59,109 bases of DNA from Chromera velia (lineage: Eukaryota). The stretch is taken from contig JAHBMJ010000032.1 of NCBI GenBank assembly GCA_018398765.1, forward strand, positions 1-59,109. Reading direction: 5' to 3'. The position numbers and the translations under genes are program-made. Of this stretch, positions 1-59,109 are shown piece by piece. Within the stretch, counting starts at the first letter, position 1. Each line of letters begins with the position of its first letter. Under the pieces are notes generated by a model, which worked only from the letters and a program-made list of their open reading frames with translations, did no database searches and was not told the origin of the DNA.

Positions 1-1658
1 GACACGTTACACAGCTGATGCAGGGATGCTGTTAGACAGACGCCTCTCTCAGATGAGCTTTCCTGCCAAGCTGGCCTGTCTCTGGACCTTTGCAGAGTCA
101 ATCCCCCCCAAACAGGCCTGGGCGTTGCTCTATACGAAAGGAGTGAAGGAATTCGAGTTTTCTGTAAAACAGGTGCGCAGATTCTATCGGCACGTCCGCA
201 CCTATGTACAGGAATATAACCTCCTGGAAGAAAGTCTGGGGGGGGGCAGACTCGGAGGCCGCCACACCTGCGAAAAAGGAGACGAATGTGACTGCCCGGG
301 AGTGCGAAAGGAAGATCTGAAGGACCATCTGTTTGGAAAGTCAACCGAGTGGAGAACTCCTCCCCCCCCAGGATAAGAGAAGAACGGAAAGAGGGCCCTG
401 CTCACCTGTGTTCAGGTTGATGAAAGTCAGTTAGTCAGACTTTTAATGACTCCCTGTCTCCCCCTGCACGCCAGATGCCAGTGTTTGCCCTTGGAAGTCA
501 GGTGCCTGCCAGTGTGTCCTCGAGTCTGCATGCAAGTATCCAGACACAAAGTACATCAATCAATCGATCGATGAATTATAGTTGCACAGTCAGTCAGTCA
601 GATCAGTCAAATTGAATCATGCACTAATTGCAAATTGATGGAGCATTATTCTTTGTGTGCTTCGTTCACTTTGTGTGTGCCTGCCTGCTTGCAGTCTGTA
701 TGCAGACGCACTTCAAAAAGAAGAAACAAGTAGCACGCGAGACGGGTCAGCCAGTCCGAAAGCAGACTCAGCTTGAGAATTGGGTTTGCGGATGTGTGGA
801 TCAACACACAGGCAGATTTCGTTTTCGCATCTTGCCAGAAGGAAGGTGCACGCGCAACAAAGACGAGCTGATGGGCTTTGTTTTGGATGTCTGCGATGCA
901 TGTACGTTTCTTGTATTAGATGCATTGAAGGCGTATTGCCCTCGCACACTTGTACGCGAAGCCATCTTGCATGAAAGTGTGAAGCATAGAGGGGGGAAAT
1001 TGCTTTCAGACAAAACTGATCAAAGTGGGGCAGCTCTCCATACACAACAGATTGAGTCTTTGTGGAGGCGGATTCGTTTTTTTTTGGCTGTGTACAATTT
1101 GCAGAGGCAGCAACCGAGGGGGGACTACCGGTGCCCAGCCGTCTGCGCGAGGAACAGAGATCTGGCTCCGCTTTGAGCTGCCCTGAAGCTACTCGTCAGC
1201 CTCCGCTCTGCGCATATCTGCATGAGTGGCAGTTCAAGTGGAATGAGAAAGTTTTCCAGCATCCCCAGTCAGGATTTGCAAAGCTGATCCGTGTAATCAG
1301 GTTTGTTCAGCCAGTGTTGGGGATGGTTGCTCCTGTGAGAAGGAAAAAAGCATGCAGGACGGCGGGGCAAGGAAGAAACGATGAGACAGAAACAGAGACC
1401 GAGACAGAAGAAGAAGGAAGACAGGGTCGGCTGAAAAGAACACGTCACTCTGCTTGTGGTCATAGGACTGACCAGCAAAATCAGTTGCATGCACATGCAT
1501 GCGACTGCGTTGGTGGGGATCGGGGGGCCGGTGGGGGTTCTTCTGCTTCTTTCTCCCAAGTGTCTGTGCTGCCTTTAGAACCTTCTGCACTGCTGCCTGC
1601 CGGGCCACCCGTTCGTAGCGAGAGATCTGCAGACAGAGAGGGAGAGATGAGAGATTAA
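1..1658 (+). pseudogene. Merlin/ISXO2 transposase copy 1, disrupted
   Basis: CAA>TAA nonsense at 374, S>L next to the second catalytic Asp (LVLDA vs LVSDA), and a 1-bp deletion near 1126 (GGACTA vs GGACCTA) that shifts frame. Confidence 0.85.
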
Positions 1659-2320
1659 TGCATATGTGTATTGAATTTCATGCGTGAGAATTAAATGGCA
1701 TTGCATGAAAAAAGAATATAGGGGGCAGGGGGTGGGTAGGGAAGGTAACGTACCTGAGAGGGTTGAAGGGAAGTGTGTGTGCAGTGCTCGTGCCCTTTCT
1801 TCTGATGGCACGATTTGCAGAGGAGTTCACAGCACTCGAACTCGATGAGGAATGACTTCAGCGTCTCCTTTGCACCAACTAGATCCACTGGCCAATAAAA
1901 AGTAGACAAAGAAGTCTTCAGTTCTCCCTCTCCGTGTGTATGTGCATGTGTCCCGCCACGCAGTTCCGGTAGAGGAAGTGCAGTGTGATGGAAGTCACCT
2001 CCATAAACAAACAATACAAAAGGATTATCTGAAGATCCATTATTCTCTCCTTCATCATCATTTTCTCTTTCTTTTTCTCTTATCTTTCTTTCTCTTGAAA
2101 GGTCTGTTTCGCAGTTTTTACATCGATTCTGATGTGCCTGACGGCACGGAGTCAACATTAGCCTTCTTCTTTCATCCTTATGCCACTCTCCCCAGTATAC
2201 ATTTTCTATGAAAGAAGTCAAAATATCTTTTACCTCATCTTTTTGTACTGTTCTCTCTGTATATATAGATAGAAGCTTGGAAAACTCTGTTTCTGCTGCC
2301 TGAGACCTTGTTAAAACCAT
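1297..2320 (-). CDS. HNH endonuclease-like protein copy 1 (exons 2320-1754 and 1626-1297, ~298 aa if spliced)
   Basis: Motif order CKNCET...DFHH...IEFECCELLCKSCHQKKGH matches zinc-binding HNH nucleases (CxxC...FHH...CxLLCxxCH). Phase-0 intron CAG|GTACGT ... pyrimidine tract CTGCAG|ATC joins in frame to ORF 1297-1608. Confidence 0.7.
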
Positions 2321-2466
2321 TTTGGCTTACAAAGTTTTCTTCTCAATGATGACCCTATACACCTTCCTCATATACACATTCTCTTTTCATTCAATCTATT
2401 CTTGTATCTTGGAAGATCTCTCTGTACGCGTGTTGACTGTGTTATTTCATACAACATGCGTCTGTA

Positions 2467-2621
2467 GCTAGAGAGCTTAGCCGAGCTTAAAGTGGTAAGC
2501 CGGCAGGCCCCTGGCCCTAGCGTTTTATTCTGTGTATGGGCGAGCCGCTAAGCAATTGTGGCGGCGCCCACTGGGTTCTCATCCTAGGGTTTCCAGCCAA
2601 CCCTCAAATATGCATCAAACC
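2467..2621 (+). ncRNA. Putative structured RNA at the transposon right end (also at 5586-5740 and 8680-8834)
   Basis: Nested stems with G-U pairs on the + strand: GCTAG/CTAGC, GCCG-GCTTA/TAAGC-CGGC, GGCC/GGCC, TGTGTAT/ATATGCA, GGGCG-GCCGC/GTGGC-CGCCC, CTGGG/CCTAG, GGTT/AACC. Fold inferred by eye; no expression evidence. Confidence 0.4.
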
Positions 2622-2897
2622 CTCGGCTTGAAGCCCTCAGATGAGAGGTTGGCCCCGAAAAGCTAGCTTCATACACTAAAAAAAAAAATGAGTTTGATTT
2701 TTTTTTAAATTCTGATTTTATAGTTTTTGTAGAGTTTTTCATAGGTTTTCAAACATTTTTTAAAACTTGAAATAAAATTGTAAAATAAAAAAGTAAAGAA
2801 ATGTCCTAAGGTGAGAAACCGTTCGATCCTCTAGAATTTTTCTAAAACTTTTATGATAGCGATGTTTCAATTCTATCTAGAACAGTAGAAAAACAAC

Positions 2898-4678
2898 ATG
2901 AAACCAGAAGAGATCACCTCATTAATTAGCGTGTTGGACTTTGTCCGCAACACGCCTCCTGCTGAGCTCTTCGACATTCTCTGTCAGTGGAGCCTCCTCT
3001 CAAAGGAAAAAACTTGCGATTGTGGGAAAGTATTCAAAACGTGGAAAAAGATCTCTGAAGAGGTTTCCTCTTTTCAGAGCTTTCTCGAAAAGAACTACGG
3101 AAAGTGTACCTGCAGATCGACACGTTACACAGCTGATGCAGGGATGCTGTTAGACAGACGCCTCTCTCAGATGAGCTTTCCTGCCAAGCTGGCCTGTCTC
3201 TGGACCTTTGCAGAGTCAATCCCCCCCAAACAGGCCTGGGCGTTGCTCTATACGAAAGGAGTGAAGGAATTCGAGTTTTCTGTAAAACAGGTGCGCAGAT
3301 TCTATCGGCACGTCCGCACCTATGTACAGGAATATAACCTCCTGGAAGAAAGTCTGGGGGGGGGCAGACTCGGAGGCCGCCACACCTGCGAAAAAGGAGA
3401 CGAATGTGACTGCCCGGGAGTGCGAAAGGAAGATCTGAAGGACCATCTGTTTGGAAAGTCAACCGAGTGGAGAACTCCTCCCCCCCCAGGACAAGAGAAG
3501 AACGGAAAGAGGGCCCTGCTCACCTGTGTTCAGGTTGATGAAAGTCAGTCAGTCAGACTTTTGATGACTCCCTGTCTCCCCCTGCACGCCAGATGCCAGT
3601 GTTTGCCCTTGGAAGTCAGGTGCCTGCCAGTGTGTCCTCGAGTCTGCATGCAAGTATCCAGACACAAAGTATATCAATCGATCGATCGATGAATTATAGT
3701 TGCACAGTCAGTCAGTCAGATCAGTCAAATTGAATCATGCACTAATTGCAAATTGATGGAGCATTATTCTTTGTGTGCTTCGTTCACTTTGTGTGTGCCT
3801 GCCTGCTTGCAGTCTGTATGCAGACGCACTTCAAAAAGAAAAAACAAGTAGCACGCGAGACGGGTCAGCCAGTCAGAAAGCAGACCCAGCTTGAGAATTG
3901 GGTTTGCGGATGTGTGGATCAACACACAGGCAGATTTCGTTTTCATATCTTGCCAGAAGGAAGGTGCGCGCGCAACAAAGACGAGCTGACGGGCTTTGTT
4001 TTAGATGTCTGCGATGCATGTACGTTTCTTGTATCAGATGCATTGAAGGCGTATTGCCCTCGCACGCTTGCACGCAAAGCCATCTTACATGAAAGTGTGA
4101 AGCATAGAGGGGGGAAATTGCTTTCAAACAAAACTGATCAAAGTGGGGCAGCTCTCCATACACAACAGATTGAGTCTCTGTGGAGGCGCATTCGTTTTTT
4201 TTTGGCTGTGTACAATTTGCAGAGGCAGCAACCGAGGGGGGACCTACCGGTGCCCAGCCGTCTGCGCGAGGAACAGAGATCTGGCTCCGCTTTGAGCTGC
4301 CCTGAAGCTGCTCGTCAGCCTCCGCTCTGCGCATATCTGCATGAGTGGCAGTTCAAGTGGAATGAGAAAGTTTTCCAGCATCCCCAGTCAGGATTTGCAA
4401 AGCTGATCCGTGTAATTAGGTTTGTTCAGCCAGTGTTGGGGATGGTTGCTCCTGTGAGAAGGAAAAAAGCATGCGGGACGGTGGGGCAAGGAAGAAACGA
4501 TGAGACAGAAACAGAGACCGAGACAGAAGAAGAAGGAAGACAGGGTCGGCTGAAAAGAACACGTCACTCTGCTTGTAGTTATGGGACTGACCAGCAAAAT
4601 CAGTTGCATGCACATGTATGCGACTGCGTTGGTGGGGATTGGGGGGCCGGTGGGGGTTCTTCTGCTTCTTTCTCCTAA
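2898..4678 (+). CDS. Merlin/ISXO2-like (IS1595 family) DDE transposase copy 2, one intron (~3544/3552 to ~3812/3823)
   Basis: N-terminal Zn-ribbon-like LLSKEKTCDCGK...KCTC, then VQVDES, WVCGCVD, LVSDALKAY, HESVKH, HTQQIESLW and YLHEWQFKWN, the canonical ISXO2/Merlin motif series. Exact splice sites are ambiguous (two in-frame GT-AG pairs). A CAA>TAA at 4676 trims only the tail. Confidence 0.88.
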
Positions 4679-5439
4679 GTGTCTGTGCTGCCTTTAGAAC
4701 CTTCTGCACTGCTGCCTGCCGGGCCACCCGTTCGTAGCGAGAGATCTGCAGACAGAGAGGGAGAGATGAGAAATTAATGCATATGTGTATTGAATTTCAT
4801 GCGTGAAAATTAAATGGCATTGCATGAAAAAAGAATATAGGGGGCAGGGGGTGGGTAGGGAAGGTAACGTACCTGAGAGGGTTGAAGGGAAGTGTGTGTG
4901 CAGTGCTCGTGCCCTTTCTTCTGATGGCACGATTTGCAGAGGAGTTCACAGCACTCGAACTCGATGAGGAATGACTTCAGCGTCTCCTTTGCACCAACTA
5001 GATCCACTGGCCAATAAAAAGTAGACAAAGAAGTCTTCAGTTCTCCCTCTCCGTATGTGTGTGCATGTATCCCGCCACGCAGTTCCAGTAGAGGAAGTGC
5101 AGTATGATGGAAGTCACCTCCATAAACAAACAATACAAAAGGATTATCTGAAGATCCATTATTCTCTCCTTCATCATCATTTTCTCTTTCTTTTTCTCTT
5201 ATCTTTCTTTCTCTCGAAAGGTCTGTTCCGCAGTCTTTACATCGATTCTGATGTGCCTGACGGCACGGAGTCAACATTAGCCTTCTTCTTTCATCCTTAT
5301 GCCACTCTCCCCAGTATACATTTTCTATGAAAGAAGTCAAAATATCTTTTACCTCATCTTTTTGTACTGTTCTCTCTGTATATATAGATAGAAGCTTGGA
5401 AAACTCTGTTTCTGCTGCCTGAGACCTTGTTAAAACCAT
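4416..5439 (-). CDS. HNH endonuclease-like protein copy 2 (exons 5439-4873 and 4745-4416)
   Basis: CKDCG...DFHH...CELLCKSCH motif, intact ATG, phase-0 GT-AG intron 4746-4872. Confidence 0.72.
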
Positions 5440-6016
5440 TTTGGCTTACAAAGTTTTCTTCTCAATGATGACCCTATACACCTTCCTCATATACACATTC
5501 TCTTTTCATTCAATCTATTCTTGTATCTTGGAAGATCTCTCTGTACGCGTGTTGACTGTGTTATTTCATACAACATGCGTCTGTAGCTAGAGAGCTTAGC
5601 CGAGCTTAAAGTGGTAAGCCGGCAGGCCCCTGGCCCTAGCGTTTTATTCTGTGTATGGGCGAGCCGCTAAGCAATTGTGGCGGCGCCCACTGGGTTCTCA
5701 TCCTAGGGTTTCCAGCCAACCCTCAAATATGCATCAAACCCTCGGCTTGAAGCCCTCAGATGAGAGGTTGGCCCCGAAAAGCTAGCTTCATACACTAAAA
5801 AAAAAAATGAGTTTGATTTTTTTTTAAATTCTGATTTTATAGTTTTTGTAGAGTTTTTCATAGGTTTTCAAACATTTTTTAAAACTTGAAATAAAATTGT
5901 AAAATAAAAAAGTAAAGAAATGTCCTAAGGTGAGAAACCGTTCGATCCTCTAGAATTTTTCTAAAACTTTTATGATAGCGATGTTTCAATTCTATCTAGA
6001 ACAGTAGAAAAACAAC

Positions 6017-7882
6017 ATGAAACCAGAAGAGATCACCTCATTAATTAGCGTGTTGGACTTTGTCCGCAACACGCCTCCTGCTGAGCTCTTCGACATTCTC
6101 TGTCAGTGGAGCCTCCTCTCAAAGGAAAAAACTTGCGATTGTGGGAAAGTATTCAAAACGTGGAAAAAGATCTCTGAAGAGGTTTCCTCTTTTCAGAGCT
6201 TTCTCGAAAAGAACTACGGAAAGTGTACCTGCAGATCGACACGTTACACAGCTGATGCAGGGATGCTGTTAGACAGACGCCTCTCTCAGATGAGCTTTCC
6301 TGCCAAGCTGGCCTGTCTCTGGACCTTTGCAGAGTCAATCCCCCCCAAACAGGCCTGGGCGTTGCTCTATACGAAAGGAGTGAAGGAATTCGAGTTTTCT
6401 GTAAAACAGGTGCGCAGATTCTATCGGCACGTCCGCACCTATGTACAGGAATATAACCTCCTGGAAGAAAGTCTGGGGGGGGGCAGACTCGGAGGCCGCC
6501 ACACCTGCGAAAAAGGAGACGAATGTGACTGCCCGGGAGTGCGAAAGGAAGATCTGAAGGACCATCTGTTTGGAAAGTCAACCGAGTGGAGAACTCCTCC
6601 CCCCCCAGGACAAGAGAAGAACGGAAAGAGGGCCCTGCTCACCTGTGTTCAGGTTGATGAAAGTCAGTCAGTCAGACTTTTGATGACTCCCTGTCTCCCC
6701 CTGCACGCCAGATGCCAGTGTTTGCCCTTGGAAGTCAGGTGCCTGCCAGTGTGTCCTCGAGTCTGCATGCAAGTATCCAGACANNNNNNNNNNATGAATT
6801 ATAGTTGCACAGTCAGTCAGTCAGATCAGTCAAATTGAATCATGCACTAATTGCAAATTGATGGAGCATTATTCTTTGTGTGCTTCGTTCACTTTGTGTG
6901 TGCCTGCCTGCTTGCAGTCTGTATGCAGACGCACTTCAAAAAGAAGAAACAAGTAGCACGCGAGACGGGTCAGCCAGTCCGAAAGCAGACTCAGCTTGAG
7001 AATTGGGTTTGCGGATGTGTGGATCAACACACAGGCAGATTTCGTTTTCGCATCTTACCAGAAGGAAGGTGCGCGCGCAACAAAGACGAGCTGACGGGCT
7101 TTGTTTTGGATGTCTGCGATGCATGTACATTTCTTGTATCAGATGCATTGAAGGCGTATTGCCCTCGCACGCTTGCATGCGAAGCCATCTTGCATGAAAG
7201 TGTGAAGCATAGAGGGGGGAAATTGCTTTCAGACAAAACTGATCAAAGTGGGGCGGCTCTCCATACACAACAGATTGAGTCTCTGTGGAGGCGCATTCGT
7301 TTTTTTTTGGCTGTGTACAATTTGCAGAGGCAGCAACCGAGGGGGGACCTACCGGTGCCCAGCCGTCTGCGCGAGGAACAGAGATCTGGCTCCGCTTTGA
7401 GCTGCCCTGAAGCTGCTCGTCAGCCTCCGCTCTGCGCATATCTGCATGAGTGGCAGTTCAAGTGGAATGAGAAAGTTTTCCAGCATCCCCAGTCAGGATT
7501 TGCAAAGCTGATCCGTGTAATCAGGTTTGTTCAGCCAGTGTTGGGGATGGTTGCTCCTGTGAGAAGGAAAAAAACATGTGGGACGGCGGGGCAAGGAAGA
7601 AACGATGAAACAGAAACAGAGACCGAGACAGAAGAAGAAGGAAGACAGGGTCGGCTGAAAAGAACACGTCACTCTGCTTGTGGTCATAGGACTGACCAGC
7701 AAAATCAGTTGCATGCACATGCATGCGACTGCGTTGGTGGGGATCGGGGGGCCGGTGGGGGTTCTTCTGCTTCTTTCTCCCAAGTGTCTGTGCTGCCTTT
7801 AGAACCTTCTGCACTGCTGCCTGCCGGGCCACCCGTTCGTAGCGAGAGATCTGCAGACAGAGAGGGAGAGATGAGAGATTAA
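6017..7882 (+). CDS. Merlin/ISXO2-like transposase copy 3 (apparently intact; N gap falls within the intron)
   Basis: ORFs 6017-6838 and 6851-7882 together carry all DDE motifs without stops. Confidence 0.85.
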
Positions 7883-8533
7883 TGCATATGTGTATTGAAT
7901 TTCATGCGTGAGAATTAAATGGCATTGCATGAAAAAAGAATATAGGGGGCAGGGGGTGGGTAGGGAAGGTAACGTACCTGAGAGGGTTGAAGGGAAGTGT
8001 GTGTGCAGTGCTCGTGCCCTTTCTTCTGATGGCACGATTTGCAGAGGAGTTCACAGCACTCGAACTCAATGAGGAATGACTTCAGCGTCTCCTTTGTACC
8101 AACTAAATCCACTGGCCAATAAAAAGTAGACAAAGAAGTCTTCAGTTCTCCCTCTCCGTATGTGTGTGCATGTGTCCCGCCACGCAGTTCCGGTAGAGGA
8201 AGTGCAGTATGATGGAAGTCACCTCCATAAACAAATAATACAAAAGAATTATCTGAAGATCTATTATTCTCTCCTTCATCATCATTTTCTCTTTCTTTTT
8301 CTCTTATCTTTCTTTCTCTCGAAAGGTCTGTTCCGCAGTCTTTACATCGATTCTGATGTGCCTGACGGCACGGAGTCAACATTAGCCTTCTTCTTTCATC
8401 CTTATGCCACTCTCCCCAGTATACATTTTCTATGAAAGAAGTCAAAATATCTTTTACCTCATCTTTTTGTACTGTTCTCTCTGTATATATAGATATAAGC
8501 TGTTTCTGCTGTCTGAGACCTTGTTAAAACTAT
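7521..8533 (-). pseudogene. HNH endonuclease-like gene copy 3, 5'-disrupted
   Basis: ATG lost (CCAT>CTAT at 8531) and an ~11-bp deletion near 8500; the HNH motif is retained downstream. Confidence 0.7.
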
Positions 8534-9044
8534 TTTGGCTTACAAAGTTTTCTTCTCAATGATAACCCTATACACCTTCCTCATATATATATTCTCTTTT
8601 CATTCAATCTATTCTTGTATCTTGGAAGATCTCTCTGTACGCGTGTTGACTGTGTTATTTCATACAACATGCGTCTGTAGCTAGAGAGCTTAGCCGAGCT
8701 TAAAGTGGTAAGCCGGCAGGCCCCTGGCCCTAGCGTTTTATTCTGTGTATGGGCGAGCCGCTAAGCAATTGTGGCGGCGCCCACTGGGTTCTCATCCTAG
8801 GGTTTCCAGCCAACCCTCAAATATGCATCAAACCCGCCGCGGCCGCCATGCGCGGCCGCCGCGCCGCCGCCTCCATGCAGCCGTTTCATGCAGGGGGCCG
8901 ACGTCATTCCGAGGGGGTAGAGTCTTCGAACTTTCAGCAGCGAAGGACCTTATCCATCTTCGAGCATACACTAGAGTGGTGTGCCTTTTTCAACAGTCTG
9001 CAACTGATCCAGAAGGACAACGTCGAGAATACCTGGCCAGCACA

Positions 9045-10473
9045 ATGAAGTTCGCCTTCATTCTCTTTGCCGTCTTTTTCTGCCTGAGCACCGCGTTTGA
9101 ATGCGGTAACTATTCCAATTGTGACGAGTGCGTGAAGTACGCCGGATGCCAGTGGGCCCCCCGTGTGGGACGTTGCATGAAGTCTGACGACGCTGCCTCT
9201 GCTGGACACCCCATCGTTACGGGTCTTTCCTGCGAATGCCGTGAGTTTTTTTCTAGCTTCTTTTTGCTTCTCATCCTGATCACCGCTTTCGCTCTCTGAT
9301 AGCTCGTGTGCTGCGATTCACGTCATCTGCTGAGAGTACTTATCGCCGTTTTTGATGCTGGAAGGCAGAATTGCCTTGGGGATCAGTGGTGCACTGTTCT
9401 GTTCGGAGTCCATCAGATTCCCCGTGTCCGTCTCCTCTCCTTCCAGCAAGTGTTCGCGTGCGGGCGTCGTTGACTTCCTCTCGTGGCCCAAGTTCGCATT
9501 ACGCTTGCATTCCTGTGACCTGAGAGGAAATGCAGACACTGACAAATGCCTCCTCCTGCGCACATACTTACACACACACGAACACACACATTGACTGCAG
9601 TCGGCATCTCGTCTTGCGAGGACTGTGCCAAGAAGGCGGCCTACTGCGCGTGGTGCCAGAAGAGCGACGGCTGGTACACGAGGAACATGTGCGTGTCCAA
9701 CAAGTCCGAGAACGAGGAGAGGTGCGACGTTGCTTACGCCTCCATGGCAATGGACTGCCCCAAGAAGAAGGTACGCGGATGGATCTACTGGTCCACTCAT
9801 CTGCTTTAGTGAACTCACGAAGGCATCCATACAAGATGCAGAAAGCAATCAATGTTTTCACACAACCCTGTTCCCGTCACAGGGCCCCCTTCCTTCCTTG
9901 ATTTGCTTTCGATGGCTTGGTGGTCTTCTCGCGTGTCTTGCCGATTGTGACTTTTAGTTATCGCAATCCCATTTTGTCCGTACTCTCGTATCTCCTTGTA
10001 CCCCCGCAAGGCACTTTTTTTCCCGGTAATTTGTTGTGCTTCTTGCATCCGTTCTCCTTCCCCGAGGCACTCTGTGATGATGCACATCCGAGAGGCTCCT
10101 TCTGAATGAAGCATGTGAACAACAGCACCCTTTCCTGTGCTCTCTCAGCTGCTGGCCTGTGTGCGTGTGCGTCGAACAGCCCCTGTCTTCTCTCGGCATC
10201 TCACTCTCTCCTTCCTTCCGTATGCATGTCCCTCTCTTCTGTCTTCTGGTATCTTCGATCTTTCCTAACATTTGCATTCCCGTTCATCAAGTTTGGCAGT
10301 TTGGTTCCCGGCCTTTCACAAATCGATGCACAGAAGCAAATTAAGGACCTAAGAGAGCCTGCGTGCTGCCTTTACAGTCACTCGTTTTCCTGCATGCCCC
10401 TTTGTTGTTTGCCCTCCTGTCTACCTGCTTGCAGGTGTTCCTCGGGAAGAAGGACGAGAGGGTGTTTGCTTAA
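9045..10473 (+). CDS. Small secreted Cys-rich protein with two PSI/plexin-like repeats (exons 9045-9240, 9601-9770, 10435-10473; ~134 aa)
   Basis: Signal peptide MKFAFILFAVFFCLSTA; repeats C..YSNCDECV....CQW and SSCEDCA....CAWC; GT-AG introns with consistent phases. Confidence 0.75.
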
Positions 10474-10954
10474 GGCAGCCGGCCGGCCTCCTTTCCCCTA
10501 CCTGGGTTCGAAGCAGGAAAGCGTCCAATAAGTCAATGCGCAGTGCTTAAGACCCCCTTTTCTGTGCACTTTCCTGACCACATGTCTAGCTTATGAGCCT
10601 TTCTGAAAGTGAACTTCATGTGGACTTGAGTTAGTCTCTGACTTGAGGTCCTGCTTTGTGCGCACACGTGTGCCGTTGGCCGAATTCGCATTCGATGCCT
10701 TGGAGTCTGAAGAGAAGGAAAGGAGTGGTTTTTTTTTAGCAAATTGATTTAATGAATCTCGTGTTCGTCCGTTCAGCTTGATTGGATTGCCCCCCTTCTG
10801 CACTGCACAGAGAGAGCCTTGATAGATGCGGTGTCGTTTCTCCCTGCCGGCATGCATTCGTGCACGCATGCGTGTCTTTGTTGTTTCAAGAGTGGCCGGA
10901 GGTTGTTCTTTGCGCCTCCCCTTCACACTTTGGCGGCTGTGGGAGGAAGGGAAA

Positions 10955-10981
10955 GAGAGAGTGAGAGGGAGAGAGAGAGAG

Positions 10982-11018
<37 letters not shown>
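10955..11018. repeat. (GA)n microsatellite
   Basis: Direct reading. Confidence 0.9.
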
Positions 11019-11021
<3 letters not shown>

Positions 11022-11606
11022 TACAAGACACAGACAAACAAACCGAGATAGCAGGAACTTGAAAGACTTAGGGTGATCAACTTGTTGGGCGAGAAACGGA
11101 AAGTTCCGTTCACCTTGCCCCTATACAATGAAGGGACAAAGCTGACCGAATGGAAAGCCGTTTTGTTGTAGCACGGCAAGGAAGAGTCTTGACGACCTGA
11201 GTATACGTCTCGGGAAATGTACCGGAAATGTACCGTACCAGAACAGCGTGGTCTTAGCAATGAGCGAAGAGATACATGTGGAGAATATTGTGAACAGGAA
11301 GCCTGAAAAAAATGGAAACATCGGGCGAAAAATTTGGAGGAGAGCCCTCACTGACAGCCTCAGTGACAGGTGACCGGAACTAGCTAGGACCGGTCCGACC
11401 GGAAAGGGGACTGGGAGACGGTTCATAACTAGAACTTCACTGTTACTTCATTCTAGAACTAGGTCTAGAAGTATGCGTAAAACCCTCGATAAAATAATTT
11501 TACTAGTCATTTCACTGAACGTGACTGAAGTACTACAATTCTTTTAAGTTTTAATTAATTTCAATACATTTAATTCTTATAGTACCTATACAGATGTTAT
11601 CAACTA

Positions 11607-12178
11607 CCGTGCAAAGACCTAGGAATTTAGACAGGAATTTAGAGGAATTTAGCTAGGAATCTAAGGAAATTTAGACCTCTAAATTCCTAAACTTTGGAAG
11701 TCAATTTCTCGTGTTCTAACTCATCATACTTCACAAGAAATTGACCTCTAAAAATTGTTAAATTCCTCTAAATTCCTGTCTTTAAATTCTTTTAGATTCC
11801 TATCTAAATTCCTCTAAATCCCTGTCTAAATTCTTCTAAACCCACCTGAAAGCGGCAAGCGCGTGCATTTGGGAGACCAGAGGAGTGTAGGGGGAGAGCT
11901 AGGAGGAAGGAGGAGTAGCCAGTGCGCTGCATGGTCATGACTGAGGGATAGGAAGTACTTAGCAAATGCTGAAGAAGGCATTCGGATGGAGGAGCGTCAA
12001 GTACGAGGTCGCATGAGAGAGAAAGCTAGCAGCGAGAGCAGTAACCATGACAGAAGGAAGAGATGAAAGACGTATAGGCCAAACACTAGGAACAAACTTT
12101 AAGTTAATGCCCCCCTCTAAATTCCTGTTTAAATTCCTCTAAATTCGATCCTGTCTAAATTCCTAGGTCTTTGTAGGG
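11607..12178. mobile_element. Non-autonomous TIR element family A (MITE-like), copy 1
   Basis: TIR CCGTGCAAAGACCTAGGAATTTAGACAGGA / TCCTGTCTAAATTCCTAGGTCTTTGTAGGG, subterminal GAATTTAG repeats, flanked by TA on both sides. Paralogue at 56450-57101. Confidence 0.85.
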
Positions 12179-12188
12179 TATATAGCTT

Positions 12189-13063
12189 CCCTGCAAAAAT
12201 CAGTAAATTCATGAATGAATTTAAGTGAACTTAGATGAATTTAAGTGAATTCAAGCAGTTAATTTAAGTGAATTTACGTGAATTTAAATGAATTTGCAAA
12301 TGAATTTTGATAAAATTAGGGCCTCCTAATTCACTTATAAATTCACTTAAATTCACGTCTTAAATTCATTTAAATTAATGTAAATTCACTTAAATTCACT
12401 GAAGAGACGAAAAACGTATACGCCAGACGCTAGGAACAAACTTTAAGTCAATGCCCCATCTAAATTGATAGAAAACCTAGACAACTATATAGTAAGCACA
12501 ACTGTTGCTAGACTGAAAAGCACTCGGCAACCAAGCTTATAAGATTGAGTTTTTATCTATTGTGTTTGGTAACCAATCTACCAGAGCCTAACAGGCCGGA
12601 AACCAGCGTGGAAGATTTTCCTATACGTACGAAGATAGAGATTCTGTCTATGTACATCAATCACAACACTTCCCGGGCCCAACAACGTTGCACAACACAT
12701 ACTTTACAATACGACTCTTATATGAGCATGTGCAATTCACTGGCATGCATGCATGTATCGATTCTTTACTGACTCGCCGCACTGGCTCGAAATGTGCGCG
12801 CGATCGCATGAAGATACGGGAAAGTCAGTTAAACTCATTCACCCCTAATGCGCAATACGAGCATTCACATCAATCTCGGTCCTGACAATCAATTTTTATC
12901 AAGTTCTATGCACACAGCATCACTTCAGCCATACATTCACTTGCTGTCTGGAAGTTAAAACCGTAGTGCACCGTTTCTTCCTTCACCGATCCTGTCATTT
13001 AATCATAAGTCATCATCATAAATTTATTTAAATTCATTGATGAATTTAATGTTTTTTGCAGGG
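12189..13063. mobile_element. Non-autonomous TIR element family B (MITE-like)
   Basis: CCCTGCAAAAA...TTTTTGCAGGG termini, subterminal GAATTT/AAATTCA repeats, flanked by TT on both sides. Confidence 0.8.
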
Positions 13064-14668
13064 TTATTAATAAGTGATAAGTGAATCTTAAAGTGATAAC
13101 CCGCCGGCCTATAAAAGTATACTCATTATAGCTGCATAACTGTTTGCAAAGGACTAGACTAACCTATGAACGAATTAAAAAGAACTTAGAGTACGAATTT
13201 GAAGGAAAATCTCAAGTTATAAGCCATCATGGGTCGACTTTCCTTCTATAAAAAAAAAACAAACTTAAAAAAATTAATAAAGTATAAATAAAAAATTAGA
13301 AAAATCATGTACATATGTGAAGCTAGATCTGTATAAAGAAAGTTAAATGCACAATTGAAAAAGAATTTAAAAATCGAGTACGAAATCGTAGTATCATACA
13401 CATGTAAAAAAAGGATTGAATATGAAAATTTTATAATCAAAGTATTTTTTCTCTTTTTGTGTTTTAGGCCTAAGTTTTTTGTGAAGTTGTGAACCATGAT
13501 GAGGTATAGGACTTGATTTTAATGCTTAAGTTTCACTAGCTTAAGGGGGTTTGACTTAGGCGTGCTGGCAAGAGAAAGCATGCTGTTGCAATCACGAATG
13601 ATCGATCGAAGAAAAGCCTCCTTGGCCACCCTCTAAGAGGAGGACTCGAACTCGGAACCGGCGGCCTCGTGGGCTCTCCTCTGCCCCCTGCATCTCCTTC
13701 TCACTGGCCCGGAAGAGCTAAAACTTCCTACCGTAGTAGGATATACTGCCGCGTACTGCTCATATTGCTCCCTCTCGAAGCGTCTTTTTTGGACGTTCTG
13801 CTGTTGCAAGGACGTTGAAGTCTCCGTCGGCTTCTGTCCTTCGTCTCCTCCCTAAAGCATCCTGAAGCTCTTCAAACATCCAAATCTTCCCTCCAGTCTC
13901 CACAAGCCCCACCGCTTCCAATGAGAACCAAATGGACCTTGCCACTAGGTCCAACTCATCCACAAGAAAAATCACTGGCTCTGCGGCCTCTTCGCTTGCC
14001 TGCAATTGACTGAATTTCACAATGCACTGTCAAAGGATCATCCAGTCTTTCAGGTACGCATACGTCAATGACCTACGTAGCAAATTGCAAAGACTCTCTA
14101 AAATTGCCTAGAGGTCTGTAATTATCCCGTGCATCAGCCTTGAGCCAATGACGGCCATGTGAAAGGTTGGGTCTCCTCCGATGTGCTCGCGAATCAGACC
14201 ACTGACCCGCTCGTACAGCTCCAGGTCATCTTCTTTGAACTCCTTCAACATGTTGATAGCTTGCATGGACTTTCTCTGCACTTCACAGCATCTTTGTGTA
14301 CAGCAAGAGAGCCAATTTGACAGACAGACAGACAGACAGACAGACAGGTAGACAGATAGATAGACCGATAAACAAAGAGTCACACAAACCAAAACACAAA
14401 CAAAGGGACACACAGACACACTCTATATTTCTTCTTCTCTCTCCTTTTCTTCATGAATACAACAGACAAAGAGAAAGAAAGAACAAAGAAAAAAGATAGA
14501 CTATATCGTCTTTTCTTTACTTTACTTTTTCACTTCCTTACTTTCGGACAGACAGACAGAGAAATAGAAACACAGGCAGACTATATGTTTCTTCTTTTTC
14601 TCTTTACTTTTCTCCATGAACACAACAGACAAAAAGAAAGAAAACAAGAAAAAAAGAAAGAAAGACAA

Positions 14669-14701
<33 letters not shown>

Positions 14702-15333
14702 GAATAGATTGAAAGCAGAGAAAAGGGGACGCAAGCTGGCTGACCGGTCTCTCAGGAGGGTCATCGCCACCTCTGTCTGACCTCGAGGAGCCAGCAGTGC
14801 CTGCAGTAGTTGGACCGCTGACACTACTCCTTCTCGATTCGGAAGTGTCCTTTGTGGATGTTTGGCTACTGCCAGTGGTCCCCGAAGTCTTCTTCGACTT
14901 TTGTTCTTTGTCTCTTTCCAAAAGCTCTCTAAACATTTCTTCAAACATTCCAGTCTTTCCCCCTGTCTCTACAAGTCCGACAGCTTCCAGCAAAAACCAA
15001 AGTGAGCGTGCGACCAAGTCCCACTCATCCTGAGGCAGAATCATGGGCTCCGTCGCCTCTTCGTATGCCTGTAATTAATAAACTTTTATAACTCATTATC
15101 AAAGAACCAGCAGTCTTTTAACATGAAAGCAGGTCCTCTCTGAAAGACAGAAACGATAACTCAAGCAGCCTACACGCTTTCTCTGCAGCCCTTCAAAGTC
15201 TGACCCTGACCTTTGCTTAGACGAGAGCCATTCTTGAATAAGTTTTTTCCCGTGATAAATATGGCTACAAACAAAGATGCATGGAAGCTCCAAAGAATCA
15301 TAGAGAGAGAGAGAGAGATCTCACACATTATGA

Positions 15334-15371
<38 letters not shown>

Positions 15372-17205
15372 GCTATTATTAATAAGGACAACGAACAGCC
15401 ACACGGACGTACCTTCACACCGACTTCTGCCATCGACAAGAGGACCTCGTCACTACAATCAAAGAGAAGGGTCGGGGTCAGAGTGAGACAAGGAGACTAT
15501 GTATGTTTTTCTTTCATTTTGTCTTTGCATGCATTAACGCGTTGACTTGGAATCATCGTCATCACCACAGACCACTACCCTCCTCCTGCATGTGCTGCTT
15601 TCTCTTCAATCACCAGGATAACAATCTGAGTAAGAGCGGCGGCAGTGACAACTCCTTCGAACTTCTCGTTGTATATCAGGTTCTACAAGACATGAAGGAC
15701 CTCATTCTTCTCGGGTTCAAGGGGCACGCAGCCGGCTTTCTTATAGGAGAGGATCTGCCTATCCATCCTGTTGGAAACATCGATACTAGCTCGTCGTCTT
15801 TGCATCTCTCAAGGGCCGTTCTCTGTCCTCTTCCACTTCCCTTTCTTGCCCTGCACGGACCACGAACCAGGACACAAAAACTCTGACCGGTGGAAAAGAA
15901 AAACGACAAGAACTCAACGATGACTGAGCTAGTGGCTGAGCCTCCAACTTACACGGGAGACCAGAGCGACAAAACGAAAAAATTTCAAAAAAAACATCGG
16001 AGACAGACTATCTGTTTCTTCTTCTTCTCCCTCCTTTTCTAGACAGACAGACAGACAGACAGATAGACAGATAGACAGACGGACAGACAGACAGACAGAC
16101 GGACAGACAGATAGACAGACAGACAAACAGGCCAGAGCAGGTCGATCAAGGGCTAAGCGCCCATTCTGCTCCCTTTTTGAGTTGGACAGACATACAAAAA
16201 GGGGGACGATCGGAGGAGCAAGCTCTCCTGACTGATGGATTTGTGTGCTCATACAATGAGAGAAAAGGAGAACTTAAAAAAAAAAAATTTCAAGGCCCTG
16301 CCCGACTTCTCATACTCTGAGACATACACAGAGGGCTGCATACATGCAGAAAAGAGGAAAACCCTCTCTTTCTCTCTCTCTTTCTCCTTCCCCCCCCCCC
16401 TGATTTTGACAAGCAAAGTTCATTGAACAGCCATACGGACGTACCTTCACATCGCGTTCTTCCGTTGGCAAGGGGACCTTGTCACTGCAACCAAAGAGAA
16501 GGGTCGGGGTCAGAGTGAGACAAGGAAACTTTGGAACCAGAAGAGACAAGCTCAGACTAAAAGACGTAGACACTGAAACCGAGTCCGCACCACCGATTGC
16601 TTGGAGGGTCACAAACTTACAAACGTTGTGCGCTCGCAAAGTTTGAACGACTGCGACCCAAGTGCCGATCCACCAACCTAGAGGGCCGCGGCTATGAGAA
16701 GGGAACCTTCACGAGGGCATAACAGCCGACAGACTCAAGACGGTTCTGCTTTCTCAAACCCAGGCACAGAATTGCTTTTGCTTGACGCGTCGACACATAA
16801 GTACCCAAACAAGTCTTGTCGTATTGCATGCACTTGTTGCATATACAACAGACCCTGTCCGAATGCATATACGCACGCGCTCTGGAAAACTGCTGAAAAA
16901 GAGCTTACTAACTCGTAATCAACCCAGTTTGCGTTCAAGACCCTTACGGCTGCTCATGTAACGGAAGATCTGATTCGAGAGGCGTTGCTTGCAAAGGTCT
17001 TGACCAAGTCAGCCTTGCACCAACACAAGTGCTCTCTGAAAGCAGAAAGAAAACAAAACTGCATCGGTCTACGCCCTTTTTGTCTTGCAGTCCTCCAAAC
17101 TCTGACCCTGACCTCTTCATTTCATGTAGACGTTAACTTTTGTTGCCGGCATGTCTTTTTTAGAAGAAACTGCAAACGAAAACGCATATCGAATCGGATG
17201 GGCTT

Positions 17206-17295
17206 CAAAGAAGCATAGAGACAAAAGCAGACCCAAAGAAGCATAGAGACAAAAGCAGCCCCAAAGAAGTATAGAGACAAGAGCAGACGCAAAGC
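17206..17295. repeat. 28-bp minisatellite x3
   Basis: CAAAGAAGCATAGAGACAAAAGCAGACC repeated three times with variants. Confidence 0.85.
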
Positions 17296-18873
17296 CTTGG
17301 GATGGAGGGACAAGGTCGATCGAGATGGGATAGAAGAAGAGACCCGACAGACAGTCAGCTTGGTAAGATTAGGTGTATGGAGGGGCAGGCTTGCAGCGTA
17401 TGCGTACGCATGCAAAGAAAGAATTACCGTTGCGAGGACAAGCGAGCTGCGAACAAAGTGTACGAAGAAATGCATAAACGAAGGCAGCTCACAGACTGAC
17501 ACATGATTTGAGTGCGCCCTTGCTTAAGCACCGCATCGTACTCGACTTTCCCATCTGCTCCCATCTGAAGGGTGACAGTTCTGCTAGCACCCTACCAGCA
17601 AGACGAGGAAGCGTGAGAGGAAGGGAATGATTGCAGTCTGATCTCCTTGCGGGCCTTCAAGTTCCTCTCAGCAATCATCAGGTCTTCAGCCAATGCAGAG
17701 AACCTAAAAATAAAGAAGGTACACACAGAGGGAGATGGACTACGAAGATGAACATGGAAGCCCTCTCACACTGGCAGTTTCCTTCTGAAGCCCTCGTCTT
17801 TGCACGGTCCCTAAACCTGACGTTGCCATAACCTCATGAAAGTTGCACAAAAAAGGAAGAGGCAAAGCAAGACAAACTTCATGTCGCCTCGCGTTTCCTT
17901 GTCTTCTTTCCAGAAGGGACCAAAAGGAAGAGAACAAAATGAATTTCAAAAAAGTGGCTTCAATAGGCGATCTTTGTCTCTCGATCGGTGTGGAAAAGGA
18001 GGAAAGAAATTCGGGGCGGTGCAAAGGGAATGGAAAGGCAGACGGTAAGCTCCACTAGTGAAGGGTTCATCTCCCTAACTTCCAAATCGATCTTGAGATA
18101 GTCAGAGAGCATTTTGGCGTTCGTTTCCCTCAAAGACGTGAAGCTTTCTTCTGTGGGAAGCAGGACAAAAAGGAGAACAAACAGTGGACCACTCAGTCAA
18201 ATCAAAACCACTTAAGACTGAACAAATCATTCCAACCCACCTGCTTACACCCCTCAGACGACCCACGTACATACGTACATACATGTACAATGAATGTCAT
18301 ACCCACAGACCTTGGCAGCCCATTACCGAAGGAGATGAGGTCGGCCTGGGCCCCTTTTTGTTTGACCTTCTCTCTCTCCTTCTGCACGACGGTGGCGAGC
18401 GACCCGAGGCTACATTCATTCATTGCCACGTTCAGTCAGTGCAACAGTGAATCTAGCAGTGAATGCATAATTGAACGCATGAAAAAAGAGATCTGTATGT
18501 ATCAAACTTGAAAAAGAGCCTCATGTATCTATCGATCTGCGGTTTCTCTCTCAAGAATCCAGAAAAGCCCAGAAAGAAAACCCTATGGGTGGTGGAGCAT
18601 CCCCTTTGATTCGAGCGCTCGTTTCATTGTTCTTCTGTTGCTTGCACGGGCATGCACCACCAAAAGCCAACGGATCATCCACAAACACACCTAGTACACC
18701 CACCCAAACCCAGACACTCTCACAAAGATAGAAGAGAAGGATTCAGACAGAGAGCAAACTTGGGCAGCGCTTCAAGAGGCGGACAGGTGCCGGAAGGAAG
18801 ACCCTTGCAAATTACGTAGGGAGGATCCCGCAGGATTAACCCCCCGCCATATACATATATAAACATAGACATG

Positions 18874-18874
<1 letters not shown>

Positions 18875-18949
<75 letters not shown>

Positions 18950-19070
18950 TACACACACACACATACACACACACACATACACACACCCACACATACACAC
19001 ATACATACACACATACACATACACATACATACATACACACATACACATACATACACACACACATATACAC
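18875..19070. repeat. (CA)n/(CATA)n microsatellite
   Basis: Direct reading. Confidence 0.9.
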
Positions 19071-21426
19071 ATGGAGAGGAAGGAGGATGAGCAGAAACAG
19101 GAGAGAAAAGAAAGTAAGGACGTGCAGACTGCATGGCAGTCGCTCACTAACGTACAAATTATTGAAGAGACTCTTGAAAAAAACAACTCCGAAGCATCGG
19201 AGCATCGCTGCTCCTCGCTTGCATAAGTAATACGCATACACAGAGAGATCTGCACAGACACAACATCAGTGCATGTTCACAGAAACGTCGCAAAAGAAGT
19301 TTAAAGAGATATCTGGAGAAGCGAAGTGGGCGCACATGATAAAAACCTAGATATACAGAGAGACAGACAGAGTTCGACAGGCAGGACGGCAAATATATGG
19401 GGAGGGGGAGGTTGGACAAAGAAAGACACCAGGCTGGCAAAAAGTGGATGGGAAAGGAGAGATGGCCGTATCGATCGAGTGAGCAAGACAGACAAAGACA
19501 GAGAAAGTCTGTCTGTCTGGTCAACACTGAATGTACAAACTGTTTTCAGGCCGACCGACAGACTGGCTGTCTGACCATGCAGAGTGGCACCGGGTTGACG
19601 ACTCTCTATTTGCCCTCATCCACGGGGACGTCAACAGTTCGGGTACTGACGATACTCGGTTGTCCCTGCAAAGAAGGAAGGAGGGAAGGGGGGGTGAAGT
19701 TGTGCATATGTGGTACTTCGGGTCAGTTTGAATTTGTTTTCCTTTAGTTACGAGAATTTTAGTCAGAAATTGCATGTGCATTATTGAAGACGTACACCTA
19801 TCGTTGAAAAGAAAGGAAAGAGGGGAGAGTCATTCCAAGGAAAATGATGATACACAGACATGCTGCATGCTCGAGACAGTGACGTACGTCCTGCGCTTCG
19901 AACACATTGGACTTTTTGGGGTCCTTCGTCTTTGGGCAGATTCTCTTTTGGGAGACGATCAGGCAGGCCTGAACATGTCGTATCAATTAAATATCTGGAA
20001 ACAACAAGAGGGGGAGAGGGGGCAGAGGCAGGAGAGACAAGTGCTTTTTTTTGTGGGGGAGTAGAAAAACTTAGAAGATAAAAAAATTTAGAAGGAAAGA
20101 TAAAACACAGCAAAGGTGGTAAGTAGTATTGCTGACAGATGTAAAAATGGAAGTATTCAGATGTAAAAAGAGACGTGCTTATCTGACAGTGTAATCTTCG
20201 ATTCCATCCGTCTCATCTGTTGTTCTTCCATATTGTTTTTTCTAGTGTTTTTTTCATTCGAACATCACGGACCTGTCTTTATCACTCCAACTAATCGAAC
20301 TCTCCGCTTCTGTATCTGCCTCAGATTTGTGCTTTTACGGAGGCAGATCGATCTTTTCTCTCAAGAAGCGTAGATAGGCGTGCCCTGATTTTACTTCGTC
20401 TCTCTCTTTATACCTTGCGGAGAAGCTGTCTCTCTCAATATTTCTATAGATACACACAAAAGTGCGTAGCCCCCCCGGAATCTCTGTTACAGTAATGATT
20501 TTGCGGACAGTCGAAGGAACACTCGTTTTCCTTACTTCATTTTGATCAGGGGGAGGGATGGAGAACTGAGCGTGTCTTTTCAACCAACACGGTTAACACA
20601 ATTCTTTTTCTCTTTTTCTGTGCAAAGCTTTTTGTTCTTTTTGCTGTTATCCTGGCAGCTTGGGGCATAAGCTTTCTCTAATTAGCTTGTCGTAATTCCT
20701 GTCCCATCCTGCCAGGAAGGTTACTATTACCTTCTGTATGGATTCGATTCTGATTGAAGCTTTTACAAAGAAGACACCTTTCTTGCGTATGTGGCTGGCA
20801 TTTTGGCTTCCCCATTGATGCAATGCCATGGTGTTGCATCAGAATTTTCTTTTAAAGGCCGTATCGATAAATTTCAGGCAATCCGGAGAGCCTGCTGGTG
20901 CGTTTAGAGTTATTTGCCTTCACCTTCAGGTTATTTGAGTCAAAAACCTTGTGTTAAGATTTCCAGCGGCTAATCGCTGCATCAAGTAAATTCAAGTAAT
21001 GACATTGTCAATTAAGTTGGTGCATGTTGGTGCGAAAACACTTTGTTTTTTTTTCTTCATTGAATACGTCTGACACTGTATCATGCTGCGATTCATGCAT
21101 GCGGCGTCGCGCAGCTGCATGTATATATACATGCAGTGCCGGCGCCTGTACACGTGCAGGTAGTATAGTGCCAGGTACGTGGCGCCGGGGCTGCGCGTGG
21201 CAGCTTGGGGCCTTGCATGCATGGGCGCGCGCCGCGCGACGGTCCATATAGCCGGCGCAGTCTCGAAAGTTTAGTGACTAATTAAAAGAGCGCGCGCACC
21301 ATCACATGCAGGTCAGGCTGTCTCCTAAGTCTTGTCGGATTATCTTTCCCTGCTTGTCCCGACCCATTGAGAAATCCTCCGCTTGCTTCCCAGACGACTT
21401 CACGTGGTAGAGGAGAGTGTGCATAG

Positions 21427-25728
<4,302 letters not shown>

Positions 25729-27256
25729 CAAAAGAAGATGGGTGGATTGAGGAGGGGAAAAGAAACAGCGAGGGGGTTGGATGCATGAGACGAATTGAAG
25801 GCGTACGAAAGGGTCACTAACGGTGCCGTCGTGCGCTTTCAGCAAGCAGACGTCCAGCGTTTGTGTATGAAGCAAAGCGAGAGAATGAGAGAGGGAAAAA
25901 AGAAGAGACGAGTGTGAACATACCAACGAAACCCTCGCACTGAAGACACAGAGAAGATAGAGCCCCAACGAAAAAGGTTGTCTTTGATGTCCCCTTCCAC
26001 GCACAGGAGGACTGCTACAGAGAGACCACTCGAAAGGTTCAAATATTGAAAGAGACTTCCTGAACGGTCGAGGAAAGAAATCGAGAAGCATGGAGCCAGA
26101 AAAGAAAAGAAAGAAACAGGAAATGAAAAAACGAGGGAGGGAGGGAGGGAGGGAGGGAGGGAGGGAGGGCGAGGAGACCCGAGGGAGCCTGCAGGAGAAG
26201 AGAAGTGCATTGATCGAGAGGAAACATTTATCTCTTTTCTGTTTCTCTCCCTCTTTCCCTTCTTTTTCTTATGTATTTTTTAAACGGTGTTTCCATGTCT
26301 CGTCTCTCGTCTTCTCTGCGCAAGATTGATCATTCTTCCGCTGCATGTTTCTGAAGTGCAAAGTAAAGTCGCATGCCCTATGCCGTTTTGCCCGGGCCGC
26401 TGCCTCTCTGTGTGTGTCGTTGGAAGGCGCTCAGGTCTGAAGTGGCGTTCTGTCCTGACGCCGTCGTTGCTTGTTCGTGTGCTCCACATGCTGTGTGTGC
26501 TGCTGCTCTGCTGGAGCCGCTAGCCCCAGAGAGAGAATGTTGCAGCTCAGGTGTCTATCAATTGAACAGACTGGACAAAAAGTAAAGACGCGAGGGTGAA
26601 ACAAACAGACCTCAGAAATTAAGAAAGACATTCCTCGAAACATTCAAGTCACGAGAAACTCGAAGGGATGTGCTGAAAATGTAAGGGGTTCTGTGGGATT
26701 CTGCTTGAAATGCCAGCACCCTGCAGAAGAAGTGACGACTTTGAGTCCGACAGTCTGTCTCTCTGCCCCCAAAAGTTCCATTCATTCCTTGTGATCCCTC
26801 AAGTATTTTCGATCGCGTTTTCCAGTTTTGTCCTTCTTGGTAGCTTGATGTACTTTGGGTTCTATCCTACAAGTGGAACGAGCCGAAAGGTGCGTTTCAC
26901 TCAAGCAGCCGGTTCTGCATGAGCCGAAAAAGCGGTCGATGCCCGACTTTTGCAGACTCCATTACAGACTGTCAGTCACAAGGTAGCCAGTGTCTGTCTC
27001 GTTAAAAGTCCGATAGTGGACCGCTAGGTGGACCAATACGCATTATGTTGTAGAGGGACCATATACTTCTAATCCTACAGGGACCTAGATAGCGACCGTG
27101 AGCAACGCAAACTGGTTTGTTTTTTCTTCTAGTTTTTCCTGTTATTATCCACATTCAATTTTAGACCTAGTTTTAGATTCAGTTTTGTATGCCATTTTGA
27201 TTGATTTTAATTAGTATTCGGCGAGTATATCTAGGAGTATAGAGATAACTGATAAA

Positions 27257-27315
27257 GTGACTTAACCCGCCAGCCTTCGTGTCCCAATAGTAAATGGCAG
27301 TCTGTGAGCATTCAT
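27257..27315 (+). mobile_element. Dispersed repeat or transposon terminus (GTGAC-TTAA-CCCGCCAGCC...), inverted copy at 56281-56337
   Basis: ~60-bp match in opposite orientation; TTAA followed by CCC. Confidence 0.5.
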
Positions 27316-28703
27316 ATCATATTGCAAGCTAGGAGCACGCTAACGATTGCTCACCTAAAGCGGCCGAACTTTAGGACTACTAGCTAGCAAAACACTGCGC
27401 CCCAGGATTGATCAGTCCGGTCCTAGGCATACAGCAATGAGGGCACTGGCCTTTCGGGCGTCCCTCTGAAGAAGAAGCGAGAAGTACCGCCTTACACGCT
27501 CCTCGGCCTGCCCCATCCCCCTACCCTCTCGGGCTTCCTGTCTCTCTCCATACTCACACACTTCTTCTATTGACATACGCTCCAAACGCCTATACTAGAG
27601 ATCACTCAATCTCCCTCGCGGCACCTCCGTTCGGACACAAGTTGTCAGACAGTGAATCGGGTCGTCAATCAATTTCTCCCAACTTTTCTCTTCACAGGCT
27701 TTGCAAATTGATTCAACCCTCCCCCCATGGTTTGCCTCCCCTTTAACAATGGTGCACAACAAAGGGCGGAAAACTGCTCTGGGGGAAAATAAGAACTGCT
27801 TGGCGAGAGGTTCCACCGAGGGAGACCTTGAGCCCCCCCTCCCCTCTGCCAAGCTTCCCAAGACCAGTTTTGCCAAACGTTGGCTGCTACGATTTTCCTT
27901 CTGATAGTCAGTCAAGCAAGTAGACGGAGGAAAAGACACGCTCCTATGTATCAATAATAATTCCATCGATCGATAATTTTTACTGATCATTCAGTTTGAT
28001 CTCTAGTTTGATCCACTGCAGTCTCGAAGTAAATTCTACTGAAATCTTTTGAATTTCATTATTAATATAAAATTTCAAAAATAAATTCCATTAATTTCTG
28101 AAAGACTTTAATGTGCTTTTGTATATAGTCAGTATACGTTAAGTTTTTCATAATTGGGAAATTGAGTCTGAAGAGTCAGCCAGATCGAGTATTAGTGAAA
28201 ACTTAATTTAAAAGTCTTAGGGAAAGTCCCAAACTATTATTCAAATTTTTCCTATTTATCTCTAAAACTGACTCTAAATTTATTTTAAATACAACTTGAA
28301 TAGGAAAGGGGCGGTAAGGCTGATACAATCATATTACAATGAATGAATTGAAACGGTTAAAACCAGTGAGCCTATTAATTTTTTTTTTCATAATTTTAAA
28401 GAGTGAATTCGGTTGCACTACGTTCAAGTTTAAGTCGACTCATCAAATATAGGGATCTATATACATATTGAATTCACAAAAGCTCTAGCAAAAACTTGAC
28501 ATATAACCCGGATAATAACCAAGACAGAGGATTGATTTAAACCTGCAATGCTGTCTCAATCCTTCTGTTAGTTTTTCTAAGTAACTATGAGTCGTTTTTC
28601 AAGTCAAGAGACAGCTGGCGCTGTCCTCTCACGACCGCTTTGATGCACTGGGGGTAGGCGCCTGCCTACCGCAGTTATAGCAACAGACGCTTGGTTTGGC
28701 TTC

Positions 28704-30350
28704 TCATGAGCCAGGAGGGGTGGGTTTTGGAAGGAAGGGGAGGTCGAAGGGCAGTTCGACCTCTCCTGCCTGCCACTTCTGGAAGTACTCATACAAGAAG
28801 GACTTCTTTGCCACAGAGAACTGGGCCCGTGCCTCTGGGTTGAAGATGATCTCGTCGAGGTCGTTGGTGGAGTCGCTGAGCTGTCTGTACAGTCCTGCCT
28901 CGTTCCACTGCCTCAAGTACTCTCTCGTCTGGTCCCTGTCCAGCACGACCTGAATGCCCGTAGCGATAATCGTCAGCGCAGTCATCAGAAAGATCACCCG
29001 ACGACCCCGACGTGCTGCCTGCATGAAGGAAGACACACAGAAACCAAAGAAATGGTAGTTATTGATCAAGAGGCAGCATGCATGCATAGAGACGAATCCA
29101 CAAAAGGTCAACGTCAGGCAGGATTCAACCGTTCACTCGTAATTTTTTTCAGCCAGTCAGTACGTCAAGCACTCACTCCGGTCAAGAAAGTACGGAGAGC
29201 CTCAGAGAAAAGGAAGGAAAGAGAAGATGGAGAGAGCCAGCAAGAAGGGAGAAAAACAAAAATGAACCAAACAAGAAAAAGAACATTGCGCACGAGAAGA
29301 AACGAAAGAAAGACATACAGACCAATAGACACACAGACAGACTGTATGCCTTCTCTTTCGTTTCTTCGAAAGCTCTCCTTTTTCTCTACAGATGAACAGG
29401 GCGGCAGACAGGAAGACAAACAGATGCATATTGTTTTATCGAACAAGGCGAAAGACATGTACAGAGGAAACTCCGTTCTCTCTCCTTTTTTTTTCTCTCT
29501 CTCTTCCTTCCTACCAGACACAAGACAGACACAGAGAGAGACACAAAGATAGACGGGAGAGACTGACGGACTGAACACATGTTTTCCCTTGTTGTTTTCA
29601 GACAGGGAGAGACAGAGACAGACTATATGTTCTCTGTTTTCCTTTTCTTTCCTTGCTTTTGAGATAGACAGATAGAAAAAAGGGGGAAAAGAAAGAACAA
29701 ACGAACAAAGAAAAAAAGAAAAAAGAAAATCCGACGCACACACCCACACAGAAACATGCAAAAACGCACGCGCGCACACGCACACGCACACGCACACGCA
29801 CACNGAGAGAGAGAGAAAGGAGAGAGAGAGAAAGGAGAGAGAGAAAGGAGAGAGAGAGAAGTGTACAGCATCAACACAGAGACGCCCCGAGTTGCTTATG
29901 GACAGGTGATGGCCCCTTCCATTTGCATGGGTCTGTACCAAAGGCAACGGAACACGTGTCTGAACATCCCGTTCTTGAGCAGACAGACAGAGAGACAGGC
30001 AGGTAGACGGAGAGGCGGACAGACTGACTCTTTGAGGACTGACGAAACCACACAGACGATGAAGGGGGGACGCCCTTCTGCTTACAGAGCGCAATGACGC
30101 TTCTGTACCACAAAAGGAATCAGAAGACTGCACGCAATGGGAAATCGCATTTATTCCGAGGAGGGGCTTTTCTTTTCGTAGGAGACGCCAGCAAAATGAG
30201 AGCAGCAACGGGGACAGAAAGTGAGCAGGGCGCAGGGAAAGCAGATGGAGAAATGCACATCAAGAAGGCAGTGACTGACCGAGCCGGAGGCAAAGACGAG
30301 GACGAGGATGTTGCAGACCAGAGTCCGCAAGCTGATTCGACACATCATGA
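28704..30350 (-). CDS. Hypothetical multi-exon protein (last exon ~29017-28704), divergent from the aminotransferase
   Basis: Coding-like last exon AARRGRRVIFLMTALTIIATGIQVVLDRDQTREYLRQWNEAG... after a TGCAG acceptor, a short internal exon near 29938-29973, and a hydrophobic ATG-started segment near 30345. Model incomplete. Confidence 0.45.
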
Positions 30351-31138
30351 CTGTCGGTCTGGTTTGATAGCGTCTCTTTCTCACCGTCAATCTCTACCCG
30401 TCTCTGTGAGGTATTTCGCTTTTGCGGAAACCAGCCCTTCGAAAAAATTACCGCATATAAAGCCCTGCACTATTTACTACAAGGCAGAAGGGCTGAAGCG
30501 CGTAATCTCCACCCTTGGGATGTCTGCTTCTTGTGCTTCACCTAAGAGCGAGACACAGTGACACACGAACTGCTCAGACGTCTCTGCGGCCCCGCCACTT
30601 GTTTACGATTACAAAGGTCAACAGTCGAGAAATTCCGGAGTGCAGGATGGGTGAAGGTCTCTATCTGTGTGTCTGTCTTCCGAAGTACTTCCCTGGAGGG
30701 TCTGGGGCTCTAGCTGAGCTGCGAATGGCTTCTCCATAATAGTCTCCATTCAAGGGCAAAAACAAAGTTCAGACTGCCCGTTGGCGTTGCGCGGGCCGGT
30801 GCAACACTCAAGATGGCCGCGCGGTCCCCGCGCCCCGAAAAAAAAAAAAATCAGCACGCAAAGAGACGCTCAATTTCAGTCGTTCACTTTGAATGAGCCT
30901 TTCAATCAGACAGTAGATTCGGACTTTGACTTCAACTCGATCACCCCAGAAGAAGCGCACCAAAGCCACCTGACGAGAGTGGAAGCCGGGACGCGGGTCT
31001 TTTTCGTTTGTTTACCGTGAAGTTGGTGAATTCAATTCTTTGCATTTAGGTTAACCTTCGATCCTCCACAAGTCGACTGACTGCACCTTTGGAGACTGGA
31101 AAGTCCACTGATCCCCTTCCTTCCTTCCTTTGGCTTCA

Positions 31139-32234
31139 ATGGGGAACGCCACCAGTTCCTTCGATGAGGGGTCGAATCCCAACCCAAAGTATGTCCCTGA
31201 GGGCGTGTGGTTGAGCGACAGTGCGTCCAGGACAGCCCCCTCCGCAACTCTGGCCATCAATGAATTGTCAAAGCAGCTACAAGCGGAGGGGAAGGAGATT
31301 TACCGCATGGGACTCGGCCAGAGCCCCTTCCCCGTTCCGCCCCCCCTCGTAAAGGCCCTTGCAGAGTGTGCAGCCCAGAAAGACTATCTACCAGTTCAAG
31401 GTCTTCTGGCTTTGAGGGAAGCCATTGCCGCCTGGTTGTCTGCACCTCCCAGTCTGACAGGCTCTCCCGTCTCCGGGGCAAAGTTCGAAGTTGACAACAT
31501 CATCGTAGGCCCGGGCACGAAGGAGCTGATGTTCACTCTCCAGTTCTGTCTGGATGCAGAGCTTCTGCTGCCGTCTCCTAGCTGGGTCTCGTACGCTCCT
31601 CAGGCGAACCTTCTGGGTAGGAAGGTGCGGTGGCTGGAGACGAAAAAGGAGAATGGGTGGAAGCTGGACCCTCTTTCTCTGCAGACTTTCTTGAAGTCCC
31701 CGAGCCAGTCTCGATGGAAGACAAAGCTGCTGGTCCTGAACTTCCCCTGCAACCCCACAGGCAGCGCCTTCAGTGCAGAGGAACTGAAGCAGCTCGCCGA
31801 AGTGCTCAAAGACTTCCCAGAGGTCAGTGCGGGCAGTCAGAAGAAGACAGGTGCGTGGAGGAGGCAGGAGACGGGGGGTAAGAACAGGGCACGGACAGAA
31901 AAGAAGAGCAAATAGAGGGGAGTCTTGTGAAGCGGGGAGGGACTGGGGAATATGTGGGGTGCTCTCCTCGTACGCGATGGAGCGGACTAAACTCTCTCTG
32001 TGTCTCTCCAAGAGAAAAGGAAATATGCTGCGTGTCCATCTGACATTTTTTGTTTCCCTGTGTGTCCTGACTCATCTTTGCAGGTTGTTGTGCTTTCTGA
32101 TGAGATCTATTCGTTGACGAACTTCACTAAGGAAGGGCACACAAGCATTGCACAGTACCTGCCTGACAGAACGTGCATCTCGAACGGCCTCTCGAAGTGG
32201 GCAGGGGCAGGTGAGTGTTTTGTGGCATGAACTG

Positions 32235-32265
<31 letters not shown>

Positions 32266-32306
32266 TCGATGGATAGAGACTGCGAGATAGAGAGACGGGC
32301 GCAGAG

Positions 32307-32346
<40 letters not shown>

Positions 32347-33922
32347 GCAGCGAAAAGACAGGTGTGCAGGTCGCGGTGAAGGTCTCGACCTCTGGATGCT
32401 TCAGTTGGCTGCCTGGATTGGAACTGAAACTTTTGGCACACCGCTTGCCTGCCTTTCCTCGGCCGTCTGCCTTCCTTCAGAAGACCCAGGATGAAATTTA
32501 AATCTACTCTGCATGCATGCAATGAACAAGCTGACCGATTCTTTCACTTCTGTCTTCCCCTCTCTTGACTGTTTCCTTCCTTCGTCCTTGCTCCTTGCCT
32601 CTCTTCTCCTTTTTTTTTCTCGTCCCTTCCTTCTCCGAAACCAACTCTCCAGCCCCCCTCCGGAAGTCGAACAACTGTCGTGATCTTCCTCTTTTCTGTT
32701 CTCAACTGCTTTCCTGTCCTCTCTGGTTTCGCGTCCCTGCAGGTGGATGGCGACTCGGTTTTCTGGCTCTTCCCTCTGCCCTGGTGAAGGTCAGGAAGGC
32801 CATCTGCGGGGTCGCGTCTGAGACCTTCTCCTGCGTTGCTGCCCCCATCCAGCATGCATCCATTGTGGCGTTCGACAGTCAGAACAGCGGGATGATTTCC
32901 TTTTTGAAGACTCAGAGGAAGGTCAACGCGAGGATCGTGAGGGCGGCAGCAGAAGCTTTGAAGGCAGGGGGAGTGCCTGTGCTGGAGCCTTCAGGAGGGT
33001 TTTACTTGTGGGCAGATCTGTCTGGAGTCGGGTCTGTGCGGAGAAGATTCAAAGAAGGAGTCAAAATGTCAGAGGCCCTCTTGAGACAGCATGGTGGGTT
33101 CTTTCTTCTTTTTTTTTTCTGATTGCTTCAGTCGACGTTGCGGTCCTGCACTTGCGTCACCGCTTCTTTCCTCTTTAGCGTGCGCGTCTCTTGAGAGAGA
33201 TTTCTCCCCTTCCTTTCAACCTGTTTTGTGTGCCTGCGAGTGCCCTGTTCCGTTCAATCAATTGGTCTCGAGCTAAATTTTGCACCAGAAATTCAAAACA
33301 CCCCTTGGTAATTTTTGACTGAGTGCCCTGCCTCGTTGAAGTATCCGTCTCTCTTCGTGTGTCGGTGGGTGGTCTTTGAATGCCTCGATCGATCTGTCTT
33401 TCAAATGCTCTCTCTTGCTGTGCTGTGCTGTGCAGGGGTCGCGCTGTTGGCAGGCAGCCACTTCGGTCGTCCAAAAGAGGAGCTCACTGTCCGCATCGCA
33501 GCTGTGGACTTTGACGGTGCTGCGGCCATGGCGGCGGCTGCAGCGGAGCAGTCGGAGGGAGAGGCGGGGGAAAGCAAAGAAAGGGACGAGGTGTTCTGCA
33601 GGTACGTGAGCAAGGAGGTGGTGTTCGCATGCGGGGATATGTCTGCGCGTACGTGTGTGACGGGAGAGAAAACAGGGCCACTTGTTTCTTTTGTTTCAGA
33701 TTTTCCTGTACTGTTTTCTGCGCTCTGCATTCGAATTGGGAGGGAAGAACATGCCTGCATGCCGTTTTGCTTCCTGCCTATCTTCTTGAGTGCACCTGTG
33801 TAACCGTCCAGGTTCTCTACTTGAGCACGTGAGATGTGTGAGAACTACGAAAACGCTTCTCTCTCTCTTTTCCTCCCTCTCTCACTCTCTCTCCCTCCCT
33901 CCCTCCTTCCCTCTCTCTTTCG

Positions 33923-33961
<39 letters not shown>

Positions 33962-34093
33962 CCCTTCCCTCCCTCTCTCCCTCTTTCTCTCTCTCTTTGT
34001 CTCTTTGTCTCTTTGTCTCTTTGTCTCTCTCTCTCTCTCTCTCTCCCCTACCTACCTACACACACACACACATACACACACTTTCTTCCTGCC

Positions 34094-34171
<78 letters not shown>

Positions 34172-34193
34172 TGTGCGTGTGTGTGTCTGTGTC

Positions 34194-34225
<32 letters not shown>

Positions 34226-34312
34226 CATGTATTTGCGTGCAGAGAGTATGCACCAAGAGTCATGAAGGCGATTGAGCTCCTGATCGGTTTCTGTAAAGGA
34301 GAGGGGCACTAA
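31139..34312 (+). CDS. PLP-dependent class I/II aminotransferase, aspartate aminotransferase-like (exons 31139-31822, 32084-32210, 32743-33093, 33436-33601, 34243-34312)
   Basis: PSATLAIN, MGLGQSPF, YLPVQGLLALREAIA, GPGTKE, PSWVSY, NFPCNPTG, LSDEIY, SNGLSKWAGAGGWRLG (PLP lysine), PSGGFY, GSHFG; frame-consistent GT-AG introns. Confidence 0.93.
33857..34225. repeat. Intronic (CT)n/(CA)n/(GT)n microsatellite block
   Basis: Direct reading. Confidence 0.9.
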
Positions 34313-35420
34313 GGGAAAGGAGGTCTGGCTTTGTTGTCAATACTACAGCTATTGTAGTCTGTTCTACTATTTTTCTGCTCCAGTTTTCAGGATATTTCAG
34401 GAACAGCTTTCAGCACTGGCAAGTGACGCAGGAAAGAGCTGCAGCCGTATAAACTGAATTCATCTTAGAAGTGAAATTGTTTAGAATCGTTAGATTTGTC
34501 CAGGATTTACTATTTAGATGTTAGTTCAGATACATTCTTAACAATGTAGTATACCATGTAGTATGACACTGAAGTAGAAGATGCAATTCGTAGATGCGTA
34601 GACCGCCCCTATGATGATATGATATTAGGCTCCATACAATAAAGCAGCAGCTATTAGCAGCAGCACGAGAATTTAAAAGTAGTCACTAAATGAATTCAGA
34701 GCTGTCAGTCATAGTCAGTATAAAATGTACTTCCAAGAAATCGATTATACTTAAGTGAAGCGAAGTGATAAGTAATTTATTGGTGCCCATGAGCATTGTC
34801 GCCGTTTTGTCTTGTAGAGGTCGCCGCCGCAAATGTTTGAGTTATAAAGCTGAGTACGATGAATTAATTTCAATTAAATGCTTTACAAACAATTAGTCTT
34901 AAAAATAAGTGCCTTAACCACGCTGTATACTCTTGCAGACTTACTTCCGCGCGCGCAAGGCGCGCGAACTGACTTGTATTAATAAAAGAAATGCATATAA
35001 TCGCGATATATATAGATCGATATAGAATTCATATCGTTCTTATGATATATAGAGCATGCAGATCGACTACAGCAATCTACAGCACAAATATGGATGTACG
35101 TATTGATATTGAAATATGTATTTACATGCAGATTGAATGAAAGAACGTCTGTACATGGCAGCACGAGCGTGCATGACTCAGTCATGCATCGATCTTCATT
35201 CATTCGATCGCCAACCGATCGATCGGACGACGGAATCCATCTATTGATATAGTGGATGGCCCACGATCGAAACATCTGTTCCTGTGCCATCGAAACTTGA
35301 GCCTTGCTCGTTGTGGTGACCACCCTCGAGCGCTAGTCGATAGTTTGCGGTTGAAAGCCCACGCAATCTGGCTTTCATTCAGACGCTGTCAGCTGACTGG
35401 TCCTTCTTCTGAAAACAATC

Positions 35421-36759
35421 ATGATGAAGGCCTTCCTGCTAGCAGCTCTTGCTCGGCTAGTGGCAGTGTCTGGTTCCTGCTCTTCGGAGCCGCCAATGAC
35501 ACTTGTTGTGGGAAAGGAAACGAATGTTCTTCAAATCGTGTCGGGAGTGACTTTCGCTGGTAAGTTACGAGATGACGACTCCCTGTTTAGCCTCTGTTGG
35601 ACCAAGTTGTGGTCGATATTGACTTGAGACCACGGAATTCCTCTGCAGGTGAAGAGATGTGCCTCCAAGTTGAAGGTGGAAACGTTGCTTCGGGAACCCC
35701 TGTGGAGTTGGAACCTTGCAATGATGCAATTGCGAGTGGCGATGGACGAGAGCTGTTTAAGTTCAACACCCACAGCCAGATTGTCGCTCAGGCAGGCAAT
35801 GGCACCTTGTGCGTCGCGGCCAAGGAGTTGGCGTCGGGAGGCTACGACATTCTTCTGCAGCCTTGCGCCAGTGCACTTGAGACCAAAGGTGAATGGACAC
35901 GATGCGTCCCACAGCTTCAATTCGGCCGCGTACTTCCTTGAGTGCTTTGTCAGAAATTCTTCTCAGGAATGTTTTCGGATTTCGAGATCAACTACGATGC
36001 TCAGCTGAAAGTGAATCCGACAGGAGGCGACTTTTGCATCGCTGCCATCGGTGACAAAGCAGGTCTTTCACTTTCGGCCCGGAGTTCCCACTCGGTTTTT
36101 CAAATATCCCCTGAGCAACTCTTCACTGGTACCACAGAACTGCTCAACGTCCTCTGGGCTCAAAAGGCGAATCGTTGATGTCCCTTGCTTCCACCTCTCC
36201 TGCAGGGCCTAGAAATGTCACTCTCAAAAAGACTGCCATCGTGAGCAAGGAAATCTCTTCCCTGGCCCTAGGCTCGGATCCCGATGTCATGGTGAGCTTC
36301 TGCGTGCCCTACGCAGTCAGAATTTCAAGGCCGAAAGGGTCTTTAACTTGTCTTGTGCTGCGAACCTTTCTGCCTGTAACACTACAGCTCGACGGGTCCA
36401 GCTTGACAAAATGGAGTTCGAAGGAGTTTGAAGAAGGCGAAACCCTGGAGGGCTCGATCACGGTCGATCTTGGAATCCCCCTTGACGTCAGTGAGCGCCC
36501 CAATCCCCTGTGTTTGGCATTCGGTACCACTTTCCTGAATCGCCGCTCTAAGATTCCGCCTTCAATGCTCTCGCAGCTGTCCTCCCTCGAGATCATTGAC
36601 ATGGGCGACGTTGATGCTGTGACCCTCATCTACGACTCTGACAGGCCAGATCCCTTCTATTGCGAGCAGATTACGATCCGGGCCGGCAGGTCGCGCGACA
36701 AAAGCCGTATACGTGTCGGTGCCGGGTTCTATTTTGAAAGAGCGGTCAGCAGCAGTTAA
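35421..36759 (+). CDS. Secreted ricin-B lectin + discoidin-like protein, CCp/LAP-like; many short introns, apparently 3'-truncated
   Basis: Signal peptide MMKAFLLAALARLVAVSG; EEMCLQVEGG...VELEPCNDAIASGDGRELF resembles apicomplexan CCp ricin domains; DGSSLTKWSS...ITVDLG is discoidin-like. Confidence 0.65.
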
Positions 36760-37378
36760 TCCGGCTTGTGATGCATCAAAAGCATCTTTTGACTGATTTT
36801 CTGTATGGATTGGAGCAGGAAGGAAATACTCTAAAGGAGGATACCTGGAGCTCATCAAGGAAGACACGGAATCGTTTTGCCCACACTTACTTCGGCAACA
36901 CAGATCCCCAGGATTCTTTCTACGGTCACCCCGACATCAGCCACACAGATTCGGGACAGCTCTCCCCTTCTCAAAGTCCTTTCCATTCTGCACCTCTACC
37001 CAGTCAGGTGCCCCCCGTAGCCCCTCCCTTTGGTCCGCCGTATTCTGTCGGCGACTCCCCGCTTGCCGGCATGCAGATCGCCCCCTTTCTATCCGATCAG
37101 TTGCCTGCTCAATTTGATGGAAGCTTTCCGGCAACATTCCCATGGGCCTCAGCACAGGAATCCCTAGACTCGTCAGCCTCCTCCCAACCCTCTTTGCCGC
37201 TCCCGGGACCTGAAGCGAGTCTTCCTTAAGAACCACACTAGCCATCCCAGATTGCGTATCATCCCACTGGTGTGTGTCCCCCTTCATTTGCCGCTCATCC
37301 TCCTTCCGTGGGTGCTCCTCCACTTCCCGTCGCAACCGCCGCCTCCCATGCAGGTGAGAGTTCAAAAAAGGTCATACA

Positions 37379-37411
<33 letters not shown>

Positions 37412-39736
37412 ATTGTCAAACATTTTTCCTCCGTCAACCTCTGAATTGTTTTCCTGCTGTCTCTTTTTTTCTTCTCCAACCCCCTTTCCACAGTTTCCGC
37501 GGCACCTCCTCCAGAAGAGAGTCTGACAAAGTGGCAGCGGTATGACCAAAAGCTAAAAAACCTGGTTCAAAGGGCCACAGAGCTCGAAATCAAAGAAATA
37601 AATGGAAAAGAGGTGTCTTACATAAATGTTCGAGGTGCAAACAAAAAGAACGGGAACCACGCCCACAAGAATTTTTCCAAGGAAGACAAAGAGGCGCTGC
37701 AAAAAAAGGTTCAACTTGTGGATCAGCGCATTGAATAAACAAGTAAGTGCGGATGAATGAATATGATGTAGTGATTCATGTTATATACCAATGAAAATAT
37801 GAATAATATTTTGACTGCAGGTTGGAGCTCCCGTTTTGCCTCAAGCTCTGAGTTCAAATTGAAAAATTCTTTTTGCAGTAGCTTTTCATAAAATTGAAAC
37901 TGTGTTTTTAACGTAACCAATACCGTCGATATTATACCGATGAATAGACCCTGCGAAGTGCAACGAATATAAACACATTCGTCCTAGCATTTGTAATGGT
38001 GATAGAAATATGGAGGGTTATGTTTATACAAGAAAACTATTTATAGACATTGTGATTTATTTATTCATAACATCTTCTTCCTTCGGCAAGGGCTACCTTT
38101 TATTAAAAAAGAAAGATCTTTATAAAGGAAGGACCGGACTTAGACTTGACCCATCTATACTCATCTACCCCTTTTCTGATCGAGCATCTTCTTCACCCAA
38201 AAGTACCTAAAAGCCCCTAAGCTTGTTTTTTCCCCCTCTAATTCACCTTTCTTTCTGTTTCTTCTTTCTTCAAATTCAAGTGCTTGCTACTTAACTTTAT
38301 TCACATAATTTTACAAAACGCTACATCAAATTTGTTTGAAAGAAAATTTTATAAAACGTTTCACCATGACATTGTGTGTCAGTCTTTAGATTTTGCTTTG
38401 GTAAAAACTTTAGAATACACTCGATCGCGCGCAAGGCAGTGTGACCGCTCCCCGTGGCGGGCGTGCACGAGAGTATTAATAAAAGGGCCAGCCGTGCGAC
38501 GCACCAATTCTGGTAGCATGCCTTGGCATTTCCTGTACCTATAGCTGTCTTCAAACCCCGGTGTGATAGTCTTGCAGTCTCCGTCAATCTTCAGTTCAGC
38601 CTGGGACGTTCTTGAACAAGAATGAGTCTAGAAGAATCATTGAAAAGGAGAAGATGAATGTGTAAAGTAAAAGACGGAATGATTTAGGTGTAGAGAAGAA
38701 GAAAAAATATAGGACAAATAGAAGATGGGGAATCTTTGAATCTTGGGATCTGTTTGTGCAAGGACAGCGCCTGATACACTATGTTGCTGCATTGAGTCTT
38801 TTTTCACCATCGTTCTCTTTTTATAGAAACTGACCATTCATTTCAGGAAGAGTGTATGAGGAAAAGTCTTAAACAAGTGCATTTCAGAAAAAAAAAGTAG
38901 GGGAGACGTATTATATATGTGGGCAGGTGATCTCCTTTATCTTTGCCCTTACTTTGTGTCCAATCTTGAAACGTTCTTGAATCTACAAGCCTTCGACTGG
39001 GTGCAAAGTACCACATAACACGTCCTTCCTGCTCATCTATTAAAGGGGCGTTCTGTTCTTGTTTTTCCTCTCTTCACAGAGAGACACAGAGATTTTTGTG
39101 CCTCTGTGAAGGATATTTCTGCTCCATTGTCTTACTTTCAATGATCTTGTATTGCTGGGTCTGCAGTTGTCACAATCTCTGTAACGAATAGAATTCTCCG
39201 TTTTCAAGACGGCATTCCACGGCCGTCTAATTACTAGGGCTGCATTCTTCATTGGTATTCATGCAGCTGAAAGTCGCCATCAAAACTGAAGGGAGTTTGT
39301 GGCGAATGATTGGTCAGTGCCCCTTCGACCATCTTTTTTCTCCTACGGGGCAGCACTCCTAGGTAGAACCCTAGTACCGTACATGTTTGTGCTGTAATTG
39401 AAGTTGATATAACATAGGTTCTAATAGGTTCTAACACTGTTTTTTGCTTTTCTAGACTCGTTAGTGTAAGGTTCTTTCAGATTCTTAAAGGTTCTTTAAA
39501 GAAGAATCAAGTCTACGTTGCATCAAAGTGGTGTCTCCATCATTTGGTTCTTACTCTCTAGAGAAACCGCTAGAACCTAGGTTCTAGGAACCTAGACAAA
39601 AACCTGTAAGAACCATGAAGAACCCCCCCCCTAAAGCTTCAAAAAGACTAAAGAGCTAATTTAGATGATTAAAATGATCCAAACAAACAAGACAGATGCT
39701 TACATATGCCAAAATTGACCGTCAAAATCATAAAAC

Positions 39737-41326
39737 TCAGCTGTCAACTCGCTTTTTCTTCTCTTCAAACAGACTTACAAGACGAGCAAGCTCTTCATCT
39801 TTCATAAAGACGGTTTCATTCATTTTATACGCATGCTGAATGTAAAAAAACACAGACGAAAGTGGGACGTTATCGACGCGAATCTTTTTAGGCTTCCTGT
39901 TTCGGCCTAACTGCCAAAGGAGAGAGAAAGCACGCATGTTGGCTAAGTTGGTCGAAGCCTCGTCGGACTCCGGATATATATGCACAGCAATCCGGTACAG
40001 TTCATCTAGGTCCCTTTCTTCATCTTCAACGTATGCAATCGCTCGCAACCCTGAGGGCTCAAAAGCTTTCTTCTTATCATTCCACGACAAAATGTTCACC
40101 ACCTTGGAAACGTACCAACTCAGTTTTCTCTCCAAGCCCTCACCTTCATCATACTGGCACGCCACGAGTTGTCCTACCATGATAGAATACTCGCCTTTCC
40201 GAATCAATGGCCTGACTGTGGGACTTCGCACGCACTCTCACCCCCCGATCGTTTGACAACTTCTCTTAATACAAGAGAGCACAAACCGCACTCAACCGTA
40301 TCATACCGCGGTTTGGTACTTCAAAAGAGACAACCCCTGTCGCCCCCCCTTGCTTCTCTTCAGGTGTCGTCACCGCTCGTGCAAAGACAGAAAGGGACTG
40401 TTCTTGTGCTGCGTCTTCTATTTGAAACTGCTCCCGCAAGCTTTTAAGTTCTTCTCCCTCTGGTGTGTCATCCAACTCAATGGGGATCTCTACATCCATC
40501 ACCACCCACTCGTCATCTTCAATGTCCCCCCCCTCCCTGGCCCCCTCCCCAGCCTCCTCCTCCCCTTCCTCTCTACTCTCCCCTCCCTCAGCGGCCGCTT
40601 CATCGCTCTCGGCATTGCCATGTTCCGCATGTTCTCACATCTCCCCCTTGGTGGGCTTGTATGAACCCATGTTCACGTGAGCACTCCAGTCCCATGAAAG
40701 TGCGGTACTCTCTGAGAGTTTGATCTTCTCCAGCCCCTCTGCCATCTCTATCTTCCTCAAGTCCTCCCAGCATCGACGGAGACCTTCCTTGATACATTCA
40801 TGATCTCGTCGCTCATCTCCCGGCACGTTTCTCTGTAGGGAGCATTGTACCAAGGAATGTCAGATCTCGTCTTCTTACTATAGAACGACCGTTCGTAGTT
40901 GATAGCACCTGTGGTCTCGTTTCTGTGCTTGCTATCCAGGGAAGAGTTGATGCGGGCGATCTTCCGCAACAAAGACAGATACAGAAAATTGATCTGAAAG
41001 CTTGACCCCGGGCACAAAACACGGAGAAAACGGAAAGTGTGCTCACCTTCCTGGGAGCCAAGACACTGGGCATGCAGCTCAATGTTAGGATGGTTCTCTC
41101 TCAAGAATCGAACGAGGGCAACAAATCCGTGGAAACACACTTCAATGCACAACTCTGTGTTCCGAGTGAGCATATGCGTTTTTCGGGGTTTCTTTGCATA
41201 CCTCTTAACGTAGACACCCCAATGTCGCACACTCCACATCGCTTGGGCGATCCGAGAAACTTTCTCTCTCAACCCAATGTCGTTGTCGTTGAAGCACGTA
41301 TCGACACAGATGCTGATTCGGATCAA
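39737..41326 (-). pseudogene. C-terminal part of a P-element/THAP9-like DDE transposase (frameshifted)
   Basis: MLTRNTELCIEVCFHG...LGSQEGEHTFRFLR...INF resembles the SQxxE..FR.LR final-catalytic-Glu region of P-like transposases. Broken into ORFs 40757-41326, 40266-40505 and 39737-40231. Confidence 0.5.
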
Positions 41327-41329
41327 TTT

Positions 41330-42175
41330 TCCCCAAGACGGGTTTCAGATTGCGACAACTTTGAAGAGAAATGTGATACTCTGATTAAAGAAGGCAAAGA
41401 AAAGGGCCTTTTTCCAAAACATTGTGATACTCGTTTCCATGCAGAAACTTTTTTTCGCTTTGGGGTGCCTGATGCAAAGGAACTTTTGTGTATGACGGCA
41501 AAGCAGTTTGATTTGTTCGCTCAGTCTGAGTGGGGGAAACTCTGGAAGCCGTATGATCTGGAAATATGGAAGAGGGCTGTATTCGGCAATGCCTTCACAG
41601 AAATGAGCAGATCCATGGCTCAACACACTCATCGGGAACGAGGTAAGAGACAGTTGCAGGAAGAAGTGGACGCTGCCAGTGGGGGAAAAAGGAAGAAAGG
41701 GAATGGAGACGGCCTACTAGTAGATGGACCCTCAGAGGGAGACGGAGAAGGAGGTGAATCGGAGGAAGAGGGAGGGGACGATCAATCGGAGATAAGTGAT
41801 GAAGATGCACCCCCTGCCTCTCTCTGGATCAACAAGGTTATAGTTGAGCTCGCTAAGGTGACCTACAAAAACTTTGTTGCTCCTGCGTGTCTTCACGTCG
41901 GACGAATCAGGAAGCACAGGGGAAGGGATGGTTACTGGGACGGCAAAGCGTGGTCTGCAAAGCTTCGTTGCAAGGTGTGTGCAGCAGAGATCAATCTGAG
42001 TGATGTGTCCCCTGAAGAGAAAAAGGAGTGGGAAGAGAAAGGGCAGAAATGTGTAGCCCACACGAAGAGCAACGTAAAGGTTGACACTTTCATGAAGCAC
42101 ATCAAAGCAAAGAGCGGTTGTCACGCATCAAACAGTGACACCATTACCATTCAAGAAAATGGTTTCAAAGCTTGA
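41330..42175 (+). pseudogene. Zinc-finger-bearing (CxxC...H...H) fragment, probably a transposase N-terminal part
   Basis: LRCKVCAAEI...FMKHIKAKSGCH after an acidic linker and NLS-like GKRKK; no convincing ATG start. Confidence 0.4.
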
Positions 42176-43959
42176 GTTAGAGAAGAGCCAACCTTGCACA
42201 TGCAACAGATTTCTTGTTGGAGTCTTAATAAGTGTTGGAACCCTCTTTTTCCTTTTTCGATCTTTACCAATGGCATCTGGAACCCTCTTTATCCCTCTAC
42301 CTCTCACAGTCCTTTTCCAACGTTTTCCAGTCGGATTGGTGGACAAACTTTTGAATATTTGCATTGTGTTCAATGTTTCATAACTGGTTTTGGACGGGTT
42401 CTTTGGGGTTCTTGGAGGGTCAGACTGAGAAGACTAGAACCTAGGTTCTAGGAACCTAAGAACCTAGAGGTGGAGACGTATAGTTTTTAAGCTCGAACCG
42501 AGTAAGAACCTTCAACCAATACTCTAAAAGTGTCATTTTCTTGTTTTTTAGAACTTCTTTTGCTTATAAAATAAGTTTGGAGTTCATTTTAAATGTTTTA
42601 GAGCTTAGATTACTACCACAAAGTCGTTCAACGACTATATCTATATTTCCAAGTGCCTCCCCGTAGTTTTTCTCTAAGCGACTTGGGTGTCTGATCCCAA
42701 TGGTTGACGAGGTTATCTTGGAGTTGTTCTGATTCAGCTCATGCGAAGTGGTTCGACTTAAAATGGAAGATCTCGATGATGACATCTCCGTTTGTGTTGA
42801 TGGCGATCCGGTCTCCGATCTTGTCCAACCAATTGTACAAAGGCTGGAGTATATGTTGCTTGAGGCCCTCTCATGTGTTCTCATTGAAGGGGTCACTTCA
42901 CCTTGGTCTTGTCAATCAATATGCTCTTCTATACTTGCAAAAAGTTTCTCTCATCCCTCTTGGTTGTTTCTCCTGCCAGAGTATGTCGGTCCTGCTGTAT
43001 ATATATACTAGTAGTACCCCAACTCTATTCCTCCTTTACACCGAGCTTACGCGAGGTAGGCCGTAAAGGTCCAGATGCGAGTTTGGGGGGTATATTACAG
43101 TCGCCTAAGGACCACCAATAGGATAAAGATATCAGTGATCGCTATACAGCAACGGAGCCTTGGGGGGAAACAGGATTGAGTCGCTCTGGGCTACTCACGA
43201 CTGTTTCAGCGACTCGCGCACCCAGTCTTCCATACGCAGGGCGCCTCTGTATAGCAGACTAACATCCTTCCTACGATTCCTTCTTCTCTCCTTACCTCCT
43301 TCTCATAAAGTAGGTAAGGATAGACGACTGTTCGAGAATTATTACCCCTAGGCTATTAGCCTAGGTTAGCAATATACTCCTTCTTCGGAGACGAGGAAGT
43401 CTCCAAATACAACTAAACAGTGATAACTGCTTAAGTCTGTGTGTCTTCAGGTCTAGGGCCCTGGAGCGGGGAAGTGCTTGGCGGTGGAGGGGGGGTGTCT
43501 AGTGGAGTGTTGTGGGGGTTCTGACATGTTTTTGTGCTGGGGGGGTAGGCTTGGGTGTCTGCTGGAGCTTGGAGGAGGCAGATGTGACCGTCTGTGCTGC
43601 ACGGTCTCCCTTGCGAGACACATTGGCACGATGTGCACCTTCTTCCCAACCTATGACATGCACAGCATTCGCTCGCCCTCGCCTCTTGCAAGTTCCGGGG
43701 TGGGAGGGTGGGTGTTTTGGTGCTGTGTCTGGCTGTTGTGTCTTCATCTTCGCTGTCTGAATGCTCTGAGTCCACCAGATCAGGGGGTTTGTCATCCTCT
43801 TCCTCTTTCTCCCTTTCCTCACCGCCCCGCCTCTCCTTCCATGTCCTTTTAACTTATTAATAAAGGCGCCGCTCGCGGACTCTCTTGTCTGCTACCCATT
43901 TACACCTCTCGAGGGGGTCCGTTGGGGCTTCGTCCGGCACTCCCAGGTACCCCTTTAGG

Positions 43960-44680
43960 GGGGTGGGGGTCTCGGCTGGTGTATCACTAAGGCTTTCGGG
44001 GGTTTGCGTGTGTGTCTGGGGGGGGGGTTGTGTATGTGGGGTAAGTGTCTGCGGGGGTGCTGGTGGTTGGAATGGAGCTGCCTCTGGGGTGTCACTGAGG
44101 CTTTCTGGAGTCTGTGGATGTGTGTGCGTGTGTATGCATGTATGTGGGGTAGGTGGCTGCGGGGGTTCTGGTGGTTGGAAGGGGGCTGCCTCTGGGGTGT
44201 CGCTAAGGCTTTCTAGGGTCTGTGGGTATGTGTGCTTATGTGTGTGTGTATGCAGGGTGGCTTTGGGGGTTCTGGTGGTTGGAAGGGGGCTGCCTCTAGG
44301 GTGTCACTGAGGCTTTCTGGGGTCTGTTGGTGTGTATGCTTGTGTGTGTGTATGTATGCAGGGTGGGTGGCTTCGGGGGTTCTGGTGGTTGGAAGGGGGC
44401 TGCCTCTGGGGTGTCGCTAAGGCTTTCTGGGGTCTGTGTGTGTATGTATGTGAGGTGGGTGGCTTTGGGGGTTCTGGTGGTTGGAAGGGGGCTGCCTCTA
44501 GGGTGTTGCTAAGGCTTAAAAGTTTCTGGGGTCTGTGGGTATGTGTGCATATGTGTGCGTGTATGCGGAGTAGGTGGCTTCAGGTGTTCTGGTGGTTGGA
44601 AGGGGGCTGCCTCCGATGAGTCGCTAAGGCTTTCTGGGGTCTGTAGGTATGTGTGCTTGTGTGTGTGTGTGGGTGGGATG
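43960..44680. repeat. ~105-bp minisatellite x6-7
   Basis: Core GGGGTTCTGGTGGTTGGAAGGGGGCTGCCTCTGGGGTGTCGCTAAGGCTTTCTGGGGTCTGTG with variable (GT)n spacers. Confidence 0.9.
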
Positions 44681-45174
44681 GGTTTCTTTGGAGGTGCGGC
44701 GGCCGGTTAGAAGGAAACTGTCTCAGAGTTCAGTGAGGAGCACGTCGGGGACTGGGTGGAGGGCATGTTGCAGGAGGGGGGGGGGTTTACTGTCTGTGCG
44801 AGTGCGGGATAGGGTGAGGTCCTCATGGGGGTGGGGTTAGGAAGGAGTCCTGGGTCCAGACTGAGTGTTCGCAGGGCAGGCACTGCCAGCTGTAGTGGGG
44901 AGGCGTTGTGGATGGTAGTACTCGGTGGTGGGAGGCGGCGGTGATGAGGGGAGAAGGCGAAGGGGCAGTATTTGGTGATCTTGCGGTCTTCAGGTTTGTC
45001 CAAGTCTCTGTCGTCCCATAGGTCTCTTTCCTCGGGGGGGAGGGAAGGGGGTCGGAGGGGGAGAGGGTCTGAGTTTTGTCTGGGGATGCTCGCTTTGTCA
45101 AATCTCCATCTCCTGGGTGGTGATGGGGTTGGGGGAGTCCTGGTGAGTTGTGAGGAGGGCGTGATGGTGCCTAT

Positions 45175-45770
45175 GTGAAAACGTTCTGGTGTGTGGTTGG
45201 AAGATGCGGGGGGCCGCGGTTAGGGTTGAGTGTGGGCCGTTTGCCCAGGGGAGGGTCCGGCCATGGGTTAGCCCCCCTCCCCTACTGACAGTGTACAACA
45301 ATCCCCCAGAGGCATACGCACCCCCCCCTCCTGCTTACGGGAGGAGGAAGGGCCGGCCACTGCATCATAGGCGTTTGGGCCCCCCCCCCCCCNCCCCCCC
45401 CCCCCCAGCCGTGTCACAGGCGTTTAGTTATTCACTTGGCCATCGGACTCCCCTCCCGCTATCTTCTTATTGCTGTCTGTTTGTGAAAACGTTCTAGTGT
45501 GTGGTTGGAGGATGTGGGGGGCCGCGGTTGGGGTTGAGTGTGGGCCGTCTGCCCGGGGGAGGGTCCGGCCGTAGGTTGGCCCCCCTCCCCCACCGCACAA
45601 CAATCCCCCAGAGGCACACGTATCCCCCCCTCCTGCTTGGAGGGGGAAAAAGGGCCGGCCGCCGTGTCACAGGCGTTTGGGCCCCCCTCCCCCCTAGCCG
45701 TGTCACAGGCGTTTAGTTGTTCACTTGGCCGTCGAACTCCCCTCCCGCTGTCTTTCTGTTACTGTCTGTT
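45175..45770. repeat. ~310-bp tandem duplication
   Basis: GTGAAAACGTTCT.GTGTGTGGTTGGA.GATG.GGGGGCCGCGGTT at ~45175 and ~45483. Confidence 0.8.
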
Positions 45771-47966
45771 TCTTTCTGTATCTTGCTGTTACTGGCTGTG
45801 TCTATCTACATCTGTCTGAATTTGTATCCATCTGTGTTTGTCTGCGTTTGTCTGCATCTGTCTATGTCTATCTGTGGCTGCCTGCGTCTGTCTGTGTCTG
45901 CTTGTAGCTGTCTATGTCTGCCTCCGGCTTTCTGTATCTCTCTGTCGCTGTCTGTGGCTGCCTGCGTTTGTCTTGTCCTGCCGTCTTTTGCCTGTCTCCG
46001 TCTGCATATACACTGCGGCTACTCTGGTTTGCCTTTTTGCTTTGACGACTGTCCACTCTTAGCTTTCTGTCTGTCTGTTTGTGCCTGCTTGTGTATTTGT
46101 CTGTTCTTGGATCTGAGCTAAGGGTGCTTAAGAAGAGAAGGGAGGGGAATAAAAAGAGGAAGAGGAGAAGGAAGAGGAAGAGGACGAGGAAGAGGAAGAT
46201 GAAGAGGAAGCGGAGGAAGGAGAGGAAGGTGAGTCAGAATAAGTAGGAGGGGCAGGGCCTGGCGTCTCTGACAGCAAGTTCTCGATCCCTTTCTGGAGGG
46301 TCTCATCATCTTTTAGCCCCGCATTGGATGTGAGGTTGGCTCCGGCTGGGCTGACATTTAGTCGGCAGACTATTGGGGTACGTGATGGATGGCCTTGCCT
46401 GCCTGTCTACTCGCTGGTCATCAGGGGGGGTTGTGCAGATGGCTACCTCCACCATCTTTTTGACTATCTGTGGCGTCTGGGGCTGTGCGGGTTGCCTCGG
46501 GTACGGGTTCTCTCCCCTCCTCCATCTGGCTCTCCACTCCTCCCTCTCCTAGATTTCCTTTTCTGCCTCCTCAGAGTCTCCCCATTCTCTGCAGGTTGCT
46601 GTCTGGACTTGTGCTCGGCATTCCCTAGCCTGTCTGATTGGGTCAGCCATCCCTCGTCGCAGCCCAGAGGGTCCGAAAGGTCCTTGAATCGGAAGGGGGA
46701 GGATTGGTGGTATCTTGGGCGGGGGGGTTCAACTTGGAAGGGTGCGGACTTCTGCCATAATGAAGCTAGAGCTGGGAGGCGGCTGCCTTCGTTACTCCAC
46801 CCTCCACTCCCTCGCTTCCTTTTTCACCCTTCCAACCGCTTTGGCGTGTCCTTTCCTCTCCCTCTCCCACCATTGCATCATTTTGATTCGGCCCTGCTCT
46901 ACCCGGGGCGGGTCTGTCCAACATGCGTTTGCAGCCAGTGCTGCGGCGTCCATTCACCTCCTCTCCTTCTGTTTGTCCCTCCCTACTAGGCCCCACTCAC
47001 ACACTATGACTGGCTGGCTGGGTGGAGAGAGCTCAGCTGTTGTTGCTTCCTACGCCCTCCCTACCGTGGGAAGGGCGGGGTAATTTTCGTGCGTCTCGTC
47101 GGGGGGCCCATCTGGCTGAGAGGTGAACCTGCAGAGGGATGCACATGGTGGTGGAGAGTTAGCTGCCCTACTCGGGGGGGCTCCCTTGGCTGTGGACAGG
47201 CCCACTTTGCTGGCGCCATCTGCCTTACTCTTTGACTGGCCTTTTGATGTTTTTCGACGTCCTGGGCGATGACAGTCAGTGGTTAAAGACGGAGGAGTAG
47301 GAGATGTTGAAGACGGAGGAGGAAACGGCCCAGCTCTCTTATTAGAGAGGTCATATCGAGACAGGGAAGGAGAAGAGTGCTTGTGTTTAGGAGACTGCGA
47401 CATGGGTGCTGCTCCCTTACTGAGTCTCGATAGGTTTGTTCAATGGAGATAAAAGCAGCAACGAAGAATTCTATGCTCAATTTGAGTTTTGCATATACGT
47501 TCAGCCCTGTGTGGCCACGTATCGGTTGCTCACATCGCTGGGTTTGGCGGGTCCTTTCACTCCCCTCACCGGTGTTCACACTTCTATACCCCCGCTCCTT
47601 TTGGGAGCAAAGAGAGTGGCAAGTGGACACGGGAACCGGCCCAGCAGAGTGATGCTTGGAAGAGAAATAAACGGAGATGGCAGAGATAATTAGATGATCA
47701 GATTTCCTTTATTTCTCAACCATTTTTCTTCAAAAAACTATGAGCGGGTGTCTTCTTATGTCAAAAGGTAGTTTCCGTTGTGAAACCATCAAAACGAGAG
47801 GGGCCTAGAAGTATTAAAATAAATAAATACAGAAATTGCAGGAATGGGGTTCATATAATCGAGTTCAAGCTTAAGTGGGGTACGTTAGACACAGAAAGTG
47901 TCACAACGACTACAGCTGTATGGAGACCAGTTTGAAAGATGATCAAGGCCGCTATATTAGGCATCT

Positions 47967-48056
47967 GGAAAATCGGACACGTCCAGAAAATCGGACGTGT
48001 CCGGAAGACCAGACGCGTCAGGAAAATCAGACGTGTCCAGAAAATTGGACGGACAT
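47967..48056. repeat. 18-bp tandem repeat x5
   Basis: GAAAATCGGACGTGTCCA variants. Confidence 0.8.
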
Positions 48057-49047
48057 ATCTAACAAAAAAATCTAAAAAATCAGATTGAAACGAAAAAATA
48101 AAATTGAAGTGCGATTTGGGAATTGAGGTTTCAAGCTCGTCGAAGGATTCGGCTCTGAACTTCGAAGGATTTGCTCTCTGAACCTTTAGATTCAATTTTT
48201 CTCTGAACTTTAACTTCTGACTTAGAAGAATTTGAATCGAGTCTAAAATTGAACTCAGTCTTGAACCTTCTTGTACAAACAACTTCAATCAATTGGCTCT
48301 CTATGAGTGTTCATTCTAGGCTCTTTGGTGCCCGTTCTCTTCTAGTCTTACCTAGCTGCCTGGCTCAGACACAAAGTCCGACCAGCGCAGTTCAGCGTGT
48401 GGAGACCTGATAAGAGGAGAGGAAAAACTAGCGGAGCTTTAAGATATTCCAGAGAATCCTTTACACAAAATGCATCCATTATTTAATAATTATTTAATTG
48501 ATTGTTTGATATATAGAAATTAAATGAGTAAGCGAATTGATTCAAGATTTGTTTCTTGGTAATTGGTCAAGAACATCACTGCTAATCACTGCAAGGGTAT
48601 AAAAGAGAAAAGAAAGAAAGAAAGAAAAAGGGAAAAAACGAGAACTTGTGTCCCTCTTCTCTTTTGCTGTCACCTCTTTTTATCTGATCAGCCGATGAAT
48701 TGCACATCTTCCAAATGATGATTGAAGGTATTTTTCATACATGCCGCATCCCTGTATATGAGAGGCAGATCTAACCTAGTTTGTCGATTTGTTCCGTCTT
48801 AAGACTACCAGCGACGACCAAGTTCCACATCTGTTCTCACCTCTTATTACCTCTCGCCTTTCGTGTACTCATCAATAGGCGCGTTTAAGGGCCCTAATGC
48901 GTGGGAGCACTCGCGCGTCGATCGATCGCGCCTGATAATTTTTCTCACTTATGCATGCATGCACTCCGCGCGCGCGCACATATGCGCGCGAACTCTGGAC
49001 CGCCATTTTTTTTTTTTTTAAAGCATGCATGCATCGAGGGGAGAATC

Positions 49048-49137
49048 AAGGTCGTAGAAGGTATGACAGGAAGGTCGTAGACCGTATATCAGGAAGGTCG
49101 TAGAACGTATGCCATCCAGGTCGTAGAATGTATGCCT
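49048..49137. repeat. 23-bp tandem repeat x4
   Basis: AGGTCGTAGA..GTAT core repeated every 23 bp. Confidence 0.8.
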
Positions 49138-49829
49138 TCTGTTGAATTGCATGCATTATTTTGTATATGCATGTGCGTGAATTGATGCATGAAGCTGCTG
49201 CAGGTGCTGGGTGCTGGGGCTTTGCCAGAAATCCACACGGTCGGTCGTTTCGCCATAAGTCTTTTGTGTATGCCCTTCTACCGAATCAGCCCTTTCAAAG
49301 CAAGCAAATTGTATTTCCATCTGCTGTCTGATTTTGACTGAGTCATGAGTGAACCATTCACGGACCGCGAGAGGGAGGAGATAGACAGACAACTCACCGA
49401 ATACGCTTTAGAGCAGAGCCGCGAAAGCGTTGACGCATTTCAGTTGGAGGAGGAGGCAAGGTTTTAAGAGTATTCGACCACTGCACATTCTAGATTCGCC
49501 ACCATGGATGAGTGGAAAAAGGCCCGGTTCTCCCTGTACCAGACGAAAAAGGTATATATGTATTGAGAACATCAGAAGATAAGGGAGACGCATGGGTCTG
49601 ACTATGATCCCTTTCATCCAACATTCCTTTTTTCTTACCCTCCTTCCTGCCTGCCTGCAGCGCGTGCGGGAGGATGCAGACCGAAAAGCTGAGAAAAAGG
49701 TGGGTTTGCATGATCTCTTTAATGCTGCAGCGGTTCATTTTCGGCTTCTTCCTTTCTTTCTCATTTGCAGTCATGCACTCCTTTGACTGCTTATGATCCT
49801 GCACATTTTGTTGGTCAGTCCTCTTTGTT

Positions 49830-50350
49830 CTCTTTTCCTCTCTCTGTTCTTTCCTTTTTTCAAGGGGAACGCTTTTCGCTCTGCACGGGTTTGTCGCATT
49901 CGCCGAAATCGAACGCACTTCCCATGAGGATTTGCTACACCCTACCCCCTTTTCGTCCCTTTGTTTCATCCCGTCTTGTTTTGGAACACGGCTTGATTGC
50001 ATGAGAACCAACACACAATGTTGATGAGTCTTCTCTTTCCTCTCGTTCTTCTCTGCCTTTTCCAAGGGGAATGCTTTTCGCTCTGGACAGGTTTGTCGCA
50101 TTCGCCGAAATCGAACGCACTTCCCAGGAGGATTTGCTGCACCCTACCCCCTTTTTGTCCCTTTGTTTCATCCCGTCTTGTTTTGGAACACGGCTTGATT
50201 GCATGAGAACTAACAAGCAATGTTGGTTAGTCTTGTCTTTCCTCTCGCTCTTCTCTGCCTTTTTCAAGGGGAATGCTTTTCGCTCTGGACGGGTTTGTCG
50301 TATTTGCCGAAATCGAACGCACTTCCCAGGAGGATTTGCTGCACCCTTCT
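49830..50350. repeat. ~203-bp tandem repeat x2.5
   Basis: CAAGGGGAA(C/T)GCTTTTCGCTCTG...GAGGATTTGCT at ~49861, ~50063 and ~50265. Confidence 0.88.
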
Positions 50351-50758
50351 CCCCTCCCCCCCCTTAAAACAGCCTCCAGTTTCACCGGATGCATCGTTGC
50401 AGGTCGTCTTCTGGCAAAAGTCTTTTCTGCTCAATTAGATCGTCCAGGTCAGCTTGAAGTTACAGAGCCGTGCATCCCCACTGTTCCCCACCCTCCTGTG
50501 TGCAGACGAAAGAGACCGAACCCGCACAGGAGCCTACCGGTGACGAAGGAGACCGTACCCTTACATACACCCTCCTGGTCAGTGAATGTTCGGTCAGCTG
50601 TGTCATTTCAGCATGAGGGGCGGGAATTCCATTCTTGTCAGATGTGAGGCACATGCATGATGTCTCGTATGACGAAAAGGCTTTAGAGCGACCTTTCGCG
50701 TGATATAATGGTCTGGCTCTTAAATCACATACTGTTGTATGATTTTCCTTAATTGCAG

Positions 50759-51061
50759 CTAAAAAACCTTCCTTACAGAACCACAGTAGAAGAAGTCCGT
50801 GAGGAACTGAACAACATAATGCCAGATCTGATGCAACGGGCCGCTTCTCTTCTATGCCCTCTCAATTACCGTGGAGCCATGGCAATTGACTTCCACACAC
50901 TCGGGGAGGCCGAGGAGGCCAAAACTGTGGCAGCCTGCATCGAGTTTGATGACAGATCTGTGGTACCCAAGATTGTGAAGAAGTACTCTTCATCTTCGTC
51001 CTCTGCTGCTTCATCTTCGTCCTCTGCTACTTTTTCTTCTTCTTCTTCTTCTGGGAGCTAG
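50759..51061 (+). CDS. RRM-like terminal exon of an unresolved gene
   Basis: After a TTGCAG acceptor: LKNLPYRTTVEEVREE (RNP2-like) ... RGAMAIDFHTLGEAEEAK (RNP1-like) ... IEFDDRSV, then a Ser tail and stop. Confidence 0.5.
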   Translation, partial: LKNLPYRTTVEEVREELNNIMPDLMQRAASLLCPLNYRGAMAIDFHTLGEAEEAKTVAACIEFDDRSVVPKIVKKYSSSSSSAASSSSSATFSSSSSSGS

Positions 51062-51767
51062 GAAATGAGGACTGCTCGTTCGATCTTCTTCTTACTGTCT
51101 TGTCGACGAACTTGCTGTCAAACGTTAAAAGCCTAGAAATAGGCTAATAGCGATAGCATATTATGATAATAATCATATTATATACGTTTTAAACTAGAAT
51201 TTTTCTAATTAGTGTCTAATTGGAACCAATTGGAAACTTCCCTCTTGGAGTGGCAATCTTGGAATTTGTGGATGCCCTGACAGCCCCTGAGTGCCCACCC
51301 ACACTGCAAGAGGTGAATGTTTATGACATGTGTCTGACATCTGAAGACCAATATATTGAATTTCCCGACGAGGTACTGGAGACACTGGGTGCCGCATGTA
51401 TGACAAATGATAAACTGAAATATCTGAGATATTTCAGAATATTTGTAGATATTTCTATCCCCCATTAAATATCTTTATATATCTCAAATATCTAAGATAT
51501 TTCATAATAGTTCATATCTTTAAATATCTGACTGCATCAAATTATATGACAGGAAGACATTTGAAGATATTTCTAGATATTTGTTTTAGAAAATATTTAT
51601 CTTTACTTATATAACTAATACAATAGACTATGCAGTTGATTGAATACTAGCAAATATCTGCAAATATCTGGTGATATCTTAAAATATAGAAAGATATTTT
51701 AAATTTGTCTACAAATATCTTAAAATATTTATAATTATTTTGAGATATGTATGGACAAACATTTTTT

Positions 51768-52155
51768 GGAAGGAAGGAAGAAAGAAAGGAAAGAAGGAAG
51801 CAAGGAGGGAGAGAGGGAAGGAAGGAAGGAAGGAAAGAAGGAAGGAAGGAAGGAAGGAAGGAAGAAAGGAGGCTAGCAAGGAGGGAAGGAGGGAAGGAAA
51901 GAAGGAAGCAAGGAGGGAGAGAGGGAAGGAAGGAAGGAAGAAAGAAAAGAAGGAAGGAAGAAAGGAAGGAAGGACGGAAGGAAGGAAGGACGGAAGGAAA
52001 AAAGGAAGGAAGGAAGGAAGGAAGGAAAGAATGATGGAAGGAAGGAAGGGACTTGAAGGAAGGAGGGAAGGAAGGAAGGAGGAAGGAAGGAAGGAAGGAA
52101 GAAAGGAAGGAAGAAAGGAAAGAAAGAAGGAAAGAAGGAAGGAAGGAAAGAAAAA

Positions 52156-52187
<32 letters not shown>

Positions 52188-52845
52188 AGGAAAAAAAGAA
52201 AGGAAGACAGAAAGAAAAAAGAAAGGAAGGAAGGGAGGGAGGGTGGGAGGGAGGAACTTCAAGGGACTTGAAGGAAGAAAGAAGGAAGAGAGGGAGGAAG
52301 AGAAGGATGCATTGTACAAAACCTGATTTAGTTGTCAATCTGAGAGTCGCAGCGTGACCTAGGAACTACCCACACCCATTTTTTTTGTGGGACTCCGGAG
52401 ATTAAAACAGCTGTGGTTAAAAACTTTATCTTCTTTTGGTTTCCTCAGTGACATCAGGCCCCCCTCTAACCATTCCAAAGTCGTCCTGGCCCCCATCAAT
52501 AGCTCCAACCACAAAGTTTTTTTCGGCAGTTTAGACTTTGCCGTCCCTTTGTGTAAAGGGCTCCACCAGGGAATACTCTCCAACAAATACACGGATGGAA
52601 GGAAGAAAGTCTCTCAGGATGGAAGGAAGGGAAAGAAAGAAGGAAGAAACAAAAGAAGAAAGGAAGAAAGGAAGGAAGAAAGGAGAAGAAGGGAAGAAAA
52701 GAAGGAAGAAAGGAAAGGAAACGAAGGAAGGAGGGAAAGAAGGGAAGGAAGAAGGAATGAAAGGAAGGAAGACAGGAAGAAACAAAGGAATGGAACGGAA
52801 GGGAAGGGAAGAAAAGGGAAGGAACGAACGAAAGAACGATGGAAG
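51768..52845. repeat. Polypurine (GGAA)n/(GAAA)n tracts (51768-52310, 52598-52845)
   Basis: Direct reading. Confidence 0.9.
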
Positions 52846-53575
52846 ATCTGTCTCGCCTCGCTGTTTTGTGGATGGGAAGAGAGGAAAAGACAAAGAGACG
52901 TCGAGCTGGGGGAGAATACACTCACTGCTCGTGCTGCGAAACTGTTGAGAAGTCTCCTTTCTGTCAGCACAAGGGTCTATCTCACGAAGGAAAATGTTTG
53001 TGCTTCGCTGTTCTGTAAATGAGGAGAGAGGAAAACAAAGAGAAACGTTGAGCTGGGAGAGGATACACTCACTGCTTGTGGCGCGGAACTGCTGAAAAGT
53101 CTCCTTTCTATCAGCACAAGGGTCTGTCTCGCGAAGAAAAATGTTTGCCTTGCTGTTGTGTGGGTAGGGAGGGAGGAAAACAAAGAGAAACGTTGAGCTG
53201 GGGGAGGATACACTCACTGTTCATGCTTTAGAATCGATGATAAGGTCAGCACAAGAGTCTGTCTCGCGAAGGAAAATGTTTGTGCCTCGCTGTTCTGTGG
53301 ATGGGAAGAGAGGAAAACAAAGAGAAACGTCGAGCTGGGGGAGGACACACTCACTGCTTATGGCGCAGAACTGCTAAAAAGTCTCCTTTCTGTCAGTACA
53401 AGGGTCTGTCTCACGAAGGAAAATGTTTGCCTCACTGTTGTGTAGGTAGGGAGAGAGGAAAACACAGAGAGACGTCGAGCTGGGGGAGGATACACTCACT
53501 GTTCGTGCTATAGAACCGATGACGAGTCTGCTTTCTGTCAACACAAGTGCCTGTCTCATCAAGGAAAAATGTTTC
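52845..53575. repeat. ~145-bp tandem repeat x5
   Basis: GAGGAAAACAAAGAGAAACGT.GAGCTGGG.GAGGATACACTCACTG at ~52881, 53028, 53173, 53310 and 53456. Confidence 0.88.
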
Positions 53576-56449
53576 CCTTGCCGTTATACAGATGGCGGAT
53601 GTAGAGAAAAGAAACGAAGGAGACAAGCACTCTATAAACACAACACATCAGGGTGCACAGCGTTAATGCTCCAAGCGACCTTCATTTTTGCCTCAAAGGC
53701 AGGTTAATAGGGCGACACAAAAAATCCTGGGAAAAGCAACAACAAGGATGCACTCTCAAAAATCAGTGGAGACGACAGAGGGAAAAATCATAGCGGTACT
53801 GAAGCCAGCGTACTATATGGGAAAGCGATGGAGCTCTCCAATTTATAATGGAAACACTTGAATCTCCAAGCAGTTCAGAGCTAACTCAGAGTTACTGACT
53901 AATACTGAGGCAGTTTTGCGATGTTTTGCGCTGCGAAAAACTCTGGAGGCCATATATGCAGGCCAACTGGTCTCCCGAAAAGCATATAATACATGCATGG
54001 GCTGCATATGGGCCAGCGGCCGCGGCGGCGCGCAGGATACGCGGATTCAATTTGTATATATGCCAATTAATGCCTGCATGCCCCTGCGTACCCCCGCAGC
54101 CCGCGCACGGTCCGCAACCTATATATCATGAATAGCCATGAAGTACCATAAAGCTGATTAGGGTGTCGCGAATCGTAATATCAGTCTGACCCTAGATCTG
54201 ACCCGTAGTCTGTCCCTAAGTCTGACTCATACATGAGATAGTGAAAGATGATAATAATGATAATCAAATTATTTGAAATAATTATTTGGTGAAATATCAT
54301 TAAATATCATCAAATACCTTAAAATATCTTAAAATATCACAAATATCCCCAAATATCTTCAAATATCTGGATATTTGGATATTTCACAATCATTCACAAT
54401 CAAATATCTTGAATATACGAATATTTCAGTTTGTCATTCCTCATAGATGCGGCAAGTGCCCGCGTCTTCACAACCTCAAAATGAACCTCATGGACGATGA
54501 GATCGGAATTTTTTTTTATACGATGAATGCAGCAGAGCAGCTGCCGGATTTCGGAAGTTTGGATTTAGTTCTGTTGTTCGGACGTTTTGATCCGAATCTT
54601 TAAGAGGGTCTGAGAGCGGTAGGGGAGGCGATGAGGATGGGGCGTTTTGGGTGTATTGAGAAGTTGGAGTACGTTGTGGATGAGGAGGAGGACGGGGAAT
54701 TTGATGAAGAGACAGAGGAAGAAAAGACAGCGTTCATCGAAGCATTAAGCTTAGTCAAACTCCCCCGTCTTTCCAAACTGAAGCTGCGTGGCACGTTCAC
54801 TGATGACGGTGTTGTATTCTTTGCACAAGCAATCAGCGAGGGGGATCTGTTAGGGCTGCAAAGCCTATCTCTGAGGCAGGATACCGCATTCACAGGCCTA
54901 AGGTTAGAGACTCTCATGAGGGGAATGGTTGAGAGTCAGCAGGGGTTGCCTCTTTTTGGAGACATTGATTTGTCGTTCACCACGGCGGGGGGGGGAGTTG
55001 AGTCTAGCAGAGGCCCTTTTGTCAGGTAAGTTGGAGAATCTTTAGGAGATTGATTTGTGCGGGTTGAATCTGACTGATGAGGTGGTCAGGGGTCTGGCAG
55101 ACGCAGTGAGGGGGGGCGGGGGATAACAAAAATCACAAGTTTAATATTTTTTGCGAATCTTCAAATCCAAAAAGAAAGGTGGGAAGAGTTTTTTCGGGCA
55201 ATTGCAGAAAGCAAGAAAGGAATGCCGAAACTCAGGTTTCTGAATTTACTTGATACGACCGCATATAAGGTGGGGGGGGGCGCTGCCAACCGCTCTAGGC
55301 TCTGGTAAGCTTCTTGTTTTTGAATTAATCGTGCCGCTGACTTTCTTTTTTGACCAAGAGGGGGTGGAGGTACTGGGACGGGCCGTCAGGGTGGGCAGGT
55401 TCCCACCCAGCCTGGAATAGCGCTTAAGATTCTGTCTGCATAAGGAGCAGAACCCGAACGTTGACAGTTTGATCAATGCGATTGCAGAGTTAGAGAAGGG
55501 ATTGCCGTCTCTGATTTACTCTCTTAATTTGAGGGGGGGACGAATTAGAGATCAGGCACTGGTTTCCTTTGCCGCTAATGGGGGGGTACGGGGTCCTTCC
55601 GCAAAGCTTGCTAATCTGTCGGGTCTGGGCTTTCGGGGGTATCAGATAGATAATAACAGGCTAAGAATGCTGGGTGAGGTTTTTGCTGCACACCCGTGTT
55701 CCGACCTTAAGTACTTAGACTTAAGATAAAACTTAATCACCCCTACTTACGGGGTCATCCAGGGGCTGATTCACACCACAACCCCCGAGTCTCTCCCAAA
55801 TCTTCGAAGGCTCTATTTGGATAAGCAGAAAGGAGAGGAGGTACGCGGGGATCCATGGACGCCATATTTGAGTAATTTCTGGTATCTTATCCACACTTGG
55901 ATTTGGCATGAAGCAAAAGTTCGCGGAGAGCTGCAAAAGTTGATATTCAAGCACAAAAACAAGTCCAGTCTTTGGGATGAAGAGACTGGCAGCAAGGGGG
56001 ATGATGACAACAATGACGCTGGGTCGAGTGAATCGGAGGCAGACTCGAAGGGAAGTCAAGTGTGAGATCCTGAGTTAGGCCTCAGCTCAGGTGATAGATG
56101 GCTTTGAAGCCTGACCATAATGCGAACTCTTTATATGTTTGATCTTTATATGTGCAATTTAGATCTGATAATAAAAATTTGTTGGTGATAGATACAATTA
56201 CTGATATTAACTCTATAGAATACTAGATAGGATAGCATTAAGCTTTAACTGTTAAATGCAACTCAGAGGGATGATGCATTATATGCTTACAGACTGCCCT
56301 TTGCCATTGGGATACAATGGCTGGCGGGTTAAGTCACCTCATCATCATCATATATCCTCAAGGTTGTCCTAAATTGAATCCTGCATTGCATAAAACATTG
56401 TATTAGGCATTGTATAATGGTGTATAGACTGATAAATAATCTAGAAGAT

Positions 56450-57101
<652 letters not shown>

Positions 57102-58155
57102 ATAATTGTAATTAAATTAATGATAAATATAATGATAAATATATAGTACATGATAGTGTTTTAATTAATGCCATAGTATAGAGACTCTCTGCCAGCAGTG
57201 GATGATGCTAGTATAAAAATATATAATTAATCATATAATTATGATTCATATTACTGCTAATTAATCACGGTGCTAATGATGAAAATTATGATGTTGCTAA
57301 TCTAGTTGCTATAGTGATGTTGTTGGTAAAAAAAAAAAATGTTTCTAGAAACGATATAAAAAATCTGTTTCATAGTTCTTTTTCTATCGTTACAACGTCT
57401 TCTTACATAAAGTTTTAGCTTCTAACTCCTTACCAATTATGAGAATGAGTTTTTTGCGGAAATGTGCCGCTTTAGGGGGGCAAAAAGCACCCTACTCACC
57501 CCTGGCATGCGCCAGGCTACCGTTTTTGCCCGTCTCCTCAGCCGTCTCCATCATTCTACTACCGTCTACCTCAGAACAGGCAAGGCCAGAAGGAGCTTTG
57601 AGGCGAGATATGAAGATGAAAGGGCGCAACCTAACCTAACCTATCAGAATAAAAGTTCTCTGGCTCTTCTTTCTTCTGATTGAGCTAGATTTTAGTAGAA
57701 AGAGGACAAGGCCACGCGTTCTTTGTGAGGATGTAAGACCACTCTGCCTTGCCACGGGAATTCAGTGAGTGGCCGTCACGGGAAAACCGTTCTTGCCTGT
57801 GTTATCTTCCTTCGTGGGAGAGGACTGCCAGTGCCCTAGCAGTGTGTCCAGCTGCGCATCGAACCTGCCGAACGTCAGACGCTCATTTATGGGCCGATGG
57901 CGATGGTGAATAATGATGATATACCTAATATGATATACTATAGATAACTATAGATGATAGGTATCAGGATAATTATACTATCATTTCTTCTAGGATTTCT
58001 TCTAGGATTTAGATTTTAGTTAGAAGCTGGCTTAGAAGATTTCCAGAATTACTTTCCATTACAGTATAGTCTACACTTGAATATGTCATTTGAATGATTT
58101 TTTTCTCAGATCTTTAGACGGATCCAATTGGCCGGGTCGACTGCTACAACTCAGA

Positions 58156-59109
58156 TCATCCCTTTTTCCGCTTGACGAATGACACGCCGGTGACTTTCTT
58201 TCCTGACAGTAAGTCCGCAGGCGCGGTGCTTCCGGATTGTGCCCCTGGAGCCGGGGCCTGACTCGTGCCAGGAGGCCGTTGCGGCATGGCCCTCTGCCCC
58301 GCATCCGGACCTGGATTCGGGTTTGTGCGTGAAGAGGAAGACGGCGGGGACGATCCTTGCATGGCAGAAGCCGAATGCGTCGGGGGGAACGCCGAAGAGG
58401 AGGGCATCATCCGATCTCCGTGCTGCGAGCCGTAATTGCGGCCTCGTGGGTCGAAGTGCCCCCCCCCCCCGCGATCTCTCATGGTTGGACTGCCGGACGG
58501 ATTGGGACGGGATGGCTGCTGCTGGTCCCACCGACTTTTTACGGACGTGCCTCCTCCCTGCCCTTGTCCGAATGGGGCAGGTACGAAGGGGCGGGAGAGG
58601 AGGGGTGCATCGCCAGAAGAACCGTGGGGCGGACCGAAGGAAGATTGAGATTGCCCTGATGGGGGGAAGTTGCGGTGTTGGTGGGAGTAGTTGTCTCTGG
58701 GAGGAAAGCCGCGGTTCTCCTGATAGGAGGAGGAGCCATTCGACCGCTGCATCCCTGAATGGGTACTGGAACCAAGCTGCTGCTGCTGCTGCTGGTTTGG
58801 GTCTCTGTGGGAAGGGTGAGTGCCGTAGCTGTTGTCCTGACGCCAGACCTGGTGGGACTGAGATGGATGCGGCGGATAGGGAGCCTGATGCCTGCTGCCT
58901 GGTGTCTGAGAGGAGAGCCCAAAACCAACACCGTGCCCCCCACCCCCACCTGAGGGACCCGAAATCCTAGGAGGAAGCTCTGAAGGGGGGGGCATCAGAG
59001 CCTGGTCGCCTATCAATGGTCCTGTGGAGGGCTGATAGTGGAAACTCCCACCGTAGGAGTGATCTCGGGACCTTGAATAAGACGACGAGGAGGCGGGGGG
59101 GTATCCGTA
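58156..59109 (-). CDS. 3' end of a low-complexity (S/P/G/Q/H-rich) protein gene, start outside the window
   Basis: Frame is open from the window edge to the stop at 58156; poly-Q, RGG-like (DRGGGGHFDPRGR) and basic C-terminus VKRKKG. Confidence 0.65.
   Translation of the reverse strand, partial: YGYPPASSSSYSRSRDHSYGGSFHYQPSTGPLIGDQALMPPPSELPPRISGPSGGGGGHGVGFGLSSQTPGSRHQAPYPPHPSQSHQVWRQDNSYGTHPSHRDPNQQQQQQLGSSTHSGMQRSNGSSSYQENRGFPPRDNYSHQHRNFPPSGQSQSSFGPPHGSSGDAPLLSRPFVPAPFGQGQGGGTSVKSRWDQQQPSRPNPSGSPTMRDRGGGGHFDPRGRNYGSQHGDRMMPSSSAFPPTHSASAMQGSSPPSSSSRTNPNPGPDAGQRAMPQRPPGTSQAPAPGAQSGSTAPADLLSGKKVTGVSFVKRKKG

What the first reader, a model, noticed from the sequence alone, without database searches (positions are those of the whole stretch)
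2625..5740. Merlin/IS1595-family transposon carrying an HNH nuclease gene and a structured right-end segment: candidate RNA-guided system
Seen: each unit encodes an ISXO2-type DDE transposase (+) and a convergent protein with CxxC...DFHH...CELLCKSCH (-), and ends in a ~150-nt GC-rich foldable segment. Established: eukaryotic Merlin elements are normally described with only a transposase, while transposon-encoded nucleases with an end-derived RNA (TnpB/Fanzor with RuvC, IscB/HEARO with HNH) are RNA-guided. Inference: this could be a compact HNH-only analogue, or an unguided homing-type nuclease that promotes retention or copying of the element. I see no RuvC motifs.
Basis: partly seen in the sequence, partly recalled or inferred. 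Interest (0 to 1): 0.92.

Follow-up and report, generated by a model that had tools for sequence, protein, structure and literature searches.

The report
Merlin transposon carrying phage-type HNH nuclease
A cut-and-paste jumping gene of a eukaryote, lying in head-to-tail copies, carries a second, spliced gene that resembles DNA-cutting enzymes of bacterial viruses and is kept in a sister family; it likely cuts the element's own DNA without an RNA guide and so would help the element multiply.

Summary
The two-gene element is real. It is a 3.1-kb Merlin (IS1595-type) transposon in at least three head-to-tail copies, with an intact DDE triad and a convergent second gene. Spliced RNA contigs show both genes are transcribed and overlap antisense across most of the element; the second gene has five exons (302 aa; 298 aa if only intron 1 is removed). 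Its core matches a phage HNH endonuclease family (PHROG 2255/3106/4234) by sequence; fold support is weak. A sister family (transposase 65-74%, HNH 45% identical) has both ORFs on one transcript record, with all predicted catalytic and zinc residues kept, so the gene is likely under selection. The RNA-guided reading is not supported: the 150-nt right end folds no better than shuffles (z about -1.3), and there is no RuvC, PLMP, Nop or Rfam match. The closest known system is KolobokP (DDE plus opposite-strand His-Me nuclease, multimers), here reached independently with another transposase superfamily and another HNH lineage. Best model (0.4): a protein-directed nuclease that promotes array growth. 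No activity or target has been shown.

The parts
2625..5740 (+). One full Merlin unit (copy 2 of the array), GG...CC ends
1..2621 (+). Copy 1, cut by the window start; transposase broken (stop at codon 199, 1-nt deletion at 1124), HNH exon 1 open
5744..8834 (+). Copy 3, last of the array; transposase open (536 aa), HNH start codon lost and 11-bp deletion
2625..2668 (+). Left imperfect terminal inverted repeat, about 44 bp, apparently two sub-repeats
5696..5740 (-). Right terminal region: outer end at 5740 (used by this array; 10 of 22 ungapped to the left end, better with gaps) and an inner repeat 5696-5717 (18 of 22; best of 100,374 control positions 16) at which other contigs leave the element
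   Evidence: loose ends at 2598 (=5717) in X9 and X6
5741..5743 (.). 3-bp spacer between copies (also 2622-2624); a junction 5 nt longer, giving an 8-bp spacer, is the main form in run X4 and a minor one in X6
2898..3543 (+). Transposase exon 1 (N-terminal region, first catalytic D214)
3544..3812 (+). Transposase intron 1, GT..AG, 269 nt
   Evidence: spliced in X9; same position inferred in the sister from P0007 versus P0008
3813..4678 (+). Transposase exon 2 (D291, E336); ends at 503 aa in copy 2, 536 aa in copy 3
3864..4222 (+). Optional intron, GT..AG, 359 nt, whose removal deletes D291 and E336 and shifts the frame (259-aa product)
   Evidence: (X9 joint 3862 to 1104 in copy-1 numbering); same acceptor inferred for the sister family
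4873..5439 (-). HNH gene exon 1, 189 codons: predicted three-helix N-terminus and the whole HNH core (C67, C70, H111, H112, C164, C168, C171, H172); does not overlap the transposase ORF
4592..4745 (-). HNH gene exon 2; its first 35 or so codons (helix and basic RRKKQKNP stretch, likely a nuclear signal) are alike in the sister
4248..4336 (-). HNH transcript exon 3, antisense to the transposase
3524..3643 (-). HNH transcript exon 4, holds the stop codon (3547-3545)
2849..3109 (-). HNH transcript exon 5 (3' untranslated), with a poly(A)-like loose end at 2849 in X10
5590..5740 (.).

Best explanation
This is a Merlin DNA transposon in head-to-tail copies that carries a transcribed, spliced second gene for a predicted phage-type HNH nuclease, which likely recognises DNA through protein alone and would cut or nick the element's own DNA so that repair adds copies. 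Steps: (1, shown) DDE transposase and HNH gene lie convergently inside one pair of inverted ends and are both transcribed. (2, shown by comparison) the HNH gene travels with the transposase in two diverged families and keeps its metal and catalytic residues. (3, inferred) a dimer first forms without the nuclease, by a second insertion at the same target, leaving an 8-bp spacer that later lost 5 nt. (4, inferred) breaks made by the nuclease within the element or at end-to-end junctions are repaired from an out-of-register neighbour, lengthening the array, as proposed but untested for KolobokP. (5, inferred) antisense overlap and a splice form lacking the catalytic core damp both activities.
For: Same transcript record for sister transposase and sister HNH (ORFs g.92194 and g.92193 of Transcript_46700), and JGI records of both with longest contig 2306 nt. 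HNH 45% identical (82 of 182) yet 11 of 13 columns conserved in the viral family are identical in both proteins; exon 1 does not overlap the transposase ORF, so this is not a shadow. Viral-family HMM scores 18.0 and 18.9 bits against shuffle maxima of 9.3 and 4.4 (500 each); the part upstream of the selecting motif scores 6.8 (0 of 500 shuffles reach it) and 3.7 (1 of 500). 40 of 40 family members tested match PHROG HNH endonucleases 2255 and 3106. Multimers are prominent: three or more copies here; in 2 of 4 DNA runs the element is one contig that closes on itself across the end-to-end junction (X1 3149 nt, X4 3154 nt). KolobokP has the same layout and multimers (PMC9587614, sections read). 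The review PMC13565253 (section 6.3) argues that a protein-guided nuclease cannot serve restorative homing of a randomly inserting transposon, which leaves the element's own DNA as the stable target.
Against: No target site or activity is shown. Tandems of DNA transposons form and grow without any nuclease (PMC5932611, passages), and the 8-bp spacer variant fits that route, so the array does not need the HNH. A self-closing contig may be a circle rather than an array. Whether the sister family is multimeric could not be checked. A third relative (P0004, 44% identical transposase) has no HNH partner, though its DNA could not be fetched. Fold evidence is weak: no Foldseek hit at E<=0.001 in PDB or BFVD, best VIA Z 4.2, and the model was built on the viral alignment. 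The loops between motifs are about 25-30 residues longer than in the viral family. The element lacks the long terminal direct repeats on which the KolobokP model rests.
Confidence: 0.4

Rival explanations
1. Accessory nuclease of transposition: the HNH cuts the non-transferred strand or processes the donor or a circular intermediate, in the way TnsA serves TnsB in Tn7 (recalled) or as proposed for Kolobok accessory nucleases.
For: Stable linkage to the transposase in two families; an added N-terminal helical bundle absent from short viral relatives; self-closing contigs with short end-to-end spacers could be circles; several Kolobok lineages carry accessory nucleases (PMC9587614 passages).
Against: [quoted passage not shown]
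Confidence: 0.2
2. Free-standing homing endonuclease parasitising the transposon family: it cuts related Merlin copies that lack it and is copied into them by gene conversion.
For: Nearest relatives are free-standing phage HNH endonucleases; a more distant Merlin relative without a detected HNH exists; the HNH gene diverges faster (45%) than the transposase (65-74%).
Against: No HNH-less near-identical copy was seen in the four DNA runs (one search lists no skipping joint).
Confidence: 0.15
3. Non-cutting or regulatory passenger: the antisense gene matters as RNA or as a DNA-binding protein that limits the transposase, and nuclease activity is lost or incidental.
For: Transcripts overlap over about 2.3 kb; exons 3-5 look like antisense by-products; the best-covered transposase contig lacks the catalytic core.
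Against: H111, H112, H172 and all seven Cys of exon 1 are kept at 45% overall identity.
Confidence: 0.1
4. RNA-guided HNH-only nuclease: an RNA made from the right end, upstream of the HNH gene on the minus strand as for IscB, brings in a guide from the flank.
For: The geometry fits IscB: 301 nt between the end and the start codon, folding with z -2.5 (1 of 100 shuffles). HNH-only IscB relatives (IshB) exist (PMC10734217 passage). An RNA guide is the way for a randomly inserting element to re-target its flanks (PMC13565253).
Against: The named 150-nt segment is not unusually folded; no Rfam match at E<=5; no PLMP/RRXRR, RuvC or Nop family; about 225 conserved residues that are mostly a phage-type HNH leave little room for RNA binding and DNA opening (inference); in an array most flanks are the next copy.
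Confidence: 0.07
5. Addiction module: a toxic, weakly specific nuclease held in check by the antisense transcript or another element product harms cells that lose or silence the element.
For: Weak resemblance to defence HNH effectors (PtuB E=0.008; McrA is the best PDB sequence match of the viral family, E=6e-4); full antisense overlap.
Against: No antidote gene seen; copies with only one intact gene sit side by side; multicopy elements gain little from killing on loss (inference).
Confidence: 0.06

Closest known systems
KolobokP DNA transposons (PMC9587614; read: abstract, background, first results, section on multimers, passages)
   Same: DDE transposase on the direct strand, a His-Me/HNH nuclease downstream on the complementary strand, frequent multimers; proposed nuclease-induced unequal crossover (untested per PMC13565253 section 6.3).
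   Different: Transposase is Merlin/IS1595, not Kolobok; nuclease is of a phage CxxC-FHH-CxLLCxxCH family, not the I-PpoI His-Cys box group; no 450-660 bp terminal direct repeats, only a 3- or 8-bp spacer; host appears to be a non-animal eukaryote; transcripts overlap antisense.
Merlin superfamily / IS1595 family (PMC8101967; passages and second part of the section on protist families)
   Same: DDE_Tnp_IS1595 domain with intact triad, GG...CC ends, imperfect inverted repeats, 8-bp spacer variant equal to the usual duplication length.
   Different: Second gene for an HNH protein; the paper has no occurrence of HNH and reports only an unexplained 1-kb antisense ORF in Sy.k_F1. Whole-element tandem arrays were not in the passages I saw. 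Its supplements and Repbase were not examined.
Phage HNH endonucleases PHROG 2255/3106/4234 (McrA-like zinc HNH)
   Same: Order and identity of motifs; 11 of 13 conserved columns.
   Different: Longer inter-motif loops, extra N-terminal helical bundle, extra conserved Cys/His (C59, C163, H177, H179, C180), introns and a basic tail.
OMEGA systems: IscB/HEARO, IshB, TnpB/Fanzor (PMC10734217 and PMC13565253, passages)
   Same: Nuclease gene carried inside a transposon near one end; IshB is also small and HNH-only.
   Different: No PLMP, RuvC or recognisable omega-RNA here; DDE rather than HUH or serine transposase; HNH of another lineage.

Membership tests
Merlin / IS1595 | DDE_Tnp_IS1595 domain with DDE triad | tested here: met
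   E=0.0018 for the window exon, 9e-6 and 3e-6 for relatives, NF033547 2e-8, mostly below curated cut-offs; D214/D291/E336 present
Merlin / IS1595 | Terminal inverted repeats beginning with GG | tested here: met
   Both ends GG; imperfect; inner repeat 18 of 22
Merlin / IS1595 | 8-9 bp target site duplication | tested here: inconclusive
   Left end of the array lies outside the window; an 8-bp inter-copy spacer in X4 and X6 is compatible
HNH (beta-beta-alpha-metal) nucleases, phage PHROG 2255/3106/4234 type | CxxC ... (F)HH ... ExxxCxLLCxxCH motifs in order | tested here: met
   (hhalign 80.9%, E=1.3e-5, 28 columns); family was fetched with the last motif, so partly circular
HNH (beta-beta-alpha-metal) nucleases, phage PHROG 2255/3106/4234 type | Beta-beta-alpha-metal fold | tested here: inconclusive
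   Model pLDDT 78, pTM 0.72; 5 of the top 6 BFVD rows are named HNH but E 0.5-1.4; VIA rows over residues 51-186 are ZRANB3 HNH (Z 3.4, rmsd 4.9, 89 aligned) and Cap5 (Z 3.4, rmsd 3.8, 68; Z 3.3, rmsd 3.1, 68), all within noise
HNH (beta-beta-alpha-metal) nucleases, phage PHROG 2255/3106/4234 type | DNA cleavage | not testable with these tools
   needs assay
KolobokP | Kolobok-type transposase with C/DxxH signature and TTAA-type ends | tested here: not met
   Transposase is IS1595-type
KolobokP | Long terminal direct repeats of 450-660 bp | tested here: not met
   Self-BLAST of the unit shows only whole-unit repeats
KolobokP | His-Me nuclease on the complementary strand downstream of the transposase; multimers | tested here: met
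   nuclease lineage differs
IscB / IshB (OMEGA) | N-terminal PLMP (RRXRR) domain | tested here: not met
   No such Pfam or NCBIfam hit at E<=1; no PLMP motif in the sequence
IscB / IshB (OMEGA) | Structured omega-RNA (HEARO) upstream of the ORF | tested here: inconclusive
   No Rfam match; z -1.3 for the 150-nt end, -2.5 for 301 nt; no homologous ends for covariation
TnpB / Fanzor | RuvC nuclease domain | tested here: not met
   No RuvC/TnpB family hit
TIGR-Tas (features recalled; paper seen only as a search listing) | Nop domain and tandem guide array | tested here: not met
   No Nop hit; no short-repeat array within the unit among the families shown or in the self-BLAST

The most novel reading that the evidence does not exclude
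A eukaryotic Merlin transposon recruited a phage HNH nuclease and made it RNA-guided through a structured RNA spanning the 300 nt between the right end and the HNH start: a RuvC-less, roughly 225-residue guided nickase of independent origin, which in arrays would be aimed at the element's own left end.
Probability: 0.07. Interest if true: 0.93.

Novelty: new variant of a known kind. Interest (0 to 1): 0.6.

Why it matters
If the nuclease is active, this is a second, independent origin of the KolobokP design (DDE transposase, opposite-strand HNH, multimers) from a different transposase superfamily and a phage-type HNH. Convergence would argue that a protein-guided nuclease can pay its way in a transposon, a point that PMC13565253 lists as awaiting experiment. 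At 3.1 kb, with no long terminal repeats, a small nuclease and a sister family for comparison, it makes that question easy to test. It also suggests transfer of a phage-type gene into a eukaryotic element followed by intron gain. I found no Merlin with an HNH gene in searches (open-access library only; Repbase and supplements not seen).

Tried and rejected
No whole genome is held, so copy number, left end and duplication could not be read. Scans for relatives' DNA found nothing: transposase in metagenome, viral and prokaryote contigs, HNH in metagenome and viral contigs; so sister ends could not be compared for covariation. Direct homolog searches gave only the window's own cluster and one sister cluster; P0010 is a repeat-driven Drosophila hit and was dropped. 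PDB sequence search and phage tblastn gave only chance hits. A two-sequence AlphaFold model (pLDDT 41) and its Foldseek search were uninformative. Complex prediction of sister transposase with sister HNH gave no answer (score 0.00, alignments not used); it says nothing either way. No RNA holder was on record as RNA; the runs used are guesses, accepted because they show GT-AG joints that 4 of 4 DNA runs lack. No listed RNA contig ran through this array's right end, but contigs cannot show small RNAs, so this is no evidence. A 120-nt sliding fold scan (208 windows, 20 shuffles) gave low z at 5475-5624, but the nearest window refolded with 200 shuffles gave -1.28; low z at 5655-5804 comes from the two ends pairing across the junction. 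Synonymous/non-synonymous counts among the three copies are too few, and the HNH count is inflated by the deletion in copy 3; not used. Contig depths hint at tens of copies but are not a copy number. The host was not determined: near-identical or sister proteins are labelled as three dinoflagellate transcriptomes, which may be mixed cultures; a literature search on a guessed alveolate genus gave nothing relevant. Earlier scan notes held nothing on this genome or sequence.
Full report
Anatomy. The first 8.8 kb of the window are a head-to-tail array of a 3119-bp unit: a partial copy (1-2621), a full copy (2625-5740) and a last copy (5744-8834), 97.6-98.4% identical, with no further copy in the window. 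Units begin with GG, end with CC and are separated by 3 bp. The ends are imperfect inverted repeats. The outer right end matches the first 22 nt of the left end at 10 positions without gaps; an inner repeat at 5696-5717 matches at 18, against a best of 16 among 100,374 control positions. One contig in X9 and two in X6 leave the element exactly at that inner end, so both ends may be used. The array's left end is outside the window and no genome is held, so its target duplication is unknown.

Transposase. Exon 1 (2898-3543) and exon 2 (from 3813) give a protein with D214, D291 and E336. It matches DDE_Tnp_IS1595 weakly (E=0.0018); two relatives match better. With GG ends this files the element as Merlin by the features given in PMC8101967 (passages).

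Transcription. Contigs of four RNA-type runs were laid on one period. X9 holds a contig with intron 3544-3812 removed and also 3864-4222; the second splice deletes D291 and E336 and gives 259 aa. X10, X11 and X12 (two studies) hold contigs with four CT..AC skips, i.e. minus-strand GT-AG introns; one 1115-nt contig of X12 joins all five exons, and X10 has a T run at 2849. None of these joints appears in 4 of 4 DNA runs. Contigs cannot say which copy is transcribed or at what level. A sister protein, P0006, follows the sister transposase for 72 residues and then reads 18 of 18 tail residues compatible with a +2 frame from the same acceptor region (best of 300 shuffles 12), so the sister also appears to make a form lacking the catalytic E. 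Whether this is regulation or cryptic splicing is open.

Is the second gene an HNH? Direct scans are weak: PHROG HNH E=0.03 and 0.45, PtuB E=0.008, ESM Atlas neighbours of viral HNH clusters at 0.90-0.92. I fetched 120 viral loci with a pattern for ExxKCxLLCxxCH. Of 121 ORFs, 115 had at least 50 residues upstream; all 115 had CxxC and 101 had an aromatic-H/D-H motif there. An HMM of those 101 scored the window protein 18.0 bits and the sister 18.9 (maxima of 500 shuffles 9.3 and 4.4); the upstream part alone scored 6.8 (0 of 500) and 3.7 (1 of 500). I aligned 40 of the 101 (96-164 aa): all 40 match PHROG HNH endonucleases 2255 and 3106, 12 match Pfam HNH, and McrA is the best PDB sequence match. 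In the joint alignment C67, C70, F110, H112, E160, C164, L166, L167, C168, C171 and H172 line up. By analogy with known HH-type HNH sites (recalled), H112 would be the general base and H111 and H172 metal ligands. The model from this alignment is fairly confident (pLDDT 78), but fold searches are only suggestive. I put about 0.9 on HNH ancestry and less on activity.

Is it maintained? The 1.84-billion-protein search gave 3 hits: the window's own cluster, one true relative (P0009, 45%) and a spurious repeat. P0009's cluster holds P0011, ORF g.92193 of Transcript_46700; the sister transposase P0003 is ORF g.92194 of the same record; JGI members of both clusters have a longest contig of 2306 nt. 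The sister transposase is 74% identical over exon 1 (160 of 215) and 65-73% over exon 2. In the sister HNH all 7 Cys of exon 1 and H111, H112, H172, H177, H179, H182 are kept, while four other His are not, and the first intron donor and the basic stretch after it are alike. So 2 of 3 known transposase clusters have the HNH gene; for the third (P0004, 44%) none was found and its DNA could not be fetched.

Right end. The one point for guidance is IscB-like geometry with z -2.5 over 301 nt on the minus strand. The protein lacks PLMP, RuvC and Nop matches.

Multimers. In X1 and X4 the element assembles as one contig that closes on itself through the end-to-end junction; X4's junction is 5 nt longer, an 8-bp spacer, also seen as a minor form in X6. 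Eight bp is the Merlin duplication length, which fits double insertion followed by expansion as shown for P-element dimers (PMC5932611 passages), with later loss of one 5-nt repeat. This explains the array's origin without a nuclease and is the main caution against my model. The copies here are decaying: 50 of 58 polarised differences are C to T on either strand (CpA 24, CpG 14, CpT 9, CpC 3), copy 1 has a broken transposase and copy 3 a broken HNH start.

Mechanism and comparison. KolobokP has a DDE transposase, a His-Me nuclease on the complementary strand and frequent multimers, and its authors propose nuclease-induced unequal crossover (PMC9587614); a 2026 review notes this is unconfirmed and that protein-guided nucleases cannot track changing flanks (PMC13565253). 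This element works plausibly like KolobokP but is not a member: other transposase, other HNH lineage, no long direct repeats. I give 0.4 to self-directed cutting that favours copy gain, 0.2 to an accessory role in transposition, 0.15 to homing among Merlin relatives, 0.1 to a non-cutting regulator, 0.07 to RNA guidance and 0.06 to addiction. Unchecked notes of this scan describe other two-gene Merlins in other genomes, which lowers the surprise of cargo as such but none has an HNH. Searches found no Merlin with an HNH gene; Repbase and the papers' supplements were not seen. Verdict: real, maintained, a new variant of a known kind; interest 0.6.

Noticed in passing
window 3119-5740 and its two other copies: 50 of 58 differences among copies are C-to-T changes, favouring CpG and CpA: looks like methylation-driven or RIP-like mutation of repeats in this host.
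   Followed up: partly
window 3864-4222: Splice form that deletes the catalytic core; the sister family seems to use the same acceptor with another donor. Could be a repressor form as in P elements (recalled).
   Followed up: partly
window 5696-5740: Two nested right ends; contigs leave at the inner one, and one X6 contig has a variant outer end of the same length after position 2608, hinting at a related family or non-autonomous copies.
   Followed up: partly
window 2242-2276 and 2389-2523 (copy 1): Contigs in X3, X6 and X10 hold short pieces of the element joined to other sequence: truncated copies elsewhere in the genome, some in transcripts.
   Followed up: no
window 40757-42175: Two facing, overlapping ORFs (195 aa minus, 389 aa plus) with no Pfam match at E<=0.05; by eye the minus one resembles a P/Kolobok-type transposase remnant (recalled motif, untested).
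   Followed up: partly
window 21427-25728: Multi-exon gene with peroxidase domains, likely a catalase-peroxidase (Pfam E=1e-24 for the last exon).
   Followed up: no
window 8835-9900: The array ends in a GC-rich stretch about 210 bp upstream of a gene for a secreted-looking PSI-repeat protein (Pfam E=6e-4).
   Followed up: no
window 31112-33122: Class I/II aminotransferase gene.
   Followed up: no
PMC8101967, family Sy.k_F1: A Symbiodinium Merlin with very imperfect ends has an unexplained 1-kb antisense ORF; worth scanning with the HNH profile, though nothing links it here.
   Followed up: no
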